Shown: positions 1-64,000 of the stretch, in pieces
Layout of the letters: each line of letters opens with the position of its first letter
Numbering within the stretch: the stretch's first letter is position 1
IMG/VR virus record: IMGVR_UViG_3300027747_002427
Origin: a virus
Lineage: Duplodnaviria; Caudoviricetes
Reading direction: 5' to 3' (one strand)
Length of the DNA: 64,000 bases
Made by a program: the position numbers and the translations under genes
The notes under the pieces: generated by a model
What the model saw: only the letters and a program-made list of their open reading frames with translations
The model's database searches: none
Told to the model about the DNA's origin: nothing

Positions 1-1
1 T

Positions 2-1591
2 TACATTTCCTGCACCAATTGGCGTAGTTATGGTCAGGTTTGTCATCTTTATTCCAGCAATTGTACAACCAGTATTTGTGCTTAATGTTCCATAAAGTAC
101 TATATTACCGCCAATAAGCCCCGGACCAGTTATAGTTGTATGTTGAACTGTTATTGATGGATTTTCAGTATAACCACCGGGATGAACAATAATTGTTTTG
201 CGTTGAGATCCTACTAAAGTCAACGCTTTAGTAATAGAAGCAACTGGGTTAAGCAAGTCACCATTACCAGTGGTGTCGTTTCCATCTATTTGGCTAACGT
301 GTATTTCATTGTCATAACCAGCAAGATTTAATGCTGATGTAGAAGCATATGCACTATTCCAATAATTTGCAGAAAGGCTCAATGCATTAACTGTAGAAAC
401 AGCTTGATAACCTAAGTTCCAGTTTGCAGACAAAGAGGATACTGTTAGATAAGTTGATTGCCAATTAGCACTTAAAGATGAAACAGTTGAAGCACTAGAT
501 TGCCAAACACCACTGACTGCTGGTGTTATATAGGCACTTCCACCACCACCACTATTTCCCCATCCTCCAGAATTATAATATACAGTACTATAAACTGAAT
601 TCCAATTGCTTGAAGAAAGATTTAATGCTGTAGTAGAAGCATAAGCACTATTCCAATTCCCTGTTAAGCTATTAATAGCAGTATTAAAAACCAACTGGCT
701 TGTCAGAGTATTTGTAAGAGTTAAAGGTGTTAAAAAACCAGTTAAAGTATTAGTAATAGTTAAAGGAGTTAGTAATGATGAAGTACTTTGAAGTAAAGTA
801 TTAGTGGCAAAAGAACCAGAAGCGTTTTGATATGTTGTAGCTATTGTATATGCAGTATTCCAATACGAACTAGAAAGATTTAAAAAATTAGTTGTAGAAA
901 CAGATCGATATGCTGAATTCCAATTAGCAGAATTAGAAGAAAGTATAGTTAAAGAACCACTATTAGAATTAAAAGTAGTATAAACCGAATTCCAATTAGC
1001 ACTTAAAGAAGATACGGTTGAATAAGTCGATTGCCAGTTAGCACTTTGAGGTAAACTGAAAGAAACTACGATTCCTCCGCTAACTAAAGAATAAGCAGTG
1101 TTCCAATAAATAGAAGATAAAGCTAAAGCATTTGTTGTTGATACTGCTTGGTATCCCAAATTCCAATTAGTACTTAAAGATGAAACCGTCGAAGCACTAG
1201 ATTGCCAAATACCACTAACAACTGGAGATATAGAACTACCACCACCTCCACCTGTCCAGCCACCAGAATTAAAATTGACAACACTGTAAACACTATCCCA
1301 AGAACCGTATTTAGATAATACAAAATTATTTAAAATATTAAAAGCTGAAAGATTTGCTTTTAATAATAAAGCACTTAATGTTGCATTAGATATAGGTTTA
1401 TCTAAATCTCTTGTATTATCTACTAGACCCAAACCTATATCAAATTTAGTTAAATTAACAATTCCGTTTTGACCATTTACACTAATAACCCCTCCACCAG
1501 TATTAACGGTAATGGTTTGAGATGGTGTTTGCTGATTAACAAAAATAGAATCACCTGCTGTGTTATCATTAATAACAATTTGATCGCTCAT
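2..1591 (-). CDS. Tail fibre/spike protein, 3'-truncated by the window edge (not in the supplied ORF track)
   Basis: Manual translation from ATG at 1591 reads MSDQIVINDNTAGDSIFVNQ... and its frame matches the open frame at the window edge. Contains the phage-fibre motif ISVNGQNGIVNLTKFDIGLGLVDNTRDLDKPIS, many SANWNSxYxxV repeats, and HVSQIDGNDTTGNG..NPVASITKAL (typical start of a beta-helix/pectin-lyase-like domain). Confidence 0.8.
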   Translation of the reverse strand, partial: MSDQIVINDNTAGDSIFVNQQTPSQTITVNTGGGVISVNGQNGIVNLTKFDIGLGLVDNTRDLDKPISNATLSALLLKANLSAFNILNNFVLSKYGSWDSVYSVVNFNSGGWTGGGGGSSISPVVSGIWQSSASTVSSLSTNWNLGYQAVSTTNALALSSIYWNTAYSLVSGGIVVSFSLPQSANWQSTYSTVSSLSANWNSVYTTFNSNSGSLTILSSNSANWNSAYRSVSTTNFLNLSSSYWNTAYTIATTYQNASGSFATNTLLQSTSSLLTPLTITNTLTGFLTPLTLTNTLTSQLVFNTAINSLTGNWNSAYASTTALNLSSSNWNSVYSTVYYNSGGWGNSGGGGSAYITPAVSGVWQSSASTVSSLSANWQSTYLTVSSLSANWNLGYQAVSTVNALSLSANYWNSAYASTSALNLAGYDNEIHVSQIDGNDTTGNGDLLNPVASITKALTLVGSQRKTIIVHPGGYTENPSITVQHTTITGPGLIGGNIVLYGTLSTNTGCTIAGIKMTNLTITTPIGAGNV

Positions 1592-1593
1592 GA

Positions 1594-1935
1594 TTATAAC
1601 CTTGTTACGTGACTAGTAATAGGCCAATTTCCTTCTAAAAATGTTTTGACTTCTCCTCCAGAAAGTGATATTTTTAAATCATAGAGATAGGTAGCGGGAG
1701 GTAAATCTACTAAACGTGGTGGTATACTCAATACTCCAGAAATAGGAGCAGTAATAGTTATAGTATTATCTTTAGTACTAAAATCTATAAGAGAAGGTGC
1801 ATCAATTTTAAATCTTACCTGCATTTTCGCTGTTGCGCCGGTAAGATTTAATGCAGATCCATTTCTAAAAATTGTAATACCAGAGATACCAGGCCAAGTA
1901 TCTCCAGCTTTGTGGGCTGGAATATTATAAGTCAC
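1594..1935 (-). CDS. Small virion adaptor protein, BppU N-terminal-like Ig fold
   Basis: GDT...LNLTGATAKMQVR...YLYDLKI...VKTFLEG pattern. GTG start 5 nt after TAAATA. Confidence 0.55.
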   Translation of the reverse strand: MTYNIPAHKAGDTWPGISGITIFRNGSALNLTGATAKMQVRFKIDAPSLIDFSTKDNTITITAPISGVLSIPPRLVDLPPATYLYDLKISLSGGEVKTFLEGNWPITSHVTRL

Positions 1936-1940
1936 GATAA

Positions 1941-1946
1941 TATTTA
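1941..1946 (-). promoter_or_regulatory. T4-like late promoter core (TAAATA)
   Basis: TAAATA on the minus strand 5 nt upstream of the GTG at 1935; the same motif precedes many structural genes. Confidence 0.55.
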
Positions 1947-1972
1947 TCCCAAAAATAACTTAGAAAGTTATT

Positions 1973-3838
1973 TTAAGCTGTCTCTGCTTCAGGCGGTGTT
2001 TTTGTTCCGGCTTCTGGAGCTGTTGGGGTTGTTGTTCCGGCTTCTGGTGTTGCTTCTGGAGTTTCTTCTGGTGCTGTTTCTGGTGCACCACCTCCAAATG
2101 CTGGAATTTCACTTGCTGGTGTACCACCACCCCCCCCTCCTGCTGATTTCTTACCAGCTTCTGATCCTGCAGCTATGTTTTCTGCAGATTCAATATGCTC
2201 TCTCCAATTAGGACCATTATTTTCAATTTGATTAAGCTCCCATTTAAGAGCTGCATCTTTACGAAGCCATTCCATATTTTCACTAATCTTATTGTCTGAG
2301 AAATCAAGATAATGGCGCTGAGCAAAGGTTTTAGAAATACTATCATTATTAGTTAAATCATTAAAATTCTTTTGCTTAAGTTCAAATAATTGTTGTTGAC
2401 GAACTGCAAAGAAATTAGAAGGAGGATTAAAATCAAGATTAATATAAGACTCATGCATCTTAAGTTCTTTCCACCAACCTCTTAATTTTAAATGAGTAAC
2501 AAATGCTTGCTTTAAACCTTGAGCAAATTGCTGTTGAAGGGAAATAATAAATTTAGCAAATCTTAATTCTTCTCTAAGAATTTCTGATCCATCCTTGAAA
2601 GGTTCATTAGGATTAAGTCTTGTAAGCGGCACTTTAAGACTCTTATAAAGTTTATTAACGAAATACATTAAGTCATCTAATGTACCTAAATTTGCACCAC
2701 CAGGTAATACTTCTACATCCGAACCAGACTCACCTTGTCTTCTTGCAAACCAATAAGAATCCAACATAGATTGTGGATTATAGATATTACCTGTATTGCT
2801 AGAAGTTGATGTATCATTATAAGTCTGTTTAGACCAATATTGTTGCATGAGTTGTTTTACATAAGCTTCAGCTTTAGCTGGTGGCATATTACCAACATCA
2901 ATTTTAAATTTAAGACGTTCTGGTGCCCTGACTAAGCGATAGATAATAATCGAATCTTCTAAAAGAGAAAGTTGTTTATAAGCTCTACGACAATTTTCTA
3001 AGAAAGGAATTCTTATAGACATATCTTCATTCCATAAACCAGAATTAATATATGTAACTTGATTACCTTGCAATGTAACAAGTTGCTGTTGCAAAGAATT
3101 GGTGCTGATATTACTTTGCTGTTGTGAAAGAGCAGCTGCAGGATTATTTAAAAGATTTATAGGTTTTTGAAAAATAAAATTTTCTATAACATTATTTTGT
3201 ACGTTATCGTATACAGGATTAATCAATTCTCCTGGAATATTAAGAACTCCAATAATACCATAATCTTTCTTTTCGTTGTGTGTTACATTTTCAAAAAAGA
3301 TCTCACCTTCTGTTAAAAGATGTCTGCAATAAGCCCTTCCTTTATGTTCTAAATCAAATACATTAATAAATTTTGCAAATTCTTTTTTTAATTCATTTTT
3401 TTCTTCATGCTGAAGATTTGAAAAATTAGAAAAATCTAAATGAACAACTTCATTGTTTTCATCTTTAACAATAAATTCATCACATATTTCATCCAAGCAA
3501 TCTGCAACTTCTGCAAATGCTGCCATACGACGATATTCTGCTAGACGTCTGATTTTATCCGTATCTATTTGAGCATATATGTAACGATGATAATTGTGAT
3601 CAGAACCAAATCTGCCCGGATTATGATAATCATTATTCATGTAAGGCCCGGTAAGAACGGACTGTTGCATGAGTCGTAACTCTGTACGCTTTGATAAACG
3701 ATCAAAGAGTTCGTATTTAGGATTACCTACATCAGCATTTACAGCTCCAGCTACATAAGGAAGTCTTTGTAGGATAGAACTAACAAAATTTCTACTAGCG
3801 TCTGGCACTCTATTAGCTGTGGGAAGAAGATCTGGCAT
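1973..3838 (-). CDS. gp20: Portal protein (T4 gp20 family) with acidic Pro/Glu/Thr-rich C-terminal tail
   Basis: Hallmark motifs YRLVRAPERLKFKIDVGNMPPAKAEAYV, DSYWFARRQGESGSDVEVLPGGANLG, YKSLKVPLTRL, ILREELRFAKFI. Confidence 0.97.
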   Translation of the reverse strand: MPDLLPTANRVPDASRNFVSSILQRLPYVAGAVNADVGNPKYELFDRLSKRTELRLMQQSVLTGPYMNNDYHNPGRFGSDHNYHRYIYAQIDTDKIRRLAEYRRMAAFAEVADCLDEICDEFIVKDENNEVVHLDFSNFSNLQHEEKNELKKEFAKFINVFDLEHKGRAYCRHLLTEGEIFFENVTHNEKKDYGIIGVLNIPGELINPVYDNVQNNVIENFIFQKPINLLNNPAAALSQQQSNISTNSLQQQLVTLQGNQVTYINSGLWNEDMSIRIPFLENCRRAYKQLSLLEDSIIIYRLVRAPERLKFKIDVGNMPPAKAEAYVKQLMQQYWSKQTYNDTSTSSNTGNIYNPQSMLDSYWFARRQGESGSDVEVLPGGANLGTLDDLMYFVNKLYKSLKVPLTRLNPNEPFKDGSEILREELRFAKFIISLQQQFAQGLKQAFVTHLKLRGWWKELKMHESYINLDFNPPSNFFAVRQQQLFELKQKNFNDLTNNDSISKTFAQRHYLDFSDNKISENMEWLRKDAALKWELNQIENNGPNWREHIESAENIAAGSEAGKKSAGGGGGGTPASEIPAFGGGAPETAPEETPEATPEAGTTTPTAPEAGTKTPPEAETA

Positions 3839-3850
3839 GATATTATTATC

Positions 3851-3858
3851 TATTTATT
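3851..3858 (-). promoter_or_regulatory. Late promoter for the portal gene (AATAAATA)
   Basis: Near-match to the T4 late consensus TATAAATA, 12 nt upstream of the gp20 ATG. Confidence 0.6.
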
Positions 3859-3924
3859 ATAGTTTACTTACTATCAACTTTCACCTATTATATAAAATAC
3901 TTTAAAAGAAGGTTTCTTTTACCC

Positions 3925-3930
3925 TAAATA
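3925..3930 (+). promoter_or_regulatory. Late promoter core TAAATA
   Basis: 9 nt upstream of ATG 3940, in the divergent intergenic region. Confidence 0.5.
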
Positions 3931-3939
3931 AATTATATT

Positions 3940-4284
3940 ATGAGCAAATTTTTAGACTTAGTAAAAAATACTTATCCTTTATTAAACGAAGCTGAGGAAG
4001 TAGAAACACCAACTGAAACCCCTGAAACGCCAGCTCCTGTAGATGTTTCCAACAAAGAAGATTCAAAATTACCAAAAGAAGAAGATGTTGCTTTAAAGGT
4101 TCAATTAGTTGGATTAGCCAAAACAGCTTTATTCATAGACAAAACACATTTAGAAGAGTCTAACCCCTCAGCTCGTACTATTATTAATGAAATTGCTCAA
4201 CTTAACCCAATTGATTTAACTAATGTAGGTGAAGCTCAAAGATTATTAGAAGAATTAATAGCCTTGGTAGACATGCCTACCTAA
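3940..4284 (+). CDS. Acidic hypothetical protein, candidate internal head protein
   Basis: MSKFLDLV...LLNE/A N-terminus resembles a gp21-cleaved leader; late motif upstream. Confidence 0.6.
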   Translation: MSKFLDLVKNTYPLLNEAEEVETPTETPETPAPVDVSNKEDSKLPKEEDVALKVQLVGLAKTALFIDKTHLEESNPSARTIINEIAQLNPIDLTNVGEAQRLLEELIALVDMPT

Positions 4285-4288
4285 AATA

Positions 4289-4316
4289 GTGCATTAAAAC
4301 CCTATTGTGGTAAAGT
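4289..4316 (+). promoter_or_regulatory. Putative sigma70-type promoter (GTGCAT-N16-TAAAGT, TG upstream of the -10)
   Basis: -10-like TAAAGT at 4311-4316 ends 5 nt before ATG 4322; no Shine-Dalgarno. Confidence 0.4.
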
Positions 4317-4321
4317 AGGGT

Positions 4322-4597
4322 ATGAAAGAAGAGGTTTACAACCTTAATAATTTAACTCATAATCAAATTAAATTGATTATAGAAGCTTTGCTTTATGCTG
4401 GTTCTGTTGATGTAAATAGTGCCTGGTATAAGAAAGACATTGAACAAATAGTTGACCTTGCTATAAACTTAAGAAAATTAGCCAATAATATCCCTCTAAA
4501 AGAAATTTATGCTTTTGAAGAAGAATATCTTGATTCAACCACAAAGAAAATACTTGATTATTTTCCTGAACTATTAGATAATAAACCCAATTTATGA
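4322..4597 (+). CDS. Hypothetical protein
   Basis: 91-aa ORF with ATGA overlap into the next gene; no recognised motif. Confidence 0.65.
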   Translation: MKEEVYNLNNLTHNQIKLIIEALLYAGSVDVNSAWYKKDIEQIVDLAINLRKLANNIPLKEIYAFEEEYLDSTTKKILDYFPELLDNKPNL

Positions 4598-5223
4598 AAA
4601 TATGCGTATCTGGAACCCAGTGTGTAGGTAAAAGCACATATATCCAAGATTTTTTAAAGACTTGGCCAATGTATGAAACCCCTCAAAAATCTTATAGAGA
4701 TGTAATTAAAGAAAAAAACCTTCCTCACAGCAATGAAGGCAATGAAGAGTCTCAAAAAATTATATTAGATCATCTTATTGATCAGGCTCAAGAATATTCT
4801 AAAAGTGATAATGTTATATTTGATAGATGCGTATTAGACAATCTAGCATATTCTTCTTGGTTAAATCTTAATGGAAAAGTTTCAGACAAGTTTTTAGATG
4901 AATCTCGCATTATTGTTAGAGAAACACTAAGCATGTTTGATATTATCTTTTACATACCTTTAACTAAAGCAGCACCAGTTGAATTAGTTGAAGATGGATT
5001 AAGAAATACAGATCCTTTGTTTAGAGAAGAAATAGATAATATCTTTAAAGTATTCCAGCAATCATTCTTTCAGGGAGATGGTAGAATCTTTAAGAAAGGT
5101 GATTCAGCTCCTATTATTGACATTTACGGCAGTCCAGAAGAACGTATAGTTCTTACTAGTCTTTATATAACTAAAGAGGGTAAGCAGTATGGTGAAGAAG
5201 ATACTCTAATTAAGCCCGCTTAA
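4594..5223 (+). CDS. P-loop NTPase, AAA_28/NadR-type nucleotide-kinase-like
   Basis: Walker A SGTQCVGKST, DRCVLDNLAY motif, DIIFYIP...EDGLR; paralogous to 19482..20027. Confidence 0.8.
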   Translation: MKICVSGTQCVGKSTYIQDFLKTWPMYETPQKSYRDVIKEKNLPHSNEGNEESQKIILDHLIDQAQEYSKSDNVIFDRCVLDNLAYSSWLNLNGKVSDKFLDESRIIVRETLSMFDIIFYIPLTKAAPVELVEDGLRNTDPLFREEIDNIFKVFQQSFFQGDGRIFKKGDSAPIIDIYGSPEERIVLTSLYITKEGKQYGEEDTLIKPA

Positions 5224-5227
5224 TTGG

Positions 5228-5233
5228 TAAGTA
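5228..5233 (+). promoter_or_regulatory. Late promoter variant TAAGTA
   Basis: 6 nt upstream of ATG 5240; the same variant occurs at 13760, 16959, 20478 and 42897. Confidence 0.5.
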
Positions 5234-5239
5234 AAAGAA

Positions 5240-6052
5240 ATGTCTAAATTTAACTTTCTCGTAGAAAATATGTTAGTTGATCTGAATGAGGGTCGTATTC
5301 CTAAATCTGCTCAATTTTCTAACATCGAATTAGATGCTTCTGCTTTTGCTGATAAATTAAAAGGCGGAGACATGAATGAGCTTATTGAAGCATGGTCAAC
5401 CAAGAAATGGCTTGGTAATTTACCACAAGATAAGATAAGAGAAATTTTAAATAATTTAGCAGAGGATTTAACAGAATATCCCCCACGTTCTTATACAGAA
5501 CTTTGGGCACAGATTGAAAGTAAAGTAAGAGAAGGGGTTCCTACTCGTAAAGATCTTGTTCAAAAGATGACAAGAGTTACAGCTAATCTTTTAACGGATC
5601 CATCTTTTGGATTAATTAAAACCGTAGAAGCACCAGCAGAAGAAAAACCTCAAGTAAATAAAGTCGCTTCCAATGATGAAGAAGAACTTTCAGATGTTGC
5701 AGAAAAAACTTTAGAATATGTTCGCCAAGCAGACGAGCCATCTGAATATGCAGATGTTGTAAAGTATATTACAGGTTCTTTTGCTAAAGAAGAAAACGAA
5801 GCAGAAGATGTTATTAAAGAACTTATTTCTAAGAATCTAATTGAAAAACAAGGTGATACATTAGTTCCTAAAGAAGAAACCGGTGCAGCTATCTTGGATA
5901 CAGACGAAGAACCAATTGAAACCGGCGACAAAGAACATGATAAGGAATTAGCAAGAGCAGCAGCATTAGAATATGATCCTGATGTAGAAGCTGCTTATCG
6001 CGAATATCTTTCATCAGATTATTCTTCAGATAACTACAACTACGGAGATTGA
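5240..6052 (+). CDS. Acidic hypothetical protein, candidate internal head protein
   Basis: 270 aa, very Glu/Asp-rich, MSKFNFLVENMLVDLNE/G leader. Confidence 0.7.
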   Translation: MSKFNFLVENMLVDLNEGRIPKSAQFSNIELDASAFADKLKGGDMNELIEAWSTKKWLGNLPQDKIREILNNLAEDLTEYPPRSYTELWAQIESKVREGVPTRKDLVQKMTRVTANLLTDPSFGLIKTVEAPAEEKPQVNKVASNDEEELSDVAEKTLEYVRQADEPSEYADVVKYITGSFAKEENEAEDVIKELISKNLIEKQGDTLVPKEETGAAILDTDEEPIETGDKEHDKELARAAALEYDPDVEAAYREYLSSDYSSDNYNYGD

Positions 6053-6077
6053 TATTTCCGGTAATTTATAATATACT
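6049..6077 (+). promoter_or_regulatory. Sigma70-type promoter TTGATA-N17-TATACT
   Basis: Near-consensus -35 (6049-6054) and -10 (6072-6077); expected +1 coincides with the primase GTG at 6084. Confidence 0.75.
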
Positions 6078-6083
6078 ATATAG

Positions 6084-7049
6084 GTGAGACAATTGCCTGG
6101 TAGTTATATTTTAAATAAGTTTTACACCTACTCAGGTGCTCCTGCTTATAATAAATTTACAAGCACTTACTATGCTTCTTGTCCTATATGTAGAGAAGGC
6201 AAAAGCTTTTTAAAGAAAAAAAGACTTTACTATTATCCTACGAGTAACACCTTTTATTGTTTTAATTGTAGTAGATCCTGGCATGCTCTGGCTTGGATAG
6301 AAGCTGTATCTGGTATGTCTAGGGAGGAGATAGAAGCAGAAGTATTAAGCGGTAATACTTCTTTTGATATTACAGATAACTTAAAATATAACAATAAGAT
6401 CAAAAAGAAACCCTTATCATCTTTACCTTTAGATTCTATTAATATTAGTGATCCGTTACAAAAACAATATTATGGGACTAATGTTTATTTTCAAAAAGCA
6501 TTAGAATATATTACAGAAAGAAGATTAGATACAGCAGTTAATAAAAGTTCATCCTATTATATAAGCCTTACAGATCATTTTCACAAGAACAGACTTTGTG
6601 TTCCTTATTATGATAGTGATAAGAAAATAGTATTTTACCAAACAAGATCTTTAGATGGCACAGAACCTAGATATCTTAATAAAGTTGGATATGACAAAAC
6701 AGTTTTTGGTATAGATAGAATAGACACATCCTTAGATTATTTGTTTTTGTTTGAAGGTCCTATGGATGCAATGTTTGTTAAAAATGGAATATCCGTAGCA
6801 GGATTAGTATTAACTGGAGAACAAGAAAAACAATTAGTAGAATTTCCGTTTTATGAAAAGATATGGGTACTAGACAATCCTCGCTTTGATGAAGCAGCAA
6901 AAGAAAATATCTTTAAGCTTATTTCTAATAAACAAAAAGTCTTTAAATGGCCTATTGATAAACCATATAAAGACTTTAATGAATGGTGTGTTAAAGAAAA
7001 GTTAGACGAAATAGATTATAAATTTATTTTACAAAATTTATATTCTTAG
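6084..7049 (+). CDS. gp61: DNA primase (T4 gp61 family)
   Basis: Zn ribbon CPIC...CFNC, RLCVPYY..IVFYQTRSL, TOPRIM FLFEGPMDAMF, WVLDN, KDFNEW. Confidence 0.93.
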   Translation: MRQLPGSYILNKFYTYSGAPAYNKFTSTYYASCPICREGKSFLKKKRLYYYPTSNTFYCFNCSRSWHALAWIEAVSGMSREEIEAEVLSGNTSFDITDNLKYNNKIKKKPLSSLPLDSINISDPLQKQYYGTNVYFQKALEYITERRLDTAVNKSSSYYISLTDHFHKNRLCVPYYDSDKKIVFYQTRSLDGTEPRYLNKVGYDKTVFGIDRIDTSLDYLFLFEGPMDAMFVKNGISVAGLVLTGEQEKQLVEFPFYEKIWVLDNPRFDEAAKENIFKLISNKQKVFKWPIDKPYKDFNEWCVKEKLDEIDYKFILQNLYS

Positions 7050-7708
7050 GAAGTTAATGATTGCTCTGTGTCTCTTAATTTCTTAGGAGCTGTAATAATA
7101 AAGGAATTTAATACTTCCTTCAATTTATCTAATTCACCTGTTGTACGAGTAATATTATCAGAAGACTTACGCATGATACCACGAAGTAAGCTTCCTGCTT
7201 TATCATTATCTGATAAAAATTTATGCAATGATTCTATATTAGGATCATTTAACATAGCTGTAAATTCATCTAATTTGTGAGACCATTTTTCAATCTCTTC
7301 TATATTCTTAGTTGCAACCTCAGGTGGTACACCCTGTACCTCATAAGCATCCTTTGGGGTTTCTGGCTCAAGAGCTTTTTCAAAATCTTTTTTATTAGCT
7401 TCCGGAGAAAAATCATCCGGTGACTTTACCTCCGATGAAACTTCTTCTTCATCTTTAATTTGTTCTGGCTCTTCGGCTTCAGCAATTAAAGCTCCTAAAA
7501 ATCTACTAATGAAAGGTATATCAGTATTTTCATTATACCAAGCATTACACTCACCAACACAATTACCCCCACAATTACACATAGGTCTATAATTGCTATC
7601 TAAAATTCTCTTGACTTCTTTTTCAACTTTAGGATTTTTAGATGGTACGGTGGTCTTTACTCCGTATTTCTTTTTTAATTTAAATTTGACTTTCTTGGTG
7701 TTCTTCAT
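7046..7708 (-). CDS. Hypothetical protein: basic N-terminus, Cys cluster, acidic/coiled-coil C-terminus
   Basis: 220-aa ORF with CNCGGNCVGEC and LIAE/AEE motifs; TAAATA 14 nt upstream. Confidence 0.7.
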   Translation of the reverse strand: MKNTKKVKFKLKKKYGVKTTVPSKNPKVEKEVKRILDSNYRPMCNCGGNCVGECNAWYNENTDIPFISRFLGALIAEAEEPEQIKDEEEVSSEVKSPDDFSPEANKKDFEKALEPETPKDAYEVQGVPPEVATKNIEEIEKWSHKLDEFTAMLNDPNIESLHKFLSDNDKAGSLLRGIMRKSSDNITRTTGELDKLKEVLNSFIITAPKKLRDTEQSLTS

Positions 7709-7720
7709 TAGAATATATAC

Positions 7721-7728
7721 TATATTTA
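7721..7728. promoter_or_regulatory. Overlapping divergent promoter cores: + strand -10 TATATT (7721-7726) and - strand late TAAATA (7723-7728)
   Basis: TATATT ends 6 nt before the queC ATG (7733); the reverse complement of TATTTA precedes ATG 7708. Confidence 0.45.
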
Positions 7729-7732
7729 CCTT

Positions 7733-8449
7733 ATGGATGTCAAAAAACCTAAATCAATTGTAATTTATAGTGGTGGACTAGATTCTACCTGTTTATTGTA
7801 TAGAATTAATAAAGAATCAGATACATTAGCCTTAATCTTTAACTATGGTCAAAGACATTCTATAGAAATAGAAAGAGCCATAGATAATTGTATTAAATTA
7901 AATATACCTCACAAGGTATTAGATATATCATTCTTTAAGGATATAGCATCTTCATCGGCTTTATTAGATTACAATAAAGAAATTCCCAACATTAAAGATA
8001 TAGCAGGTCATGCTCAACCACCAACATATGTCCCTAACAGGAATATGATGTTTTTATCTATTGCCACAGCAGCTGCAGAATCAGCAGGAGCGGACAAGGT
8101 TTATTATGGTGCAGCGGAAGTAGACACTCATAGTGGTCATTGGGATTGTTCATTAGATTTCTTAAAAAATATTAACCAGACCATTTCTCTTAATAGAGAA
8201 CACCAGATTGAAATAGTAGCTCCTTATATTACCTTTTCTAAAGCTGATATTATTAAAGATGGAATAGCAAACGGTGTAGATTTTAAAAATACACATACGT
8301 GTTACAAAGGAGAAGAAATATCTTGTGGCACTTGTTCGTCTTGTGCTTCACGCATTCAAGGGTTTTTAGAAGCTGGATATATTGATCCTAAAGAATATGT
8401 AATATCAGATAAAATCCCATGGAAAAATTACAATTGCCAAGTCCTGTAA
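7733..8449 (+). CDS. queC: QueC family (7-cyano-7-deazaguanine synthase-like) PP-loop ATPase
   Basis: SGGLDST PP-loop, NYGQRHSIE, TYVPNRNMMFLSIA, SKADII and Zn site TCYKGEEISCGTCSSCASR. The loop reads SGHWDCS rather than canonical SGYPDCR. Confidence 0.92.
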   Translation: MDVKKPKSIVIYSGGLDSTCLLYRINKESDTLALIFNYGQRHSIEIERAIDNCIKLNIPHKVLDISFFKDIASSSALLDYNKEIPNIKDIAGHAQPPTYVPNRNMMFLSIATAAAESAGADKVYYGAAEVDTHSGHWDCSLDFLKNINQTISLNREHQIEIVAPYITFSKADIIKDGIANGVDFKNTHTCYKGEEISCGTCSSCASRIQGFLEAGYIDPKEYVISDKIPWKNYNCQVL

Positions 8450-9102
8450 ATCATTATCACTTTGTTTGTGCTACACCTCTTTCTCAATATAAATTTGAGA
8501 AAAGTCAATTTAATTTATTTTTAGACAAATTTGCTTATAAAAATTATACAATTGTTTATAGTAACAAAGAAGGTCTTCCAAAGGTTTATAACAAATTTTT
8601 TACAGAAGACCATAAAGGCAAAAAAATTATCTTCATACATGATGATGTATTAATTGAAGATCTTTTTTGGCAAGAAAAATTAGATATAGCTTTTGAAAAA
8701 TATGACATAGTAGGATTAGCCGGGTCTAAAAAAATAGACAGATCTCGTCCTCCTGCTTGGCATTTAATGTCTAATAAAGAAGATATAGTAGGTGAAGTGG
8801 CACATGCTTATGAAGGTAAAACATGGACCACGGTTTTCGGACCTACAGATTCGAGAGCTCTTGTATTAGATGGTCTTTTTATAGCAGTTGATGTAGATAA
8901 AGCATTATCTACCAACACTACATTTGATGAAGATTTTGATTTTCATCATTATGACATTTCATTTTGTTTGAGAGCTAATAATAATAAATTAAAAATGGGT
9001 GTAGCACCTATTAAAGTAGTTCACTTTGGTTTAGGAGACAGTATGAATACTCCAGAGTGGAATTCTAGTGCCGCTAGATTCAACTTAAAGTATAATCAAT
9101 AA
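8419..9102 (+). CDS. GT-A fold glycosyltransferase (GT2-like)
   Basis: GLPKVYN, IIFIHDDVLI (DxD-type), YDIVGLAG, LDGLFIAV, FDEDFDFHHYDISFCL; overlaps the queC 3' end. Confidence 0.82.
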   Translation: MEKLQLPSPVNHYHFVCATPLSQYKFEKSQFNLFLDKFAYKNYTIVYSNKEGLPKVYNKFFTEDHKGKKIIFIHDDVLIEDLFWQEKLDIAFEKYDIVGLAGSKKIDRSRPPAWHLMSNKEDIVGEVAHAYEGKTWTTVFGPTDSRALVLDGLFIAVDVDKALSTNTTFDEDFDFHHYDISFCLRANNNKLKMGVAPIKVVHFGLGDSMNTPEWNSSAARFNLKYNQ

Positions 9103-9759
9103 ATGTGTGGAATATATGGAAATTTAGATTACGCAGAATTTTATCGGCTTTACAAATTAAACCAATCTAGAGGAAGTTATAGCACTGGTTTTTTATTAAC
9201 AGATATTGATGAATATGAGATAAAGAAAACTTCAGAAGAGATATCTTATTATCCTATAGCTCAGAAAAATTATTATCTTGGCCACAACAGAGCACCTACT
9301 ACTGATGAAAATGGAAAGGGATTAGTAGGATGCCATCCTTTCTCATATGGCGTTGCTATTGCAGCACATAACGGAATTATTTCTAATACTTTAGAATTAG
9401 AAAATGAATATAGAACAAAATTTGATGTAGATAGTCAATGGATACCTTATCTTTATGATTATTATGTTAAAAGAAATAATAATAAGCTAAGAGCATTTGA
9501 ATTGACGTTGCTTGAAATAGACGGAACTTACGGTATTTGGTTATATGATGTAAATGAAAAAGTCACCTTTGTTTCAAGAAGTGATAATACGGTTTATTGG
9601 AATGATCAAAAGACTTCTTTTTCTTCTGTTAATGACGAAGAACATAAAAATTTAATGCCACAAGGAGCTATATATACAAAAGAATTTAATGAAATCTCAT
9701 TTGTTGATATAAATGAGAATAACAGGTTGAATAAGAGACAGAAGTATTTTATTATATAA
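9103..9759 (+). CDS. Class II (Ntn) glutamine amidotransferase
   Basis: N-terminal MCGIYG with catalytic Cys2, LGHNRAPT, HPF, AHNGIISN, VDSQ; ATG directly follows the upstream TAA. Confidence 0.88.
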   Translation: MCGIYGNLDYAEFYRLYKLNQSRGSYSTGFLLTDIDEYEIKKTSEEISYYPIAQKNYYLGHNRAPTTDENGKGLVGCHPFSYGVAIAAHNGIISNTLELENEYRTKFDVDSQWIPYLYDYYVKRNNNKLRAFELTLLEIDGTYGIWLYDVNEKVTFVSRSDNTVYWNDQKTSFSSVNDEEHKNLMPQGAIYTKEFNEISFVDINENNRLNKRQKYFII

Positions 9760-9762
9760 GAC

Positions 9763-10335
9763 ATGAGTTATTTTAAACAAGATTATAATGGTGATTTGAT
9801 TCACAAGAGATTTGGTTATGAATACTTTAAGAAGGATTATGATCCTCTTGGTGTTATTATTGCATTCCGCGGCAACATGGATGTTACAGATAATTTAATT
9901 GATCTAGAAGACAAATTAAATAATGATTATATCTATTCAGAAGATGCTTTAAATTTCTGTTGGGAGATTCCAAATATTTGTCCTATTGGTGCAGTCTTCT
10001 TTCAAAGACTCTTTGCACGTTATATTGGAGATGAATTAGCCAACGGATATTACGGTAAATTTGAAGTTAAAGTAGATGGAGATGATATTATGATCCGTAA
10101 ACCCGGAGATGAGGAATATGGAAAAGCTAGTGTTAGCATTACTAAGGTTATTGATGGTAATGTAGCCATTGGTCATCTAGGCTTGAATATAAAAGCTGGT
10201 CCTAAAGCTCCTTCTTTTGCCTTTTCTCTTTTGTTGGATGATGCAAATGCTTCTTATCTTACGAATAGAATTAAGGCAATTTTTCAAGAGACTATTAAAG
10301 ATTGTTTTGTTGCTACTACAAAGGTAATCATTTAA
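9763..10335 (+). CDS. DUF366-like protein (BPL/LplA/class II aaRS-like fold)
   Basis: IIAFRGNMDV..NLIDLED....YIYSEDALNF.WE, AVFFQRLF, VDGDDI, KASVSI, HLGLNI match my recollection of the DUF366 family; needs HMM confirmation. Confidence 0.7.
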   Translation: MSYFKQDYNGDLIHKRFGYEYFKKDYDPLGVIIAFRGNMDVTDNLIDLEDKLNNDYIYSEDALNFCWEIPNICPIGAVFFQRLFARYIGDELANGYYGKFEVKVDGDDIMIRKPGDEEYGKASVSITKVIDGNVAIGHLGLNIKAGPKAPSFAFSLLLDDANASYLTNRIKAIFQETIKDCFVATTKVII

Positions 10336-10727
10336 TGGTTAAGAAAAATACTATAGATGGATTATTTCCTCTATTAGATTGGATTCTCAAAAAGAAGGGA
10401 AAGCTTCCTACAGATTTAAATTTACCAGGATCTTTCCTTATCAATAGATGGCTATCTATGACAGACCCTTCTGTAGCTCAAATTGTAAATGCCACTTCTA
10501 ATAGATGGATCAATAAAACAGAATTAGCTAAAGACAATCATTCTATATATAAATTCTTTTATTTAGTATTACCTAAAACCATTAAAAAGATTTCTTATAT
10601 TAAGAAATCAGGTAAGGAATATAATAATGAAGATGTTACAGATACAGCAACTTCTATGGAATGTTCAACTAAAGAAATAGAATTCTACAATAAAACCCTT
10701 GCAGAATTGAATGGAAAACTTAAATAA
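10335..10727 (+). CDS. gp62: Clamp loader small subunit (T4 gp62-like); start revised to ATG 10335
   Basis: FLINRWLSM...N...YKFFYLVLPK.IKKISYIKK resembles the gp62 pattern; TAATG stop/start overlap at 10333-10337. Confidence 0.55.
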   Translation: MVKKNTIDGLFPLLDWILKKKGKLPTDLNLPGSFLINRWLSMTDPSVAQIVNATSNRWINKTELAKDNHSIYKFFYLVLPKTIKKISYIKKSGKEYNNEDVTDTATSMECSTKEIEFYNKTLAELNGKLK

Positions 10728-10736
10728 CTTTAATAT

Positions 10737-11135
10737 ATGACAATTGCTAGACCTCAACAAGAAGATAGAATCCACGGATTAGTTCAAATAGAAAATTACA
10801 AAAGTAATTCTTTAGAATTAGATGATTGGACTTTAACCAAAGTCATGGATGATATCATTATGGTTCAATACATAGACCTTAATGAAGACGGTACAGAAGT
10901 AAATCGCAATGGTATTTGGTTACCTATCAATGCCGTCAACCATGTTTGGAGAATCGGTAGAGTAGTCCTCGCTGGTCCTAATTGTAAAACTGTAAAGGAA
11001 GGAGATAATGTAGTATTCCCTAATGATAAGGGTATTCAGGTTTCAAGTATAAATGATCTGAAACACATTGTTTTCTTGAACGAAGCTCGCATCTTTGGTG
11101 TTTGCGAACCTAAAAAGAGCAAGAAAACTAAGTGA
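10737..11135 (+). CDS. groES: GroES-like co-chaperonin (functional analogue of T4 gp31)
   Basis: DDIIMVQ..mobile loop RNGIWLP..GRVVLAGPNCKTVKEGDNVVF..FLNEARIFGV. Confidence 0.75.
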   Translation: MTIARPQQEDRIHGLVQIENYKSNSLELDDWTLTKVMDDIIMVQYIDLNEDGTEVNRNGIWLPINAVNHVWRIGRVVLAGPNCKTVKEGDNVVFPNDKGIQVSSINDLKHIVFLNEARIFGVCEPKKSKKTK

Positions 11136-11515
11136 AGCTTTCTCTTGGTGGTTTAAAAAGTCTGTTAGAATCAAACGTCGTAGAAATTAAATTTGTACGA
11201 CGAATGAAAGTAGCAGGTAGACCAGCCACTAGAAGAATGTTAGCAACACTTGATCGTGGAATATTAGATTCAAAATTAGGAAGAGAAATTTTAAATTTTA
11301 AACAACCAACACAGAGTCCAGCTTATAATGCTGTTTCAAAAGGTCTTTTAACTGTATGGGATATTTTTTTCCAAGATTGGAGAATGGTGCCTGTAACTAA
11401 TTGTGAAGTAGTGTCAGTTGTACCATCTAAACCACCAGAAAAATTTTGGGAATATTTTAATAAAACAATAGGAAATATGGATGCAGCTCAGAAAGCAGCA
11501 TTTATGGACAAATAA
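11132..11515 (+). CDS. SH3/WYL-like beta-barrel protein (DUF2693-like)
   Basis: VVEIKFVRR...RRMLATL...LTVWDIFFQDWRMVP pattern; GTGA overlap with the upstream stop. Confidence 0.6.
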   Translation: MKLSLGGLKSLLESNVVEIKFVRRMKVAGRPATRRMLATLDRGILDSKLGREILNFKQPTQSPAYNAVSKGLLTVWDIFFQDWRMVPVTNCEVVSVVPSKPPEKFWEYFNKTIGNMDAAQKAAFMDK

Positions 11516-11516
11516 A

Positions 11517-11876
11517 ATGAGTATCAACGGAACAATTATAGAGGAAGCTTGTAAATTTCTTTTACAGAAAAAAGTGTCTTTAGAATTTGGCAATAAAATT
11601 TATAAACAAGGAAAACTTATTCTTTTTTATCAAAAGAATTTTTATATAATGTTTATAATGGATACACTTCGTAAGGAAAGAGAAAAAATTGAAATTCCTA
11701 TTCCTTATGGAGTTGAAATCCATGAAGAAGATGATTTAATATATTTTGATTACAGAGTCAAAACATTAGCCAAACATGCACCAGAGATAGAAAATTATCT
11801 TCGAGTATATCCAAGTAAAACATCTAACAATAAATTTTGGGATTCCATTTTAACTATTAACGCTTCCAATGAATAA
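11517..11876 (+). CDS. Hypothetical protein (start revised to ATG 11517)
   Basis: ATG 1 nt after the upstream TAA gives MSINGTIIEE...; ATGA overlap downstream. Confidence 0.65.
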   Translation: MSINGTIIEEACKFLLQKKVSLEFGNKIYKQGKLILFYQKNFYIMFIMDTLRKEREKIEIPIPYGVEIHEEDDLIYFDYRVKTLAKHAPEIENYLRVYPSKTSNNKFWDSILTINASNE

Positions 11877-12114
11877 AACATTAGTATACAGTGTCTTTTC
11901 CGCAACCTACTATGAGGTTTTAGAATCAGACGTACCTTTATTAGATATAGGCCAATTACCTCTTCTCAAGATGCCTAAGTCAAATTGTAATAAATGCCAA
12001 GGCAGAGGTCATTTAGGCAGGGATACACAAAATTATACATATGCAGTGTGTTCTTGCGTGAGAAAAGCAATTAACTTTGATATAATAAAGAGTGCAGAAA
12101 TTACTAAGCTCTAA
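11869..12114 (+). CDS. Small Zn-finger-like protein
   Basis: CNKCQGRG...VCSC motif. Confidence 0.6.
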   Translation: MNKTLVYSVFSATYYEVLESDVPLLDIGQLPLLKMPKSNCNKCQGRGHLGRDTQNYTYAVCSCVRKAINFDIIKSAEITKL

Positions 12115-13762
12115 ATATCTAGAAACCTTTTCAGGAACTCCAAGACCTCAACAGGAGGAAGCCTTGGAGAAAATAGATAAAGCATTTTCAGCAGGTAAGA
12201 AATATGTCATTGCATGTCTTCCTACAGGATCTGGTAAATCACATATAGGAGTTGCAGTTGCAGCTTCTACAAAGAATGTAGATCAAGACCGTAAATCTAT
12301 TTTAGAAAATTACGGTATATATAAAAGAGATCGTAATGGAGGTTATCTTTACGAAGAAGATTTTAATGATAAGCCTTCGTATGGAAGTTACATTTTAACA
12401 GTCACCCGATCTTTGCAAGATCAATACAAAGAACTCTTCAATGACATTGTATTGGCCAAAGGAAAGAACAATTACAATTGTGATGTAGACAAGAATCTAT
12501 CGGTTGACTTTGCTCCTTGCTTGTTCTCTGCTAATTTAAGAGAGGATTGCTTTAGTAAAAATAGGTGTCCTTATTACAAGACTAAGAATGAGGCACTCTT
12601 ATCGCAATACTCAGTTTTAAATTATAGGTATCTTATTAGTCTTCCTCCTTATTTGAGAAGGAGAGAAGTATTTGTTTGTGATGAAGCTAGTCAGATAGAA
12701 GATGAATTGGTAGGTCAATATTCAGTTACGGTTCCTTATTCTTTCTTAGCAGCAGAGGATATACCATTTAAGAAATTAATATCAGACGATTCTGATGAAG
12801 CCGGAAGATGGTTACAAGATATTTATATTCTTCTTAAAGATGAATTAGCAGATCTCAAACACAAAGTATCTTTGCTTTCTCAAAAGAACAATTCCTTTTC
12901 TGGTATTCAATTTAAACAGATGCAAAGACTTAGCAAGATGACGGGAATGGTTAATACTATAGGAGACGTAGTAGAGTCATGGCATGAATGTGAATATATG
13001 GTCGAAAAGAAAGATTCAGAATCAGTTACATTTACACCTTATGATATTAGACCATTAGCCAAGCGTATATTTGATTATGCGGATAAAGTTTTAATGATGT
13101 CTGCAACCATTAGTAACCCCAAAGAATTTGCTAAAAGTTTAGGCATTAAAGAAAATGAATTTGAATATATAGAAATTAAATCAACTTTCGAGGCACAGAA
13201 GTCACCTATATTTTGTTCCACAAAACACAATTTGTCTTATTCTAATATGGCTAAGGATTTACCTAGAGTATTGGATTTAGCATTACAAATATGTGATAGT
13301 CACAAAGGAGAAAAGGGTATCATTCATACTCATACTAATCAAATCACTGAAGCTTTAAAGAAGAAAATAAGAAATCAAAAAAGACAATTTCTTTTTAGAG
13401 AAGTAGGTACCTCTAATGAAGATATTGTAAAAATTCATAAAGAAGAAATAGATACAGATTCAGTTTTAGTTAGCCCGTCACTAGATACTGGGTTAAGTTT
13501 AGATGGAGATTTAGGAAGATTTCAAATTATCATTAAAGCACCTTATATGCCTCTTGGATCCAAACGTATTAAGAAAATGTTTGAAAAGAATAAAGAACAT
13601 TATTCTATGAAGATGCTTGATTCTCTTATTCAGATGAGCGGTAGATGTACTAGATCTTCAGAAGATCATTCTATTACCTATATACTAGACGGGGTGGCAG
13701 TTAAAGCTGTTATGAATAATAAAAGGAATTTACCCAAACACTTTTTAGATCGATTCCAGTAA
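12092..13762 (+). CDS. SF2 ATP-dependent DNA helicase, DinG/XPD/Rad3 family, with putative Fe-S cluster
   Basis: Q motif PRPQQ, LPTGSGKS, LQDQY, four Cys (C-x12-C-x9-C-x5-C), CDEAS, MSAT, GLSLDG, QMSGRCTRS. Confidence 0.88.
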   Translation: MQKLLSSKYLETFSGTPRPQQEEALEKIDKAFSAGKKYVIACLPTGSGKSHIGVAVAASTKNVDQDRKSILENYGIYKRDRNGGYLYEEDFNDKPSYGSYILTVTRSLQDQYKELFNDIVLAKGKNNYNCDVDKNLSVDFAPCLFSANLREDCFSKNRCPYYKTKNEALLSQYSVLNYRYLISLPPYLRRREVFVCDEASQIEDELVGQYSVTVPYSFLAAEDIPFKKLISDDSDEAGRWLQDIYILLKDELADLKHKVSLLSQKNNSFSGIQFKQMQRLSKMTGMVNTIGDVVESWHECEYMVEKKDSESVTFTPYDIRPLAKRIFDYADKVLMMSATISNPKEFAKSLGIKENEFEYIEIKSTFEAQKSPIFCSTKHNLSYSNMAKDLPRVLDLALQICDSHKGEKGIIHTHTNQITEALKKKIRNQKRQFLFREVGTSNEDIVKIHKEEIDTDSVLVSPSLDTGLSLDGDLGRFQIIIKAPYMPLGSKRIKKMFEKNKEHYSMKMLDSLIQMSGRCTRSSEDHSITYILDGVAVKAVMNNKRNLPKHFLDRFQ

Positions 13763-13765
13763 GTA
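13760..13765 (+). promoter_or_regulatory. Late promoter variant TAAGTA
   Basis: 8 nt upstream of the gp15 ATG. Confidence 0.5.
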
Positions 13766-13773
13766 TAAGACGA

Positions 13774-14580
13774 ATGCGTCTATATACTTTTAATTTTGAA
13801 ATACAAACTTTATTAGAGCAATTTGTATCAGCTTTCAATGATATCATCATTAAAAGATATGATAACAATAAAACTTTAACAAGTCCTACATCTGGAAATT
13901 ATGTAAAATTTGTTTATGCCCCTAAACAAAGAGTATATGAAACCATAAACACTCCAGCACCTGGTGGTATTACATTACCTGTGGTTGCAGTTAATATAAC
14001 AAGTGTTGCTAGAGATCAGGCAAGAGTCTTTAATAAGATAGAAGGATTCGTAGCCAATGCCGGATCTGGTTATTCTAATGGTCTAGTACAAAAAATACCC
14101 CAACCAGTACCAATAAACATAACAGTCAATATGACTATTATAACAAAGTATCAAACAGATATGGATCAAATTATTAGTAATTTTATACCCTATTGTGATC
14201 CTTATATTATTATTTCTTGGAAGTTACCTTCATTTTCTAAAAACACAGAACCTTATGAATTGCGTTCTGAAGTATTATGGAACGGAACTGTTAATATGTC
14301 TTATCCAACAGAATTAAATAATAATCAAGCTCAGAGATTAACAGCTGAAACATCTTTTACGATAAAAGGATGGTTGTTTAAGAAGATGGATGAAACCGTT
14401 AAGAAGATCTATACTATTGATACTAAATATATAGACCAAGAACCTACGGTTAAGCTTACACCAGCTCAAAACAACACAACAGCAGCTAATAACCAACCTA
14501 TTGAAGGTTTTAATAAAGGTGATTTAGTATTCATTATTAATAATAATAATGAAAATGATTCCATTTTTGTTAACATATAA
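13774..14580 (+). CDS. gp15: Tail sheath stabiliser/tail terminator (T4 gp15 family)
   Basis: FVSAFNDIIIKRYD, YAPKQR, TLPVVAV, PVPINITVNMTI, QIISNFIPY, FTIKGWLF. Confidence 0.85.
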   Translation: MRLYTFNFEIQTLLEQFVSAFNDIIIKRYDNNKTLTSPTSGNYVKFVYAPKQRVYETINTPAPGGITLPVVAVNITSVARDQARVFNKIEGFVANAGSGYSNGLVQKIPQPVPINITVNMTIITKYQTDMDQIISNFIPYCDPYIIISWKLPSFSKNTEPYELRSEVLWNGTVNMSYPTELNNNQAQRLTAETSFTIKGWLFKKMDETVKKIYTIDTKYIDQEPTVKLTPAQNNTTAANNQPIEGFNKGDLVFIINNNNENDSIFVNI

Positions 14581-14605
14581 ATTGTAATTGGATAAATATA
14601 TAATA

Positions 14606-15484
14606 ATGGATTCTGTAATACCAAATAATTTTCACGGATCATTGACCTTTGCTCCTAAAGTCACTACATATGATCTTTTAGCTCAGAGAGTGAGAAGAGC
14701 TCTTGGAGAACCTTTAATCCAAGTAGAAGTTAGCAGTGAGCAAATGTATGAAAATATAGATTATGCATGTGAGTATTTTACTAAATTTGCTGGCACCACA
14801 GAAGAATTTTTAGTTTTTAGATCAGACTTATATGTTCCAGGTGTAGGTCTTCCTATCGGAAGAATGATGAATATCACACCACAAATGTATCAATCAGCTA
14901 ATCCGGATTCGGCAACCGCTAGTCTTAGTGGCGGATGGGATATGGATAGAAATGCTTATAGACCAGTTGTTGATGTATATTCTTTTGCAGAAGGTAATAA
15001 TACAGGTATTAATACATTGTTTACTATTGAACATACAATAGCACAACAAGCTTATTTTGGTCATCTTTTAGGTAATGTTGGTTACGATTTAATAACTTGG
15101 CAAGCATTGAAGAGCTGGTTAGATACAAGAGATAAAGTTTTAGCTTTAACTCCTTATATAAGATTTGATGCTCATAATCAAGTATTAAAATTAATACCCG
15201 AGCCTCAAAGATTGCCCCCTTATTTTGGATTGGTTGGGTGTCATATGACTTTACCTATTAAAGACATCGTAAGTCAAATGTGGGTTTATAGATATGTATT
15301 AGCTTTAACAAAAATAAATGTAGCCCATGTGAGAAGCAAATATGCTGGTACAAATATTTTTGGAGGACAGACAGTTAATGCCTCAGATCTTTTCAGACAA
15401 GGTGAAAAGGAAAAGGATGAATTAGAACAAGAGATTCAAACCAAAATGGTTGACACTCTACCTCCCAAATTCTTCATTGGGTGA
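14606..15484 (+). CDS. gp13: Neck protein (T4 gp13 family); start revised from TTG 14588 to ATG 14606
   Basis: LLAQRVRRALGEPLIQVEVSSEQMYENIDYACEYF and C-terminal KYAGTNIFGGQTVNA...GEKEKDELE..PPKFFIG; TAAATA at 14593-14598 lies 7 nt before ATG 14606. Confidence 0.88.
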   Translation: MDSVIPNNFHGSLTFAPKVTTYDLLAQRVRRALGEPLIQVEVSSEQMYENIDYACEYFTKFAGTTEEFLVFRSDLYVPGVGLPIGRMMNITPQMYQSANPDSATASLSGGWDMDRNAYRPVVDVYSFAEGNNTGINTLFTIEHTIAQQAYFGHLLGNVGYDLITWQALKSWLDTRDKVLALTPYIRFDAHNQVLKLIPEPQRLPPYFGLVGCHMTLPIKDIVSQMWVYRYVLALTKINVAHVRSKYAGTNIFGGQTVNASDLFRQGEKEKDELEQEIQTKMVDTLPPKFFIG

Positions 15485-15942
15485 AAATTCCAATTAAAAA
15501 GAAGAATAGAAATTTTCTTCAAGGAACTTTTATTCCAAAGAATCCAAACAAATATAAAGGTTCTTTACCAATTGTATATCGTTCATCTTTAGAATTAAAA
15601 TGTTTTCGGTGGATGGATAATAATATTAATGTTATTACCTGGGGTTCTGAATCGGTAGTTATTCCTTATCAATCACCATTAGATGGAAGATTACATAGAT
15701 ATTTTGTTGACATTGTTGCTCTATTAAAAGACAAAGAAGGTATTTTTAAAAAAATATTAATAGAAATAAAACCTTCTAAATATGTAGCCAAACCAATTAT
15801 TACTCCTAGAAAAAGTAAAAAAACAATTTTATTTGAACAAACCCAATATATTCTTAATCAAGCTAAATGGGAAGCAGCAACCGCTTGGGCTAAAAACAAA
15901 GGTTATATATTTTTAATTATAACTGAAAAGGATTTAGTTTAG
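15481..15942 (+). CDS. gp4: Head completion nuclease (T4 gp4 family, TnsA-like PD-(D/E)xK)
   Basis: PKNPNKYKG..IVYRSSLE...W.SE.V.IPY.SPLDGR.HRYFVD...IEIKP...NQAKWEAA; GTGA overlap. Confidence 0.92.
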   Translation: MKIPIKKKNRNFLQGTFIPKNPNKYKGSLPIVYRSSLELKCFRWMDNNINVITWGSESVVIPYQSPLDGRLHRYFVDIVALLKDKEGIFKKILIEIKPSKYVAKPIITPRKSKKTILFEQTQYILNQAKWEAATAWAKNKGYIFLIITEKDLV

Positions 15943-15961
15943 TGATTGTGCCGCTTTGAAG

Positions 15962-15969
15962 TATAAATA
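15962..15969 (+). promoter_or_regulatory. T4 late promoter TATAAATA
   Basis: Exact consensus 17 nt upstream of the gp21 ATG. Confidence 0.75.
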
Positions 15970-15986
15970 TTTCCAATAATATTATT

Positions 15987-16661
15987 ATGAGTCAAAACGT
16001 TTATAATCTTTTAGTTGAAGAACCTGTCTATGAAGTCAAATATTTAATAGAAGAAAAAAACAGAAACACACCTTCTATCCTTCATATTGAAGGTGATTTT
16101 TTAATGGCTAATAAGCCTAATAAGAATAAGAGAGTTTATCCATTAGAAGAAATGGTTAAAGAGGTTAACCGTTATCAATCTGAAATGATTGAAACTAATA
16201 GAGCAACCGGTGAATTGAATCACCCTTCTTCTCCAGAAGTTAATTTAGAAAGAATATGTCATATGGTTACAGAGCTAAGACAAGAAGGAGATATTTTTAA
16301 AGGTAAGTCTAGAGTACTTTCCACACCTATGGGTCAAATTGTTCGTTCATTAATAATGGACGGAGTGCGTCTTGGTGTATCTAGTAGAGCATTAGGAGCT
16401 CTTACACCAGACGGTAATGGTACCAATAGAGTTTCAGATTTTAGATTAGTAGCAGTAGACGTTGTTGCTGATCCTTCAGTACCTTCTGCTTTTGTTAATG
16501 GTATATTAGAATCCAAGCAATGGATATTAAATGAGTACGGTCAATTTGCACCGACTTATGAAAATTTCGAAAAGAATATAGCATCTTTACCTAAAAAAAT
16601 GTCAGATCAATATCTCAGAGAACAAGTCATTAATTTTATTAATGCATTAAAAACTCTTTAA
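15987..16661 (+). CDS. gp21: Prohead core protease (T4 gp21 family)
   Basis: NKNKRVYP, GELNHP, INLERI-like VNLERICH, LGVSSRALG, VDVVADPSVPSAFVNGILE. Confidence 0.96.
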   Translation: MSQNVYNLLVEEPVYEVKYLIEEKNRNTPSILHIEGDFLMANKPNKNKRVYPLEEMVKEVNRYQSEMIETNRATGELNHPSSPEVNLERICHMVTELRQEGDIFKGKSRVLSTPMGQIVRSLIMDGVRLGVSSRALGALTPDGNGTNRVSDFRLVAVDVVADPSVPSAFVNGILESKQWILNEYGQFAPTYENFEKNIASLPKKMSDQYLREQVINFINALKTL

Positions 16662-16695
16662 TTTGTCACAGACAAGGGTAAATAAATAACATAAC

Positions 16696-16965
16696 ATGAG
16701 TATCCGTTCCGTAATTTCAAAATTCATAGCTCAGATTTGTGAAAAAGATTACAAGTCAGCTAACACAACTTTAGATACAATAGTATCTGAAAAGGTTAAG
16801 ACTCGTATCAAGAGCACAGCTGAAAAGCAAAAAGCAAAGAAAGTCAGCAAAGACATTTCTAAGGAAGTTAAGAAAGGTCATCCACAAAAGCAAGCAGTTG
16901 CTATTGCCCTTTCAAAAGCTGGTGTAAAAAAAGGTGACAAAAAGGCCACCAAGAAGAGTAAGTAA
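16696..16965 (+). CDS. Small prohead-core-like protein (gp67-like position) with basic C-terminal KQAVAIALSKAG module
   Basis: Helical N-terminus plus GHPQKQAVAIALSKAG; lies between gp21 and gp22; TAAATA upstream. Confidence 0.65.
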   Translation: MSIRSVISKFIAQICEKDYKSANTTLDTIVSEKVKTRIKSTAEKQKAKKVSKDISKEVKKGHPQKQAVAIALSKAGVKKGDKKATKKSK

Positions 16966-16982
16966 TTGCAACAATAAATTTT

Positions 16983-17864
16983 ATGGATCTTTCATCTATT
17001 CTCAAAAATATAGACAGTAATGTTTTAAATGAAGAAACAGCTACAGCTATTGCTGAGGCGTTTACAAGTGCAGTTGACGAAAAAGTCAATGCAAAAGTTT
17101 CTCTTGAATTAGAGAGTGCTCTTAGTAAACAAGATGAAGAGCATGCTTCTAAGTTAGAAAAGCTTTTAGAAGCTATTGATAATGATCACTCACAAAAATT
17201 AGAAACAGTTGTTGAGGCTATTAATTTAAGTCACACATCAAAGTTAGAAAAGCTTGTTTCTTATTATAGAGCAGCTCTTAATGAGAAAGCTGAAAGCTTT
17301 AGCAACAAGGTTGTTGAAGAGATCAGCAACTTCTTAGATCTTTATCTTGAGAAGGCAGTTCCACAAGTTCAATTAGATGAAGCAGTTGCTAATACAACAG
17401 CTAAGCAGCAACTTGAGCAAATCAAGAGCATCCTTGCTTTTGACCCGTCTTCGTTAAATGAAGATGTCAAGAGTCTCATTTCACAGGGAAAGGGTAAGAT
17501 TGATGAGCTTCAAGCTCAACTCAATGAGTCCTATAATGAAAATTTAGCCCTCACCCAACAGCTTAACCATGCTAAGTCATCTCTTCTTTTAGAAGAAAAG
17601 ACAAAGGGTATGCGTTCTGCTAAGAAGAATTTTATTACAAAAATATTGAGCGACAAGGCTCCTGAGTATATCTCGGAGAATTTTAACTATGTCGTTGAGA
17701 TGTTCGAGAGAGAAGACAAAGAAACATCAGCAAGTCTCGTTGAAGAGGCTAAGCAAACTTCAGTATCTAAAGATGCTAAAGTACCAGCAGCTGTAATTTC
17801 AGAGTCAAAGAAAGAAGCTTATAGCCCAGTCTCCGGATATCTTACAGCTTTAAAAGAGGCCTAA
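16983..17864 (+). CDS. gp22: Prohead scaffolding core protein (T4 gp22 family)
   Basis: Coiled-coil acidic protein between protease and capsid; many L-x-E cleavage-type sites; ends YLTAL. Confidence 0.88.
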   Translation: MDLSSILKNIDSNVLNEETATAIAEAFTSAVDEKVNAKVSLELESALSKQDEEHASKLEKLLEAIDNDHSQKLETVVEAINLSHTSKLEKLVSYYRAALNEKAESFSNKVVEEISNFLDLYLEKAVPQVQLDEAVANTTAKQQLEQIKSILAFDPSSLNEDVKSLISQGKGKIDELQAQLNESYNENLALTQQLNHAKSSLLLEEKTKGMRSAKKNFITKILSDKAPEYISENFNYVVEMFEREDKETSASLVEEAKQTSVSKDAKVPAAVISESKKEAYSPVSGYLTALKEA

Positions 17865-17920
17865 GCCGCTTTTACCGGTTGGAGAAGAGCAATTAAGCGC
17901 TTCCCGAATTCTATTCAAAT

Positions 17921-17926
17921 AGGAGA
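17921..17926 (+). promoter_or_regulatory. Shine-Dalgarno AGGAGA of gp23
   Basis: 9 nt before ATG 17936; the only clear SD I found in the window. Confidence 0.65.
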
Positions 17927-17935
17927 ACTATAAAT

Positions 17936-19384
17936 ATGAACAATGTCAAACCAGCCCCTGGTTTCATCGATCGCTCCCGTGCCACTCAGCTCTTAGAGAA
18001 GTGGGCCCCTGTTCTTGATTACTCAAGTGACAAGGTTTCCCCAATCCAAGACGAGCATGCACGTCTTTCAACAGCAATGTTGATGGAAAACCAAGAGCGT
18101 TGGTGCTTAGAGGAAGCAGGTAATTCATATGCAGGTGGTGCCCTCGGTACCTCCTCATACGGATCAATCTACAATCCTCCAGGCTCCGTCACAACTAGTG
18201 ATACATACGCAGCTAATGATGCGCGCTTACCAAAGGTATTAATCCCAATGGTTCGCCGTACATTCCCTGAGTTAATCACTAATGAGATCGTCGGTGTACA
18301 ACCAATGAGCGGCCCGGTCGGACTCGCGTTCGCATTGCGTTATCGCTATGAGGCAGACAGTTTAGGTGCAAACGGCGTCGATGGATATCAAACAGGTGTT
18401 ACAACAACAGCTGCTAATGGTGTTCCTCGTCAGTCCGATGGATCTGAACTTGGATACAACTACCTCGACACACGCTTCACTGGTACTTCAGCAACACAAC
18501 TTTCCGGAAATTCCGACTTCGCCTTCGTAGGTGAAGATAAGGGTGTAGCTGCATTACTCAGTCAGTTTGAGTTGACAGGTAACATTCCACAGGTCACAGT
18601 AGAGTTCAGTAAGACAGCAGTTGAAGCCGGCACACGCCGTCTCGCAGCCCGCTGGTCTGTTGAGCTCGAACAGGATCTTAAGAACATGAACGGTCTCGAT
18701 ATCGACTCTGAATTAACAAATGCCATGAGCTATGAAATTCAAGCCGAAATCGATCGTGAAATGGTCATCAGAATGATCCAAACTGCTCTCAATGCCGGTT
18801 CCACAAACGGATATAGCTTCTGGTACGCAGCATCAGCCGACGCACGTTGGCTCGGTGAGCGTAATCGTGACTTCTACAGCAAGGTAATCGTTCAAGCCAA
18901 TCGTATTGCTATCCGCAATCGTCGTGGCAGCGCTAATTTCATTATCGCTACACCAAAGGTTTGTGCTATCCTTGAGATGTTACCAGAGTTTCAATGGATG
19001 CCTGTAAACGGCAACATCAACACCCAACCAACTGGCATTGCCAAGGTTGGTACACTTGGTGGTCGTTTCACAGTCTACCGTGACACTCGTACAGACGCAC
19101 AATTCCTCGCAGGAGCACGCAGTACAGCACTCGAGTACGCCCTCTTAGGTTACAAAGGCACAGAGTATTACGATACAGGTATCGTATACTGCCCATATAT
19201 CCCTGTCATGATTCAGAGAACAGTCGGACCAAACGACTTCAGCCCACGCGTTGGGTTGATGACCCGTTATGGAGTCGTAGATTACATCTTCGGCGCTTCC
19301 CTCTACTATCACGTAATCATCGTTAGCGGATTGGGCACCTCTTTTGCCGGCGGCGCCAATGGCCAATCAACAATCTATATCTAA
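17936..19384 (+). CDS. gp23: Major capsid protein (T4 gp23 family)
   Basis: LLEKWAPVL, LIPMVRRTFPELITNEIVGVQPMSGPVGLAFALRY, RRLAARWSVELEQDLKNMNGLD, YCPYIP, FSPRVGLMTRYG. Confidence 0.98.
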   Translation: MNNVKPAPGFIDRSRATQLLEKWAPVLDYSSDKVSPIQDEHARLSTAMLMENQERWCLEEAGNSYAGGALGTSSYGSIYNPPGSVTTSDTYAANDARLPKVLIPMVRRTFPELITNEIVGVQPMSGPVGLAFALRYRYEADSLGANGVDGYQTGVTTTAANGVPRQSDGSELGYNYLDTRFTGTSATQLSGNSDFAFVGEDKGVAALLSQFELTGNIPQVTVEFSKTAVEAGTRRLAARWSVELEQDLKNMNGLDIDSELTNAMSYEIQAEIDREMVIRMIQTALNAGSTNGYSFWYAASADARWLGERNRDFYSKVIVQANRIAIRNRRGSANFIIATPKVCAILEMLPEFQWMPVNGNINTQPTGIAKVGTLGGRFTVYRDTRTDAQFLAGARSTALEYALLGYKGTEYYDTGIVYCPYIPVMIQRTVGPNDFSPRVGLMTRYGVVDYIFGASLYYHVIIVSGLGTSFAGGANGQSTIYI

Positions 19385-19407
19385 ACCATATAAATTGTAA
19401 GAAAGTT

Positions 19408-19445
19408 TTGCCTACCTTGATTGCTCGGGGTAGGCAATTTTTTTG
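19408..19445 (+). terminator. Intrinsic terminator after gp23
   Basis: Stem TTGCCTACCTTGA / TCGGGGTAGGCAA (two G-U pairs), TTGC loop, followed by a T run. Confidence 0.85.
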
Positions 19446-19446
19446 C

Positions 19447-19475
19447 TTGTATTTTCCAATATATTGTTATATATT
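19447..19475 (+). promoter_or_regulatory. Sigma70-type promoter TTGTAT-N17-TATATT
   Basis: -35 at 19447-19452 and -10 at 19470-19475; expected +1 falls on ATG 19482. Confidence 0.65.
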
Positions 19476-19481
19476 ATACGT

Positions 19482-20027
19482 ATGAAATATGCATTAACAG
19501 GGTCTCATGGTGTTGGTAAGACTACTATTATCAACGAGCTATGTGATTACCTAGAATTATCTAGAATTAAGCCTATTATTAATAGTAGTAATGCTCGTAA
19601 GATTATGCTTTCTGGCAGGACTATTAATGATTCTGGGGATGATATTGTTCAGATGATTGTTGAATGTAGTCATGTTAGTAAATTTTGTGAAGATGATTGG
19701 TTTGCTGATCGTAGTGTTTTGGATGGGTATGCTTATACAAAGTATTTGCATAATCAGGGTAAAGTATCAAATGAAGTGATGAATGTAATTGAAAAATTAA
19801 TGAGCACATTTGTTAAACTTTATGATAATATTTTTTATATTCCAGTAGAATTTGATATGATTAAAGATGGTGTAAGAAAAGAAGACGAGCAATTCCAGAA
19901 AGATATAGATAATATTATATATAACACAATGATTAATAATAATATTAGCTTTCATACTATAACAGGTTCTGTAGTAGAGAGAGTAGAAAAGATTAAAGGT
20001 ATTATTCATCCTCACTTCGATTACTAA
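19482..20027 (+). CDS. P-loop NTPase, AAA_28/NadR-type nucleotide-kinase-like; start revised to ATG 19482
   Basis: MKYALTGSHGVGKTT, DRSVLDGYAY, YDNIFYIP...DGVR; aligns with 4594..5223 from residue 1. Confidence 0.8.
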   Translation: MKYALTGSHGVGKTTIINELCDYLELSRIKPIINSSNARKIMLSGRTINDSGDDIVQMIVECSHVSKFCEDDWFADRSVLDGYAYTKYLHNQGKVSNEVMNVIEKLMSTFVKLYDNIFYIPVEFDMIKDGVRKEDEQFQKDIDNIIYNTMINNNISFHTITGSVVERVEKIKGIIHPHFDY

Positions 20028-20028
20028 A

Positions 20029-20484
20029 TTGCAAACCTTTCTTCCTTATCCTGATTTTGCTAAGTCAGTTAAATGTCTAGACATGAGGCGTCTAGGTAAA
20101 CAAAGAGCTGAAGTCTATGGATTACTTCGGTCTTTTGAAATGGATCCAGAACAAGATAAGAAGCTTGGATTTAGAGATCCTAATAAATGGATGTGGTGGG
20201 GTCATTTTAATCAATTAATTGAATATGGTATAGCAGCTTGTGATGAATGGATCTCTCGCGGATATAAAGATACTTGCAGAGAGAAGATAGCAGCTTACAA
20301 GGATGTTTTTTCAAAGAATAATGAGCTTCCTTTTTGGTTTGGCAATGCTAAAGTACATTATTCGCATCAATGTGTTTTATTAAAAAAAGCTCCAGAACAT
20401 TATAGTAGGCTTTTTCCATATGCAGATATTAACCAAGGTTATATTTGGCCAGATTGTAGACATAACTTCTATTGGTATAAGTAA
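20029..20484 (+). CDS. Pyrimidine-dimer DNA glycosylase family (DenV/MSMEG_6728-like)
   Basis: MQTFLPY.DF..S...LD.RRLGKQR.E, W.SRGYKDTC, P.WFG...VH.SHQ..LL.K.PEHY; TTG start. Confidence 0.8.
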   Translation: MQTFLPYPDFAKSVKCLDMRRLGKQRAEVYGLLRSFEMDPEQDKKLGFRDPNKWMWWGHFNQLIEYGIAACDEWISRGYKDTCREKIAAYKDVFSKNNELPFWFGNAKVHYSHQCVLLKKAPEHYSRLFPYADINQGYIWPDCRHNFYWYK

Positions 20485-20490
20485 TAGATA

Positions 20491-20940
20491 ATGGATTTTA
20501 AGAGTTATTATAATTTGAACGAGAACGTAAACAAGTTTGACATTAATTGGCAAATTGTTCGTACAGATGCTAGAGATATTAAAGATGTATCAGAAAAGAT
20601 TTCTCATGTAATACATTTTTTAAATGATCATCCTACTAAAGAAAATTACGGAAGGGTTCACAATTGGCTTAGAATGACTAAGCTTGGTTATAAATCAGAG
20701 CCAGAAAAGGCCCAACAATTTGAACACGCCTTGGATCACATAGAAAACAATAAAGAGAAATATAATTCTATAGAAGATCTCGGAGATATCTCTTCTATAG
20801 ATTCCAATAAACTTTTAAAAGTTTATAAAGACTTAAAGAAAAGAAAATACGGTTTTCAAATTAAGACAGTGCCTAAAGCACATACAGACTTTCTTCAGCA
20901 ATTAGAATTTGAATTAGAAAAGAGAAGAATAAAAATTTAA
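20491..20940 (+). CDS. Hypothetical protein, candidate internal head protein
   Basis: MDFKSYYNLNE/N leader; TATAAGTA at 20476-20483, 7 nt upstream. Confidence 0.65.
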   Translation: MDFKSYYNLNENVNKFDINWQIVRTDARDIKDVSEKISHVIHFLNDHPTKENYGRVHNWLRMTKLGYKSEPEKAQQFEHALDHIENNKEKYNSIEDLGDISSIDSNKLLKVYKDLKKRKYGFQIKTVPKAHTDFLQQLEFELEKRRIKI

Positions 20941-21014
20941 TTTTTGTGTTTTATTATTACACTAGCTAATAATAAAATCACAACCAGATAAAAAATTGAT
21001 TCTATAGCACTCAC
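20937..21014 (-). CDS. Putative 25-aa single-pass membrane microprotein (not in the ORF track)
   Basis: GTG overlapping the upstream TGA (GTGA, as at 11132 and 15481); reads MSAIESIFYLVVILLLASVIIKHKN and fills the intergenic gap. Confidence 0.4.
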   Translation of the reverse strand: MSAIESIFYLVVILLLASVIIKHKN

Positions 21015-21484
21015 AAGTCAGGATCTGAATCCTGTATTAACTCTACTTTATCCCTCTTATTTTTGTCATATAATTTTGACATTATTTCATCCCTAGTTGC
21101 TATGAGCACATTAGTGGTAGGAGGTTTTATATTCTTGGCAGCAGATACTTCCATCTGTTTAATTTCTATATTATTTTTAATCTGCTTATTTTGCATATTA
21201 ATTTTATTCAAAGAATCTAAAGCTTTGGTAGTTGCATTAATTAAAGAAGCTAAAGCTGCTATCTCTTGTGGATTTTGTCCGGTAATGACTATATCCTTTA
21301 AAGAATTAACAGCATCTAAACTAGCTTCTATATTTTCTGTAGCCTTCTTAATAACATATTCATTCATGTTATCATCATTAACCTCCGGAAGAGGAGTTTC
21401 TGATGGAACTACTTGATTATTAGAAGGTACTGAATCAGCTCGCAATTGCTCAACAATTGCATCTATCTCATTATTTGATTCCAT
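21011..21484 (-). CDS. gp16: Terminase small subunit (T4 gp16-like)
   Basis: Two-helix core (EASLDAVNSLKDIV..QNPQEIAALASLINATTKALDSL) and C-terminal TNVLIATRDEIMSKL resemble gp16 homologues. Confidence 0.55.
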   Translation of the reverse strand: MESNNEIDAIVEQLRADSVPSNNQVVPSETPLPEVNDDNMNEYVIKKATENIEASLDAVNSLKDIVITGQNPQEIAALASLINATTKALDSLNKINMQNKQIKNNIEIKQMEVSAAKNIKPPTTNVLIATRDEIMSKLYDKNKRDKVELIQDSDPDL

Positions 21485-21545
21485 GTTGAATTATTATACA
21501 AATATCTTACTATTATACTTATGGAGCTTCTCAGATATTTCCATG

Positions 21546-21573
21546 TTGAAAAAAGTCTAATGTATTTTATTAT
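21546..21573 (+). promoter_or_regulatory. Sigma70-type promoter TTGAAA-N16-TATTAT
   Basis: -10 ends at 21573; expected +1 falls on the dUTPase ATG 21580. Confidence 0.55.
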
Positions 21574-21579
21574 AGTCAT

Positions 21580-22035
21580 ATGAATGAAGAACCTTTTAAG
21601 TTAGAACCAATAAGAATACATTTTATAAAAACACATCCAGATGCAATTCTTCCATCTAAGAAGAATATAAATGATACCGGATATGATCTTTCTTCCGTTG
21701 AAGAAGTAGTAGTACCAGCTAAAGGGTCAGCAGTTGTTCCTACGGGATTACAAGTAGCAAAGACAGAAAGAGGTTTATGGTATTTAATTCTTCCTCGTTC
21801 AGGTATGGGATTTAAACACAGCATACAACCACATTTAGGAGTTATAGATAATGAATATAGAGGTGATTTAGGAGTTAAGCTTTACAACTTTTCTGATGTT
21901 GATTACAAGGTAAACAAAGGTGATAGAGTAGCTCAAATTGCTTACTTCCCATTACTTTGCATAGAACCTACATGGGCAACAGAAACAGACGAAACTTCTC
22001 GCGGAGCTAATGGATTTGGTAGCTCAGGCTTCTAA
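21580..22035 (+). CDS. dut: Trimeric dUTPase
   Basis: All five motifs: TGYDL, PRSGMG, GVIDNEYRG, GDRVAQ, RGANGFGSSG. Confidence 0.96.
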   Translation: MNEEPFKLEPIRIHFIKTHPDAILPSKKNINDTGYDLSSVEEVVVPAKGSAVVPTGLQVAKTERGLWYLILPRSGMGFKHSIQPHLGVIDNEYRGDLGVKLYNFSDVDYKVNKGDRVAQIAYFPLLCIEPTWATETDETSRGANGFGSSGF

Positions 22036-22970
22036 TGAGTAATCATTACGAAACACTTTGGGTTGAGCGCTACAGACCCAAGACATTAAAAGACATTATT
22101 CTCACAGAAGAGAATAGAGAACATTTTAATACTATCGGAGAAGATACACCTAATATTCTTTTTCACGGATCTCCTGGTACTGGTAAAAGTACCTTAGCTA
22201 AGATTATTGTTATTGATATTTTAAAATGTCAATATCTTTATATTAATGCTTCGGATGAAAGTGGTATTGATACTATTAGAAATAAAGTTATTAGCTTTGC
22301 TCAGACCCGTTCAGTAGATGGAAAGAAGAAAGTAGTAATATTAGAAGAGGCTGATGGTCTTACAGGTGATGCATTACGTATTCTTCGCAATGTCATGGAA
22401 GAATATGTAGATACTACTCGATTTATTCTTACAGCCAATTATCTCAATAAAATAATTGAGCCTATTAGATCGCGTTGTATGCTTTTTAAATTACAACCAG
22501 ACTTAGTAGGATGTGTTACTAGAGTTGTAGAGATTTTAAAGAAAGAAAATATCAAGGTCGATGCTAATACTTCTAAAAGACTAGCTGAATTTACTACAGA
22601 TAGGTATCCAGACCTTAGACGTATTATTAATGATCTACAAAGGTTTTCTGTATCAGGTTCTTTAGTTATTCCAGAAGACGATCAGATATCAGATTTGGCA
22701 TCTTATATTATTAAAGGATTAGCAGTTTCTAAGACATCTTCTTTAGATCTTAGAAAGAAAGTTATTGAATCAGAAAAGTTATTCAATAGTGACTACCAAT
22801 TGCTTTTAAAGCAAATGTTTGATTATGTCTATGATTCAGGTTTAACAGAGAAGGAGAAGAAGATTCTCCTCATAGACATAGGTGAATATATGTATAGAGA
22901 TAATTTCGTATTAGATCACGAAATTAATTTCTTCTGCTGTTTACTGGCTATAGAAGCTTCGTTTAATTAA
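22035..22970 (+). CDS. gp44: Clamp loader large subunit (T4 gp44/RFC family AAA+)
   Basis: LWVERYRP, GSPGTGKST, INASDESGIDTIR, LEEADGL, SRC, PDLRRIINDLQ. Confidence 0.93.
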   Translation: MSNHYETLWVERYRPKTLKDIILTEENREHFNTIGEDTPNILFHGSPGTGKSTLAKIIVIDILKCQYLYINASDESGIDTIRNKVISFAQTRSVDGKKKVVILEEADGLTGDALRILRNVMEEYVDTTRFILTANYLNKIIEPIRSRCMLFKLQPDLVGCVTRVVEILKKENIKVDANTSKRLAEFTTDRYPDLRRIINDLQRFSVSGSLVIPEDDQISDLASYIIKGLAVSKTSSLDLRKKVIESEKLFNSDYQLLLKQMFDYVYDSGLTEKEKKILLIDIGEYMYRDNFVLDHEINFFCCLLAIEASFN

Positions 22971-23533
22971 ACGTAACGCTTTTCCTTAGCAGGAGAAGCT
23001 GGAATAGAAGTATTCTTCTTAGGTAAAGAATCATCCGTAGGACGATTGTTTAGAATATCAAAATCATTCTTTAATTCTGTAGCCTTTGAATCACCAATAG
23101 GACGCTCATACTTGTTAGGAACACCTTGAACTGGTGGTAAATTGTTACCGAAATTTAATACTTCAACATATTCATAATTGCCCGGCACAGTGAATTCATT
23201 GAATTCTGTAGGCCATTGTAATGTACGAGGATCTGTTTTTAAAGTTAATAAGATATCAGAACCACCAGCTAAATCATTAGCATCTTTAGAACTAGCATTT
23301 GTTGAATTGCTTGAAACTTCGTGAATAAAGAAAAAGGTTTCTGGATTGGATTCTAAGATACCTTTAATCCATTGATCGAATACACCATCTCTCTGATATC
23401 TCTCTTTATAGAAATTTGACTTGAAAAAAGCTGGTGTAAGCTTCACTGGGGAATTAGTGCGAAAACCCCCATTAGAAAAATGGGAAAATGCCTTTTCGCA
23501 TAATGTTTGGAATTTGTTGAATTTTTGACTCAT
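22967..23533 (-). CDS. Hypothetical late protein
   Basis: 188-aa ORF; TAAATA on the minus strand upstream; no recognised motif. Confidence 0.7.
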   Translation of the reverse strand: MSQKFNKFQTLCEKAFSHFSNGGFRTNSPVKLTPAFFKSNFYKERYQRDGVFDQWIKGILESNPETFFFIHEVSSNSTNASSKDANDLAGGSDILLTLKTDPRTLQWPTEFNEFTVPGNYEYVEVLNFGNNLPPVQGVPNKYERPIGDSKATELKNDFDILNNRPTDDSLPKKNTSIPASPAKEKRYV

Positions 23534-23552
23534 AGATATTGTATGTTAGACC

Positions 23553-23562
23553 TAAATATTTA
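23553..23562. promoter_or_regulatory. Palindromic bidirectional late promoter TAAATATTTA
   Basis: A perfect palindrome giving TAAATA on both strands, in the 37-nt gap between divergent genes. Confidence 0.6.
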
Positions 23563-23570
23563 CCTCCGAC

Positions 23571-24077
23571 ATGGCAACTATTTACCTAGATAATTTAATT
23601 AATCCCCGCCAAACTCAGTATTCCACCACTTTACCTTCAAAAGAACCAGTAAAAGTGATGTCTGTTTATACAGATTTGCATTTAGATTTGACTATGGCTA
23701 AAAATGTCGGAATAGGATTGAACCCTCAAACCTCTAATGATATTCAAGTAGATAATGATGTAGCAGCTATAACAAATTCTTTACGCAACATATTCACAAC
23801 TATACCAGGACAAAAGATATTATCACCTTCCTTTGGTTCTAATTTGAATCAATATCTTTTTGAAAAGGTAGACAATATCAGAGGTAAAATTATAGGCAAT
23901 GATATATTAAGAGCAATAACCACCTTTGAACCTAGGGTCTCTATAGTAAATATAGAAGTATATCCGTTACCAGACCAATTGATGTATCACGTAATACTCA
24001 TATATAAATTAGCAGGTAATAACAATATATTTAAAACTCCTATGAAAATATTTTCCAATAACATTCAAATATTATGA
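23571..24077 (+). CDS. gp25: Baseplate wedge subunit (T4 gp25 family)
   Basis: AITNSLRNIFTTIPGQKILSPSFGSNLNQYLFE, AITTFEPRV. Confidence 0.92.
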   Translation: MATIYLDNLINPRQTQYSTTLPSKEPVKVMSVYTDLHLDLTMAKNVGIGLNPQTSNDIQVDNDVAAITNSLRNIFTTIPGQKILSPSFGSNLNQYLFEKVDNIRGKIIGNDILRAITTFEPRVSIVNIEVYPLPDQLMYHVILIYKLAGNNNIFKTPMKIFSNNIQIL

Positions 24078-25870
24078 GCAATGACCCTTTTAATTCCAAT
24101 TCTTATGTAGCCTTTGATGGAACAAGCATCAGAGATTTAATCATTAGTAAATTAAATCAAGGTCAAGTTTTTACGGATCAAAATTATCAAGGATCCAATC
24201 TATCAGCTTTAATAGATATCATAGGATATAGTTTTAGTACCTTATTATTTTATCTTAATAAGACTTCTTCGGAATCCATGTTTACAGAATCTCAACTTTA
24301 TGAGAACATGAATAGAATTGTAAAATTATTAAGTTATAATCCAGTTGGAAGACTTGGCCAAAATGTTCCTTTTACAATTAAAACATCTGAATATATTACT
24401 TCTGGAAATTACACCATACCTAGATATAGCAATATAACCGTAGGTAATAATATATATTCTTTTAATCACGATATTAATTTTACAAAATATACAGATTTAG
24501 CTGAAACCATTTCCGATATAGCAAATACCCATTTAATATATCAAGGAGGATTTCAAGAATATCCTCTTTATACTGCTTTTGGTATAGATAATGAAATAAT
24601 ATATCTATCATTGCCTCCGAATGTTAATGTAGATCACTTTAACATTTTTGTATATGTAAAACCTTTTGACACTGGACACTGGGAAGATTGGACAAGAGCT
24701 TCTGAATTATTCCTTTATAATGCAACTGATTCTGTTTATGAAGTAAGATTTAATTCTAATAAAAATTATGAAATTAAATTTGGTAATGATGTTAATGGGC
24801 GTAAATTAAAAACCGGAGATCAGATTCAAATATTTTATCTCAGTATTGATAAAAATGCAGCTGGCATAGGACCCAATGCTTTAAACAACACTCCTATAGT
24901 TGCTTATAATTCTAAAATTTATAATGAAATAATGTCAGACATTATTGTTAATCAAAAGTTTTTAACAACTCAACAATTAAGCCAAACCTTGATTAATAAT
25001 GAATATCCTTCTACAGTTTATTCCGAAGAAGAAAATGTAGATAGCATAAGAGCAAATGCTCCTCAAGCATTTAGATCTCAATATAGATTAGTTACGACTA
25101 CAGATTATGAATCTTATGTAAGATCCAATTATTCTAATTTCTTATCAGATTTAAAATTAATAAACAACGATGATTATTTAAAAGGTCATATCAAGTATCT
25201 ATATAATATAGGACTTAATGAACCTCAAAAAGAAAATAGAGTATTAATAAATCAAATTAATTTTGCCAATAGTTGTAATTTTAATAATCTTTATTTGTAT
25301 ATGGTACCTAGTAGTAATTTGCAAGAGTATCTTTCTTCTCCTCAAAAAGAAATAATTCTAAACGGATTAAATTCAAATAAGACTTTGACTTCACAAATAG
25401 TTCCAATGGATCCGGTATATATGTATTTGGATTTTTATGTAGCTAATCCAAATATTACTCCAAGTCCTAAAGATTTAAATAATTGCCAATTAATAATAAC
25501 TAAAAATCGAAATACAAGAAGAGCTGATTCAGCCATTCTTGCTGATGTTCTTAGAGTATTCTCTTCTAATTTTAATAGAGTAGCTAACAATCTCGGACAA
25601 TCAATTGATTTATATCAATTGTCTACAAACATTTTAAATATTGACGGAGTATCACGTATACAAACTTACAGAAAAGATACGGACACTTACGTAGAAGGTA
25701 TTTCCGTATTGTTGTGGAATAATACATATCCAGAAAACGATTCTCAAGTTTATAGTCAAAATATAACTTTAGATTATTTTAAATTTCCTATATTCAATAA
25801 CATAGATAATCTAACTTCTAGAATCGTTGTAAAAGAAATCACTGGAGCAATTAAAGCTGCAGACTTTTAA
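24074..25870 (+). CDS. gp6: Baseplate wedge subunit (T4 gp6 family)
   Basis: FTDQNYQGSNLSALIDI, KLLSYNP, YEVRF...YEIKFGNDVNG, ENVDSIRANAP..QYRLVTTTDY; adjacent to gp25. Confidence 0.88.
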   Translation: MSNDPFNSNSYVAFDGTSIRDLIISKLNQGQVFTDQNYQGSNLSALIDIIGYSFSTLLFYLNKTSSESMFTESQLYENMNRIVKLLSYNPVGRLGQNVPFTIKTSEYITSGNYTIPRYSNITVGNNIYSFNHDINFTKYTDLAETISDIANTHLIYQGGFQEYPLYTAFGIDNEIIYLSLPPNVNVDHFNIFVYVKPFDTGHWEDWTRASELFLYNATDSVYEVRFNSNKNYEIKFGNDVNGRKLKTGDQIQIFYLSIDKNAAGIGPNALNNTPIVAYNSKIYNEIMSDIIVNQKFLTTQQLSQTLINNEYPSTVYSEEENVDSIRANAPQAFRSQYRLVTTTDYESYVRSNYSNFLSDLKLINNDDYLKGHIKYLYNIGLNEPQKENRVLINQINFANSCNFNNLYLYMVPSSNLQEYLSSPQKEIILNGLNSNKTLTSQIVPMDPVYMYLDFYVANPNITPSPKDLNNCQLIITKNRNTRRADSAILADVLRVFSSNFNRVANNLGQSIDLYQLSTNILNIDGVSRIQTYRKDTDTYVEGISVLLWNNTYPENDSQVYSQNITLDYFKFPIFNNIDNLTSRIVVKEITGAIKAADF

Positions 25871-25877
25871 TTGACAT

Positions 25878-28800
25878 ATGTCTGCCTTTATTAAAATAAG
25901 TCCATCTAATTTTGGATATACTCATACAACTTCTTTATCCTTTTATCCGGATAACTATACCATAGCAAATTATACAGATTTTGTTTGGTCATTTGGAGAT
26001 AATACAAATTCTTTAGATATAACACCAACTCATATATATCAAAGTTCTGGAAAATTTAATGTCCAATTATATGCAACGGATCCATATGGTAATTCTGTAT
26101 TTTTAACATCTAGTGTAAACATAAATGGAATTTTAAGTGATAGAGATATTGGATATGCCAATGCAACTAATTTTAATTTTTCAATAGATCCAAATTATGC
26201 TAAAATATACAAAGCTGTATTATGGAATTTTGGAGATGGAGAAACTAGTCGTAATCCCTTTCCTTCTCATCAATATAAGACTCCAGGCAAATATAATGTT
26301 TACGCATCTGTTTATACAAATTCAGGAGGCTCTTATACCTATAGCAAGCAAATAGAAGTTAATTTATTTTTAAATGAATCTATATATTTTGACATAATAC
26401 CACCTCCTACGTTTGCTGGACACTTAAATCGCTATCCTTTTAAAATTAATATAACATCTTCAGACACCGGAGACCATTATATTGATCTAGGTTCTCAATT
26501 CTCTAAGTCTTATCAATATCAAGAACCAGAAAACAATTGGTCATTTTTAAGACCACAATGGAAATTTTTAGATCTAGATGGTAATCAAATTAATTCTATC
26601 AAAACTCAAGATACTATTATTAAAATTGATGATTCTGGAAATATAAACCCTAATGGTTATGTAATAGGAGTCACTGGTACTGCTCAATTCTATTTTGTAG
26701 ATGATCTTTATAACTCAGATTTATATCTACAAAAACAACCGTATAGTACTATTATAGCAACTCTACAAACTAGTGCTATAAGATCTATACATGACTCTTT
26801 AAATTCAGACAAGAAAACCCCAAGTTATTCTAATAGTCTAGCTTCTGTAACTCTTCCACATATATTCTCTTGGAGAGAACCAGATTATATTAGAATTTCC
26901 CAAAACGGAATAAATCCTATTTCTAATATTAGATTTATAGGACAACAAAATCCTATATTGATTGATTTTGGTTTTAACAAAATTTTCATAAATGATGATT
27001 TAATAGATGGTAATGGTGTCAAAACATCATCAGAATTTGAATTTCCAAATTATGTACCGTTTGATGATACAACAATGTTTGATCTTTTTAGTTCTACTAA
27101 AATACCAGTTTCTTTATCTGCTTATGATTTAAATGGAACAGAATTAGATTTTGTATATAGTCCATCAGCTATAAAATTTAATTTTAAAGACAAAGATGGA
27201 TTTAAAACTGGCGGATATTATAAGGGATCATTTGTTAATAAAAATAGCAGTATTGATTGTTATATTGAAGGAAGTGGATATTTTCCTATTCCAGATGTAT
27301 CATCCAAATACATAAGTCCAGTACTTTGGATTTCTAATCCTATGGCTGGTATGATGGGGACTGCACAATATTATTATAATAAAGGAGTTTCTGCAGTAAC
27401 TTTAAATTATTTAGATAAAGTCCATGTTAACAGCTTTAATTTGCCTATTATAGAATCTTTTAACGACGATACATTTTTTACAACTAATACCTTTGCAGTT
27501 TCTGGATTTCACGGAGTGTCTAATATAGCAGCATTACCGGGCCCATCTTACCATGCTTGGATGGTTGATTCTGAATTAAACAAATTATACAGAGTAAATT
27601 CTATTGGTGATATTTTAATAGATATAGATTTAAATGCGGTTTTAACTAAACTTAAATATAGTTCTATACCAGCTCCAAATTTTCTTATCCCTGATCAAGT
27701 ATCTCCTATGGGAATAGCATTGGATAGTCAAAAAAATATATGGGTAGCTTTTCATGACACCCCTTATGTATTTAAATTTGATAATTTAGGAAATTATATT
27801 ACCTATACAAATTTTAATAATATAGAAAATGTTGAGAATCCTAGATTTATAGAATGGTGGAGAGATCAATCAGATGCATATTCCATTTCTATGGCAACTG
27901 ATGATAATTATCCAATTCAACCTACATTCATAGAGACTGATTTAAATGACAATGTATGGGTTACTTATTCTAATCCATTTAGTGGATGGTTGGTAAAATA
28001 TCTATCTTCTGGTAATATATTAAATTCCGTACAATATGATGCTTATGTATCTCCTTTAGAAATAGTTTGTGATAACACAAATAACATTTGGGTTTGTACA
28101 GATCTAGCTCTTGGAGGAGGCTATTTAGAAAAAAGAGACACCAACGGTGTTTTATTGACTTCATACGGACCATTTGCTGGTATTAACCATTTAACTTTAG
28201 ATGTAAATCAAAATCCTTGGTTTACATTTAGTTATCAATGGGCTGGAATTATAAACTCCCAGACTGGAGAATTTTCTTCTATTAATGTAACAGATAATAG
28301 TTATTCTGATAAAATACCAGATTGGTTTTATCCAGATTATAATACAGAAGAAACTGCTTTAGAAGGTATTACATCAGATATTTTAGGTAAAATCTATATT
28401 ATAAATTCTATAGAAAATAAAGTATTTGTTATAAATTCTTCTACTCAAGTAATAGAAGACAGATTTAGATTAAACCCTAAAGGTTTTGTATATACATTAA
28501 GTGCTGAAAAAGCTCCTACTCAATTAGAATACAATCCTTGGAGTAAGTCTGCTAAAGCCGTTGGTGACTGGTCTGGGTTTAGGTGGATTAATAAATATCA
28601 AGCTCTAGATTACAATGATAGTTCTTATATAAATTATAATGGAGTAACTTACAAGGCTATTTCTGGAACAACATTACCTAACAATATATCATTCTACCCT
28701 CCAAATTATTATGATATTTTTAAAATAAATGAAAATTTTGATTTAGGTGAACAAATGAAATCTTTAGCTTTCATGCCATCATTATTAGAAAGTGAAAATT

Positions 28801-29555
28801 TATTTAATTTCTTAAAGGATATATACGGTCAAGCACCGTTTAAACACGATGACTTAGGTGTATTAACTTATGAAAAGATTGCAAATTTTGTATCTAATCA
28901 ATCCGATGTTGATACCTGTGATGTAGATTCTTTATATGATTTAGCTGCATCTGTTGATATGAATAGTGATGATTTTAGATTAAATTTTCCTTTAGCAATT
29001 AAGAGAGCTATGAATGTTCTTAGTGTAAATCAAAGCAGATTATTTGGCGGAGAAATGGATGATTCTCTTAATTTTAATTCTTATAACAAATATCATAATT
29101 TTAATAGAGGTGAGTTATTATCCTCTCTTTCTTATTCTGTAACAGCAGGTACACCAGTTTTACTCAAATCAAAATCTTTAAATTCTTATAAATTAATACC
29201 AACTGGTCAATTACATCTGAATCCAGATGACGTAGAAGATTATAATTTAATATCTTTAAACAAAAAGGGTAATGAAAATTATAGCTTAGATATTTTAGCT
29301 TATTCTCTTAATTTAGGAAATGATTGGCAAAGTTTTTATGAATTTTATGAATTCTTACCATCTCAAAATATTATCAATACCGATAATATTATAGATTGGG
29401 GTAATTTTAATGTAAACAAACAAAATTATATACAATTCTTAAAAAACCAAGAAGTAGGCGATTACCCGGATTCATATCTTGAATGGGATACCGATAATGG
29501 AATGATGGAATTTATTTTTACATATTTATTTTATAAAGGTTTAGGGTTTATTTAA
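25878..29555 (+). CDS. Large baseplate/tail protein with two PKD domains and a beta-propeller
   Basis: WSFGD..HIY..SGKFNV and WNFGDG..HQYKTPGKYNV PKD motifs; D..N.WV repeats; conserved-looking C-terminal KIANFVSN..DVDTCDVDSLY. Confidence 0.75.
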   Translation: MSAFIKISPSNFGYTHTTSLSFYPDNYTIANYTDFVWSFGDNTNSLDITPTHIYQSSGKFNVQLYATDPYGNSVFLTSSVNINGILSDRDIGYANATNFNFSIDPNYAKIYKAVLWNFGDGETSRNPFPSHQYKTPGKYNVYASVYTNSGGSYTYSKQIEVNLFLNESIYFDIIPPPTFAGHLNRYPFKINITSSDTGDHYIDLGSQFSKSYQYQEPENNWSFLRPQWKFLDLDGNQINSIKTQDTIIKIDDSGNINPNGYVIGVTGTAQFYFVDDLYNSDLYLQKQPYSTIIATLQTSAIRSIHDSLNSDKKTPSYSNSLASVTLPHIFSWREPDYIRISQNGINPISNIRFIGQQNPILIDFGFNKIFINDDLIDGNGVKTSSEFEFPNYVPFDDTTMFDLFSSTKIPVSLSAYDLNGTELDFVYSPSAIKFNFKDKDGFKTGGYYKGSFVNKNSSIDCYIEGSGYFPIPDVSSKYISPVLWISNPMAGMMGTAQYYYNKGVSAVTLNYLDKVHVNSFNLPIIESFNDDTFFTTNTFAVSGFHGVSNIAALPGPSYHAWMVDSELNKLYRVNSIGDILIDIDLNAVLTKLKYSSIPAPNFLIPDQVSPMGIALDSQKNIWVAFHDTPYVFKFDNLGNYITYTNFNNIENVENPRFIEWWRDQSDAYSISMATDDNYPIQPTFIETDLNDNVWVTYSNPFSGWLVKYLSSGNILNSVQYDAYVSPLEIVCDNTNNIWVCTDLALGGGYLEKRDTNGVLLTSYGPFAGINHLTLDVNQNPWFTFSYQWAGIINSQTGEFSSINVTDNSYSDKIPDWFYPDYNTEETALEGITSDILGKIYIINSIENKVFVINSSTQVIEDRFRLNPKGFVYTLSAEKAPTQLEYNPWSKSAKAVGDWSGFRWINKYQALDYNDSSYINYNGVTYKAISGTTLPNNISFYPPNYYDIFKINENFDLGEQMKSLAFMPSLLESENLFNFLKDIYGQAPFKHDDLGVLTYEKIANFVSNQSDVDTCDVDSLYDLAASVDMNSDDFRLNFPLAIKRAMNVLSVNQSRLFGGEMDDSLNFNSYNKYHNFNRGELLSSLSYSVTAGTPVLLKSKSLNSYKLIPTGQLHLNPDDVEDYNLISLNKKGNENYSLDILAYSLNLGNDWQSFYEFYEFLPSQNIINTDNIIDWGNFNVNKQNYIQFLKNQEVGDYPDSYLEWDTDNGMMEFIFTYLFYKGLGFI

Positions 29556-29593
29556 AAGGGGAAATTTGAATTTTCTTCATAATTATTATAGAC

Positions 29594-32500
29594 ATGGCAG
29601 ATTATACTATAACAAAACAAGGCAATTGGCCGGAAGAGTATTATAATATAGTACCAAACTACTATAATAGTGTTATAGTTGGATTAAGTGCCTTACAAGC
29701 TGAAAATCTTTTTAGATTCGTTAATAATCCTATTAGTGATATTAACAAAGTTCTCAATGTCTATAATCAAATTGATTTTAACTATGGTCCTGCTGTTCAA
29801 TATTTTATAGATCCGGATAATAGTTTAACAAAAATTACATCCTTTATAGATAATAATACCTTTACATGGAAACCATCTTCTTTAAGAAAATATAATGTTG
29901 GCCCGGTTTTTAATTATTTTTCAATTAATTTTGGCCCACAAGATTTACAAACAAAAGATGATATAACTTCAAAATTAAATTATAAGTCTTATTCTTTATA
30001 TCCGCAAAAACTTTTTCTTTACCCAATAGCTTTATCTAGTGATGGAACTTCTTTTTATTTAAGAACGTCAACTGTTTTTTTAAATGATACTACATTCTTT
30101 TTTAATTCTTCATCAGCAGAACAAGACGCTTATAACAGACATTTAGCATATACAACTTCAAAACCTTCAGTTACCAGTGTACGCAATAATAGCATTTCTT
30201 TTAATTTATTGTATAGTTTATCTGCATCAAAAAATATAGCTATTAATCCGGTTATTAAATTTACAGAAAATTATAATCCTGTAACTTTAAACATTTTATT
30301 AGAACCAAACAAAACCAATTTAAGAGCCGACTCTATATTTACTAAATTTAATAACACAGCTTTTTATGGAGACAAAGCTAATAATATCGGACAAGATTAT
30401 CCAGAAGAAACCCCAAATTTAAAACATGGTTTTAGATCTTCTTTTATTCATAATCTTAATTTAGAATCACCTAACACGACTACATTCCAATTAATCCAAA
30501 GTGGTATTAATACAGATTTGACCTTAGAAGATATTTCTAATTGTATTTTATCTGCTTCTATAAATTTAAGTACTACTAATCTAAAATATAAAAGTCTATA
30601 TTATTTAGATGCTAATAGAAATCCTGTAAATATTCTTCAAGGAGTTCCAGAAAAAAGTGTACAAGTAAAATACGTAGCAGAATCTCCTTATCATTTTGAT
30701 GCAACATCACCGGTTTATAACAATCAAACAACTTTAAGAAGTGCTTCTGGTCTTAATGATTTTAATGCATTTATTTCGGATGGTACTACACCATTTGATA
30801 ATATGATATGGAAAATTCCATATTCACCACATTATTATACTTTTAAAACTGCTTTTTCTAGTGCCAATTTTAAAGGAGTTAATGACGTAACTAATTTAAA
30901 TTTTTCTCTTTCTTCTTGGACTACACGATCTACAATTTCATCTATTTATCTATCCTCTTGTTTATCTTCTAATTTTAATATTTTAAATTTGGATTTACCA
31001 ACATTTGCACCAAGTGATTATATTTCTTTAAATGTTATAGATTTATCATCTTCTAATGCTTATCTATTAAATCATGTATATTGTTATTATGGCTCAAATT
31101 TAGATTTGCAATATGATTTAGTTAATTCTCCCTTTGTACCTACCACTCAAGCTCCTCAATTTTTATTAATTTATGACCCGTCATCTCACGGAGAAATTGA
31201 TTTAACCTTTAGAACATCTTTAAGTAGTACAATTTTTAATTATAGATCTGATTGTACAACCGCTAATGTATTGAAATTTGGTCAAGGGATTGTTCAAGGT
31301 AATCCTGGATATCCCATATCTTTAAAAGTATTGCAAGAAGAACAAAATAAAATTGTTTTAGATTGTTCAGACTTAGTTGTATTTCCAAATTTTCCTGCCA
31401 GAGATTTAACTAACTCTTTAATATCTTGGAATTTTACTTCAACATCACCTCTTTCTTCTAGAGTATCTTTACAATCTGTAGATCAATCTGGTAGAGTTGT
31501 TTCAACTATTAGTCCTAATAGTGCCATAAGATTTAACAGCTCCACTTGGACAATTGCCGTGTCTGGATATGGACCAGATACAACTACAATAATTTTATCT
31601 TCTCAAAAATATAACGAAACTGCCAAAGCAATTACTAATCCAAATCTATTTGATTATTTATCTGAAGGAAAATTTCAAGTTGGATTGTTATCAGCTTTTA
31701 ATGCCAATAGAATTACAAATATATCATTAACAGCTGCAGTGCCTATTAAAGGCACATTATACAATATACCCCAAGATATTCCTATGTATTGGACCTGGAG
31801 TTATGACGGCGTTATATATGATTCTCAAAAAGTTTCACCCGTCACAGCATATGACCTTTTCAATAATATATACAAAGGCTCAAATAATTTTTCAAATAAT
31901 TTAAGCGGCATAAATTTTTCTATAAGTTTAAGCTCTTCTTTAAATGCCTTCAATGATCATTATCTTAGTTTATCAGCTATATCTCATTACAAAAATAACA
32001 ATGTTTTAGGTACATTAAATCTAACAATTAAAGATCATCCAGATAATAGTATATATAATACATATTTTAATACAACATATCAAGATAGAACTTCTTTAAT
32101 TTTAGCAAACGCCAATGATAAAAATGTTGTTACTCGTCCGCAAGAAAATTTAAATAATTATGCTTTTTATGGTAATACAAATGTATTACCCAAGATTAGT
32201 GCTTCTTCTTTTAAATGGTCTATAGCTAATGATTTAGGATATTATTATTCCTTATCTTCTACAAAATTTAGTGATATATCAAGTATTAAACATTCCATAC
32301 AAAATGGAGCTAGAACTACAAGAATAGGTTTAAGTGCTTATGATGCTACTATTCCTGGATGGAATATTGCTCACAACATTAAATCTCACACAACAATTTA
32401 TACAATTCCAAGTAGTGAATTTTTCACACCTACAAAATTTATTGTATATCCACCTTACACCTGGCGACAAGGCAATAGTGGTTTAATAACTATATTAGAT

Positions 32501-35455
32501 GGCTCTAATTTTACATTAGCGCAAGCTCCTACAGCTTATAGATATACAAAGACTTCTTCGCAACCTTTTTATCTTTCTGCTAACAAGGTAGCAATTTCTT
32601 ATGAATATACATATGGATCTGATCAAATTTTCTTAGCTGCTAATTCTTCTAATAATTTTTCTGCAAGTATTCCATATGATCGCAATAACCAAGAAATATA
32701 TTCCCTATCCGGCATAAGTTTATCTTTATCTGCTTTTAATGGGATGTTTCCCAAAGTCAATGGTTTGACTTATTATGGTTTAACGAGCAATGGAAGTTTG
32801 ACCGGGTCCTATACAGGTAATTTTGCTATAACGTCTCAAACAATTCCAGCTAGAAATGCTATATATGGTTCAACTAGTGCTTTAAGTGCTTTTTACCAAA
32901 ACCCTCGACTTGTAGATTTTCAAACAATGACATTGAGAGCTTCGGCTGTAGACACTGCCATTGTTTTTGACTACAATACTGTAACACAATTAGGAGTACA
33001 ATTTACACCTATTACCGCTATTAATTTAGAAGACAATCTTTTTGTCGGAGTATTACAAACTTTAACACCAGCAAATTCTTCTAATAGCCCTGTTAGATCA
33101 ACTCAAGATTTTAATAAAGGAGTAGTTACATATACTTTATCTTCTAAAGAAGGTGGATGGCTTGGTCATATTGATGTACCAGCTGTTAATGGCTTGTATG
33201 ATTTATTTATTTTAAACGTAGGAGACGCTTCTATACCGTTTAATGTAAGTCCTTATAAATTTAATTCTTTAGTATTAACAGCCAGTGCTACAGTTCCAAT
33301 TTCTATACCTTCTAGTACATTTAACGGATATACAACAGCTCAATATTCTGGAAGTAGAGACTTGTGGAGTACAATATATCAAGTAATTTCATCAGAAAGA
33401 CATTCTTTAGTAGCATATAGTACTAGTGTAAAACCAGAAATATATCTTTCATCTTATTATGCTTTAACCGGAGACTCTATAAGAATAGAATTTGAAACTC
33501 CAGAATTGGCAAAAGAAATTGAAAATGTAGAAATTGTATCTTACAATATATATTTCGGTGATGGATTATCTGCCCAACATTTAATAAATGATGTTGTATA
33601 TCACTCTTATGATTCCAAAGGAGTTTACATACTTTCTTATGATGTAAATTATAATAATGGTCTCACTCGTAGCTTTACGTTACAACAACATCCTATAACA
33701 GTTTTTAATAGATGGCCAACATATAACCAGTCTGAAATACGTTTATTGTCTGAAGCTCAACTTACATTGCCTTGGACACTAGATCAAATTTATATACAAC
33801 CTAATGAATTCGGTGAAGCTGATATATTCAATACATCTATTAGCCGTCTTAATGATAATCTAACATATCTAAAAAATAATATACAAACCATTAACACGGA
33901 TGCTCCTACATTGTATTATGGTTGGCTTGGATGTAATACAAAAGATTTAGCAAGAGGCATACAATGGCATACTTTAGATTTCCATAATTTACATTATAAT
34001 AATACAAATTATGCTACTTCTAACGGATTTTCTTATTTTTCAAATATAAGAGACTTCGTAGAAACAGATAATGAAATACTAGTGTTAGATGGTAAAAATT
34101 TAAGAGCATTTTCTGCGGCTAAAATACCAACGGAAATAATATTTGATAATAATCTCCAAATTAAACAATTATTAGTCAATCCAGTGTCTATAGATTATGA
34201 CGGAGATAATAACAATTTATATTTGGTAGATAACTATAAAAACAAAGTTTATAAATTTAATTTAAGTTTTGATTACATATCAGAAATTAATATTCAATTG
34301 GCTGTTGGTGGATTTGGTACTATAAACGATTCTAATAAATTTAATGCCCCTTCTGAAGTATTGTATAGCAATGATAATGTATTTGTTTTGGATTACGGTA
34401 ATCGTTGTGTCAAACAATATACTCAAGATTTAAATTGGATTTATACATATTACACAGAAGAATTTGCAACCAATATACCTTCTAATATAGCCATACACCC
34501 TACAACGACATTACCTTATGTTGCCACAAACAATTACAAAATTTATGTATTTGATCACATGGGATCAGTTGTGAGTAATTTTACTTTATACGAAGCTAGA
34601 ACAGAAGGTCATAAAATAGTCAAAATTTTATTTGATCAAGGAGGCGATTTCTTTTATGTTGTAACAACAAAAAATATATTTAAATATTCTATTGTAGGTA
34701 CTTTTATATCTATAGTAAACATTCCTTATGGAAGTTTAAATAATTCTAATGGAGCTATATTAAATTACACATCTGGAAAATATTTTTCTCATAGATCTTT
34801 ATCTTTTTCAACAAATAATAGTATAATAAGATGTCAGGATATAGTAACTTTATTCAAAGTTGGAGAAGGTCTTCCTTATGAATATTGGACAGAAGATCAA
34901 TTACTAGTAGGTAGAGATGAATTTGCTCAAGACATAGTTTATAATAGAACATTTACTCGATTAGTCCAAAATATTAAATCTTTTAGAAATACAATGGATT
35001 CTCGTTTTATTATAGCAACAGAACAGACTCCTTATGGAACTGTAAGGTATTTTGCCAAATCACCAATAGCCGTTGCTAGTAGACCAATATTTTCAAGTGA
35101 TATAGAAAATGAAACAATAAAAGTAGGCGTTAATGAATTTAATGTGCCTCAAGTTATTAATAGAGAATTGAAAAAAATATATGAAGCTTTACAATATTTA
35201 ACTGGATATCTTTCTATTACAGATGTTAGACTTTTGAGCGGAATTAATACTGGATGCACGGATCCATTTTGTTGGTCCTGGAAATCTATGTCTTGTTACA
35301 ACCTCTCTTTACCTGTAGTAAGAATATGTAATATCAACCCTATTACCTATGCAGAATTAGAGTCTTCTTATCCAAGCACTTATGTATATGCCCCTTCTAA
35401 TACTTGGGGATCTGCTACGTCACATTGTTGTGATCAAAATGTCAGTCCAATTTGA
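29594..35455 (+). CDS. Giant virion protein (1953 aa) with PKD, NHL-type beta-propeller and Cys-rich C-terminus
   Basis: YFGDG..HSY..GVY PKD; LYLVDNYKNKVYKF and FNAPSEV..VFVLDYGNRCVKQY NHL repeats; CTDPFCWSW..C..C..WG..CC tail. Confidence 0.75.
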   Translation: MADYTITKQGNWPEEYYNIVPNYYNSVIVGLSALQAENLFRFVNNPISDINKVLNVYNQIDFNYGPAVQYFIDPDNSLTKITSFIDNNTFTWKPSSLRKYNVGPVFNYFSINFGPQDLQTKDDITSKLNYKSYSLYPQKLFLYPIALSSDGTSFYLRTSTVFLNDTTFFFNSSSAEQDAYNRHLAYTTSKPSVTSVRNNSISFNLLYSLSASKNIAINPVIKFTENYNPVTLNILLEPNKTNLRADSIFTKFNNTAFYGDKANNIGQDYPEETPNLKHGFRSSFIHNLNLESPNTTTFQLIQSGINTDLTLEDISNCILSASINLSTTNLKYKSLYYLDANRNPVNILQGVPEKSVQVKYVAESPYHFDATSPVYNNQTTLRSASGLNDFNAFISDGTTPFDNMIWKIPYSPHYYTFKTAFSSANFKGVNDVTNLNFSLSSWTTRSTISSIYLSSCLSSNFNILNLDLPTFAPSDYISLNVIDLSSSNAYLLNHVYCYYGSNLDLQYDLVNSPFVPTTQAPQFLLIYDPSSHGEIDLTFRTSLSSTIFNYRSDCTTANVLKFGQGIVQGNPGYPISLKVLQEEQNKIVLDCSDLVVFPNFPARDLTNSLISWNFTSTSPLSSRVSLQSVDQSGRVVSTISPNSAIRFNSSTWTIAVSGYGPDTTTIILSSQKYNETAKAITNPNLFDYLSEGKFQVGLLSAFNANRITNISLTAAVPIKGTLYNIPQDIPMYWTWSYDGVIYDSQKVSPVTAYDLFNNIYKGSNNFSNNLSGINFSISLSSSLNAFNDHYLSLSAISHYKNNNVLGTLNLTIKDHPDNSIYNTYFNTTYQDRTSLILANANDKNVVTRPQENLNNYAFYGNTNVLPKISASSFKWSIANDLGYYYSLSSTKFSDISSIKHSIQNGARTTRIGLSAYDATIPGWNIAHNIKSHTTIYTIPSSEFFTPTKFIVYPPYTWRQGNSGLITILDGSNFTLAQAPTAYRYTKTSSQPFYLSANKVAISYEYTYGSDQIFLAANSSNNFSASIPYDRNNQEIYSLSGISLSLSAFNGMFPKVNGLTYYGLTSNGSLTGSYTGNFAITSQTIPARNAIYGSTSALSAFYQNPRLVDFQTMTLRASAVDTAIVFDYNTVTQLGVQFTPITAINLEDNLFVGVLQTLTPANSSNSPVRSTQDFNKGVVTYTLSSKEGGWLGHIDVPAVNGLYDLFILNVGDASIPFNVSPYKFNSLVLTASATVPISIPSSTFNGYTTAQYSGSRDLWSTIYQVISSERHSLVAYSTSVKPEIYLSSYYALTGDSIRIEFETPELAKEIENVEIVSYNIYFGDGLSAQHLINDVVYHSYDSKGVYILSYDVNYNNGLTRSFTLQQHPITVFNRWPTYNQSEIRLLSEAQLTLPWTLDQIYIQPNEFGEADIFNTSISRLNDNLTYLKNNIQTINTDAPTLYYGWLGCNTKDLARGIQWHTLDFHNLHYNNTNYATSNGFSYFSNIRDFVETDNEILVLDGKNLRAFSAAKIPTEIIFDNNLQIKQLLVNPVSIDYDGDNNNLYLVDNYKNKVYKFNLSFDYISEINIQLAVGGFGTINDSNKFNAPSEVLYSNDNVFVLDYGNRCVKQYTQDLNWIYTYYTEEFATNIPSNIAIHPTTTLPYVATNNYKIYVFDHMGSVVSNFTLYEARTEGHKIVKILFDQGGDFFYVVTTKNIFKYSIVGTFISIVNIPYGSLNNSNGAILNYTSGKYFSHRSLSFSTNNSIIRCQDIVTLFKVGEGLPYEYWTEDQLLVGRDEFAQDIVYNRTFTRLVQNIKSFRNTMDSRFIIATEQTPYGTVRYFAKSPIAVASRPIFSSDIENETIKVGVNEFNVPQVINRELKKIYEALQYLTGYLSITDVRLLSGINTGCTDPFCWSWKSMSCYNLSLPVVRICNINPITYAELESSYPSTYVYAPSNTWGSATSHCCDQNVSPI

Positions 35456-35461
35456 TAAATA
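35456..35461 (+). promoter_or_regulatory. Late promoter core TAAATA
   Basis: 9 nt upstream of ATG 35471. Confidence 0.55.
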
Positions 35462-35470
35462 TTATTACTA

Positions 35471-38400
35471 ATGAGACCCATATCAAAATATCACCGCCAG
35501 AATCACCATACCTATACTTCAGATACTAATCCTGATGCGGGTCACGATCCTATAGCTAGTTATGATAATCCGTTTAGAGGTGATTTCGTATTAACAGGTG
35601 CTCTTAGTGCTATAGTTCCTCCAACTAGTGCCTATGCTGCAGTTTTCTTAGGTAGTAATGTTGGTGTAGGAACCGGTTCTCCTAATCAATTATTAACTGT
35701 TGCGGGAAATGTAAGTGCTTCTGGAGATTTAAACGTGGATGGAGATTTAGCTTTACAAGGTAGTTTTTTAACTAATTCCGATTTAAGAGCTAATAAAAAT
35801 CTTTTTGTAACTAATAACATATATGGCCTAGGTAGTTTAAGTGTCTCACAAGGAGCTTCAATTTCCAGGGCATTAACCGTAACTGCAACCGCTTCAGCAT
35901 ATACTTCTAGTTTCATGGGAGCTAATGTGGGTATAGCAACAATAGTTCCAAAATACCCATTACACGTTAATGGTAATACTTGGACTCAAGGCAATGCGTA
36001 TGTAACTGGAAATCTTTTCCTTAGTGGCGGTGTTATTTCAAGTACAACGGAAATGATTAGTAGCAGGGGATTAGACATTGTAAATTATAGTGGATCAACG
36101 ACAACATTAATGCTTAGACAAAGTGGTTATCAACCAATGTTTGTGGCAATGGCACAAGCTGCAACTGCTTTTTATATAGACGGAGATGTTACTGGAGGAT
36201 TTGTTGGCATTGGTTGCACTGCTCCTAATGCAAATTTAACTGTAAATGGAAATATTAGTTCTAGTTCTACTATTTGGACTACGATTTTATCAGCTAATGG
36301 TATAAATCTAGTTAATGGACAAGCCAATGATTTTAAAAGTCCTTCTATTTTTATTGGAGAAAATTTAAATAATTCTATTTCTGGATTTAATATAAAATAC
36401 GATGAATTAGTAGATAAACTTGTTGTTACAACGGTGTTTGGAACCACACCAAGTATTTCATCTATAGTAATAACCAACACATCTAATATTGGTATAAATA
36501 CGCCAAATCCAAATGCAGTTTTAACAATCAATGGAGATATCAGTGCCAATAATCGTATTATAGCTGGTTATAATAATTCAGCATCTAATTGCTCTAGCGT
36601 GTTAGGTGGTTGTAATAATAATGCAGATGGTGCTAATTCTTTCATTGGTGGCGGTGTAACAAATTTATCAAACGGAACTCATTCCGTTGTATTAGGTGGC
36701 TGTATAAATTGTTCTCCTGGAGATTCTTCATCAGTAACTGGTGGAAAATTAAATTGTGCCACAGGAAATTTTTCACATATAGGCGGCGGCTGTTCTAACG
36801 TATCTAGTGGTTGTTATGCCGCATTAGGAGGAGGGTTTGATAGTACAGCTTCTGGTAATTATTCCTTTGTAGGAAGTGGATATCAAAATACAGCTTCTGG
36901 TAAGAATACATCCGTAGTAGGAGGCAAAGCCAATACTGCATCAGCTTGTTATTCATTTATTGCTGGTGGTAATAGTAATACTTCTGCTTATTGCAATACA
37001 TTTATTTTAGGATCTAATTTAACTGCAAGTAGTAAAGATTACACATATGTTAATAATATCAGTTCTCAAGGAGCTGTGTGTGGAACTTATTACGGTGATG
37101 GATCTTTATTAACTGGTATTCATGCTTGTGGAAGTCCCTTTACAACTGGTAGCACTTTATCTTCTATAAAACCATTTGATGGATGTAATTGTGTTACTGC
37201 TGCTGGTTGTTTCTCTTCTATAGGTGGAGGGCGTTGTAATTGTATATCTCAAACGCATTCAACAATCAGTGGTGGATATAATAATAAAATAGCAAATGCT
37301 TGTTCTGTTATTGCTGGTGGTCGCTTGAATTGTATTACTTCAACTTATTCATTCATTGGAGGTGGTATATCTAACAGAGCAGACGGTTCTACCAATGCCA
37401 TCATAGGTGGATCTAATAATTGTGCCACTTCAGACGCGGGTAATTCTTTTATTGGTGGCGGATATTATAATATAGTGGATGCCAATTATACAGTAATTGG
37501 TGGTGGAACAAATAATTGCACAGGTTGCACAAGCTCTGTTGTAGCCGGCGGATCAATCAATTGTGCAATGGGTTGTTTCTCTATAGTGGCAGGAGGATGT
37601 AGCAATACAGCAAATCAAAACTATACTGGTATTTTAGGTGGATGTTGCAATACTACAAATCATCAAAATACATTTATCTTAGGTTCTAACTTAACAACAG
37701 CACAAGCAAATTACACTTATGTAAATAATTTAAGTTCTCAGGGCAACATTGTAGCTCGAACTTTAACTGTTAATAAAGACATTAATGTCACTGGATTTGT
37801 TAAGAATAGACCTCGCAAGGCTATGGTGAGTGGTACCGTAAGAGCTATCTTCATTAAAACTGGAGGAACTGGATATGGCTCTGCTCCTAATGTTTCTATA
37901 AGCGCACCGACAGATACAACAGACACAGAACAAGCAACAGCACACGCAATAATTCAGAATGGAAAAGTTGTTAATATAGTAATAGATAACCCGGGTAGAG
38001 GATATTTAGAAGACCCTACAATAAACATAGTTGGCGGCGGCGGTGGAGGTGCTGCAGCATTCGCAATAGCTACAATTGGTGGACATGCTTATTATAATAA
38101 TAGATATAGTCATGCAACTGGAATTTTAGGAGAAGCATCTTCTCAAACAGATCAAACTAGATTATATGTAGCTGGATTTAATTACTACGGCAGTTTACCT
38201 ACAGGATATTACGGAACAAGTTATAATTCATCACCAGTTTCTGTAGCTATAAGTGATAGTGATCTTAATGTAAATGAAATTGTAAAATATTGGATGCCTG
38301 GTGATCGTATGTATGTTTTAGATTCAACTGGTACATTATGGGGAACTGGTATAAACGTCCATGGAGAATTGGGAGTAGGAACTACAATACATCAAACAAG

Positions 38401-39493
38401 TTTTCAAAAAATTTCAGTCGGTGGTCTTCCTGTTGTAAAATTCTCTTGCTCTGGTGATGGTGATAGACAGAATTTAGTATCTTGTATAGCCATGACCTCT
38501 AACGGTCAAATATGGACTTGGGGATACAATGGATGGGGTCAGTTAGGATCCGGAAATAATGTAGCCGTTTCCATTCCAACGGTTAGAAGTAGTTTAGGAA
38601 CTGATAATATCAATGTATTCATGAATAGTAATCAGTGGGTATCATCGTCATTCGTATTAAAAGCAGATGGCACTGTTCAATCTTGTGGATATGGTGATTG
38701 GGGACAACTTGGTCGTGGTGATTTTACTTCTAAATCAACATTCGGACCAGTATTAAAAGCTGCTCTTACAAATTTAACAAATGTCAAAGAAATACACGGC
38801 AATAATGGAGGAGCCGGTGCTCGAGGACAAACATATTTCTTATGTAATGATGGTACCTTATGGGGTACAGGTGATAACCAATATGGTTTCTTAGGTTTAA
38901 ATGTTATTGGAAATAAACAATACGCAACTCAGATAACTAGTTTAGGTACAACTGTTCAAAAATTTAGAACAACTAATGTACCCGGAGGGCACCCTTCTAG
39001 CTATGCTTATGTTGGTACTAAGATATATAGTTGGGGCTGGAATAACTATGGTCAATTAGGAGACGCTTCTAATACAGACAGAGCCTACCCTTCACAAGTA
39101 TATGCGCCTGGTATTTACTCTAACGGTCCTAGTCTAACATATGTTTCAACTGCGTTAAATTTTTCATTCTCCGATATCAAAGATATAATAGCTAAAACTT
39201 ATGGGTTTGCAATATTAACAACAGACGGAAGAGTTTATGCTTGTGGTTATAATGGTTATGGTCAAACAGGGCAAAGTACAAATTTCTCTTCTCATAATAG
39301 ATTATTATATGTAAGAACTCCTAATGACGATGCAGCCTCTGTAGCATTTTATGGATCTTCTTCTTACTTGACTCTTAGTATCATTACAAGAGAAGGAAGA
39401 GTTTATAATTGTGGTTACAATGGCCATGGAGAAGTCGGAATAGGCGATACTTCAAATCAGTATTTCTCTCCAGTTGAAGTTTATAGATTTTAA
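35471..39493 (+). CDS. Long tail fibre: Cys/Gly 15-residue beta-roll repeats and C-terminal RCC1-like propeller
   Basis: VGIGT..P...L.V.G fibre repeats; S.I.GG..N 15-mers; GTGYGSAPNVSI...GRGYLEDP repeat; WGYNGWGQLG/CGYNGYGQ.G RCC1 repeats. Confidence 0.82.
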   Translation: MRPISKYHRQNHHTYTSDTNPDAGHDPIASYDNPFRGDFVLTGALSAIVPPTSAYAAVFLGSNVGVGTGSPNQLLTVAGNVSASGDLNVDGDLALQGSFLTNSDLRANKNLFVTNNIYGLGSLSVSQGASISRALTVTATASAYTSSFMGANVGIATIVPKYPLHVNGNTWTQGNAYVTGNLFLSGGVISSTTEMISSRGLDIVNYSGSTTTLMLRQSGYQPMFVAMAQAATAFYIDGDVTGGFVGIGCTAPNANLTVNGNISSSSTIWTTILSANGINLVNGQANDFKSPSIFIGENLNNSISGFNIKYDELVDKLVVTTVFGTTPSISSIVITNTSNIGINTPNPNAVLTINGDISANNRIIAGYNNSASNCSSVLGGCNNNADGANSFIGGGVTNLSNGTHSVVLGGCINCSPGDSSSVTGGKLNCATGNFSHIGGGCSNVSSGCYAALGGGFDSTASGNYSFVGSGYQNTASGKNTSVVGGKANTASACYSFIAGGNSNTSAYCNTFILGSNLTASSKDYTYVNNISSQGAVCGTYYGDGSLLTGIHACGSPFTTGSTLSSIKPFDGCNCVTAAGCFSSIGGGRCNCISQTHSTISGGYNNKIANACSVIAGGRLNCITSTYSFIGGGISNRADGSTNAIIGGSNNCATSDAGNSFIGGGYYNIVDANYTVIGGGTNNCTGCTSSVVAGGSINCAMGCFSIVAGGCSNTANQNYTGILGGCCNTTNHQNTFILGSNLTTAQANYTYVNNLSSQGNIVARTLTVNKDINVTGFVKNRPRKAMVSGTVRAIFIKTGGTGYGSAPNVSISAPTDTTDTEQATAHAIIQNGKVVNIVIDNPGRGYLEDPTINIVGGGGGGAAAFAIATIGGHAYYNNRYSHATGILGEASSQTDQTRLYVAGFNYYGSLPTGYYGTSYNSSPVSVAISDSDLNVNEIVKYWMPGDRMYVLDSTGTLWGTGINVHGELGVGTTIHQTSFQKISVGGLPVVKFSCSGDGDRQNLVSCIAMTSNGQIWTWGYNGWGQLGSGNNVAVSIPTVRSSLGTDNINVFMNSNQWVSSSFVLKADGTVQSCGYGDWGQLGRGDFTSKSTFGPVLKAALTNLTNVKEIHGNNGGAGARGQTYFLCNDGTLWGTGDNQYGFLGLNVIGNKQYATQITSLGTTVQKFRTTNVPGGHPSSYAYVGTKIYSWGWNNYGQLGDASNTDRAYPSQVYAPGIYSNGPSLTYVSTALNFSFSDIKDIIAKTYGFAILTTDGRVYACGYNGYGQTGQSTNFSSHNRLLYVRTPNDDAASVAFYGSSSYLTLSIITREGRVYNCGYNGHGEVGIGDTSNQYFSPVEVYRF

Positions 39494-39528
39494 ATCATAA
39501 CTTAAATTTTTTTGAATAAATATATTAT

Positions 39529-41439
39529 ATGCCTGATATTACCTCCGATAGAGTAAAATTAATTGTAAGCTTATACAATTCTGATCCATTAAACGGTACG
39601 GAACAAACCGCTATAGCTCAGGCTGGAATTACAAAAAAGACTTCTATAGCAGATATAGGAATTTATACTAAAACTTTAGATTATGCCACTTGGGTTTATG
39701 CCAACACAGCTGGTGTAGCTATAATGGAATCATTAACTGGCAATTGGAATAGTGTTTATAGTTCTGTAGTAGGTGCTAGTGGTGGATGGAATTATGCTTA
39801 TAATAATTTCATGGCTCCTTATACATATGTTACAAATTTAACATCTAATAAGGATATATTAAGCCCTCACATCACTTTAGGTACACCTATGTCAGCAAAA
39901 TATGTTGATTATTCTCCTTTAAATATAATTGATGCCAGTACACTTTCTGTATTTGGTTCTATACAAAATACAGTACCTAGTGCTAGTGCAAGTAGTGATT
40001 TGTATATAGCAAATGATACTGGCTTAGATTATTTGGATATTGGTGTCAATAGTAGTCAATATGATGGTACTAGATATAGTCCAGCATTTGATATTGTAAA
40101 GGCTAATGATTCATATGTTTATACATTGACTGCTAATTTAGCTGTCGGTACTGGTACAGCTTATGGAGATCTTCTTCTTTTCACAGGAGGCACTCAGGCT
40201 TCCAATGAAAGAATGAGAGTAACTTCTACAGGAAACATAGGCATAGGTACTTCAACTCCTAGCAGTAGACTTTCTGTTGTAGGTGATATTAGTTCTAATG
40301 GAATTATTACAGATCTAAAAGGAAATAGTAATAATTGGAATAGTGTTTATAGTAAAGTTAATTCCACAAGTGCTAATTGGGATTCTGTTTATAGTTCCTA
40401 TAATGGAGCTAGCGGCAAATATGAATCCGTTTATAGTAAAGTTAATACAACAAGTGCTAATTGGGATTCTGTTTATAGTTATGTAAATGCCAATACTGGT
40501 AATTGGAATTCTGTTTATACTTCTTATAATAGTGTTAGTGGCAAACATGAATCCGTTTATAGCTATGTAAATGCTAATACAGCCAACTGGAATAGTATAT
40601 CATTCTTACAATCTGCTTCTGCTAATAATGCTTCTGTTTATAGTAAAGTTAATACAACAAGTGCCAATTGGAGTGATGTTTATGATTATGTAAATGCTAA
40701 TAAGGTCAATTGGAATTCTACATATTTTGGAGCATCTGCATCAGCTGATGTATATAGTGCTGTAAGTTCTCTAAGTGGTAGTTGGAGTTCTGTTTATAGC
40801 AAAGTAAGTTCTACAAGTGCCAATTGGAGTTCTGTTTATAGCTATGTAAATGCCAACACAGGTAACTGGAATAGTATATCTTTCTTACAATCTGCTTCTG
40901 CTAATAATGCATCTGTCTATAGTAAAGTTAATTCTGCAAGTGCTAACTGGGATTCTGTTTATAGTTATGTAAACCCTAACACCGCTAATTGGAATAGTAT
41001 ATCATTTTTACAATCAGCTTCTGCTAACAATGCCTCTGTTTATAGTAAAGTCAATAATACAAGTGCCAATTGGGTAGATACAAGAACAACTGTACAATCA
41101 TTTAGTACACAATGGATAGGCAATGTTCTAGCGCCTCTTAATATTCAATCTGGAACCTCTTATACATTTTCAACTAATGATTCAGGATATACGATTTGTT
41201 CCACAAACCTAACAACTGGTTTGACAGCTTCCGTAGGTACTGGAACATATCCAGACGGATTCCAAGTTACTTTATTACAACTCGGTACACAAAGAATTGC
41301 TCTATCTGGAGGTACTAATGGTATAACTATTAATCAAGCAGATGGGTTATTGAAAACAAATAAACAATATTCAGCAGCAACTTTACTTTATGCTGGTTCT
41401 ACTGGTGGATGGATCTTATTTGGTGACCTAGGAGCTTAA
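39529..41439 (+). CDS. Tail fibre with 14-residue SANWxSVYSxVN stalk repeats
   Basis: N-terminal NGTE..IAQAGITKKTSIADI module; ERMRVTSTGNIGIGTSTPSSRLSV; C-terminal SGTSYT...L.QYS.ATL....WILFGDL tip; TAAATA 6 nt upstream. Confidence 0.82.
   Translation: MPDITSDRVKLIVSLYNSDPLNGTEQTAIAQAGITKKTSIADIGIYTKTLDYATWVYANTAGVAIMESLTGNWNSVYSSVVGASGGWNYAYNNFMAPYTYVTNLTSNKDILSPHITLGTPMSAKYVDYSPLNIIDASTLSVFGSIQNTVPSASASSDLYIANDTGLDYLDIGVNSSQYDGTRYSPAFDIVKANDSYVYTLTANLAVGTGTAYGDLLLFTGGTQASNERMRVTSTGNIGIGTSTPSSRLSVVGDISSNGIITDLKGNSNNWNSVYSKVNSTSANWDSVYSSYNGASGKYESVYSKVNTTSANWDSVYSYVNANTGNWNSVYTSYNSVSGKHESVYSYVNANTANWNSISFLQSASANNASVYSKVNTTSANWSDVYDYVNANKVNWNSTYFGASASADVYSAVSSLSGSWSSVYSKVSSTSANWSSVYSYVNANTGNWNSISFLQSASANNASVYSKVNSASANWDSVYSYVNPNTANWNSISFLQSASANNASVYSKVNNTSANWVDTRTTVQSFSTQWIGNVLAPLNIQSGTSYTFSTNDSGYTICSTNLTTGLTASVGTGTYPDGFQVTLLQLGTQRIALSGGTNGITINQADGLLKTNKQYSAATLLYAGSTGGWILFGDLGA
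40327..41075 (+). repeat. Tandem coding repeat, 42-nt/14-aa unit, including three near-identical NWNSISFLQSASANNASVYSKVN copies (40585, 40864, 40987)
   Basis: Visible at DNA level, e.g. TGGAATAGTATATC..TT.TTACAATC.GCTTCTGCTAA.AATGC three times. Confidence 0.85.
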
Positions 41440-41440
41440 T

Positions 41441-41566
41441 ATGTTAAGAAATATAAGTTTTGGTATAGATGCATTATTGCAGCTTAAATCTAGATTTTTT
41501 CTTTTATTAACTCCTAGTGGTTCTGGATACCTTCTTCAAGAAGATGGTTCTAAGATAATACTTTAA
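41441..41566 (+). CDS. 41-aa microprotein ending GYLLQEDGSKIIL (not in the ORF track)
   Basis: ATG 1 nt after the upstream stop; TAA 4 nt before the next ATG; fills the gap; LLQEDG..I.L is a motif I recognise from phage tail-associated proteins. Confidence 0.7.
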   Translation: MLRNISFGIDALLQLKSRFFLLLTPSGSGYLLQEDGSKIIL

Positions 41567-41570
41567 AGAT

Positions 41571-42896
41571 ATGGCAGAATTAAGAATAATAAATTTACCA
41601 TACAATACAAATCCATCTTCTTCTGACATATTACCAGTTATAAAAGTTAGTGATGGATCTACTACCAAAGTTACAATTGCCAATGCCGTTGCGTCCTTAA
41701 GTAGTTTACCTTTACAAGCAGCAAATTATGTTTATGTACCAATTACCAACAATGCGGTTACTAACGGGAATAATCTTATAGCGGCATATACTTCAGCCAA
41801 GACTTTAACTCCTAATGGATCTTCATTAAGTTCTACAAATAGAGTTTCTATTATTGTCCCACCGGGCAAATATGATTTAGGAACTTCTTTTCTTACTCTC
41901 GATACAGAGTATATAGATTTGATTGGATTAACCAAAGAAGCTAGTCATGTTATTATAACATCAGCATCCATAGGTCAAACCATAAACCAAACTGCTAATG
42001 ACGTCCGTTGTATAGGGTTTACAGTTAAAAATACTAGTGCGTTTGAAGCTTATGCATTTTCTAGTAATTTAAATTTAGCTTACTGTGAAAATATAATTTT
42101 CGGTTCTATTTATGCTGGTGTTTTATCTGGCACATTTAAAAATTGTACATCTACAACTCTTAATTATCCAAATGGTGCTTATTGTGCATATGGCGGATCT
42201 GCTGCTGGTAAATTTATAAATTGTAATGGAATAAATTCTCAACTATTGAGCGGTGGGTTTGCAGGAATAAGTGGCACCGCTCCTGGAATTTTTATTAATT
42301 GCACAGGCTCTAATACTGGAGGTAATGGTGGTGGATTTGTTGGCAATGCTGGAGATGCTTCAGGAACATTTACTAATTGTAAAGGATTCCACACTGGAAG
42401 TAATCTTGGTGCTGGGGGATTTACAGGTTATGGCGGTTACGCTTCTGGAATATTTATTAATTGTATCGGAAAAAGTGAAGCAAACAACTTCGGTGGGGGA
42501 TTTGCTGGTCGTTATGGCTATGCTTCTGGTACATTTATAAATTGTACTGGTACAAATACTGGAGGTAATGGTGGTGGATTCGTTGGCACTGCTGGTATTG
42601 CTTCTGGAACATTTACTAATTGTATAGGAAAAAATACTGGTTATGCTGGTGGTGGATTTGTAGGAGCAAGTGGCTCGGCTAGTGGAACTTTTACCAATAG
42701 TTTAGGGATTGATGAGACATCAGGAGGAGGTGGTATTGGTGGTTATACTTCAATCATAAAAGGGCGTTTTATTAATTGTAAATTATTATATGACACAAAT
42801 TTTCCAACTCTTACGAATTCCGGAGATTCAACCAAACCAGCTTGTTATATAAATTGTTTAGATAATTCCGGCAAACTAGTTAATGGGAGTGCTTAA
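41571..42896 (+). CDS. Fibre/spike paralogue 1 with F-x-N-C-x-G/GGF(V/A)G beta-helix repeats
   Basis: MAELRIINLP...DILPVI....TTKVTI N-module; 26-aa repeats such as ASGTFINCTGTNTGGNGGGFVGTAGI. Confidence 0.78.
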   Translation: MAELRIINLPYNTNPSSSDILPVIKVSDGSTTKVTIANAVASLSSLPLQAANYVYVPITNNAVTNGNNLIAAYTSAKTLTPNGSSLSSTNRVSIIVPPGKYDLGTSFLTLDTEYIDLIGLTKEASHVIITSASIGQTINQTANDVRCIGFTVKNTSAFEAYAFSSNLNLAYCENIIFGSIYAGVLSGTFKNCTSTTLNYPNGAYCAYGGSAAGKFINCNGINSQLLSGGFAGISGTAPGIFINCTGSNTGGNGGGFVGNAGDASGTFTNCKGFHTGSNLGAGGFTGYGGYASGIFINCIGKSEANNFGGGFAGRYGYASGTFINCTGTNTGGNGGGFVGTAGIASGTFTNCIGKNTGYAGGGFVGASGSASGTFTNSLGIDETSGGGGIGGYTSIIKGRFINCKLLYDTNFPTLTNSGDSTKPACYINCLDNSGKLVNGSA

Positions 42897-42907
42897 TAAG
42901 TAGATTT

Positions 42908-45055
42908 ATGGCAGATACAAAAATATCTAATTTAACTTTAAATTCAATACCATCTCCTGCAGATATATTACCTATTGTTAATAATAATGTAACCAAAAAG
43001 ATTTCTTTATCAGACGCTTTTAGTATTTCCGCATTCGGTAGTAAAACAAATTATAATTTATTAGTAATTTCCAATAATAATATATCTAATGGAACTAAAC
43101 TTTTAAATGCTTATGCAACAGCCAAAACTCAAACTCCTAATGGTTTACCTTTAAGTTCTTCTAATCGATTTGTAATTATTCTTCCACCAGCTAATTATGA
43201 TTTAGGATCCTCTTCTTTAAATTTAGATACACAATATATAGACATAGTAGGATTTACTAGAGATCCTAAAGGTACTATTATAACATCTTCTAATTCATCT
43301 AGAACTATAAATCAAACTGCTAATGATGTTCGTTGTGTTGGATTCTCAACAAATAATACAGCACTTACAAACGGTACAGGGGTTATTTTAAATAGTAATT
43401 TAAATTTAGCATATTATGAAAATATAATTTTTAATTCTATATCTTCAGATATTTTATCAGGTACATTTAAAAATTGTACAAGTAATAATTGGGATATTGG
43501 TATAGCTTCTGGAATTTTTACAGACTGTATTGGTATAAATTCCATCGGATTATCTGGAGGTTTTACGCGTAATGGTGGTATCATATCTGGTTTATTTACT
43601 AATTGCACTGGCTCTAATACTGATACTGGTTTTAAAGGAGGTGGATTTGCCGGATCTAGTGGAAGTTGTAATGGTACATTTATTAATTGCACTGGAATAA
43701 ATACAGCAAATTATGGTGGAGGGTTTGCAGGAAGCTCCAGTACATCTTCTGGTACATTTATAGATTGCACTGGTTCAAATAACGACTCAGCAACTTATGG
43801 CGGTGGATTTGCCGGATGGTATGGAATAATTTCGGGAACTTTTTATAATTGTAAAGGTTCTAATAACGGAGCTCAAGGCGGTGGTTTTATTGGACTATAT
43901 GGTACATTAAATAGCAATTGTTATAATTGTATAGCATCTAACTCTTACGATGCATCTAGTGATTGGGGTGGATATAGTTCTTCAATTTCTGGAACATTTT
44001 TTAATTGTACTGGTAGTATAGGTAACACCGTAAAAGGTCGTTTTATAAATCATAAAACTACATATTCTTCTTTTCCATCTTTGGTTAATGGTTTTTATAT
44101 TAATTGTTTAGATGGTTCGGGTAATATTGTTAATGGAAGCAATACATCTCCTTATACTATTAGTTACCTATTAATAGGCGGAGGAGGTGGCGGAGGTTCT
44201 TCAGGAGGAGGCGGAGCCGGTGGAGTTATAAGTGGAACTACTACATTAAATTATGGGACAAGCTATGGTGCAACAATTGGTGCCGGTGGTGCCGGTGGTG
44301 TTTTTATTCAAGGTGCTTCTTCTTATCAAGGTAAAGGCACCCTAGGACAAAACTCATCTTTTGGCAATTTAGTAGCATATGGCGGAGGTACCGGAGGACC
44401 AACCAGAAACAGTAATTCTTCATCCGCTGATCTAGCAAGTAAGGGTAGTGGTGGTGGAGCAGGTGGTGGTATTATTGCTGATGCTCAAGGCCTTATTTAT
44501 CCTGGTGGAAATAGTGTTGTTGCATCGCGACAAGGTAATGATGGAGGATCATCTGGTAATATTATTTACAGTCCTGGAGGAGGAGGAGGAGGTGCTGGTG
44601 CTGCTGGAGGAGACGCCAATGGTGGCGGTCCTGGTGGTACTGGTGGTGCTGGTATAGTAAATCCAATTTTAGGTTCTAAAGTAGGTGTATTAGTAAATGG
44701 AGCTTATTGGATTGGCGGTGGCGGCGGTGGTGGTACTAATTTTACTGACAATCTTGGAAACGGGGTAGCAGCTGCCGCAGGTACTGGGGGGATTGGTGGC
44801 GGTGGTTCTGGTGGATATGGAAAAGCAACTAATGCTAGTGTAGGAAAAGATGGCGTTCCAAATTCAGGTGGTGGTGGTGGTGGTGGAGCAGGAAATTACT
44901 CCGCCACTATTGGTGGGTCAGGTGGATCCGGAGCTGTTGTACTTTCTATACCTACGGACTATTATAGCGGAATCACAACTGGTTCTCCAAGAGTAACTGT
45001 AGTTGGATCTAATACAATATTAGAATTTTTAAATTCAGGAACTTATTACGCTTAA
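42908..45055 (+). CDS. Fibre/spike paralogue 2 with added C-terminal Gly-rich domain
   Basis: MADTKISNL..DILPIVNNNVTKKISL; same repeats; then YLLIGGGGGGG...GGSGAVVL...NTILEFLNSGTY; TAAGTA 5 nt upstream. Confidence 0.78.
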   Translation: MADTKISNLTLNSIPSPADILPIVNNNVTKKISLSDAFSISAFGSKTNYNLLVISNNNISNGTKLLNAYATAKTQTPNGLPLSSSNRFVIILPPANYDLGSSSLNLDTQYIDIVGFTRDPKGTIITSSNSSRTINQTANDVRCVGFSTNNTALTNGTGVILNSNLNLAYYENIIFNSISSDILSGTFKNCTSNNWDIGIASGIFTDCIGINSIGLSGGFTRNGGIISGLFTNCTGSNTDTGFKGGGFAGSSGSCNGTFINCTGINTANYGGGFAGSSSTSSGTFIDCTGSNNDSATYGGGFAGWYGIISGTFYNCKGSNNGAQGGGFIGLYGTLNSNCYNCIASNSYDASSDWGGYSSSISGTFFNCTGSIGNTVKGRFINHKTTYSSFPSLVNGFYINCLDGSGNIVNGSNTSPYTISYLLIGGGGGGGSSGGGGAGGVISGTTTLNYGTSYGATIGAGGAGGVFIQGASSYQGKGTLGQNSSFGNLVAYGGGTGGPTRNSNSSSADLASKGSGGGAGGGIIADAQGLIYPGGNSVVASRQGNDGGSSGNIIYSPGGGGGGAGAAGGDANGGGPGGTGGAGIVNPILGSKVGVLVNGAYWIGGGGGGGTNFTDNLGNGVAAAAGTGGIGGGGSGGYGKATNASVGKDGVPNSGGGGGGGAGNYSATIGGSGGSGAVVLSIPTDYYSGITTGSPRVTVVGSNTILEFLNSGTYYA

Positions 45056-45064
45056 ATATAACAT

Positions 45065-46381
45065 ATGGCTAATACAACTATTATAGATTTACCAACACTT
45101 ACATCTCCTACAGCAGATGATGTGTTTCCAGTTGTTAATGACGGTATAACAAAAAAAATCTCTTTAATAGATGCTCTCAATACTACAAGTATAGCTACTA
45201 CAACACCCAACTTTGTATATGTAACAACTAGTGATAATGTAATAACAAATGGGACTAATCTTCTTAAAGCTTATACAAAAGCCAAAACATTATCTCCAAA
45301 TGGATTACCTTTAAGTTCTTCTAATAGAGCAACATTAATATTAATGCCTGGGACTTATGACCTCGGTTCTTTCTCTTTAAATTTAGATACTCAATATGTA
45401 GATGTAGTAGGATTCTCTAGGGATGCTAGTCATGTTAATATTATTTCTAATAATAGTGACCAAACTATAAATCAATCTGCTAATGATATTCGTTGTATAG
45501 GATTCACAATCAAAAATAATGGTTCTGGAATAAGTGCTATTGTTGGAAGTAATTTTACTAACTTATACTGGGAAAATATAATTTTTGATATGTTATATTC
45601 TTTTAATGTTTCTGGAACATTTGTTAATTGCTCTGGAACTAATTCAAAAAATGGTCAAGGGTCTTTTGGTGGTAATTTAATTGGAACTTTTATTAATTGT
45701 TCTGGATCAAACATAGGAAATAATGGAGGAGCTGGTGGATTTGCTGGAAGTAGTGCAATTTTATCTGGAACATTTACCAATTGCAAAGGCATAAGTTCTG
45801 GTAGTAATAGTGGAGGTGGATTTGCTGGAAGTGGTTCTACTTTATCTGGAACATTTACTAATTGTTCGGGGTCAAATTCTTGTGATAATGGTGGAGGTGG
45901 ATTTGGTGGTGATAATTCCATTATACAAAATGCAGTCTTTACTAATTGTTCTGGGAGCAACAGTGGTAGTGGAGGTGGCGGATTTGTTGGAATTAATGGT
46001 GGAGTGTCTGATAGTATTTTTTATAATTGTCAGGGGTTTAATTATGGATTAGCTGGTGGTGGATTTGTTGGTAAATTATCAATTTCTATTGCTGGAACTT
46101 TTTATAATTGCACTGGTTCCAATACTGCTACTTGGGGTGGAGGTTTCTTTGGATATCAAACTAGTAATAATGCTTATTTAAATGCTTGTAAAGGATCTAG
46201 CTCTGTTTCTGATGGATATGCTATAAGCGGTTATTTAAGCAACTACAAAGGCCAATATATTAATTGTATTGTTTCTGATCAGAATTTACCAACATTAACA
46301 AATTCCAGAGACCTAGGTAATCCAGCTTGTTTTGTTAATTGTATAGACTTGTATAATAGACTTGTAAACGGAAGCGCTTAA
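45065..46381 (+). CDS. Fibre/spike paralogue 3
   Basis: MANTTIIDLP..DDVFPVVNDGITKKISL; same body; ends CFVNCID..RLVNGSA like paralogue 1; TAAATA 6 nt upstream. Confidence 0.78.
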   Translation: MANTTIIDLPTLTSPTADDVFPVVNDGITKKISLIDALNTTSIATTTPNFVYVTTSDNVITNGTNLLKAYTKAKTLSPNGLPLSSSNRATLILMPGTYDLGSFSLNLDTQYVDVVGFSRDASHVNIISNNSDQTINQSANDIRCIGFTIKNNGSGISAIVGSNFTNLYWENIIFDMLYSFNVSGTFVNCSGTNSKNGQGSFGGNLIGTFINCSGSNIGNNGGAGGFAGSSAILSGTFTNCKGISSGSNSGGGFAGSGSTLSGTFTNCSGSNSCDNGGGGFGGDNSIIQNAVFTNCSGSNSGSGGGGFVGINGGVSDSIFYNCQGFNYGLAGGGFVGKLSISIAGTFYNCTGSNTATWGGGFFGYQTSNNAYLNACKGSSSVSDGYAISGYLSNYKGQYINCIVSDQNLPTLTNSRDLGNPACFVNCIDLYNRLVNGSA

Positions 46382-46389
46382 TATAAATA
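46382..46389 (+). promoter_or_regulatory. T4 late promoter TATAAATA
   Basis: Exact consensus 9 nt upstream of ATG 46399. Confidence 0.65.
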
Positions 46390-46398
46390 TATAATAAC

Positions 46399-46722
46399 AT
46401 GGAAGAAAAAGATTTTACTCTTAGAGACGGTAAGTGGGTTCAAAGAACATATGCTCAACCTACACCTCAACAACAATTAATTCTTAATACAGCAACTAAT
46501 TCAGAAGGAGAAATAAATCCAGAAGTTTTAGAAGTATTTAAAGAAATTCAAAAAACTCAATTTATAGCTGCTTCTAAAGAAGATGCCGCTAGATTACAAG
46601 AAATATATGATGCAAATTATTTAGCCGGTTCAGACCACATAGATGTTGATATTACTCTCCCAGACGGAAGAGGTATCATAAATTGTCGCTCTGGTCTAGA
46701 ACATAAACAAATTAGATTCTAA
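46399..46722 (+). CDS. Hypothetical protein, possible fibre chaperone
   Basis: 107-aa ORF after the three fibre paralogues; TAATG coupling to the next gene. Confidence 0.65.
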   Translation: MEEKDFTLRDGKWVQRTYAQPTPQQQLILNTATNSEGEINPEVLEVFKEIQKTQFIAASKEDAARLQEIYDANYLAGSDHIDVDITLPDGRGIINCRSGLEHKQIRF

Positions 46723-47627
46723 TGGATACACTTTATAACACAACTATTATTGAAACCAATGGAGTAAGATCCATAGCGGGTGGTGGTACTGGAGCATCAA
46801 CAGCTTCTAATGCTTTGAAAAGTTTATTAAGTGCCACTAATATTAACGTTGGCATAGCAACAGGAGCAACAACACCTAGCAGAGCTTTAACAGTCAATGG
46901 TGAATTTTTAGCAACGGGCAATGTTTATGGAGATAATGCTACTTTCACAACTGGTACATTCACAACATCTGTTACATCTCCATCTATAAGTTCTACTAAA
47001 TTATTTTTTGGAACCGGCAATCAAATGGTACTATCAGACGGTTTTGTAACCAATAATGCAGGTAATGGTCCTAATACATTATCATTAAATTTTAACAATG
47101 GAGTTTATATGGGTCTTAGTGGTAATAGTTCTTTATATGCTTTAGGAGTTCCGAAGTTTTATACCATACTTTCTCCGGTGCCAACATTATTAAATATATC
47201 AGTTTCACCATTACCATTTTTTAATGCCTTATATCCTACAATAGATTATTTAACTCCAGATTCTGTTTATGAAATAGAATATAGTTTATATTTTTATAAA
47301 AATACAGCAGGAATTGTAACATATCAGCTATCAGCTAGTAATACACTTAATTTAATATCTTCTCAATATTATCAAGGTCCACCGACCGGTGTAGCAGCTG
47401 TAGGCAATGCAGCTTCTGCAGGAGTTTTAGCAACGTCTAAAAATTCAGTAAACCTACCAGGAACAGTATCTTTAACAACTTCTGTTTCTCATAATGCTTT
47501 TATTAAAGCATTAGTAAAAACCTCAGGCCTCGCTTCCAATATAGTCCTTAATGTTTTTGTTAACCAAGGTGGAGGCACTTTAGATCCTTTACCAGGTAGT
47601 TATAGAAAGATAACAAAAATTACATAA
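46722..47627 (+). CDS. Short tail-fibre-like protein
   Basis: GGGTGASTASNAL and VGIATGATTPSRALTVNG fibre motifs; C-terminal C1q-like/jelly-roll beta tip ending GSYRKITKI. Confidence 0.7.
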   Translation: MDTLYNTTIIETNGVRSIAGGGTGASTASNALKSLLSATNINVGIATGATTPSRALTVNGEFLATGNVYGDNATFTTGTFTTSVTSPSISSTKLFFGTGNQMVLSDGFVTNNAGNGPNTLSLNFNNGVYMGLSGNSSLYALGVPKFYTILSPVPTLLNISVSPLPFFNALYPTIDYLTPDSVYEIEYSLYFYKNTAGIVTYQLSASNTLNLISSQYYQGPPTGVAAVGNAASAGVLATSKNSVNLPGTVSLTTSVSHNAFIKALVKTSGLASNIVLNVFVNQGGGTLDPLPGSYRKITKIT

Positions 47628-47632
47628 TTGTT

Positions 47633-48637
47633 ATGGCAACTTTAACAACAACAAATGTAAATGTTAATTGGGTAAAAGCTACATCATTTCCTCAATATCC
47701 CTGGAATGCTCCTTCATATGGTAATAAAAAATTTGTTGCTGTTACTAGTGATGGTACGAATTCATATTCGGTTTATACAGAAGATGGATTGACCGGAACA
47801 ACAGCAGCTATGCCAGCTACTCAGTCCGCAGTGACTTGGAATTTTACGGCATTTGGTAATGGAAGATTTGTTGCTATAGGTACTAAACCCAATAATACTA
47901 CTCAATTTTGTGCATATTCCACAGATAATGCAGCTACTTGGACAGCTGGTGGAAATTTATATAACGTTAATACATATATATCATTAGGATTTGCCAGTAC
48001 TAGATTTATAGCAACAGCGGGTACTGGCTATCAATGGACATCATATTCTAATGATGGGGTTACCTGGACCGCGGGAGGAAATTTGCCTACAATCGTAGAA
48101 GCTAAAGGTTCAGCATATGGCAATGGCAGATATATGATAATTCCTGATGCCAGTAATGGTGTTAGTGGTAATGTTGTTTATACAGATAACGAAGGGGCTA
48201 CCTGGTCTCAAGGAGGACTTCTTCCTGGTGGGTCATATCCGAACATTAGGTATTGGAGAGGATTAAGTTATGGAAGAGGTAAATTCGTAGCTATATGTTC
48301 TTTGGGAGGCCTTCCAGCATATTCAATTGACGGCGGATTGACTTGGCAGGATGGAAAAATATATGGAGATGATAATAGTAGTTTAAACCTTACATCATTA
48401 ACTTACGGCAATGGTATATTTTTAGCACATTCATTTAACGGTAGCACTGGAATGTACTCTTACGATGGTATAAATTGGATTAAGGTTAATCTAGCTAGTG
48501 GCGGATATGGCTCTGTAATTTATGGTAATGGTAGATTTGTAGTTTTTAATGGCTTTAATGCTCCCTATAACCCAGCATATATATTAGACAATAATTTAGC
48601 TTGTGCATTTACACCTACCATTTCTGTAATTAATTAA
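47633..48637 (+). CDS. Beta-propeller with YGNG.FVA / YS.DG.TW (BNR/Asp-box-like) repeats
   Basis: About seven repeats of (Y/F)GNG(R/K)F(V/I)A...S.D(G/N)..W. Confidence 0.78.
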   Translation: MATLTTTNVNVNWVKATSFPQYPWNAPSYGNKKFVAVTSDGTNSYSVYTEDGLTGTTAAMPATQSAVTWNFTAFGNGRFVAIGTKPNNTTQFCAYSTDNAATWTAGGNLYNVNTYISLGFASTRFIATAGTGYQWTSYSNDGVTWTAGGNLPTIVEAKGSAYGNGRYMIIPDASNGVSGNVVYTDNEGATWSQGGLLPGGSYPNIRYWRGLSYGRGKFVAICSLGGLPAYSIDGGLTWQDGKIYGDDNSSLNLTSLTYGNGIFLAHSFNGSTGMYSYDGINWIKVNLASGGYGSVIYGNGRFVVFNGFNAPYNPAYILDNNLACAFTPTISVIN

Positions 48638-48649
48638 TAGGTATAATAA

Positions 48650-49468
48650 ATGAATTCGCAAGAAATACTGTTGTCATTAACTGGTGGCTTATCGGCTGGA
48701 ATAGAAGGTTCTAGAGCCATTCCATATTTATTAGCTGACGAAACGTATGCTGGTATTGAATTTGGTAATTCTACAACAAGAGGTACATTATGTGCCAAAT
48801 ATATTGCTTTAGATTATACAGCAGCAAGTACTTATATAATTAATAATTTTGGACCTACAACTATAACATTCAACCCTTCCGCCATAAAATTACCTAATAA
48901 GATTAATAGAATTGTTTGGAGTTTTAATGACGGTAGTCCAGATATAGTAAAAAGTTTTTATTATGCTCCTACTTCTTCAGACACATCAAAATTGCCTTAT
49001 CCAGATGAACCAGGAGATCCTAGAAATTTTACTATAACAAAAACATTTGCTACATCAGAATATTTTAATAAAACATTTACAGCTCAGGCTCAAGTATATC
49101 AATTAGGCAAACCCGATTTCGTGGATATTTTTTATATAATAAATATTATAGCACCGAACATGGATGGTTTAAATAGTGGTTTCTTTGAGGAAATGCATTT
49201 AGTATCAACTAAAATGTTTGGACCCAATGATGACATTCTTTATGTATTTGAAACCAAAAATCCAAAATACATAGTACCTATGTTGGTTAATTGGCATGAA
49301 ATTCCTAAAGCACCACTAGCAGATACAAATATAAAAGTAATACACAGAAGACCTTATAGATTATTACAGCCTTATGAATTAGATAGTTTGAATTTAAACC
49401 CTCAAATCAGGGTGATAGATTTTGTACCTTCATCTAATAAAGCAGGGGATAAAGGAGCATTATTATGA
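48650..49468 (+). CDS. Hypothetical structural protein
   Basis: 272-aa ORF in the tail block; partial PKD-like VWSFNDGS. Confidence 0.65.
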   Translation: MNSQEILLSLTGGLSAGIEGSRAIPYLLADETYAGIEFGNSTTRGTLCAKYIALDYTAASTYIINNFGPTTITFNPSAIKLPNKINRIVWSFNDGSPDIVKSFYYAPTSSDTSKLPYPDEPGDPRNFTITKTFATSEYFNKTFTAQAQVYQLGKPDFVDIFYIINIIAPNMDGLNSGFFEEMHLVSTKMFGPNDDILYVFETKNPKYIVPMLVNWHEIPKAPLADTNIKVIHRRPYRLLQPYELDSLNLNPQIRVIDFVPSSNKAGDKGALL

Positions 49469-50178
49469 GTATATTTAGTAGTGAATATAATAACGGAGAA
49501 TTATGGTTGAGAACCTTAAACGGGAAAATAGAAGCATCTAATAAAATTCTATCGGCTGTATATGCAAAATACCAAGATGTTAATCCTACATTCTATAGAG
49601 AATTAAATACAAATAATATTTCTAAGTTTGATATATTTTATGATGTAATATATGTCGAAACAGAAACTGGGTTTATTTTTGAAAAAATAAAAGTTAATAC
49701 AGATGGAATTATTGTACCGTTCCAAAACAATAGTTCTTTTAATAAAATATCCCAGGTACCTATAGATTATTGGTTTGATGAAACAAATTTTAAAATTTAT
49801 TTTGTTACTATAAGATCTGGTATTCAACAAATTAAAACAGCTATAGAAGAAGCGACTTTTGATTTTTATATAACTATAACCGAATATGATTGTAAAGATG
49901 GAGAAATATATTTGGCATTTAATAGCCATATAACAATACCACTTTTAGGAGCAAATAATTGGGGTGGTGATAAAGCTAATTTAGAAAAACCAAAAATTTG
50001 TTATAATAGAGATACCAAGCGATATAATGTATCTTTCGTTGTTAGAAATAATGCATATGTTTTAGGCCTTTTGAGTTTAAATTTTGTTAACCATAAAGAA
50101 TTTACTTTAGAAACATTAAATGCTCTTCTCCCATTTGCAAATAATTTTGGTCAATACAAAATAACAAACCTGCTTTGA
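49465..50178 (+). CDS. Hypothetical structural protein
   Basis: 237-aa ORF, ATGA overlap. Confidence 0.65.
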   Translation: MSIFSSEYNNGELWLRTLNGKIEASNKILSAVYAKYQDVNPTFYRELNTNNISKFDIFYDVIYVETETGFIFEKIKVNTDGIIVPFQNNSSFNKISQVPIDYWFDETNFKIYFVTIRSGIQQIKTAIEEATFDFYITITEYDCKDGEIYLAFNSHITIPLLGANNWGGDKANLEKPKICYNRDTKRYNVSFVVRNNAYVLGLLSLNFVNHKEFTLETLNALLPFANNFGQYKITNLL

Positions 50179-50207
50179 AAACAAAGATTTTACACTAAAT
50201 ATTGATA

Positions 50208-53200
50208 ATGGTAAGTGTAAATCTATATACAAATTTATCTACAGTTAATTGTAACCCTGTAAAATTTTCTATTTTAGGCAACCAATTTACAACAAGCCCT
50301 ACTCCAATTATTTTTAGTAATGGATTAAGAGCTAATGTTGATGAATTTCTTAGTAATTGTATTAGTTTTACAACTAATAACAAAACCGGATTATTTCTAA
50401 CCGATACTAAAAAGGCTTCCGAATTTTTAACAGATGATTTAAAACCAAAAGATACTGGTCTGTTAACAGAAATAGATAGTCCGGTTATTGGTCAAAGTTT
50501 AATTAAAAGTCCAGTAGCAGATCATAATTTAGAATTATTAACGTTAATAAAAGTACAAGACAATTATCAATGGGCTGTAACTGGTGTTTCTTCTTTTAAT
50601 CAAAATGATGTATTTAGATTTGTATTTCAACCAGATAATTCTGTAATAGTAGAATCTGTAAAAACCAAATATCTTCTTACAAGTCTTTTTGAAGGATTTA
50701 ATGGTCTTATATTTCACCCAGTAATTACACCTATTTTAAGTGCTAAAAATTTCTATATAGATGCTCAAAGATTTGATTATGCATTAGGACCAGACACTAT
50801 TAGTTTATTTAGAATTAATGATGATTTATTATTACCTCGTTTTGAACAAGCTGTTGTAAAATTTAGTAATAATTTTTATGGATTAAGTTCTTTAGCTTAT
50901 CTTACATCTGCCTATAAATTTCCAAAAGAAGCATCTCTTAATTTTATTTCATACAAAGAAAAACCATCTCTCAATAGTGATGTTAAAGATAGCTTTTTAG
51001 TAAAATATAAAGTTAATCCTTTAAATAATCAAAATACATTAACTTTAGATTTAAGTACTATAAACTCTCAATACTCTCAAAATTATTTAGGAATATTTCC
51101 TCCAGAGTATTATATACAAACAACACAAGGAGTAACTTATCCGTTAGCTCTACATGGTCTTAAAAATTATCAAACACCAGAATACAATTATAGCTTTGGT
51201 CTAGAATACGTTCAGGGTCAAAAAGGAATCAGAAGAAAATATGAAAACGTGTATTCCGGAACTAACCAAGATAAAGGATTAGATAATGTTTATCTAGGTT
51301 TTACTTCAGACACTATTGAAATGGATTTTCCGCCTGATAAAGATAGTCCATTTTATTTTGGCCCTACATCAAAAAGAATACCTTTAAGTTCTTCCGGTCT
51401 TATTGAAGATGGTGCTATTCCAGGTGAGACTCCATTTGCTTCTGATAGAATTTATATCAAGCTTCAAGATTATTCTGAAAAAATACCAGACTCCCCTCAG
51501 CCTCCTTCTATTACTCGCTATAGTAATACTTGGTTATGTTCTTGGTTATCTGGTAGTATGGATGGGAATAAAGTATGGATGGATAGATATTATAACCCAG
51601 CATACTACACAATTGATCAAGCTCTATCTACTAAATTGATGGTATATCACGATAGATTAAATACGACAGAAAATTATACATTTGATATGCCGTCGCAAAT
51701 GTATTTAGAACCTGGAGTTTTATATCGTTATTTTCATACAGGAAAAGAAAATAGATTAAATTATATTCAACATCTTTCTTCTAATTCTATTTTACAAGTA
51801 ACTAAATGGGATTCTTCTCCTTTAATGGATGAGTCACCTAATCAAGGTGAAGGTATATTATATTTTAATAAAGAATCTAATTTATTAGGTGATAGTTTAA
51901 ATTTAGATGGAACTAATCACGTTCTTTTTCCAGCCACTACAGAATTGTTATCCCAAAACCAATTAACTGTTTCTATGTGGTTGAATACAGAAGACTGGCA
52001 GAATATGTCTGGAAAACAAATATTTGGTAATTATTATGATAGTGGATTTGGTCTTATAAATGAAGGATCTTTAACAACCCCAATTATTACCTTAGTAGAT
52101 AGTAATGATACTTCCAATTACAAAAATAAAATATACAATCTAAATTATAGATTTTCAAATTTAGAAAATTTAACTGCCCAAAATATATCTTTTTCTAAGG
52201 GCAATAAAATAGTTCAAAGGTTGATAGATTATACCTATTGGGTTTTTGATACAAAAGGTTTGGCTGGAATTAAATATGATATTAACAATCAACCACTATT
52301 TCAAACTAATAATATATTAAATGCTAAAACTCATTTAGTTAATTCATTAAGTTCTATATCTCAAATAGAAACAGACAAATACGAAAACTTATATATATTT
52401 GATAATGTTACAAAAAATTATGTAGTTTTAGACACAAACGGTAATTACAAATCTAACGGTTCTTTATCCAAAGATGTTAATTCTATTCAAATAGATTTAA
52501 ATGGAAACATAATATCTTGTTTCGGTTTACAATCTGCTGTAGATAACCAAAACAATATATGGGAAATAATTGGTGGTAATCTTTATAGGAATAAAGCAAT
52601 ATTTGGAAATATAGGTTATGTGCAGCAAATAAGTTTTGATGCAGACAATTATATTTGGGTATTACACGGACAAGATAGTTTGACTAAAATAAACGTTTTA
52701 AATAATCAAATAATATTTTCAAAAAGATTAGGAAAATATTCTACATTACCTCCTGATCCTTGTTTTGATTATACAAAACAAACAAGATTTATGAATTTTG
52801 TAAGAGTGCCTAAAGATAGTAATTCAGATCCTTGTAATACGACTTTGGTATCAACTGAAGATCGACTCATATTGGTAGACCTGAATGATGACAATATATA
52901 CACTATCAACAGTAGCGGGAATATTATAACTAAATTAAATCTTGTAGGATTAACTAATAATTTAAATGTTAATATGTTTTCTTTTGGAGATTTTACAGGA
53001 TATCAATATCTTAGAAAATATGCTAGTATTAATAAACAATTAAGTTGGAAACTTAAATTAGCTACACCTAACGGTAAAAACCCAAGCCCTTCTGTTAATA
53101 TAAAAATATTACCTTATGACATTAATAATTTAAGTCCTGGGTGGCATCATTTTACTTTGGCATTTGATGGTGTCAATGGAACAATCAAAGCTTATTTAGA

Positions 53201-53672
53201 TTCTGTTCAACAAGGCGATACTGTTACATTCTCTCCACACGTTTACCAATTATATTATATATACAGAACATCTTTATTATTAGGTTGTGAAACTATACAA
53301 AATACAACTTTAAATGATATTATAGCCATAGATAATGGTTACAAATTTACTGGACAAGTTGCAGAATTAAGACTTTATAATAAGTCTTTAACTCAAGGAG
53401 AAATAGAACAATTATATTTTTCATCTAAACACGCCGCAGATGATAGGTCTCTATTGTGGAATATGTCTGTAGGTGAGAGAAGTTATATAGAACAAATCAA
53501 ACACTGGTATAAAATGCAATTACCTGGCAGTAAAAGTAAATATTATAACATTAATATACATAATTTAAATGTTCCAGATCAAGTTAAACAAATAATAGAA
53601 AATGGCATCAAGAACAATTTAAATAAAATAGCACCTACTAATACTTCTTTATACAAAATTAATTGGAAATAA
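50208..53672 (+). CDS. Large virion protein with a LamG/concanavalin-like domain interrupted by a beta-propeller; start revised to ATG 50208
   Basis: SLNLDGTN..LTVSMWL (LamG first half), D..N.W/YI propeller repeats, then WHHFTLAFDG..IKAYLD..FTGQVAELRLYNKSL (second half); TAAATA at 50196-50201. Confidence 0.75.
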   Translation: MVSVNLYTNLSTVNCNPVKFSILGNQFTTSPTPIIFSNGLRANVDEFLSNCISFTTNNKTGLFLTDTKKASEFLTDDLKPKDTGLLTEIDSPVIGQSLIKSPVADHNLELLTLIKVQDNYQWAVTGVSSFNQNDVFRFVFQPDNSVIVESVKTKYLLTSLFEGFNGLIFHPVITPILSAKNFYIDAQRFDYALGPDTISLFRINDDLLLPRFEQAVVKFSNNFYGLSSLAYLTSAYKFPKEASLNFISYKEKPSLNSDVKDSFLVKYKVNPLNNQNTLTLDLSTINSQYSQNYLGIFPPEYYIQTTQGVTYPLALHGLKNYQTPEYNYSFGLEYVQGQKGIRRKYENVYSGTNQDKGLDNVYLGFTSDTIEMDFPPDKDSPFYFGPTSKRIPLSSSGLIEDGAIPGETPFASDRIYIKLQDYSEKIPDSPQPPSITRYSNTWLCSWLSGSMDGNKVWMDRYYNPAYYTIDQALSTKLMVYHDRLNTTENYTFDMPSQMYLEPGVLYRYFHTGKENRLNYIQHLSSNSILQVTKWDSSPLMDESPNQGEGILYFNKESNLLGDSLNLDGTNHVLFPATTELLSQNQLTVSMWLNTEDWQNMSGKQIFGNYYDSGFGLINEGSLTTPIITLVDSNDTSNYKNKIYNLNYRFSNLENLTAQNISFSKGNKIVQRLIDYTYWVFDTKGLAGIKYDINNQPLFQTNNILNAKTHLVNSLSSISQIETDKYENLYIFDNVTKNYVVLDTNGNYKSNGSLSKDVNSIQIDLNGNIISCFGLQSAVDNQNNIWEIIGGNLYRNKAIFGNIGYVQQISFDADNYIWVLHGQDSLTKINVLNNQIIFSKRLGKYSTLPPDPCFDYTKQTRFMNFVRVPKDSNSDPCNTTLVSTEDRLILVDLNDDNIYTINSSGNIITKLNLVGLTNNLNVNMFSFGDFTGYQYLRKYASINKQLSWKLKLATPNGKNPSPSVNIKILPYDINNLSPGWHHFTLAFDGVNGTIKAYLDSVQQGDTVTFSPHVYQLYYIYRTSLLLGCETIQNTTLNDIIAIDNGYKFTGQVAELRLYNKSLTQGEIEQLYFSSKHAADDRSLLWNMSVGERSYIEQIKHWYKMQLPGSKSKYYNINIHNLNVPDQVKQIIENGIKNNLNKIAPTNTSLYKINWK

Positions 53673-53673
53673 T

Positions 53674-54492
53674 ATGGCAGACCTCGACACACTTTTTACT
53701 AAAATAGACCAGACGTGTTCTAACATATTTTTGTTAGATGAAAATTTGTGTCTGTCTAATTCTTTAAAAGTTATTAATACCAACGTAGTCAATCTTAGTA
53801 CTTCTATAAACTATATTCAAACCACATCAAATTATTTAAATAAAGTCTATACTCTTTTTTCTAATAATAGTGCAGCTTGGATAGAAGCAAGTAATAATGT
53901 GGCTTATACTTCTGCTACTTGGATCCAAGATTTTAAAACTGTAACATCTTTAAGTGGTACTTGGGCTAATGAATTTGCTCTATACTACAATACGTTATTT
54001 GAAATTCAAGACTGGAAAACTAATAATGTAACATATTCAACAAACAACATCCTTAATTGGTTAAATGTTAATTTTCCCGTATCAAATTTTACAGTCAATC
54101 AAATTGTTTCTGTTTATGTAAATCTTTACGAAAATTATCAATTTGATTTAGCAAGTGGATTTAAAGCTTCATATACTCATGACTGCCACGTACCGAATGG
54201 TGGAGGCACAGTAACTTGTAATGGTCAATGTGGAAGACCTAGCAGAGGATGCAACCACCACGGAGGTAAAGCTGGTAAAGGTGGTTGTACCAATGCTTAT
54301 GATGGATGTAGTGTTACTGTAACTGGAGGAGCTAATGTTACTTGTACTTGCCCAGGTTATGGTGGCAAAACTTTAAAAATACCATCTGATGGATCTTCTT
54401 ATAATTATTATGTCACGGATAGATTCTGTGCAAAATCTGTAAGAGTAAGATACAAGTATAATAATCGATCTTCGTCTTGGAGTAAAATATAA
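53674..54492 (+). CDS. Short fibre paralogue A with Cys/His-rich tip insert
   Basis: CLSNSLKVINTN N-motif; NSA.W repeats; WLNVNFP; HDCHVP..C..QC..GCNHH..GC..GC..CTC. Confidence 0.72.
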   Translation: MADLDTLFTKIDQTCSNIFLLDENLCLSNSLKVINTNVVNLSTSINYIQTTSNYLNKVYTLFSNNSAAWIEASNNVAYTSATWIQDFKTVTSLSGTWANEFALYYNTLFEIQDWKTNNVTYSTNNILNWLNVNFPVSNFTVNQIVSVYVNLYENYQFDLASGFKASYTHDCHVPNGGGTVTCNGQCGRPSRGCNHHGGKAGKGGCTNAYDGCSVTVTGGANVTCTCPGYGGKTLKIPSDGSSYNYYVTDRFCAKSVRVRYKYNNRSSSWSKI

Positions 54493-55301
54493 TGAGCTAC
54501 ACATTTTTCAATATACCAACTTCTTATTCCATAGGAGATTCTTTATCAACAGTAAATTTGAATTACGAAACTTTGGATACTTGGATTGGATCGGTACAAT
54601 TAAGTGCTCAAAATCTTTGGAAACCTCTTGTTGAATACTATCAAGTTAAAAGTATTTTATTTAAAAATGCTGCAGCAATTGGTACATTGTGGAAACCTTC
54701 TTGGGATAATTGTGTGACTCAAGTTCAAATTAATAGTGCTAAATGGTTAGAACCTGTAGTAGTTTTTTATCCAGTAGTATTAACTGGTACAGATTTAGCT
54801 GTAGAAGGATTTGTAACGTCTCGATCCATAGAACAAGCTACTGTAGCACCTACAACAGAAAAAAAAATAACCAAATGGCTTAATGATAATTTTTCAGCAA
54901 ATTCCGGTCTTGGCGGATCAACAGCATATATAGAAAATCAAATAGCTTATGTTTATGCTTTAAAACAAGAATCATCTACGCCCATATCAACTGTAAGATT
55001 ATTACAAGATACCGGAGCTTGTTCTACTAATGATGTAACTATTACAACATATTGTACTAATCACTATAGTGGTTATGTATATTGCAGTAATGGAGACTTT
55101 AATTGCAATGGACAATCTAATGGATGTAATCAATCGGCTACCTGCCCATGTAGTTACCCTCAAACCGGTACTCACTATTATAATCCAGTTATTAGAGCTT
55201 ATTTAAATTTTAATTATTCTAATAATTATGAATCATCTAATATATCTTGTTTAGTGTATATAATGCAAAACTGTAAATGGATATACAGCACACAAATATG
55301 A
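54492..55301 (+). CDS. Short fibre paralogue B with Cys-rich tip insert
   Basis: SIGDSLSTVNLNYETLD; NSAKW; WLNDNF; GAC..YC..YC..NC..GC..CPC. Confidence 0.72.
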   Translation: MSYTFFNIPTSYSIGDSLSTVNLNYETLDTWIGSVQLSAQNLWKPLVEYYQVKSILFKNAAAIGTLWKPSWDNCVTQVQINSAKWLEPVVVFYPVVLTGTDLAVEGFVTSRSIEQATVAPTTEKKITKWLNDNFSANSGLGGSTAYIENQIAYVYALKQESSTPISTVRLLQDTGACSTNDVTITTYCTNHYSGYVYCSNGDFNCNGQSNGCNQSATCPCSYPQTGTHYYNPVIRAYLNFNYSNNYESSNISCLVYIMQNCKWIYSTQI

Positions 55302-56860
55302 GAACATTAACCTTAGAAATTAAAAGAGAAGAATGTGTTGGTGATTCTATAGCCAAACATAATTACAATTTATTATCTCTCGATACAACCGTATGTAATT
55401 TATCTTCAGATATTTATAAAAAAAATAACATCTTGACTTGGTTTAATGATATATCCGCCAATTCTACGATTTATAATAAAATGGCATTAGATTTTTCTAA
55501 CGATGCTGTGGAAAAATATAATATAAATCACACGTCTATTAGTACATTAAGTTCATATTGGCATACTTCAGATTTTACAGTTCAATATGAACATAACAAT
55601 TATAACTCAGACAGTTTTAATAATGCTAGTGATGGTTCTATAGTCAATGCCTACACCCTCAGTACAACTATAGATACTATACAAACTAATTCTTTAAATT
55701 ATTTAAATACGAATTTCCCACCAACCAATTATAATATCGGTTCTATGGTTAATGTTGTTGTTTTTATATACAATGTATTACTAGATAAATCTACAAATAA
55801 TAATTCTTCTATTTGTTATATACCAACAGAACCTTCCACCAGTTTAAACGTAGGGTCCGGAGCAAATGCTTCTAATATTTTAGCTGATGCCCGTATAGAC
55901 GATTATACAGTTCATTATACATATACTTCTTCCCCAAATCCTCTTGGTGGTGATAATAATAGTATTTCAATATTGACTCCTTCTGGTTCCACTTATATAA
56001 CGAATAACGCAAACATACGCACAGCCGCAGCGTCTCCTACTTCACCTTCTTATAATATTCGTTATTTGAGTGAAACATTTACTTCATCTGGATCTTGGAC
56101 AGTTCCAGCTGGTGTTTCATCTGTAACGGTTTTTGCGGTTGGAGGTGGTGGATCTGGAGGATCTTATAATGCAAATGGTGGATATGCTGGTGGTGGTGGT
56201 GGTGGTGGTATTTCTTCTGGCAAAGTTGACGTGACACCTGGTAGCGTAATAAATTATACCGTAGGAGCTGGTGGTATTGGTTCTATATCAAGTTCTGGGG
56301 CAACCGGAGCTGGTGGCAATACTACATTTGGTAATATAATAGCTTATGGAGGTCAAGCTGGTACTGGATCAGCAAATGGCGGAGGAGGTATACCTGGTAC
56401 TGGAAACTATGCGACTGGTGGTGTAGGAGGTGGAGATCAACGAGACGGAGCAGCAGGACCTATATATGACGGAACTCAATATTCTGGTGGTGGTGGTGGA
56501 CGTATATCAGGCAGAGGCGGTCTAGGTGGTGGTGGAGATCATAATGTAAGTGGATTTTTCTACGGAGCTGGTGGAGGTGGATCTGATGATGTGCGTACAA
56601 CCGGAGGAGTTATTGGTAATGGTTATTCCGGTTTGCTTGTTATCTCATATGCCGTGTATACAGCAACTTCTGTTACAATTGCATCAAATGCAACAACAAC
56701 AGCTCCAGCTCCAGCTTCTTATGCAGCTGGTTCATCTTATTATAGAACTATATTAGTTGATTTTACTCACCAAGAAATGCAAGTAGCAAAAGTTTATACT
56801 TTAAAATATATTCAGCAAAATAATACCTGGATTTATACCGGCGCAACAATTAGTAATTAA
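55298..56860 (+). CDS. Short fibre paralogue C with Gly-rich domain insert; start revised to ATG 55298
   Basis: ATGA overlap with the upstream stop; CVGDSIAKHNYNLLSLD; YLNTNFP; FTSSGSWTVPAGVSSVTVFAVGGGG...GYSGLLVISY. Confidence 0.75.
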   Translation: MRTLTLEIKREECVGDSIAKHNYNLLSLDTTVCNLSSDIYKKNNILTWFNDISANSTIYNKMALDFSNDAVEKYNINHTSISTLSSYWHTSDFTVQYEHNNYNSDSFNNASDGSIVNAYTLSTTIDTIQTNSLNYLNTNFPPTNYNIGSMVNVVVFIYNVLLDKSTNNNSSICYIPTEPSTSLNVGSGANASNILADARIDDYTVHYTYTSSPNPLGGDNNSISILTPSGSTYITNNANIRTAAASPTSPSYNIRYLSETFTSSGSWTVPAGVSSVTVFAVGGGGSGGSYNANGGYAGGGGGGGISSGKVDVTPGSVINYTVGAGGIGSISSSGATGAGGNTTFGNIIAYGGQAGTGSANGGGGIPGTGNYATGGVGGGDQRDGAAGPIYDGTQYSGGGGGRISGRGGLGGGGDHNVSGFFYGAGGGGSDDVRTTGGVIGNGYSGLLVISYAVYTATSVTIASNATTTAPAPASYAAGSSYYRTILVDFTHQEMQVAKVYTLKYIQQNNTWIYTGATISN

Positions 56861-57217
56861 ATGTTAGCTCTTTTTAATAAAAATAAACAATTAATAGGAT
56901 ATGCTCCTAATATTTTAGAAGATAATAGTTTTCAAGGATATCTCAAAGAAATACCTCTAGAATTTTCAAACCTAAAAGAGTGGCATTGGGAAGGAGATTT
57001 TGATAATGGTAAAATGGTATCTAATAGGAAAATAATCGAATTGGACAATGAAGCTAAGGCGCTTAAAGAAATAATAGAAAAGTATCCTCTAGGTATTCAA
57101 ATAACTAATATTATAAGACAATTGCATTTAATATCTAAAAATGCCAATCTTTTTAATAATGATTTTAAAGAAATGAGTACAGACGTACTAGATATTTTAT
57201 CAAAATATAATAAATAA
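56861..57217 (+). CDS. Hypothetical protein, possible fibre assembly chaperone
   Basis: 118-aa ORF directly after the fibre paralogues. Confidence 0.6.
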   Translation: MLALFNKNKQLIGYAPNILEDNSFQGYLKEIPLEFSNLKEWHWEGDFDNGKMVSNRKIIELDNEAKALKEIIEKYPLGIQITNIIRQLHLISKNANLFNNDFKEMSTDVLDILSKYNK

Positions 57218-57222
57218 AATAA

Positions 57223-57633
57223 ATGAAACACCCAAAACTAAGATTAAGAAATGCTGAAGGTTTGGGAGATATTGTAGCATGTATTTTACATTCTAAGTTT
57301 ATAGGTATTATAACTCATTTTATAACAGGAAAAGATAAACCTTGCCAAACTTGCTCTCAAAGAGCATATGCTTTAAACGTTTTATTTCCTATAAAGGTTT
57401 GGAGATTAAGATTTAAAGATAGAGAAAGTTTTTTAATATCTTTAAAAAAAGAATATGATGAATATAATCTTAATAATCATATTGAGATTAAAAAACCAGC
57501 TCCTGAGGAACCAGAACCCATAAATATTGAAAAGCCAAAGATGGAAACTATTACAGGATATAACTTAATATCTAGTTCAGATGAATCAATAGGAGAACAT
57601 TTAGTAAGAGTTCAAATCTTTAAAAGAAAATAA
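57223..57633 (+). CDS. Small GLGD...CxxC..R..LN protein, putative metal-binding
   Basis: EGLGDIVA...GKDKPCQTCSQRAYALNVLFP; TAAATA 6 nt upstream. Confidence 0.65.
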   Translation: MKHPKLRLRNAEGLGDIVACILHSKFIGIITHFITGKDKPCQTCSQRAYALNVLFPIKVWRLRFKDRESFLISLKKEYDEYNLNNHIEIKKPAPEEPEPINIEKPKMETITGYNLISSSDESIGEHLVRVQIFKRK

Positions 57634-57634
57634 T

Positions 57635-58096
57635 ATGGAAGTAGAAATTATTAAAATAAAATCAGAAGGTGTGTCTCTTGATCCAACGAGACAATTCGGA
57701 GTTACATTAAAGAAGATTCATTCTTCCATTCACCTATTACATTGGTATGCAGCAGATATTAATGTTCATGAAATTCTCGGAGATCTTTATGAGACTCTAG
57801 ATGGTTTATTTGACAAACTCCAAGAAGAAATAATTGGTACATCAAGAATTCAAAATTCATTATTTCCTAGTATTAATTCAAATATAAATTTAGAAGACAT
57901 AAATCAATACAAGGGAGATGCAGAGGATATTTTATCTAATTATAAAAAGATAAATGAATTTACACAAAACCTATTAACTTCTTTAGAGTTCAATAATTAT
58001 GTAACCACTGTAAAGTCTGGTATCAATAATACCAAGGAAGATATTCTTTCTGCTTTTAATAAAGCAAATTATCTTCTTTCTTTAGTTAATCTTTAA
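57635..58096 (+). CDS. Ferritin/Dps-like four-helix protein (DUF5856-like)
   Basis: IHLLHW....HEILGDLYETLDGLFDKLQEEIIG ferroxidase-like H/D/E pattern; ends KANYLLSL. Confidence 0.72.
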   Translation: MEVEIIKIKSEGVSLDPTRQFGVTLKKIHSSIHLLHWYAADINVHEILGDLYETLDGLFDKLQEEIIGTSRIQNSLFPSINSNINLEDINQYKGDAEDILSNYKKINEFTQNLLTSLEFNNYVTTVKSGINNTKEDILSAFNKANYLLSLVNL

Positions 58097-59115
58097 TAAA
58101 GATTATATTTGTTGTTGAGATACTTCTCAACATTTAGTCTCTCTTCTGTTGAGAGAGCTCTATTATAAAAAAGAATTTCAGACACTTTACAAGGTGTTGA
58201 TAGACTATTTTGTACATAACAACCAACCCAGAATCCACCAGTAGAAAATAAAGGAGCATCAAAATTTAATCCGGTATCAGCTTTTACTAAAGTTCCTTTA
58301 TTGTCAGCGTATAATTTACCGTTTATAAATGCTTGAGCATAAGGTTGATTGAAGACTGCTTCAAACATATAACGGCTTGAAGTTGGAGGATAGAATCCGG
58401 GCACATAACCATAATAGTCTGTCAACTCAATTTCATATAAAGTTGTAGGATATGTAGATGCCACTGGAGTTAGAGTAAGACCAGAAGTAGGTTGTTGCCA
58501 TAATATTTTAATATAACCATTAGATCCATTTCCTCCAAAAGTATTAACTGTAGACAACGGACCACCACCACCACCACCGCTACCATACCCTACACCACTC
58601 AACCCGTTTAGATATGATTTATTAGAACCATCTCCTCCACCACCCAAGCCACCCAAGCCACCCAAAGAATTAGATTGAGATCCACCACCACCACCAGCTC
58701 CAAAATAGGTATTCTCTGATAAAAAGTAATATCCATCTACACCGTTTAAAGCATTAAAATCAATTGTTCCAAAAGCACCTCCAGAAGATCCATATGATAA
58801 AGTACCTGATCCACCCAATACCATAGTTCCATTAAAGATAGCAGAACCTAAACCACCACCAGACCCCCCAAAAGCTGTTAAAGAACCAAAATAACTTGCT
58901 ACACCAGGATTACCAGCACTTCCACTCAGTCCTAAACCGCCACTACCTACTTTAAGAGGAATTGTAGAACCTGGAGCAATATTTATTACTGTATAAGATA
59001 TACCACCACCACCGCCTCCTTGACCACCAGCATCAGATGTATTACTACCGCCACCAGCTCCACCTCCGCCGATTACTAAAGCAGTAATGGAAGTAACTCT
59101 TGAGGAACTGTAAAA
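58093..59115 (-). CDS. Gly-rich domain plus second half of a LamG domain; probable detached 3' part of the giant upstream gene
   Basis: The frame is open from 59115 (no standard start until ATG 58824) and is the same frame as the upstream giant ORF. Reads VTSITALVIGGGGAGG...GSNGYIKILW then AFINGK..FWVG..SEILFYNRALSTEERLNVEKYLNNKY. Confidence 0.7.
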   Translation of the reverse strand, partial: FYSSSRVTSITALVIGGGGAGGGSNTSDAGGQGGGGGGISYTVINIAPGSTIPLKVGSGGLGLSGSAGNPGVASYFGSLTAFGGSGGGLGSAIFNGTMVLGGSGTLSYGSSGGAFGTIDFNALNGVDGYYFLSENTYFGAGGGGGSQSNSLGGLGGLGGGGDGSNKSYLNGLSGVGYGSGGGGGGPLSTVNTFGGNGSNGYIKILWQQPTSGLTLTPVASTYPTTLYEIELTDYYGYVPGFYPPTSSRYMFEAVFNQPYAQAFINGKLYADNKGTLVKADTGLNFDAPLFSTGGFWVGCYVQNSLSTPCKVSEILFYNRALSTEERLNVEKYLNNKYNLY

Positions 59116-59118
59116 CTA

Positions 59119-62100
59119 TTAATTACCTGTACTAGACCAATATAGAGATTGGACAGCCCACATATTATAAGGCAATTCTTCTACTGATGATAGATACTCT
59201 GTAGTAGCAACTTTTGTAGGCCATCCTTGATTGTTACCAAAGTCAAAAACAAAATCCCCATATCTTTGTCCGAAGGCTAAAGAACCTTTTGTAACATAAT
59301 TTTGATCTAAGGCACTCACATATTGACCGAAAGATGCCATTACTTGATAATTTTTATAAGCATAATCATTTTCTATATTTTCATAAGAACCTATTATGAA
59401 CATAGTAGCTGTAGCAAAATTTAAATTAAAAGCATTAGTAAAATTACTGGTAGAATTAAAGTATATACTATGGATATTATTTTCTATTTGTAAAATAGGT
59501 GTTCCACTTATAGCAACAAGATTATTATTTTTACCACTACGATCCATCCATTTTAAGACATTAGATCCGTGTTCAGCTTGAATATCATCTAGAAGACCGC
59601 TAGAAGCTATTTGATTAATAGTTCCTCTATCAGCTGAGAACCACATATATAAACCATCTACGTCTACTGGAGAGAATGGTTTATATATACCATAATCATT
59701 TCCGTATATATCTGTTCTCCAATTATCTAATTTTCCTTTATTTGTTAGTAATTTTTCTTTTCTTAAAGCATATTGTTCAGCTGGTAATTCCTGTCTGAAG
59801 GTAAGTGGATATTCTTTTGAATTATTCCAAGTACCTGGAATAGCTGGTGTCCAAAATTCAAACACATCCGTTTGTCTCGATAGCCCATAATGATTTTTAC
59901 CATATACTTCATAACTGGTTTGATATGGTGTAAGCTTTTGATTTTCTAAAGTATTAATAATAACACCACCTTTAGAAGCAGAACTATAAGGTTCCATCAT
60001 CCATTTATTAGTTATATTTGTAATCTTGGTTGGACTTATTTGATCCTTTTTAGTTAGACCTCTATTTCTAGGACCAAACTTTTCTAAATCTAAAAACATT
60101 CTTTCAGCACTTATTGAATCTATATATGTTAAAGATTCATTATCTAATTTTATTGAATAACCCTTTCCTCTATAAAAAGGAGTTCCTAATTTTTCTGGCA
60201 ATAGATATTCCCCGACTTGCTTATCACTAACTGCTTGAGAAGGAAAAGAAACTGTTGCTACAGTTGGGTAGTGAACATTATCTAAATGTGCATATGGTTC
60301 ATTTGGTTGTATAGCTACTCCAGTGTGATAGGTCACAAAGCTCTTTAAACATCTATTTAAATAATAAAGATCTTGAGTGTAGTTAAAACCGTTTCTAGCA
60401 TAATAATTGTAATATGCTGGTTTAAAAGAAGAATAACTTTCTAATGTTAGATAGCTTGGTAAATTAGTATCTTCTATAATCTCGTCTAATTTACCTGATC
60501 TTAAGAAATCCTGTAAGTTGGAATAATCTTCTTTGAAAGTCAATTGTTTCCAATTATAAGAAGATAAAGAAACACCAAAGTTTAAGGGCTCTGACCAAAC
60601 AAGCGAATCTTTATTGTTTCTTACATATTGTATGTTATCTCCTGTATTAAAAATTAAAGATGAAATTTCTGGTTGATGTAAAGGAGTATAGTCATTAAAG
60701 AATCTTACATGACCACCAAAAGCATTGACCCCTTTAAAGAAATTATAATTAGAATCTGGTGACGTATATACTTTACCCCAGAAAGGTTTGCCTCCATAGG
60801 GATCACCTAAAGCCGATGCTGTGAAATAACTATTGTCATAATCCCAACCATCTAATTTTACATTTACGGTAAATGAAATACTAGGAGTTATAAAAGATGC
60901 ATTAATAATTGCAGCTGTATAATTAACAGCTGATCGGTGTACATATGTTAAATAATCTCCTGGAGTTATTATCATATCTGATAATTCATTAGTAGCCGAC
61001 CAATTTCCATTAACGTCTCTTATAGCCTTGTACCAAGTAGGTCTAACAGAAATTGTATTACCTAATTTCATAGAAATGTATTCTGCAAAAGAATTTTCAT
61101 CTCCATCTCCAGATACTAGATATCTTTGTAAATCAAAATAATCTGCCATGTTGGATGACATGGATTTTACAGTATCGTCAAAATAAGAACGTTCTCCTAT
61201 ATTGACTCCATATATTTCTATTTTATCATTTTTTAAATCCAATGCTATTGATGCTGCATCATCAAATGGGCGTAAAGCAAAATGGCTCTTGTTTCTGTAA
61301 AGTGTTTCTTCTCCGTCACTGAATATTAATATTTTCTTTTTTCCGTTTTGAGGAATGTTTTGAGGTGTACCTAATTTGTGAGTTTGTTGATAAATGTAAT
61401 AACCAAGGTTGTTACAGAGACTAGCTAAATAAGCATTACTATTATTAATTTTAGTATCATTAGTAACGACTCTAGTATCTAAAATATTTTGAGCTAATAA
61501 TAAAGCGTCTGATATATCTGTTTGATTTACTGCTGGATCTTTTGATACTTGTAATTGATCAACAAAAAGTTCTAAAGCACTAAAATTTTTCGTCAACCAA
61601 CTCAAACGAGAAGCTACACTACCAAAAGCTATAACAGATATTTGAACTTGATTTTTATTGTTATTTAAAATTTTATCTATAGTTGTTGTAACTATATTTT
61701 TAACTTTACTTAAACTATATGATTGAGACTTACTAACGTCTATCATTATAACTAAATCATAAACTTCAGAACTAGAATACAAACCATTTACATTTTTATA
61801 AGCATAATTAGAAACAAAATAAGGTGCAACATTACCACTAGATTTATCAGTTCTTAATGAGGATCTGTAATAGGTATAACGCTTACCGGTTTTTAATATG
61901 AAAGAAGCTCCTGTACCCGTCCTCCAATAACCTTTGCCCCATCCTACTTGTTTATCTCCTCCAGTTATTTTGTAATAACTAAATTGAGGGCTATTATATA
62001 CGTCCAACCCTCTAGTATCCTTCCAAGTATTAGTTGCAAAATCAACTCCGTAACCCTCTGGATCAGCAAAAAGATAATCAGCCATTCCATTATAATCTCT

Positions 62101-63999
62101 TAAATTATTTCCCTCATGACCTATTGGAGAATATTGTACAGACTTACAAGTACATTTAGTCCAAGAATCTAAACTATTGATAGGATTTACATTTTGATAA
62201 TCTTGATCTTTATAATAATTGTGTGGATAATTTTTACCATATTGACAATTAGGTAAATGCTCTACATACTTAAATACCTCGTCGGCTGGAGTATCTGGAT
62301 CCATCCAAACAAAAGAAACTTTATCTGATCCGTTTACTTTAAAAGAACAAGAATTCTGAACTGGTCCATCTATATAAGTAGCACATTTTGTAGCCGGTGT
62401 ATCATATATTTGTATAGCACCTTTTAGAGCATCTAAATTTGTTATTGATCCTGCTCCTAGCCAAGCAGCTTCCATTGGATCTCCACCTCGGTTATTTAAT
62501 TTATATATTACATCTGAATCAGAAAAATTAAATCCAGCCACAGCTCCGACCATAGCATAACTTGGATTAATATTTCCTAAGATAATTGGCAAACAACAAT
62601 CTTCTTTAATTGTAATAGGCAAATTATCAGAACTGGTAACAAAGGTTTGTATAGGCCAGTGAATATTATTAGCTCCTAAAGCGATTGGTAAATCTGTTCT
62701 TTGGAATTTAAATAAATATGATTGATCTATTACACCGTTATTAATTTCACTATAAATAGGTAAAGAAGCTTCTTGTTTTGTTTTCTTTATTATATTATCT
62801 GCTTCTGGAGAAAATTCTGAAGCATATGCTCCCGAATCTATTAAAGTTGTTTGATTGATGTAAATTGAATTACTAGAAGTATTAGGCAAAGAAAAAGAAT
62901 AATAATCACTTAACAATTTAACTTTTGATTGTGTAGCAAGTTTATCTATACCTTCGTTAATAGTATCATCTATAGCATATCCTTGGAATGTTAATTCTTT
63001 AGAAGATATTTTAATACCAGGGAAAGGAAATATAAAATCTCTAGTAGAAGCTCCATTTATATTAACAACTATATTCAAGTCTTGTCTTTCTGTGTGTGGT
63101 CCTTGCAACCAAGCTCCTTCGACAATACCGTTTTTATCTGTAAAAATTAAATCTGAATTGGTATAATTGGTTCCTCCAGTGGCACTTGAAGAAACAAAAT
63201 TAGAATTATTAATGTATACTGGATCTAAATTGTTATTGAAAATATCATTATTTAATATTTTATTTCCGCTTGGCCAATAGAACCAATTATTACCTTGCTC
63301 AAATTTTAAATTTAAAACAACATCAGGTATATTAACATCTTCCAATCTTACAGCAGTTAAACCATAAACCGGTTCTCCAAGGTATTTGGTCGAAGCATGT
63401 ATTTCATTATAAACCAAATTAGTAGCAAAGGAAGATAAAGAAACTGTTGATAATGATGGAGTATTTAAAACATAATCTTTAAAAATATTTGATAAAGGTG
63501 TATCAGCTACTCTTGGTAAAAGCTTTGTAGAAATAATTGTATTGATCTCTTCTTCATTTAAACCTTCTAAAGGAAATGTATTTGATAAAGAATTTATATC
63601 TAGATATTGATTTATATTAACAGAAGGGTCTGAATCAAAATATGATTGAGTATCATGTAATTCTTCTAATTCAATAAAGAAATTGTCTTTTACAGCAGAA
63701 AGATCTGGGAAGTAATTTATTAAAGGTGAAGCTGGTACTTGGGTAATAGAATTTTTTGTATTGGTAAATCCTCTTAAAACATATTCATAAAGTAATTTTT
63801 CTAAACCCTCATTGGAACCTACTAAATTATATTTTAACTTTGCTCTCTTAACGTTTTCTCTTTTGTTTTGTAAAACTGTGGCTATCTGTCTTAATTTCTT
63901 AGCAAAGAAAGGAATTGCATAAATTAAATTTTCGTCACTATTATAATCTATATTTCTTAAGAAAGGGTCTTGGGTTTCAGCATTTGCAAATAAGAAACT
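59119..63999 (-). CDS. Giant virion protein, 5'-truncated by the window; vWA (MIDAS) domain and first half of a LamG domain
   Basis: Manual translation shows the frame open from 63999 (SFLFANAETQDPFLRNIDY...), so TTG 63417 is internal. vWA: LVIMIDVSKSQS..VIAFGS..TDISDAL..LIFSDG. LamG start: LYMWFSAD..KWMDRSG. Confidence 0.82.
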   Translation of the reverse strand, partial: SFLFANAETQDPFLRNIDYNSDENLIYAIPFFAKKLRQIATVLQNKRENVKRAKLKYNLVGSNEGLEKLLYEYVLRGFTNTKNSITQVPASPLINYFPDLSAVKDNFFIELEELHDTQSYFDSDPSVNINQYLDINSLSNTFPLEGLNEEEINTIISTKLLPRVADTPLSNIFKDYVLNTPSLSTVSLSSFATNLVYNEIHASTKYLGEPVYGLTAVRLEDVNIPDVVLNLKFEQGNNWFYWPSGNKILNNDIFNNNLDPVYINNSNFVSSSATGGTNYTNSDLIFTDKNGIVEGAWLQGPHTERQDLNIVVNINGASTRDFIFPFPGIKISSKELTFQGYAIDDTINEGIDKLATQSKVKLLSDYYSFSLPNTSSNSIYINQTTLIDSGAYASEFSPEADNIIKKTKQEASLPIYSEINNGVIDQSYLFKFQRTDLPIALGANNIHWPIQTFVTSSDNLPITIKEDCCLPIILGNINPSYAMVGAVAGFNFSDSDVIYKLNNRGGDPMEAAWLGAGSITNLDALKGAIQIYDTPATKCATYIDGPVQNSCSFKVNGSDKVSFVWMDPDTPADEVFKYVEHLPNCQYGKNYPHNYYKDQDYQNVNPINSLDSWTKCTCKSVQYSPIGHEGNNLRDYNGMADYLFADPEGYGVDFATNTWKDTRGLDVYNSPQFSYYKITGGDKQVGWGKGYWRTGTGASFILKTGKRYTYYRSSLRTDKSSGNVAPYFVSNYAYKNVNGLYSSSEVYDLVIMIDVSKSQSYSLSKVKNIVTTTIDKILNNNKNQVQISVIAFGSVASRLSWLTKNFSALELFVDQLQVSKDPAVNQTDISDALLLAQNILDTRVVTNDTKINNSNAYLASLCNNLGYYIYQQTHKLGTPQNIPQNGKKKILIFSDGEETLYRNKSHFALRPFDDAASIALDLKNDKIEIYGVNIGERSYFDDTVKSMSSNMADYFDLQRYLVSGDGDENSFAEYISMKLGNTISVRPTWYKAIRDVNGNWSATNELSDMIITPGDYLTYVHRSAVNYTAAIINASFITPSISFTVNVKLDGWDYDNSYFTASALGDPYGGKPFWGKVYTSPDSNYNFFKGVNAFGGHVRFFNDYTPLHQPEISSLIFNTGDNIQYVRNNKDSLVWSEPLNFGVSLSSYNWKQLTFKEDYSNLQDFLRSGKLDEIIEDTNLPSYLTLESYSSFKPAYYNYYARNGFNYTQDLYYLNRCLKSFVTYHTGVAIQPNEPYAHLDNVHYPTVATVSFPSQAVSDKQVGEYLLPEKLGTPFYRGKGYSIKLDNESLTYIDSISAERMFLDLEKFGPRNRGLTKKDQISPTKITNITNKWMMEPYSSASKGGVIINTLENQKLTPYQTSYEVYGKNHYGLSRQTDVFEFWTPAIPGTWNNSKEYPLTFRQELPAEQYALRKEKLLTNKGKLDNWRTDIYGNDYGIYKPFSPVDVDGLYMWFSADRGTINQIASSGLLDDIQAEHGSNVLKWMDRSGKNNNLVAISGTPILQIENNIHSIYFNSTSNFTNAFNLNFATATMFIIGSYENIENDYAYKNYQVMASFGQYVSALDQNYVTKGSLAFGQRYGDFVFDFGNNQGWPTKVATTEYLSSVEELPYNMWAVQSLYWSSTGN

Positions 64000-64000
64000 A

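What the first reader, a model, noticed from the sequence alone, without database searches (positions are those of the whole stretch)
7733..10335. Candidate new modification system: queC + glycosyltransferase + class II amidotransferase + DUF366-like ligase fold
Seen in sequence: four genes that overlap or lie within 3 nt of each other, near the primase and co-transcribed with gp62-like, groES and a helicase. Established: phage QueC makes preQ0 for 7-deazaguanine DNA modification via FolE/QueD/QueE/DpdA; a class II GAT fused to QueC makes archaeosine; QueC paralogues in QatABCD and type IV CBASS act in defence, including protein deazaguanylation. Inference: no folE, queD, queE, dpdA or tgt is recognisable in these 64 kb. 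The partners are instead a sugar transferase and a BPL/LplA-like adenylating fold. The cluster could build a glycosylated or otherwise hypermodified deazaguanine/amidine base in phage DNA (anti-restriction), or conjugate a nucleobase or sugar to a protein or tRNA. I know of no described pathway with this four-gene composition.
Basis: partly seen in the sequence, partly recalled or inferred. Interest (0 to 1): 0.88.

Follow-up and report, generated by a model that had tools for sequence, protein, structure and literature searches.

The report
Deazaguanine DNA-modification genes beside a bystander glycosyltransferase
Three of the four genes (QueC, a glutamine amidotransferase and DUF366) are the local part of a known kind of phage system that replaces guanine in DNA with a 7-deazaguanine. 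The glycosyltransferase is a resident neighbour, so this is a new variant of a known system and not a new one.

Summary

The "no folE/queD/queE/dpdA" argument fails. Two (near-)complete relatives that carry QueC, GAT and DUF366 also encode FolE2, QueD, QueE and a DpdA3-type DNA transglycosylase, scattered over the genome. The closest relative (82% complete) has FolE2, QueD and DpdA3; QueE was not found in it.

Complete relatives that lack QueC lack all of these genes but keep the glycosyltransferase at the same locus. The glycosyltransferase is therefore not part of the module. The window itself carries the kinase-like gene that follows DpdA3 in Campylobacter phage CP220 and Flavobacterium phage immuto_2-6A.

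A standalone GAT next to QueC recurs in three gene layouts, including Vibrio phage KVP40. It resembles a split Gat-QueC.

DUF366 sits inside queD-queC-DUF366-queE operons in 26 of 31 bacterial loci examined and has a biotin-ligase-like fold. It is probably an unstudied partner of QueC. This scan had already reached that conclusion on other DNA (36 earlier notes).

Verdict: a new variant of the known phage 7-deazaguanine system. The modified base it makes is unknown.

The parts
7733..8449 (+). QueC (7-cyano-7-deazaguanine synthase family). Variant substrate-loop motif HWDCS where canonical QueC has YPDCR. PP-loop and C-terminal Cys cluster are intact.
   Evidence: PF06508 at 1.5e-57 and TIGR00364 above its cut-off. 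1e-31 to B. subtilis QueC, PDB 3BL5. 42% identical to KVP40 QueC. Motif comparison.
8419..9102 (+). GT-A (GT2-like) glycosyltransferase with an HDD motif. A resident gene of this locus, not co-inherited with the deazaguanine genes. Acceptor unknown.
   Evidence: PF13712 at 3.9e-11. AF2 model pLDDT 88.6; best Foldseek match is the UDP-binding majastridin 2QGI, TM 0.70, followed by generic GT2 enzymes. Present in QueC-less complete genomes G010-G012.
9103..9759 (+). Standalone class II (Ntn) glutamine amidotransferase. Probable nitrogen-donor partner of QueC, resembling a split Gat-QueC.
   Evidence: GATase_6 at 3.4e-7. Invariant Cys2, RG, HNG and D(S/T) motifs, shared with the 9g Gat domain. 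Homologous to KVP40.0125, which lies next to KVP40 QueC. Absent from G011.
9763..10335 (+). DUF366 protein with a BPL/LplA-like fold. Conserved, uncharacterised partner of the preQ0 genes.
   Evidence: PF04017 at 5.5e-20. AF2 model pLDDT 90.3; Foldseek hits 2DDZ at TM 0.76, then biotin protein ligases at TM about 0.5-0.58. Found in queD-queC-DUF366-queE operons in 26 of 31 bacterial loci. A second phage cluster is locus L251.
19482..20027 (+). AAA_28 P-loop kinase-like protein. Homologue of the gene that follows DpdA3 in CP220 and immuto_2-6A. It co-varies with the QueC set.
   Evidence: PF13521 at 6.6e-13. E 4e-19 and 7e-21 to the DpdA3-adjacent 'thymidylate kinase' genes. Orthologue absent from G011.

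Best explanation
QueC, the standalone class II amidotransferase and DUF366 are the part of a dispersed, DpdA3-type 7-deazaguanine DNA-modification pathway that happens to lie between the primase and the GroES-like gene.

Proposed pathway:
1. FolE2, QueD and QueE convert GTP into 7-carboxy-7-deazaguanine (CDG).
2. QueC, fed with glutamine-derived ammonia by the GAT and assisted by DUF366, converts CDG into preQ0 or an amide/amidine derivative (ADG or G+).
3. A DpdA3-family transglycosylase, with its kinase-like neighbour, puts the base into phage DNA as protection against restriction.

The FolE2, QueD, QueE and DpdA3 genes are seen in close relatives and are presumed to lie in the unsequenced half of this genome.

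The GT-A glycosyltransferase is an older resident of the locus with an unrelated, unknown acceptor.

Shown here: gene identities, synteny, and presence/absence across relatives.
Inferred: the roles of GAT and DUF366, the identity of the final base, and the presence of the missing genes in this particular genome.
For: - Gene identities.
- Genes present in QueC+ G002 (99% complete) and G005 (100%, terminal repeats) but absent from QueC-less G011 (100%): QueC, GAT, DUF366, FolE2 (PF02649, 5.8e-66), a QueE-like protein (five QueE NCBIfam models, best 3e-13), QueD, a 286-aa DpdA-like protein, an AAA_28 kinase-like protein and a GMP reductase.
- The 286-aa protein matches TGT/DpdA clusters structurally (TM 0.70-0.89). 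It is 39% identical to the annotated DNA guanine transglycosylase of Flavobacterium phage immuto_2-6A and 35% identical to the CP220 homologue. PMC10516641 defines both as DpdA3.
- The closest relative, G001 (82% complete; 83-86% identity in QueC and DUF366), has DpdA3, FolE2 and QueD about 42-50 kb from its cluster, on the side where this contig ends.
- QueC-less G010, G011 and G012 lack QueC, DUF366, DpdA3 and FolE2 but keep the glycosyltransferase.
- In G005 the order is QueC, GAT, GNAT, GT between uvsX and gp41, with DUF366 40 kb away. So QueC and GAT stay linked in a second layout.
- KVP40 has FolE, DpdA2, QueF, QueC and a homologous GAT in a row.
- DUF366 lies in que operons of bacteria and in a second phage type.
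- The window's own kinase-like gene matches the DpdA3 neighbours.
Against: - No DpdA3, FolE2, QueD or QueE was seen in this genome's own 106.8 kb. Their presence rests on relatives. Public records of the genome itself are withheld, so I could not walk further along it.
- The GAT has no significant BLAST similarity to the Gat domain of phage 9g Gat-QueC (E 0.34). Only the catalytic motifs align.
- No biochemical data exist for DUF366. No paper in the searchable library mentions it.
- Presence/absence counts come from about 14 related phage records and are not phylogenetically independent.
- The glycosyltransferase sits between QueC and GAT here. In G005 it lies two genes from GAT, and in L011 a sugar epimerase separates them. 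A secondary link to the pathway cannot be excluded.
Confidence: 0.72

Rival explanations
1. One reading: the four genes form one new system that builds a glycosylated or otherwise hypermodified deazaguanine (or a nucleobase or sugar adduct on protein or tRNA) without DpdA.
For: - The four genes are tightly packed and co-oriented.
- Sugar-related genes recur near the module: an NAD epimerase/dehydratase between GAT and GT in L011 and L196, a GNAT between GAT and GT in G005, and three GT1/GT4 genes upstream of DUF366 in G005.
Against: - The glycosyltransferase is retained at the same locus, at 56-69% identity, in dozens of loci and in three 92-100% complete genomes with no QueC or DUF366 (G011, the one checked, also has no GAT).
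- A DpdA3 gene and a full preQ0 set co-vary with QueC, so no DpdA-independent route is needed.
- The glycosyltransferase fold matches only generic GT-A enzymes.
Confidence: 0.06
2. The phage genes do not modify DNA. They boost the host's preQ0/queuosine supply for tRNA and so tune translation during infection.
For: - Hutinet et al. 2019 raise this idea for phages that have preQ0 genes but no DpdA.
- No DpdA was found on this contig.
- In bacteria, DUF366 belongs to operons that serve tRNA queuosine, and all 41 DUF366+ genomes have Tgt.
Against: - DpdA3 co-varies perfectly with QueC among the relatives tested.
- The DpdA3-associated kinase-like gene is in the window.
- PMC10516641 reports full guanine replacement in DNA for phages with DpdA3.
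Confidence: 0.08
3. DUF366 is a non-orthologous replacement for QueF (preQ0 to preQ1), so the phage makes a preQ1-type base.
For: In one bacterial phylum only 4 of 41 DUF366+ genomes have QueF, although all 41 have Tgt. By my hand count, 46 of 73 QueC+ DUF366-less genomes have QueF.
Against: - G005 and four bacterial genomes carry both QueF and DUF366.
- Archaea that use preQ0 directly have DUF366; the control genomes M. jannaschii and M. acetivorans both match.
- The fold is a ligase type with no evident redox cofactor site.
- 27 of 73 QueC+ genomes lack both QueF and DUF366, so the absence of QueF is not specific to DUF366.
- Earlier follow-ups in this scan reached the same negative view.
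Confidence: 0.1

Closest known systems
[quoted passage not shown] 2023, PMC10516641
   Same: - Large myovirus genomes with the preQ0 genes scattered, not in one operon.
- A DpdA3 homologue (35-39% identity in relatives) followed by the same kinase-like gene.
- A PRTase close to QueD/QueE (G002, immuto gp211).
   Different: - FolE2 replaces FolE.
- QueC has a standalone class II GAT partner and a DUF366 partner. A tblastn of the phage collection with the DUF366 protein did not hit CP220 or immuto, and the annotated regions I read around their DpdA3 genes show no amidotransferase. Their whole genomes were not searched for GAT.
- No DpdL, DpdM or DpdN was seen.
- The modified base is unknown.
Gat-QueC of Enterobacteria phage 9g and Crenarchaeota (makes archaeosine base G+; dG+ in 9g DNA); Hutinet et al. 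2019, PMC6884629
   Same: A class II Ntn amidotransferase working with a QueC module. Catalytic Cys, HNG and DS motifs are shared. The Arg of the QueC YPDCR loop is lost in both: 9g has YPDNE and the window has HWDCS.
   Different: - Two separate polypeptides, and here they are not even adjacent.
- No significant pairwise similarity between the two Gat sequences (E 0.34).
- 9g uses DpdA1, not DpdA3.
Vibrio phage KVP40 / nt-1 cluster (QueD-like, FolE, DpdA2, QueF, QueC, standalone GAT KVP40.0125, gp31.1, gp31)
   Same: - T4-like phage with the closest cultured QueC (42-43% identity).
- A homologous standalone GAT directly after QueC.
- The same position upstream of the GroES-like gp31.
   Different: - DpdA2 in place of DpdA3.
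- No DUF366.
- Genes are clustered, not dispersed.
- nt-1 DNA is modified at only about 0.1% of its guanines.
Bacterial queD-queC-DUF366-queE operons; PH0223 of Pyrococcus horikoshii (PDB 2DDZ)
   Same: The same DUF366 family and fold, always alongside preQ0 genes. The adjacent QueC is a variant subfamily lacking the YPDCR arginine.
   Different: The bacterial operons serve tRNA queuosine (Tgt present). The phage copy serves a DNA pathway and can lie 40 kb from QueC (G005).

Membership tests
Phage 7-deazaguanine DNA modification system (DpdA-dependent) | preQ0 synthesis genes FolE/FolE2, QueD, QueE and QueC | tested here: inconclusive
   Only QueC lies on this genome's contig, which is about 50% complete. 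All four are present in relatives G002 and G005; G001 has FolE2 and QueD, and the Radical_SAM search found no QueE there.
Phage 7-deazaguanine DNA modification system (DpdA-dependent) | A DpdA-family DNA guanine transglycosylase | tested here: inconclusive
   Not found on the own contig. A DpdA3 homologue is present in G001, G002, G004, G005 and G006 and absent from QueC-less G010, G011 and G012. The DpdA3-linked kinase-like gene is in the window.
Phage 7-deazaguanine DNA modification system (DpdA-dependent) | A 7-deazaguanine nucleoside in virion DNA | not testable with these tools
   Uncultured phage known only from metagenomes.
Gat-QueC (G+ synthase) | Class II glutamine amidotransferase domain fused to QueC in one polypeptide | tested here: not met
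   Separate genes, with the glycosyltransferase gene between them. They are adjacent but still separate in L011, L012 and KVP40.
Gat-QueC (G+ synthase) | Gat module specifically related to the Gat domain of 9g or archaeal Gat-QueC | tested here: inconclusive
   BLASTP E 0.34. The catalytic motifs align at 21% identity.
DUF366 (PF04017) | Match to the family model and the PH0223 fold | tested here: met
   72.1 bits against a cut-off of 29.9. 2DDZ at 1.5e-17 by profile and TM 0.76 by fold.
Biotin/lipoate protein ligase (BPL/LplA) family | Ligase sequence motifs and adenylate-forming activity | tested here: inconclusive
   Fold similarity only: TM 0.45-0.58 at 10-18% identity. No Pfam BPL_LplA_LipB match. 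Activity not testable here.
QatABCD / type IV CBASS QueC-like defence proteins (QatC, Cap9) | Match to the QatC model and presence of the partner genes | tested here: not met
   QatC scores 20.8 bits against a cut-off of 280. The Cap9 match covers only the C-terminal 80 residues. The surrounding genes are phage replication and morphogenesis genes.
T4 alpha/beta-glucosyltransferases (DNA hmC glucosylation) | GT-B fold DNA glucosyltransferase | tested here: not met
   The model has a GT-A fold; its best matches are majastridin and GT2 enzymes.

The most novel reading that the evidence does not exclude
DUF366 is an obligatory, catalytically active fifth enzyme of preQ0 synthesis wherever the variant QueC (without the YPDCR arginine) occurs. 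One possibility is that it is the adenylate-forming partner that activates the carboxylate of CDG. In these phages QueC, the standalone GAT and DUF366 would then form a three-protein, glutamine-dependent machine. Its product, possibly an amidine or a base not yet described, would be inserted by DpdA3 to full guanine replacement. The recurring PRTase, kinase-like protein and GMP reductase may handle it at the nucleotide level.
Probability: 0.25. Interest if true: 0.75.

Novelty: new variant of a known kind. Interest (0 to 1): 0.45.

Why it matters
The finding removes a false lead. The cluster is not a DpdA-independent, sugar-based base-modification system, and the glycosyltransferase does not belong to it.

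It also yields three positive results:

1. It extends the DpdA3-type guanine-replacement system to a large group of uncultured aquatic T4-like phages. DUF366 homologues occur at 444 IMG/VR places, and DpdA3 systems are reported to modify DNA completely.

2. A standalone amidotransferase recurs beside a variant QueC in three independent gene layouts. That makes a testable 'split Gat-QueC'.

3. Phage evidence is added to the bacterial operon evidence that DUF366, a family with a solved structure but no known function, works with QueC. If DUF366 is catalytic, the textbook four-enzyme preQ0 pathway is incomplete for many organisms.

Knowing which base these phages make would also bear on resistance to restriction enzymes and on how their DNA behaves in sequencing.

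Tried and rejected
- blastn of the cluster against cultured phage genomes found no match.
- Single-sequence PDB searches of DUF366, GAT and GT gave nothing useful. A profile was needed.
- The genome-contig scan with phage DUF366 motifs returned only one MAG fragment, which is probably phage DNA.
- Pfam TGT, GTP_cyclohydroI and Radical_SAM searches of relatives were negative and at first suggested that the pathway was incomplete. That was misleading. These phages use FolE2, a QueE that scores only on Fer4_12 and the QueE NCBIfam models, and a DpdA3 that no Pfam model detects. They were found by comparing QueC+ genomes with a QueC-less genome.
- KVP40 DpdA2, FolE and QueF have no homologues in G000 or G002 by tblastn.
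- The ESM Atlas search on the 379-aa differential protein was uninformative.
- An attempt to walk beyond the contig end with the look-up of encoding contigs returned only contigs of at most 3 kb. Records of the own genome are withheld.
- Literature searches for DUF366, PF04017, COG2029 and PH0223 found no functional study. Searches combining 7-deazaguanine and phage with glycosyltransferase or phosphoribosyltransferase found nothing relevant.
- The QatC and Cap9 defence readings were rejected on scores and gene context.
Full report
**Observation.** The window is a fragment of an uncultured T4-like myovirus. It carries gp23, a gp15-like protein, the prohead protease, gp44, dUTPase and DenV. It corresponds to an IMG/VR record of 106,787 bp that CheckV rates as about 50% complete. 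Four + strand ORFs lie at 7733-8449, 8419-9102, 9103-9759 and 9763-10335, overlapping or separated by at most 3 nt.

They are:
- QueC: PF06508 at 1.5e-57, above the TIGR00364 equivalog cut-off, and 1e-31 to the B. subtilis QueC structure.
- A GT-A glycosyltransferase: PF13712 at 3.9e-11.
- A class II glutamine amidotransferase that starts MCG. Cys2, RG, HNG and DS are invariant.
- DUF366: PF04017 at 5.5e-20, with a profile hit to PDB 2DDZ at 1.5e-17.

So is the statement that no folE, queD, queE, tgt or dpdA lies in the window or in the rest of the contig.

**Do the four genes travel together?** They do not.

DUF366 homologues occur at 444 places in IMG/VR. In the 80 loci fetched the gene almost always lies 1-2 kb upstream of the GroES-like gene and the helicase. 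Only the closest 15 or so loci have QueC, GT and GAT beside it.

Close homologues of the glycosyltransferase (56-69% identity) occur in about 60 loci arranged primase, ORF, GT, ORF, GroES, with none of the other three genes.

Whole-record searches settle the question. Three relatives of this GT-only type (G010 100%, G011 100% with terminal repeats, G012 92% complete) have no QueC and no DUF366. Records of the DUF366-only type do carry QueC elsewhere: four of five tested, the fifth being a 20% fragment.

In the complete genome G005 the order is uvsX, QueC, an inserted opposite-strand ORF, GAT, GNAT, GT, gp41. DUF366 lies 40 kb away, behind three GT1/GT4 genes.

QueC, GAT and DUF366 therefore co-vary at the genome level. 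The glycosyltransferase is present whether or not they are.

**The supposedly missing pathway.** I fetched the (near-)complete genomes G002 (which has the four-gene cluster), G005 and G011 (GT only). I then listed the G002 ORFs that have a homologue in G005 but none in G011.

Besides QueC, GAT and DUF366, the list contains:
- FolE2: PF02649 at 5.8e-66 and NF010200 at 1.7e-62.
- A 250-aa radical-SAM protein whose best NCBIfam matches are all five QueE models.
- QueD.
- A GMP reductase.
- An AAA_28 kinase-like protein.
- A 286-aa protein with no Pfam match.

The 286-aa protein matches viral and cellular TGT/DpdA clusters in the ESM Atlas at TM 0.70-0.89. It is 39% identical to the annotated DNA guanine transglycosylase of Flavobacterium phage immuto_2-6A and 35% identical to the homologue in Campylobacter phage CP220. 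These are the founding members of DpdA3, the subfamily reported to give complete guanine replacement (PMC10516641).

G001 is the closest large relative, with 83-86% identity in QueC and DUF366. It has DpdA3, QueD and FolE2 about 42-50 kb from its cluster, on the side where the window's contig stops. G010 and G012 lack DpdA3 and FolE2.

My earlier negative searches with the Pfam TGT, GTP_cyclohydroI and Radical_SAM models were false negatives caused by divergent or alternative families.

The window itself holds one more member of the set. The protein at 19482-20027 is homologous (E 4e-19 and 7e-21) to the 'thymidylate kinase' genes that directly follow DpdA3 in immuto_2-6A and CP220. Its orthologue is missing from G011.

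**The amidotransferase.** The closest cultured QueC is that of Vibrio phage KVP40 and its relatives (42-43% identity). KVP40 has QueD-like, FolE, DpdA2, QueF, QueC and then a standalone 202-aa protein homologous to the window's GAT, followed by gp31.1 and gp31.

A standalone class II GAT thus accompanies QueC in three different layouts. Its catalytic residues are intact.

It has no significant pairwise similarity to the Gat domain of phage 9g Gat-QueC. I therefore describe it as working like a split Gat-QueC and do not file it as a member of that family.

All four phage QueCs that have a GAT partner have lost the arginine of the canonical YPDCR loop: HWDCS, HWDCS, YWDGS and YWDCT. So has 9g Gat-QueC (YPDNE). 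Phage QueCs without a GAT keep the arginine: CP220, immuto and L251. This is a correlation over a few sequences and not proof.

**DUF366.** The AlphaFold2 model (pLDDT 90) matches PH0223 (2DDZ) at TM 0.76, then biotin and lipoate protein ligases at TM about 0.5-0.58.

In a bacterial genome (GCA_001730225.1) the gene sits in queD-queC-DUF366-queE. In a sample of 401 genomes from that phylum, 41 have DUF366. Of the 31 loci fetched, 26 show all four genes in that order and 30 have at least one que gene alongside.

The adjacent QueC belongs to a distinct, lower-scoring subfamily with FPDNS in place of YPDCR.

A second, unrelated type of phage contig has QueD, PRTase, QueE, QueC, DUF366 and FolE in a row.

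All 41 DUF366+ bacteria have Tgt, but only 4 have QueF. This could suggest that DUF366 substitutes for QueF. Against that:
- QueF and DUF366 coexist in G005 and in four bacteria.
- DUF366 occurs in archaea.
- 27 of 73 QueC+ genomes lack both.
- The fold has no evident redox site.

I rate the QueF reading at about 0.1.

The best-supported reading is that DUF366 is a partner of variant QueC in the ATP-dependent conversion of CDG. This is an inference from gene context and from the adenylate-forming fold class.

No paper in the searchable library mentions the family. NCBIfam has no model for it. This scan has reached the same conclusion before on other DNA: 36 notes in at least 33 genomes.

**The glycosyltransferase.** The model (pLDDT 88.6) has a GT-A fold with an HDD motif. 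Its best match is majastridin, a UDP-binding protein of unknown acceptor, followed by generic GT2 enzymes.

Because complete genomes without any deazaguanine gene retain it, its primary function is independent of the pathway. Sugar-related genes do occur nearby in some relatives (an epimerase in L011, a GNAT and GT1/GT4 genes in G005). A secondary role cannot be excluded, but nothing specifically supports one.

**Verdict.** This is a new variant of the known phage 7-deazaguanine DNA-modification system. It is DpdA3-type, uses FolE2, has scattered genes, and adds a standalone amidotransferase and DUF366 to QueC.

Still unknown:
- The final base (preQ0, ADG, G+ or something else).
- Whether the PRTase, kinase-like protein and GMP reductase that recur in DpdA3 phages mean that the base is handled at the nucleotide level.
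- Direct proof that this particular genome carries the remaining genes.

Noticed in passing
window 19482-20027 (+): AAA_28 P-loop kinase-like gene, homologous to the gene that directly follows DpdA3 in Campylobacter phage CP220 and Flavobacterium phage immuto_2-6A. A paralogue at window 4594-5223 is present in all relatives, including the QueC-less ones.
   Followed up: yes
G002 132819-133289 (L100:12819-13289, -); L251:5378-5785; immuto_2-6A gp211 (L254:7840-8235); GMP reductase at G000:C1:5627-6541 (outside the window): A xanthine/hypoxanthine-guanine-type phosphoribosyltransferase recurs next to QueD/QueE in DpdA3-type phages. A GMP reductase co-varies with the QueC set. Together with the kinase-like gene, this hints that 7-deazaguanine may be handled at the nucleotide level, as in toyocamycin synthesis. 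The DpdA3 paper does not contain the words phosphoribosyl, kinase or GMP reductase.
   Followed up: partly
window 8132-8152 (QueC loop); L114:10536-11288 (-): Phage QueCs that have a standalone GAT partner read (H/Y)WD(C/G)(S/T) where canonical QueC has YPDCR. The QueC-like proteins of G005 and immuto_2-6A have also lost the C-terminal CxxCxxC zinc motif, and both phages encode QueF.
   Followed up: partly
L114:7972-8634 (-), relative G005: The G005 amidotransferase has no ATG, GTG or TTG before its catalytic Cys (the sequence reads ..NYICGIFG), so it probably starts at an ATH codon. A 621-aa ORF on the opposite strand is inserted between QueC and GAT.
   Followed up: no
L003:7902-8606 and L003:10540-11235: GIY-YIG/NUMOD3 homing-endonuclease genes are inserted inside the cluster of a close relative, between QueC and GT and again after DUF366.
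   Followed up: no
L011:8296-9309; L114:7502-7975 (-); L116:4335-7812: Sugar and acyl genes lie near the module in relatives: an NAD-dependent epimerase/dehydratase between GAT and GT, a GNAT acetyltransferase between GAT and GT in the QueF-encoding G005 (it could acylate preQ1), and three GT1/GT4 glycosyltransferases upstream of DUF366.
   Followed up: no
window 1-226: These bases are real sequence lying beyond the end of the IMG/VR record. The source assembly is therefore longer than the record that can be searched.
   Followed up: partly
bacterial genomes G015-G413 (phylum of GCA_001730225.1): Many QueC+ genomes in this phylum lack QueF: 34 of 38 with DUF366 and 27 of 73 without, by my hand count. 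All DUF366+ genomes keep Tgt. The enzyme that converts preQ0 to preQ1 in these bacteria is unidentified.
   Followed up: partly
window 20029-20484, 21580-22035, 22035-22970: A DenV-like pyrimidine dimer glycosylase, a dUTPase and a gp44 clamp-loader subunit lie downstream of the capsid genes. This is ordinary T4-like content.
   Followed up: no
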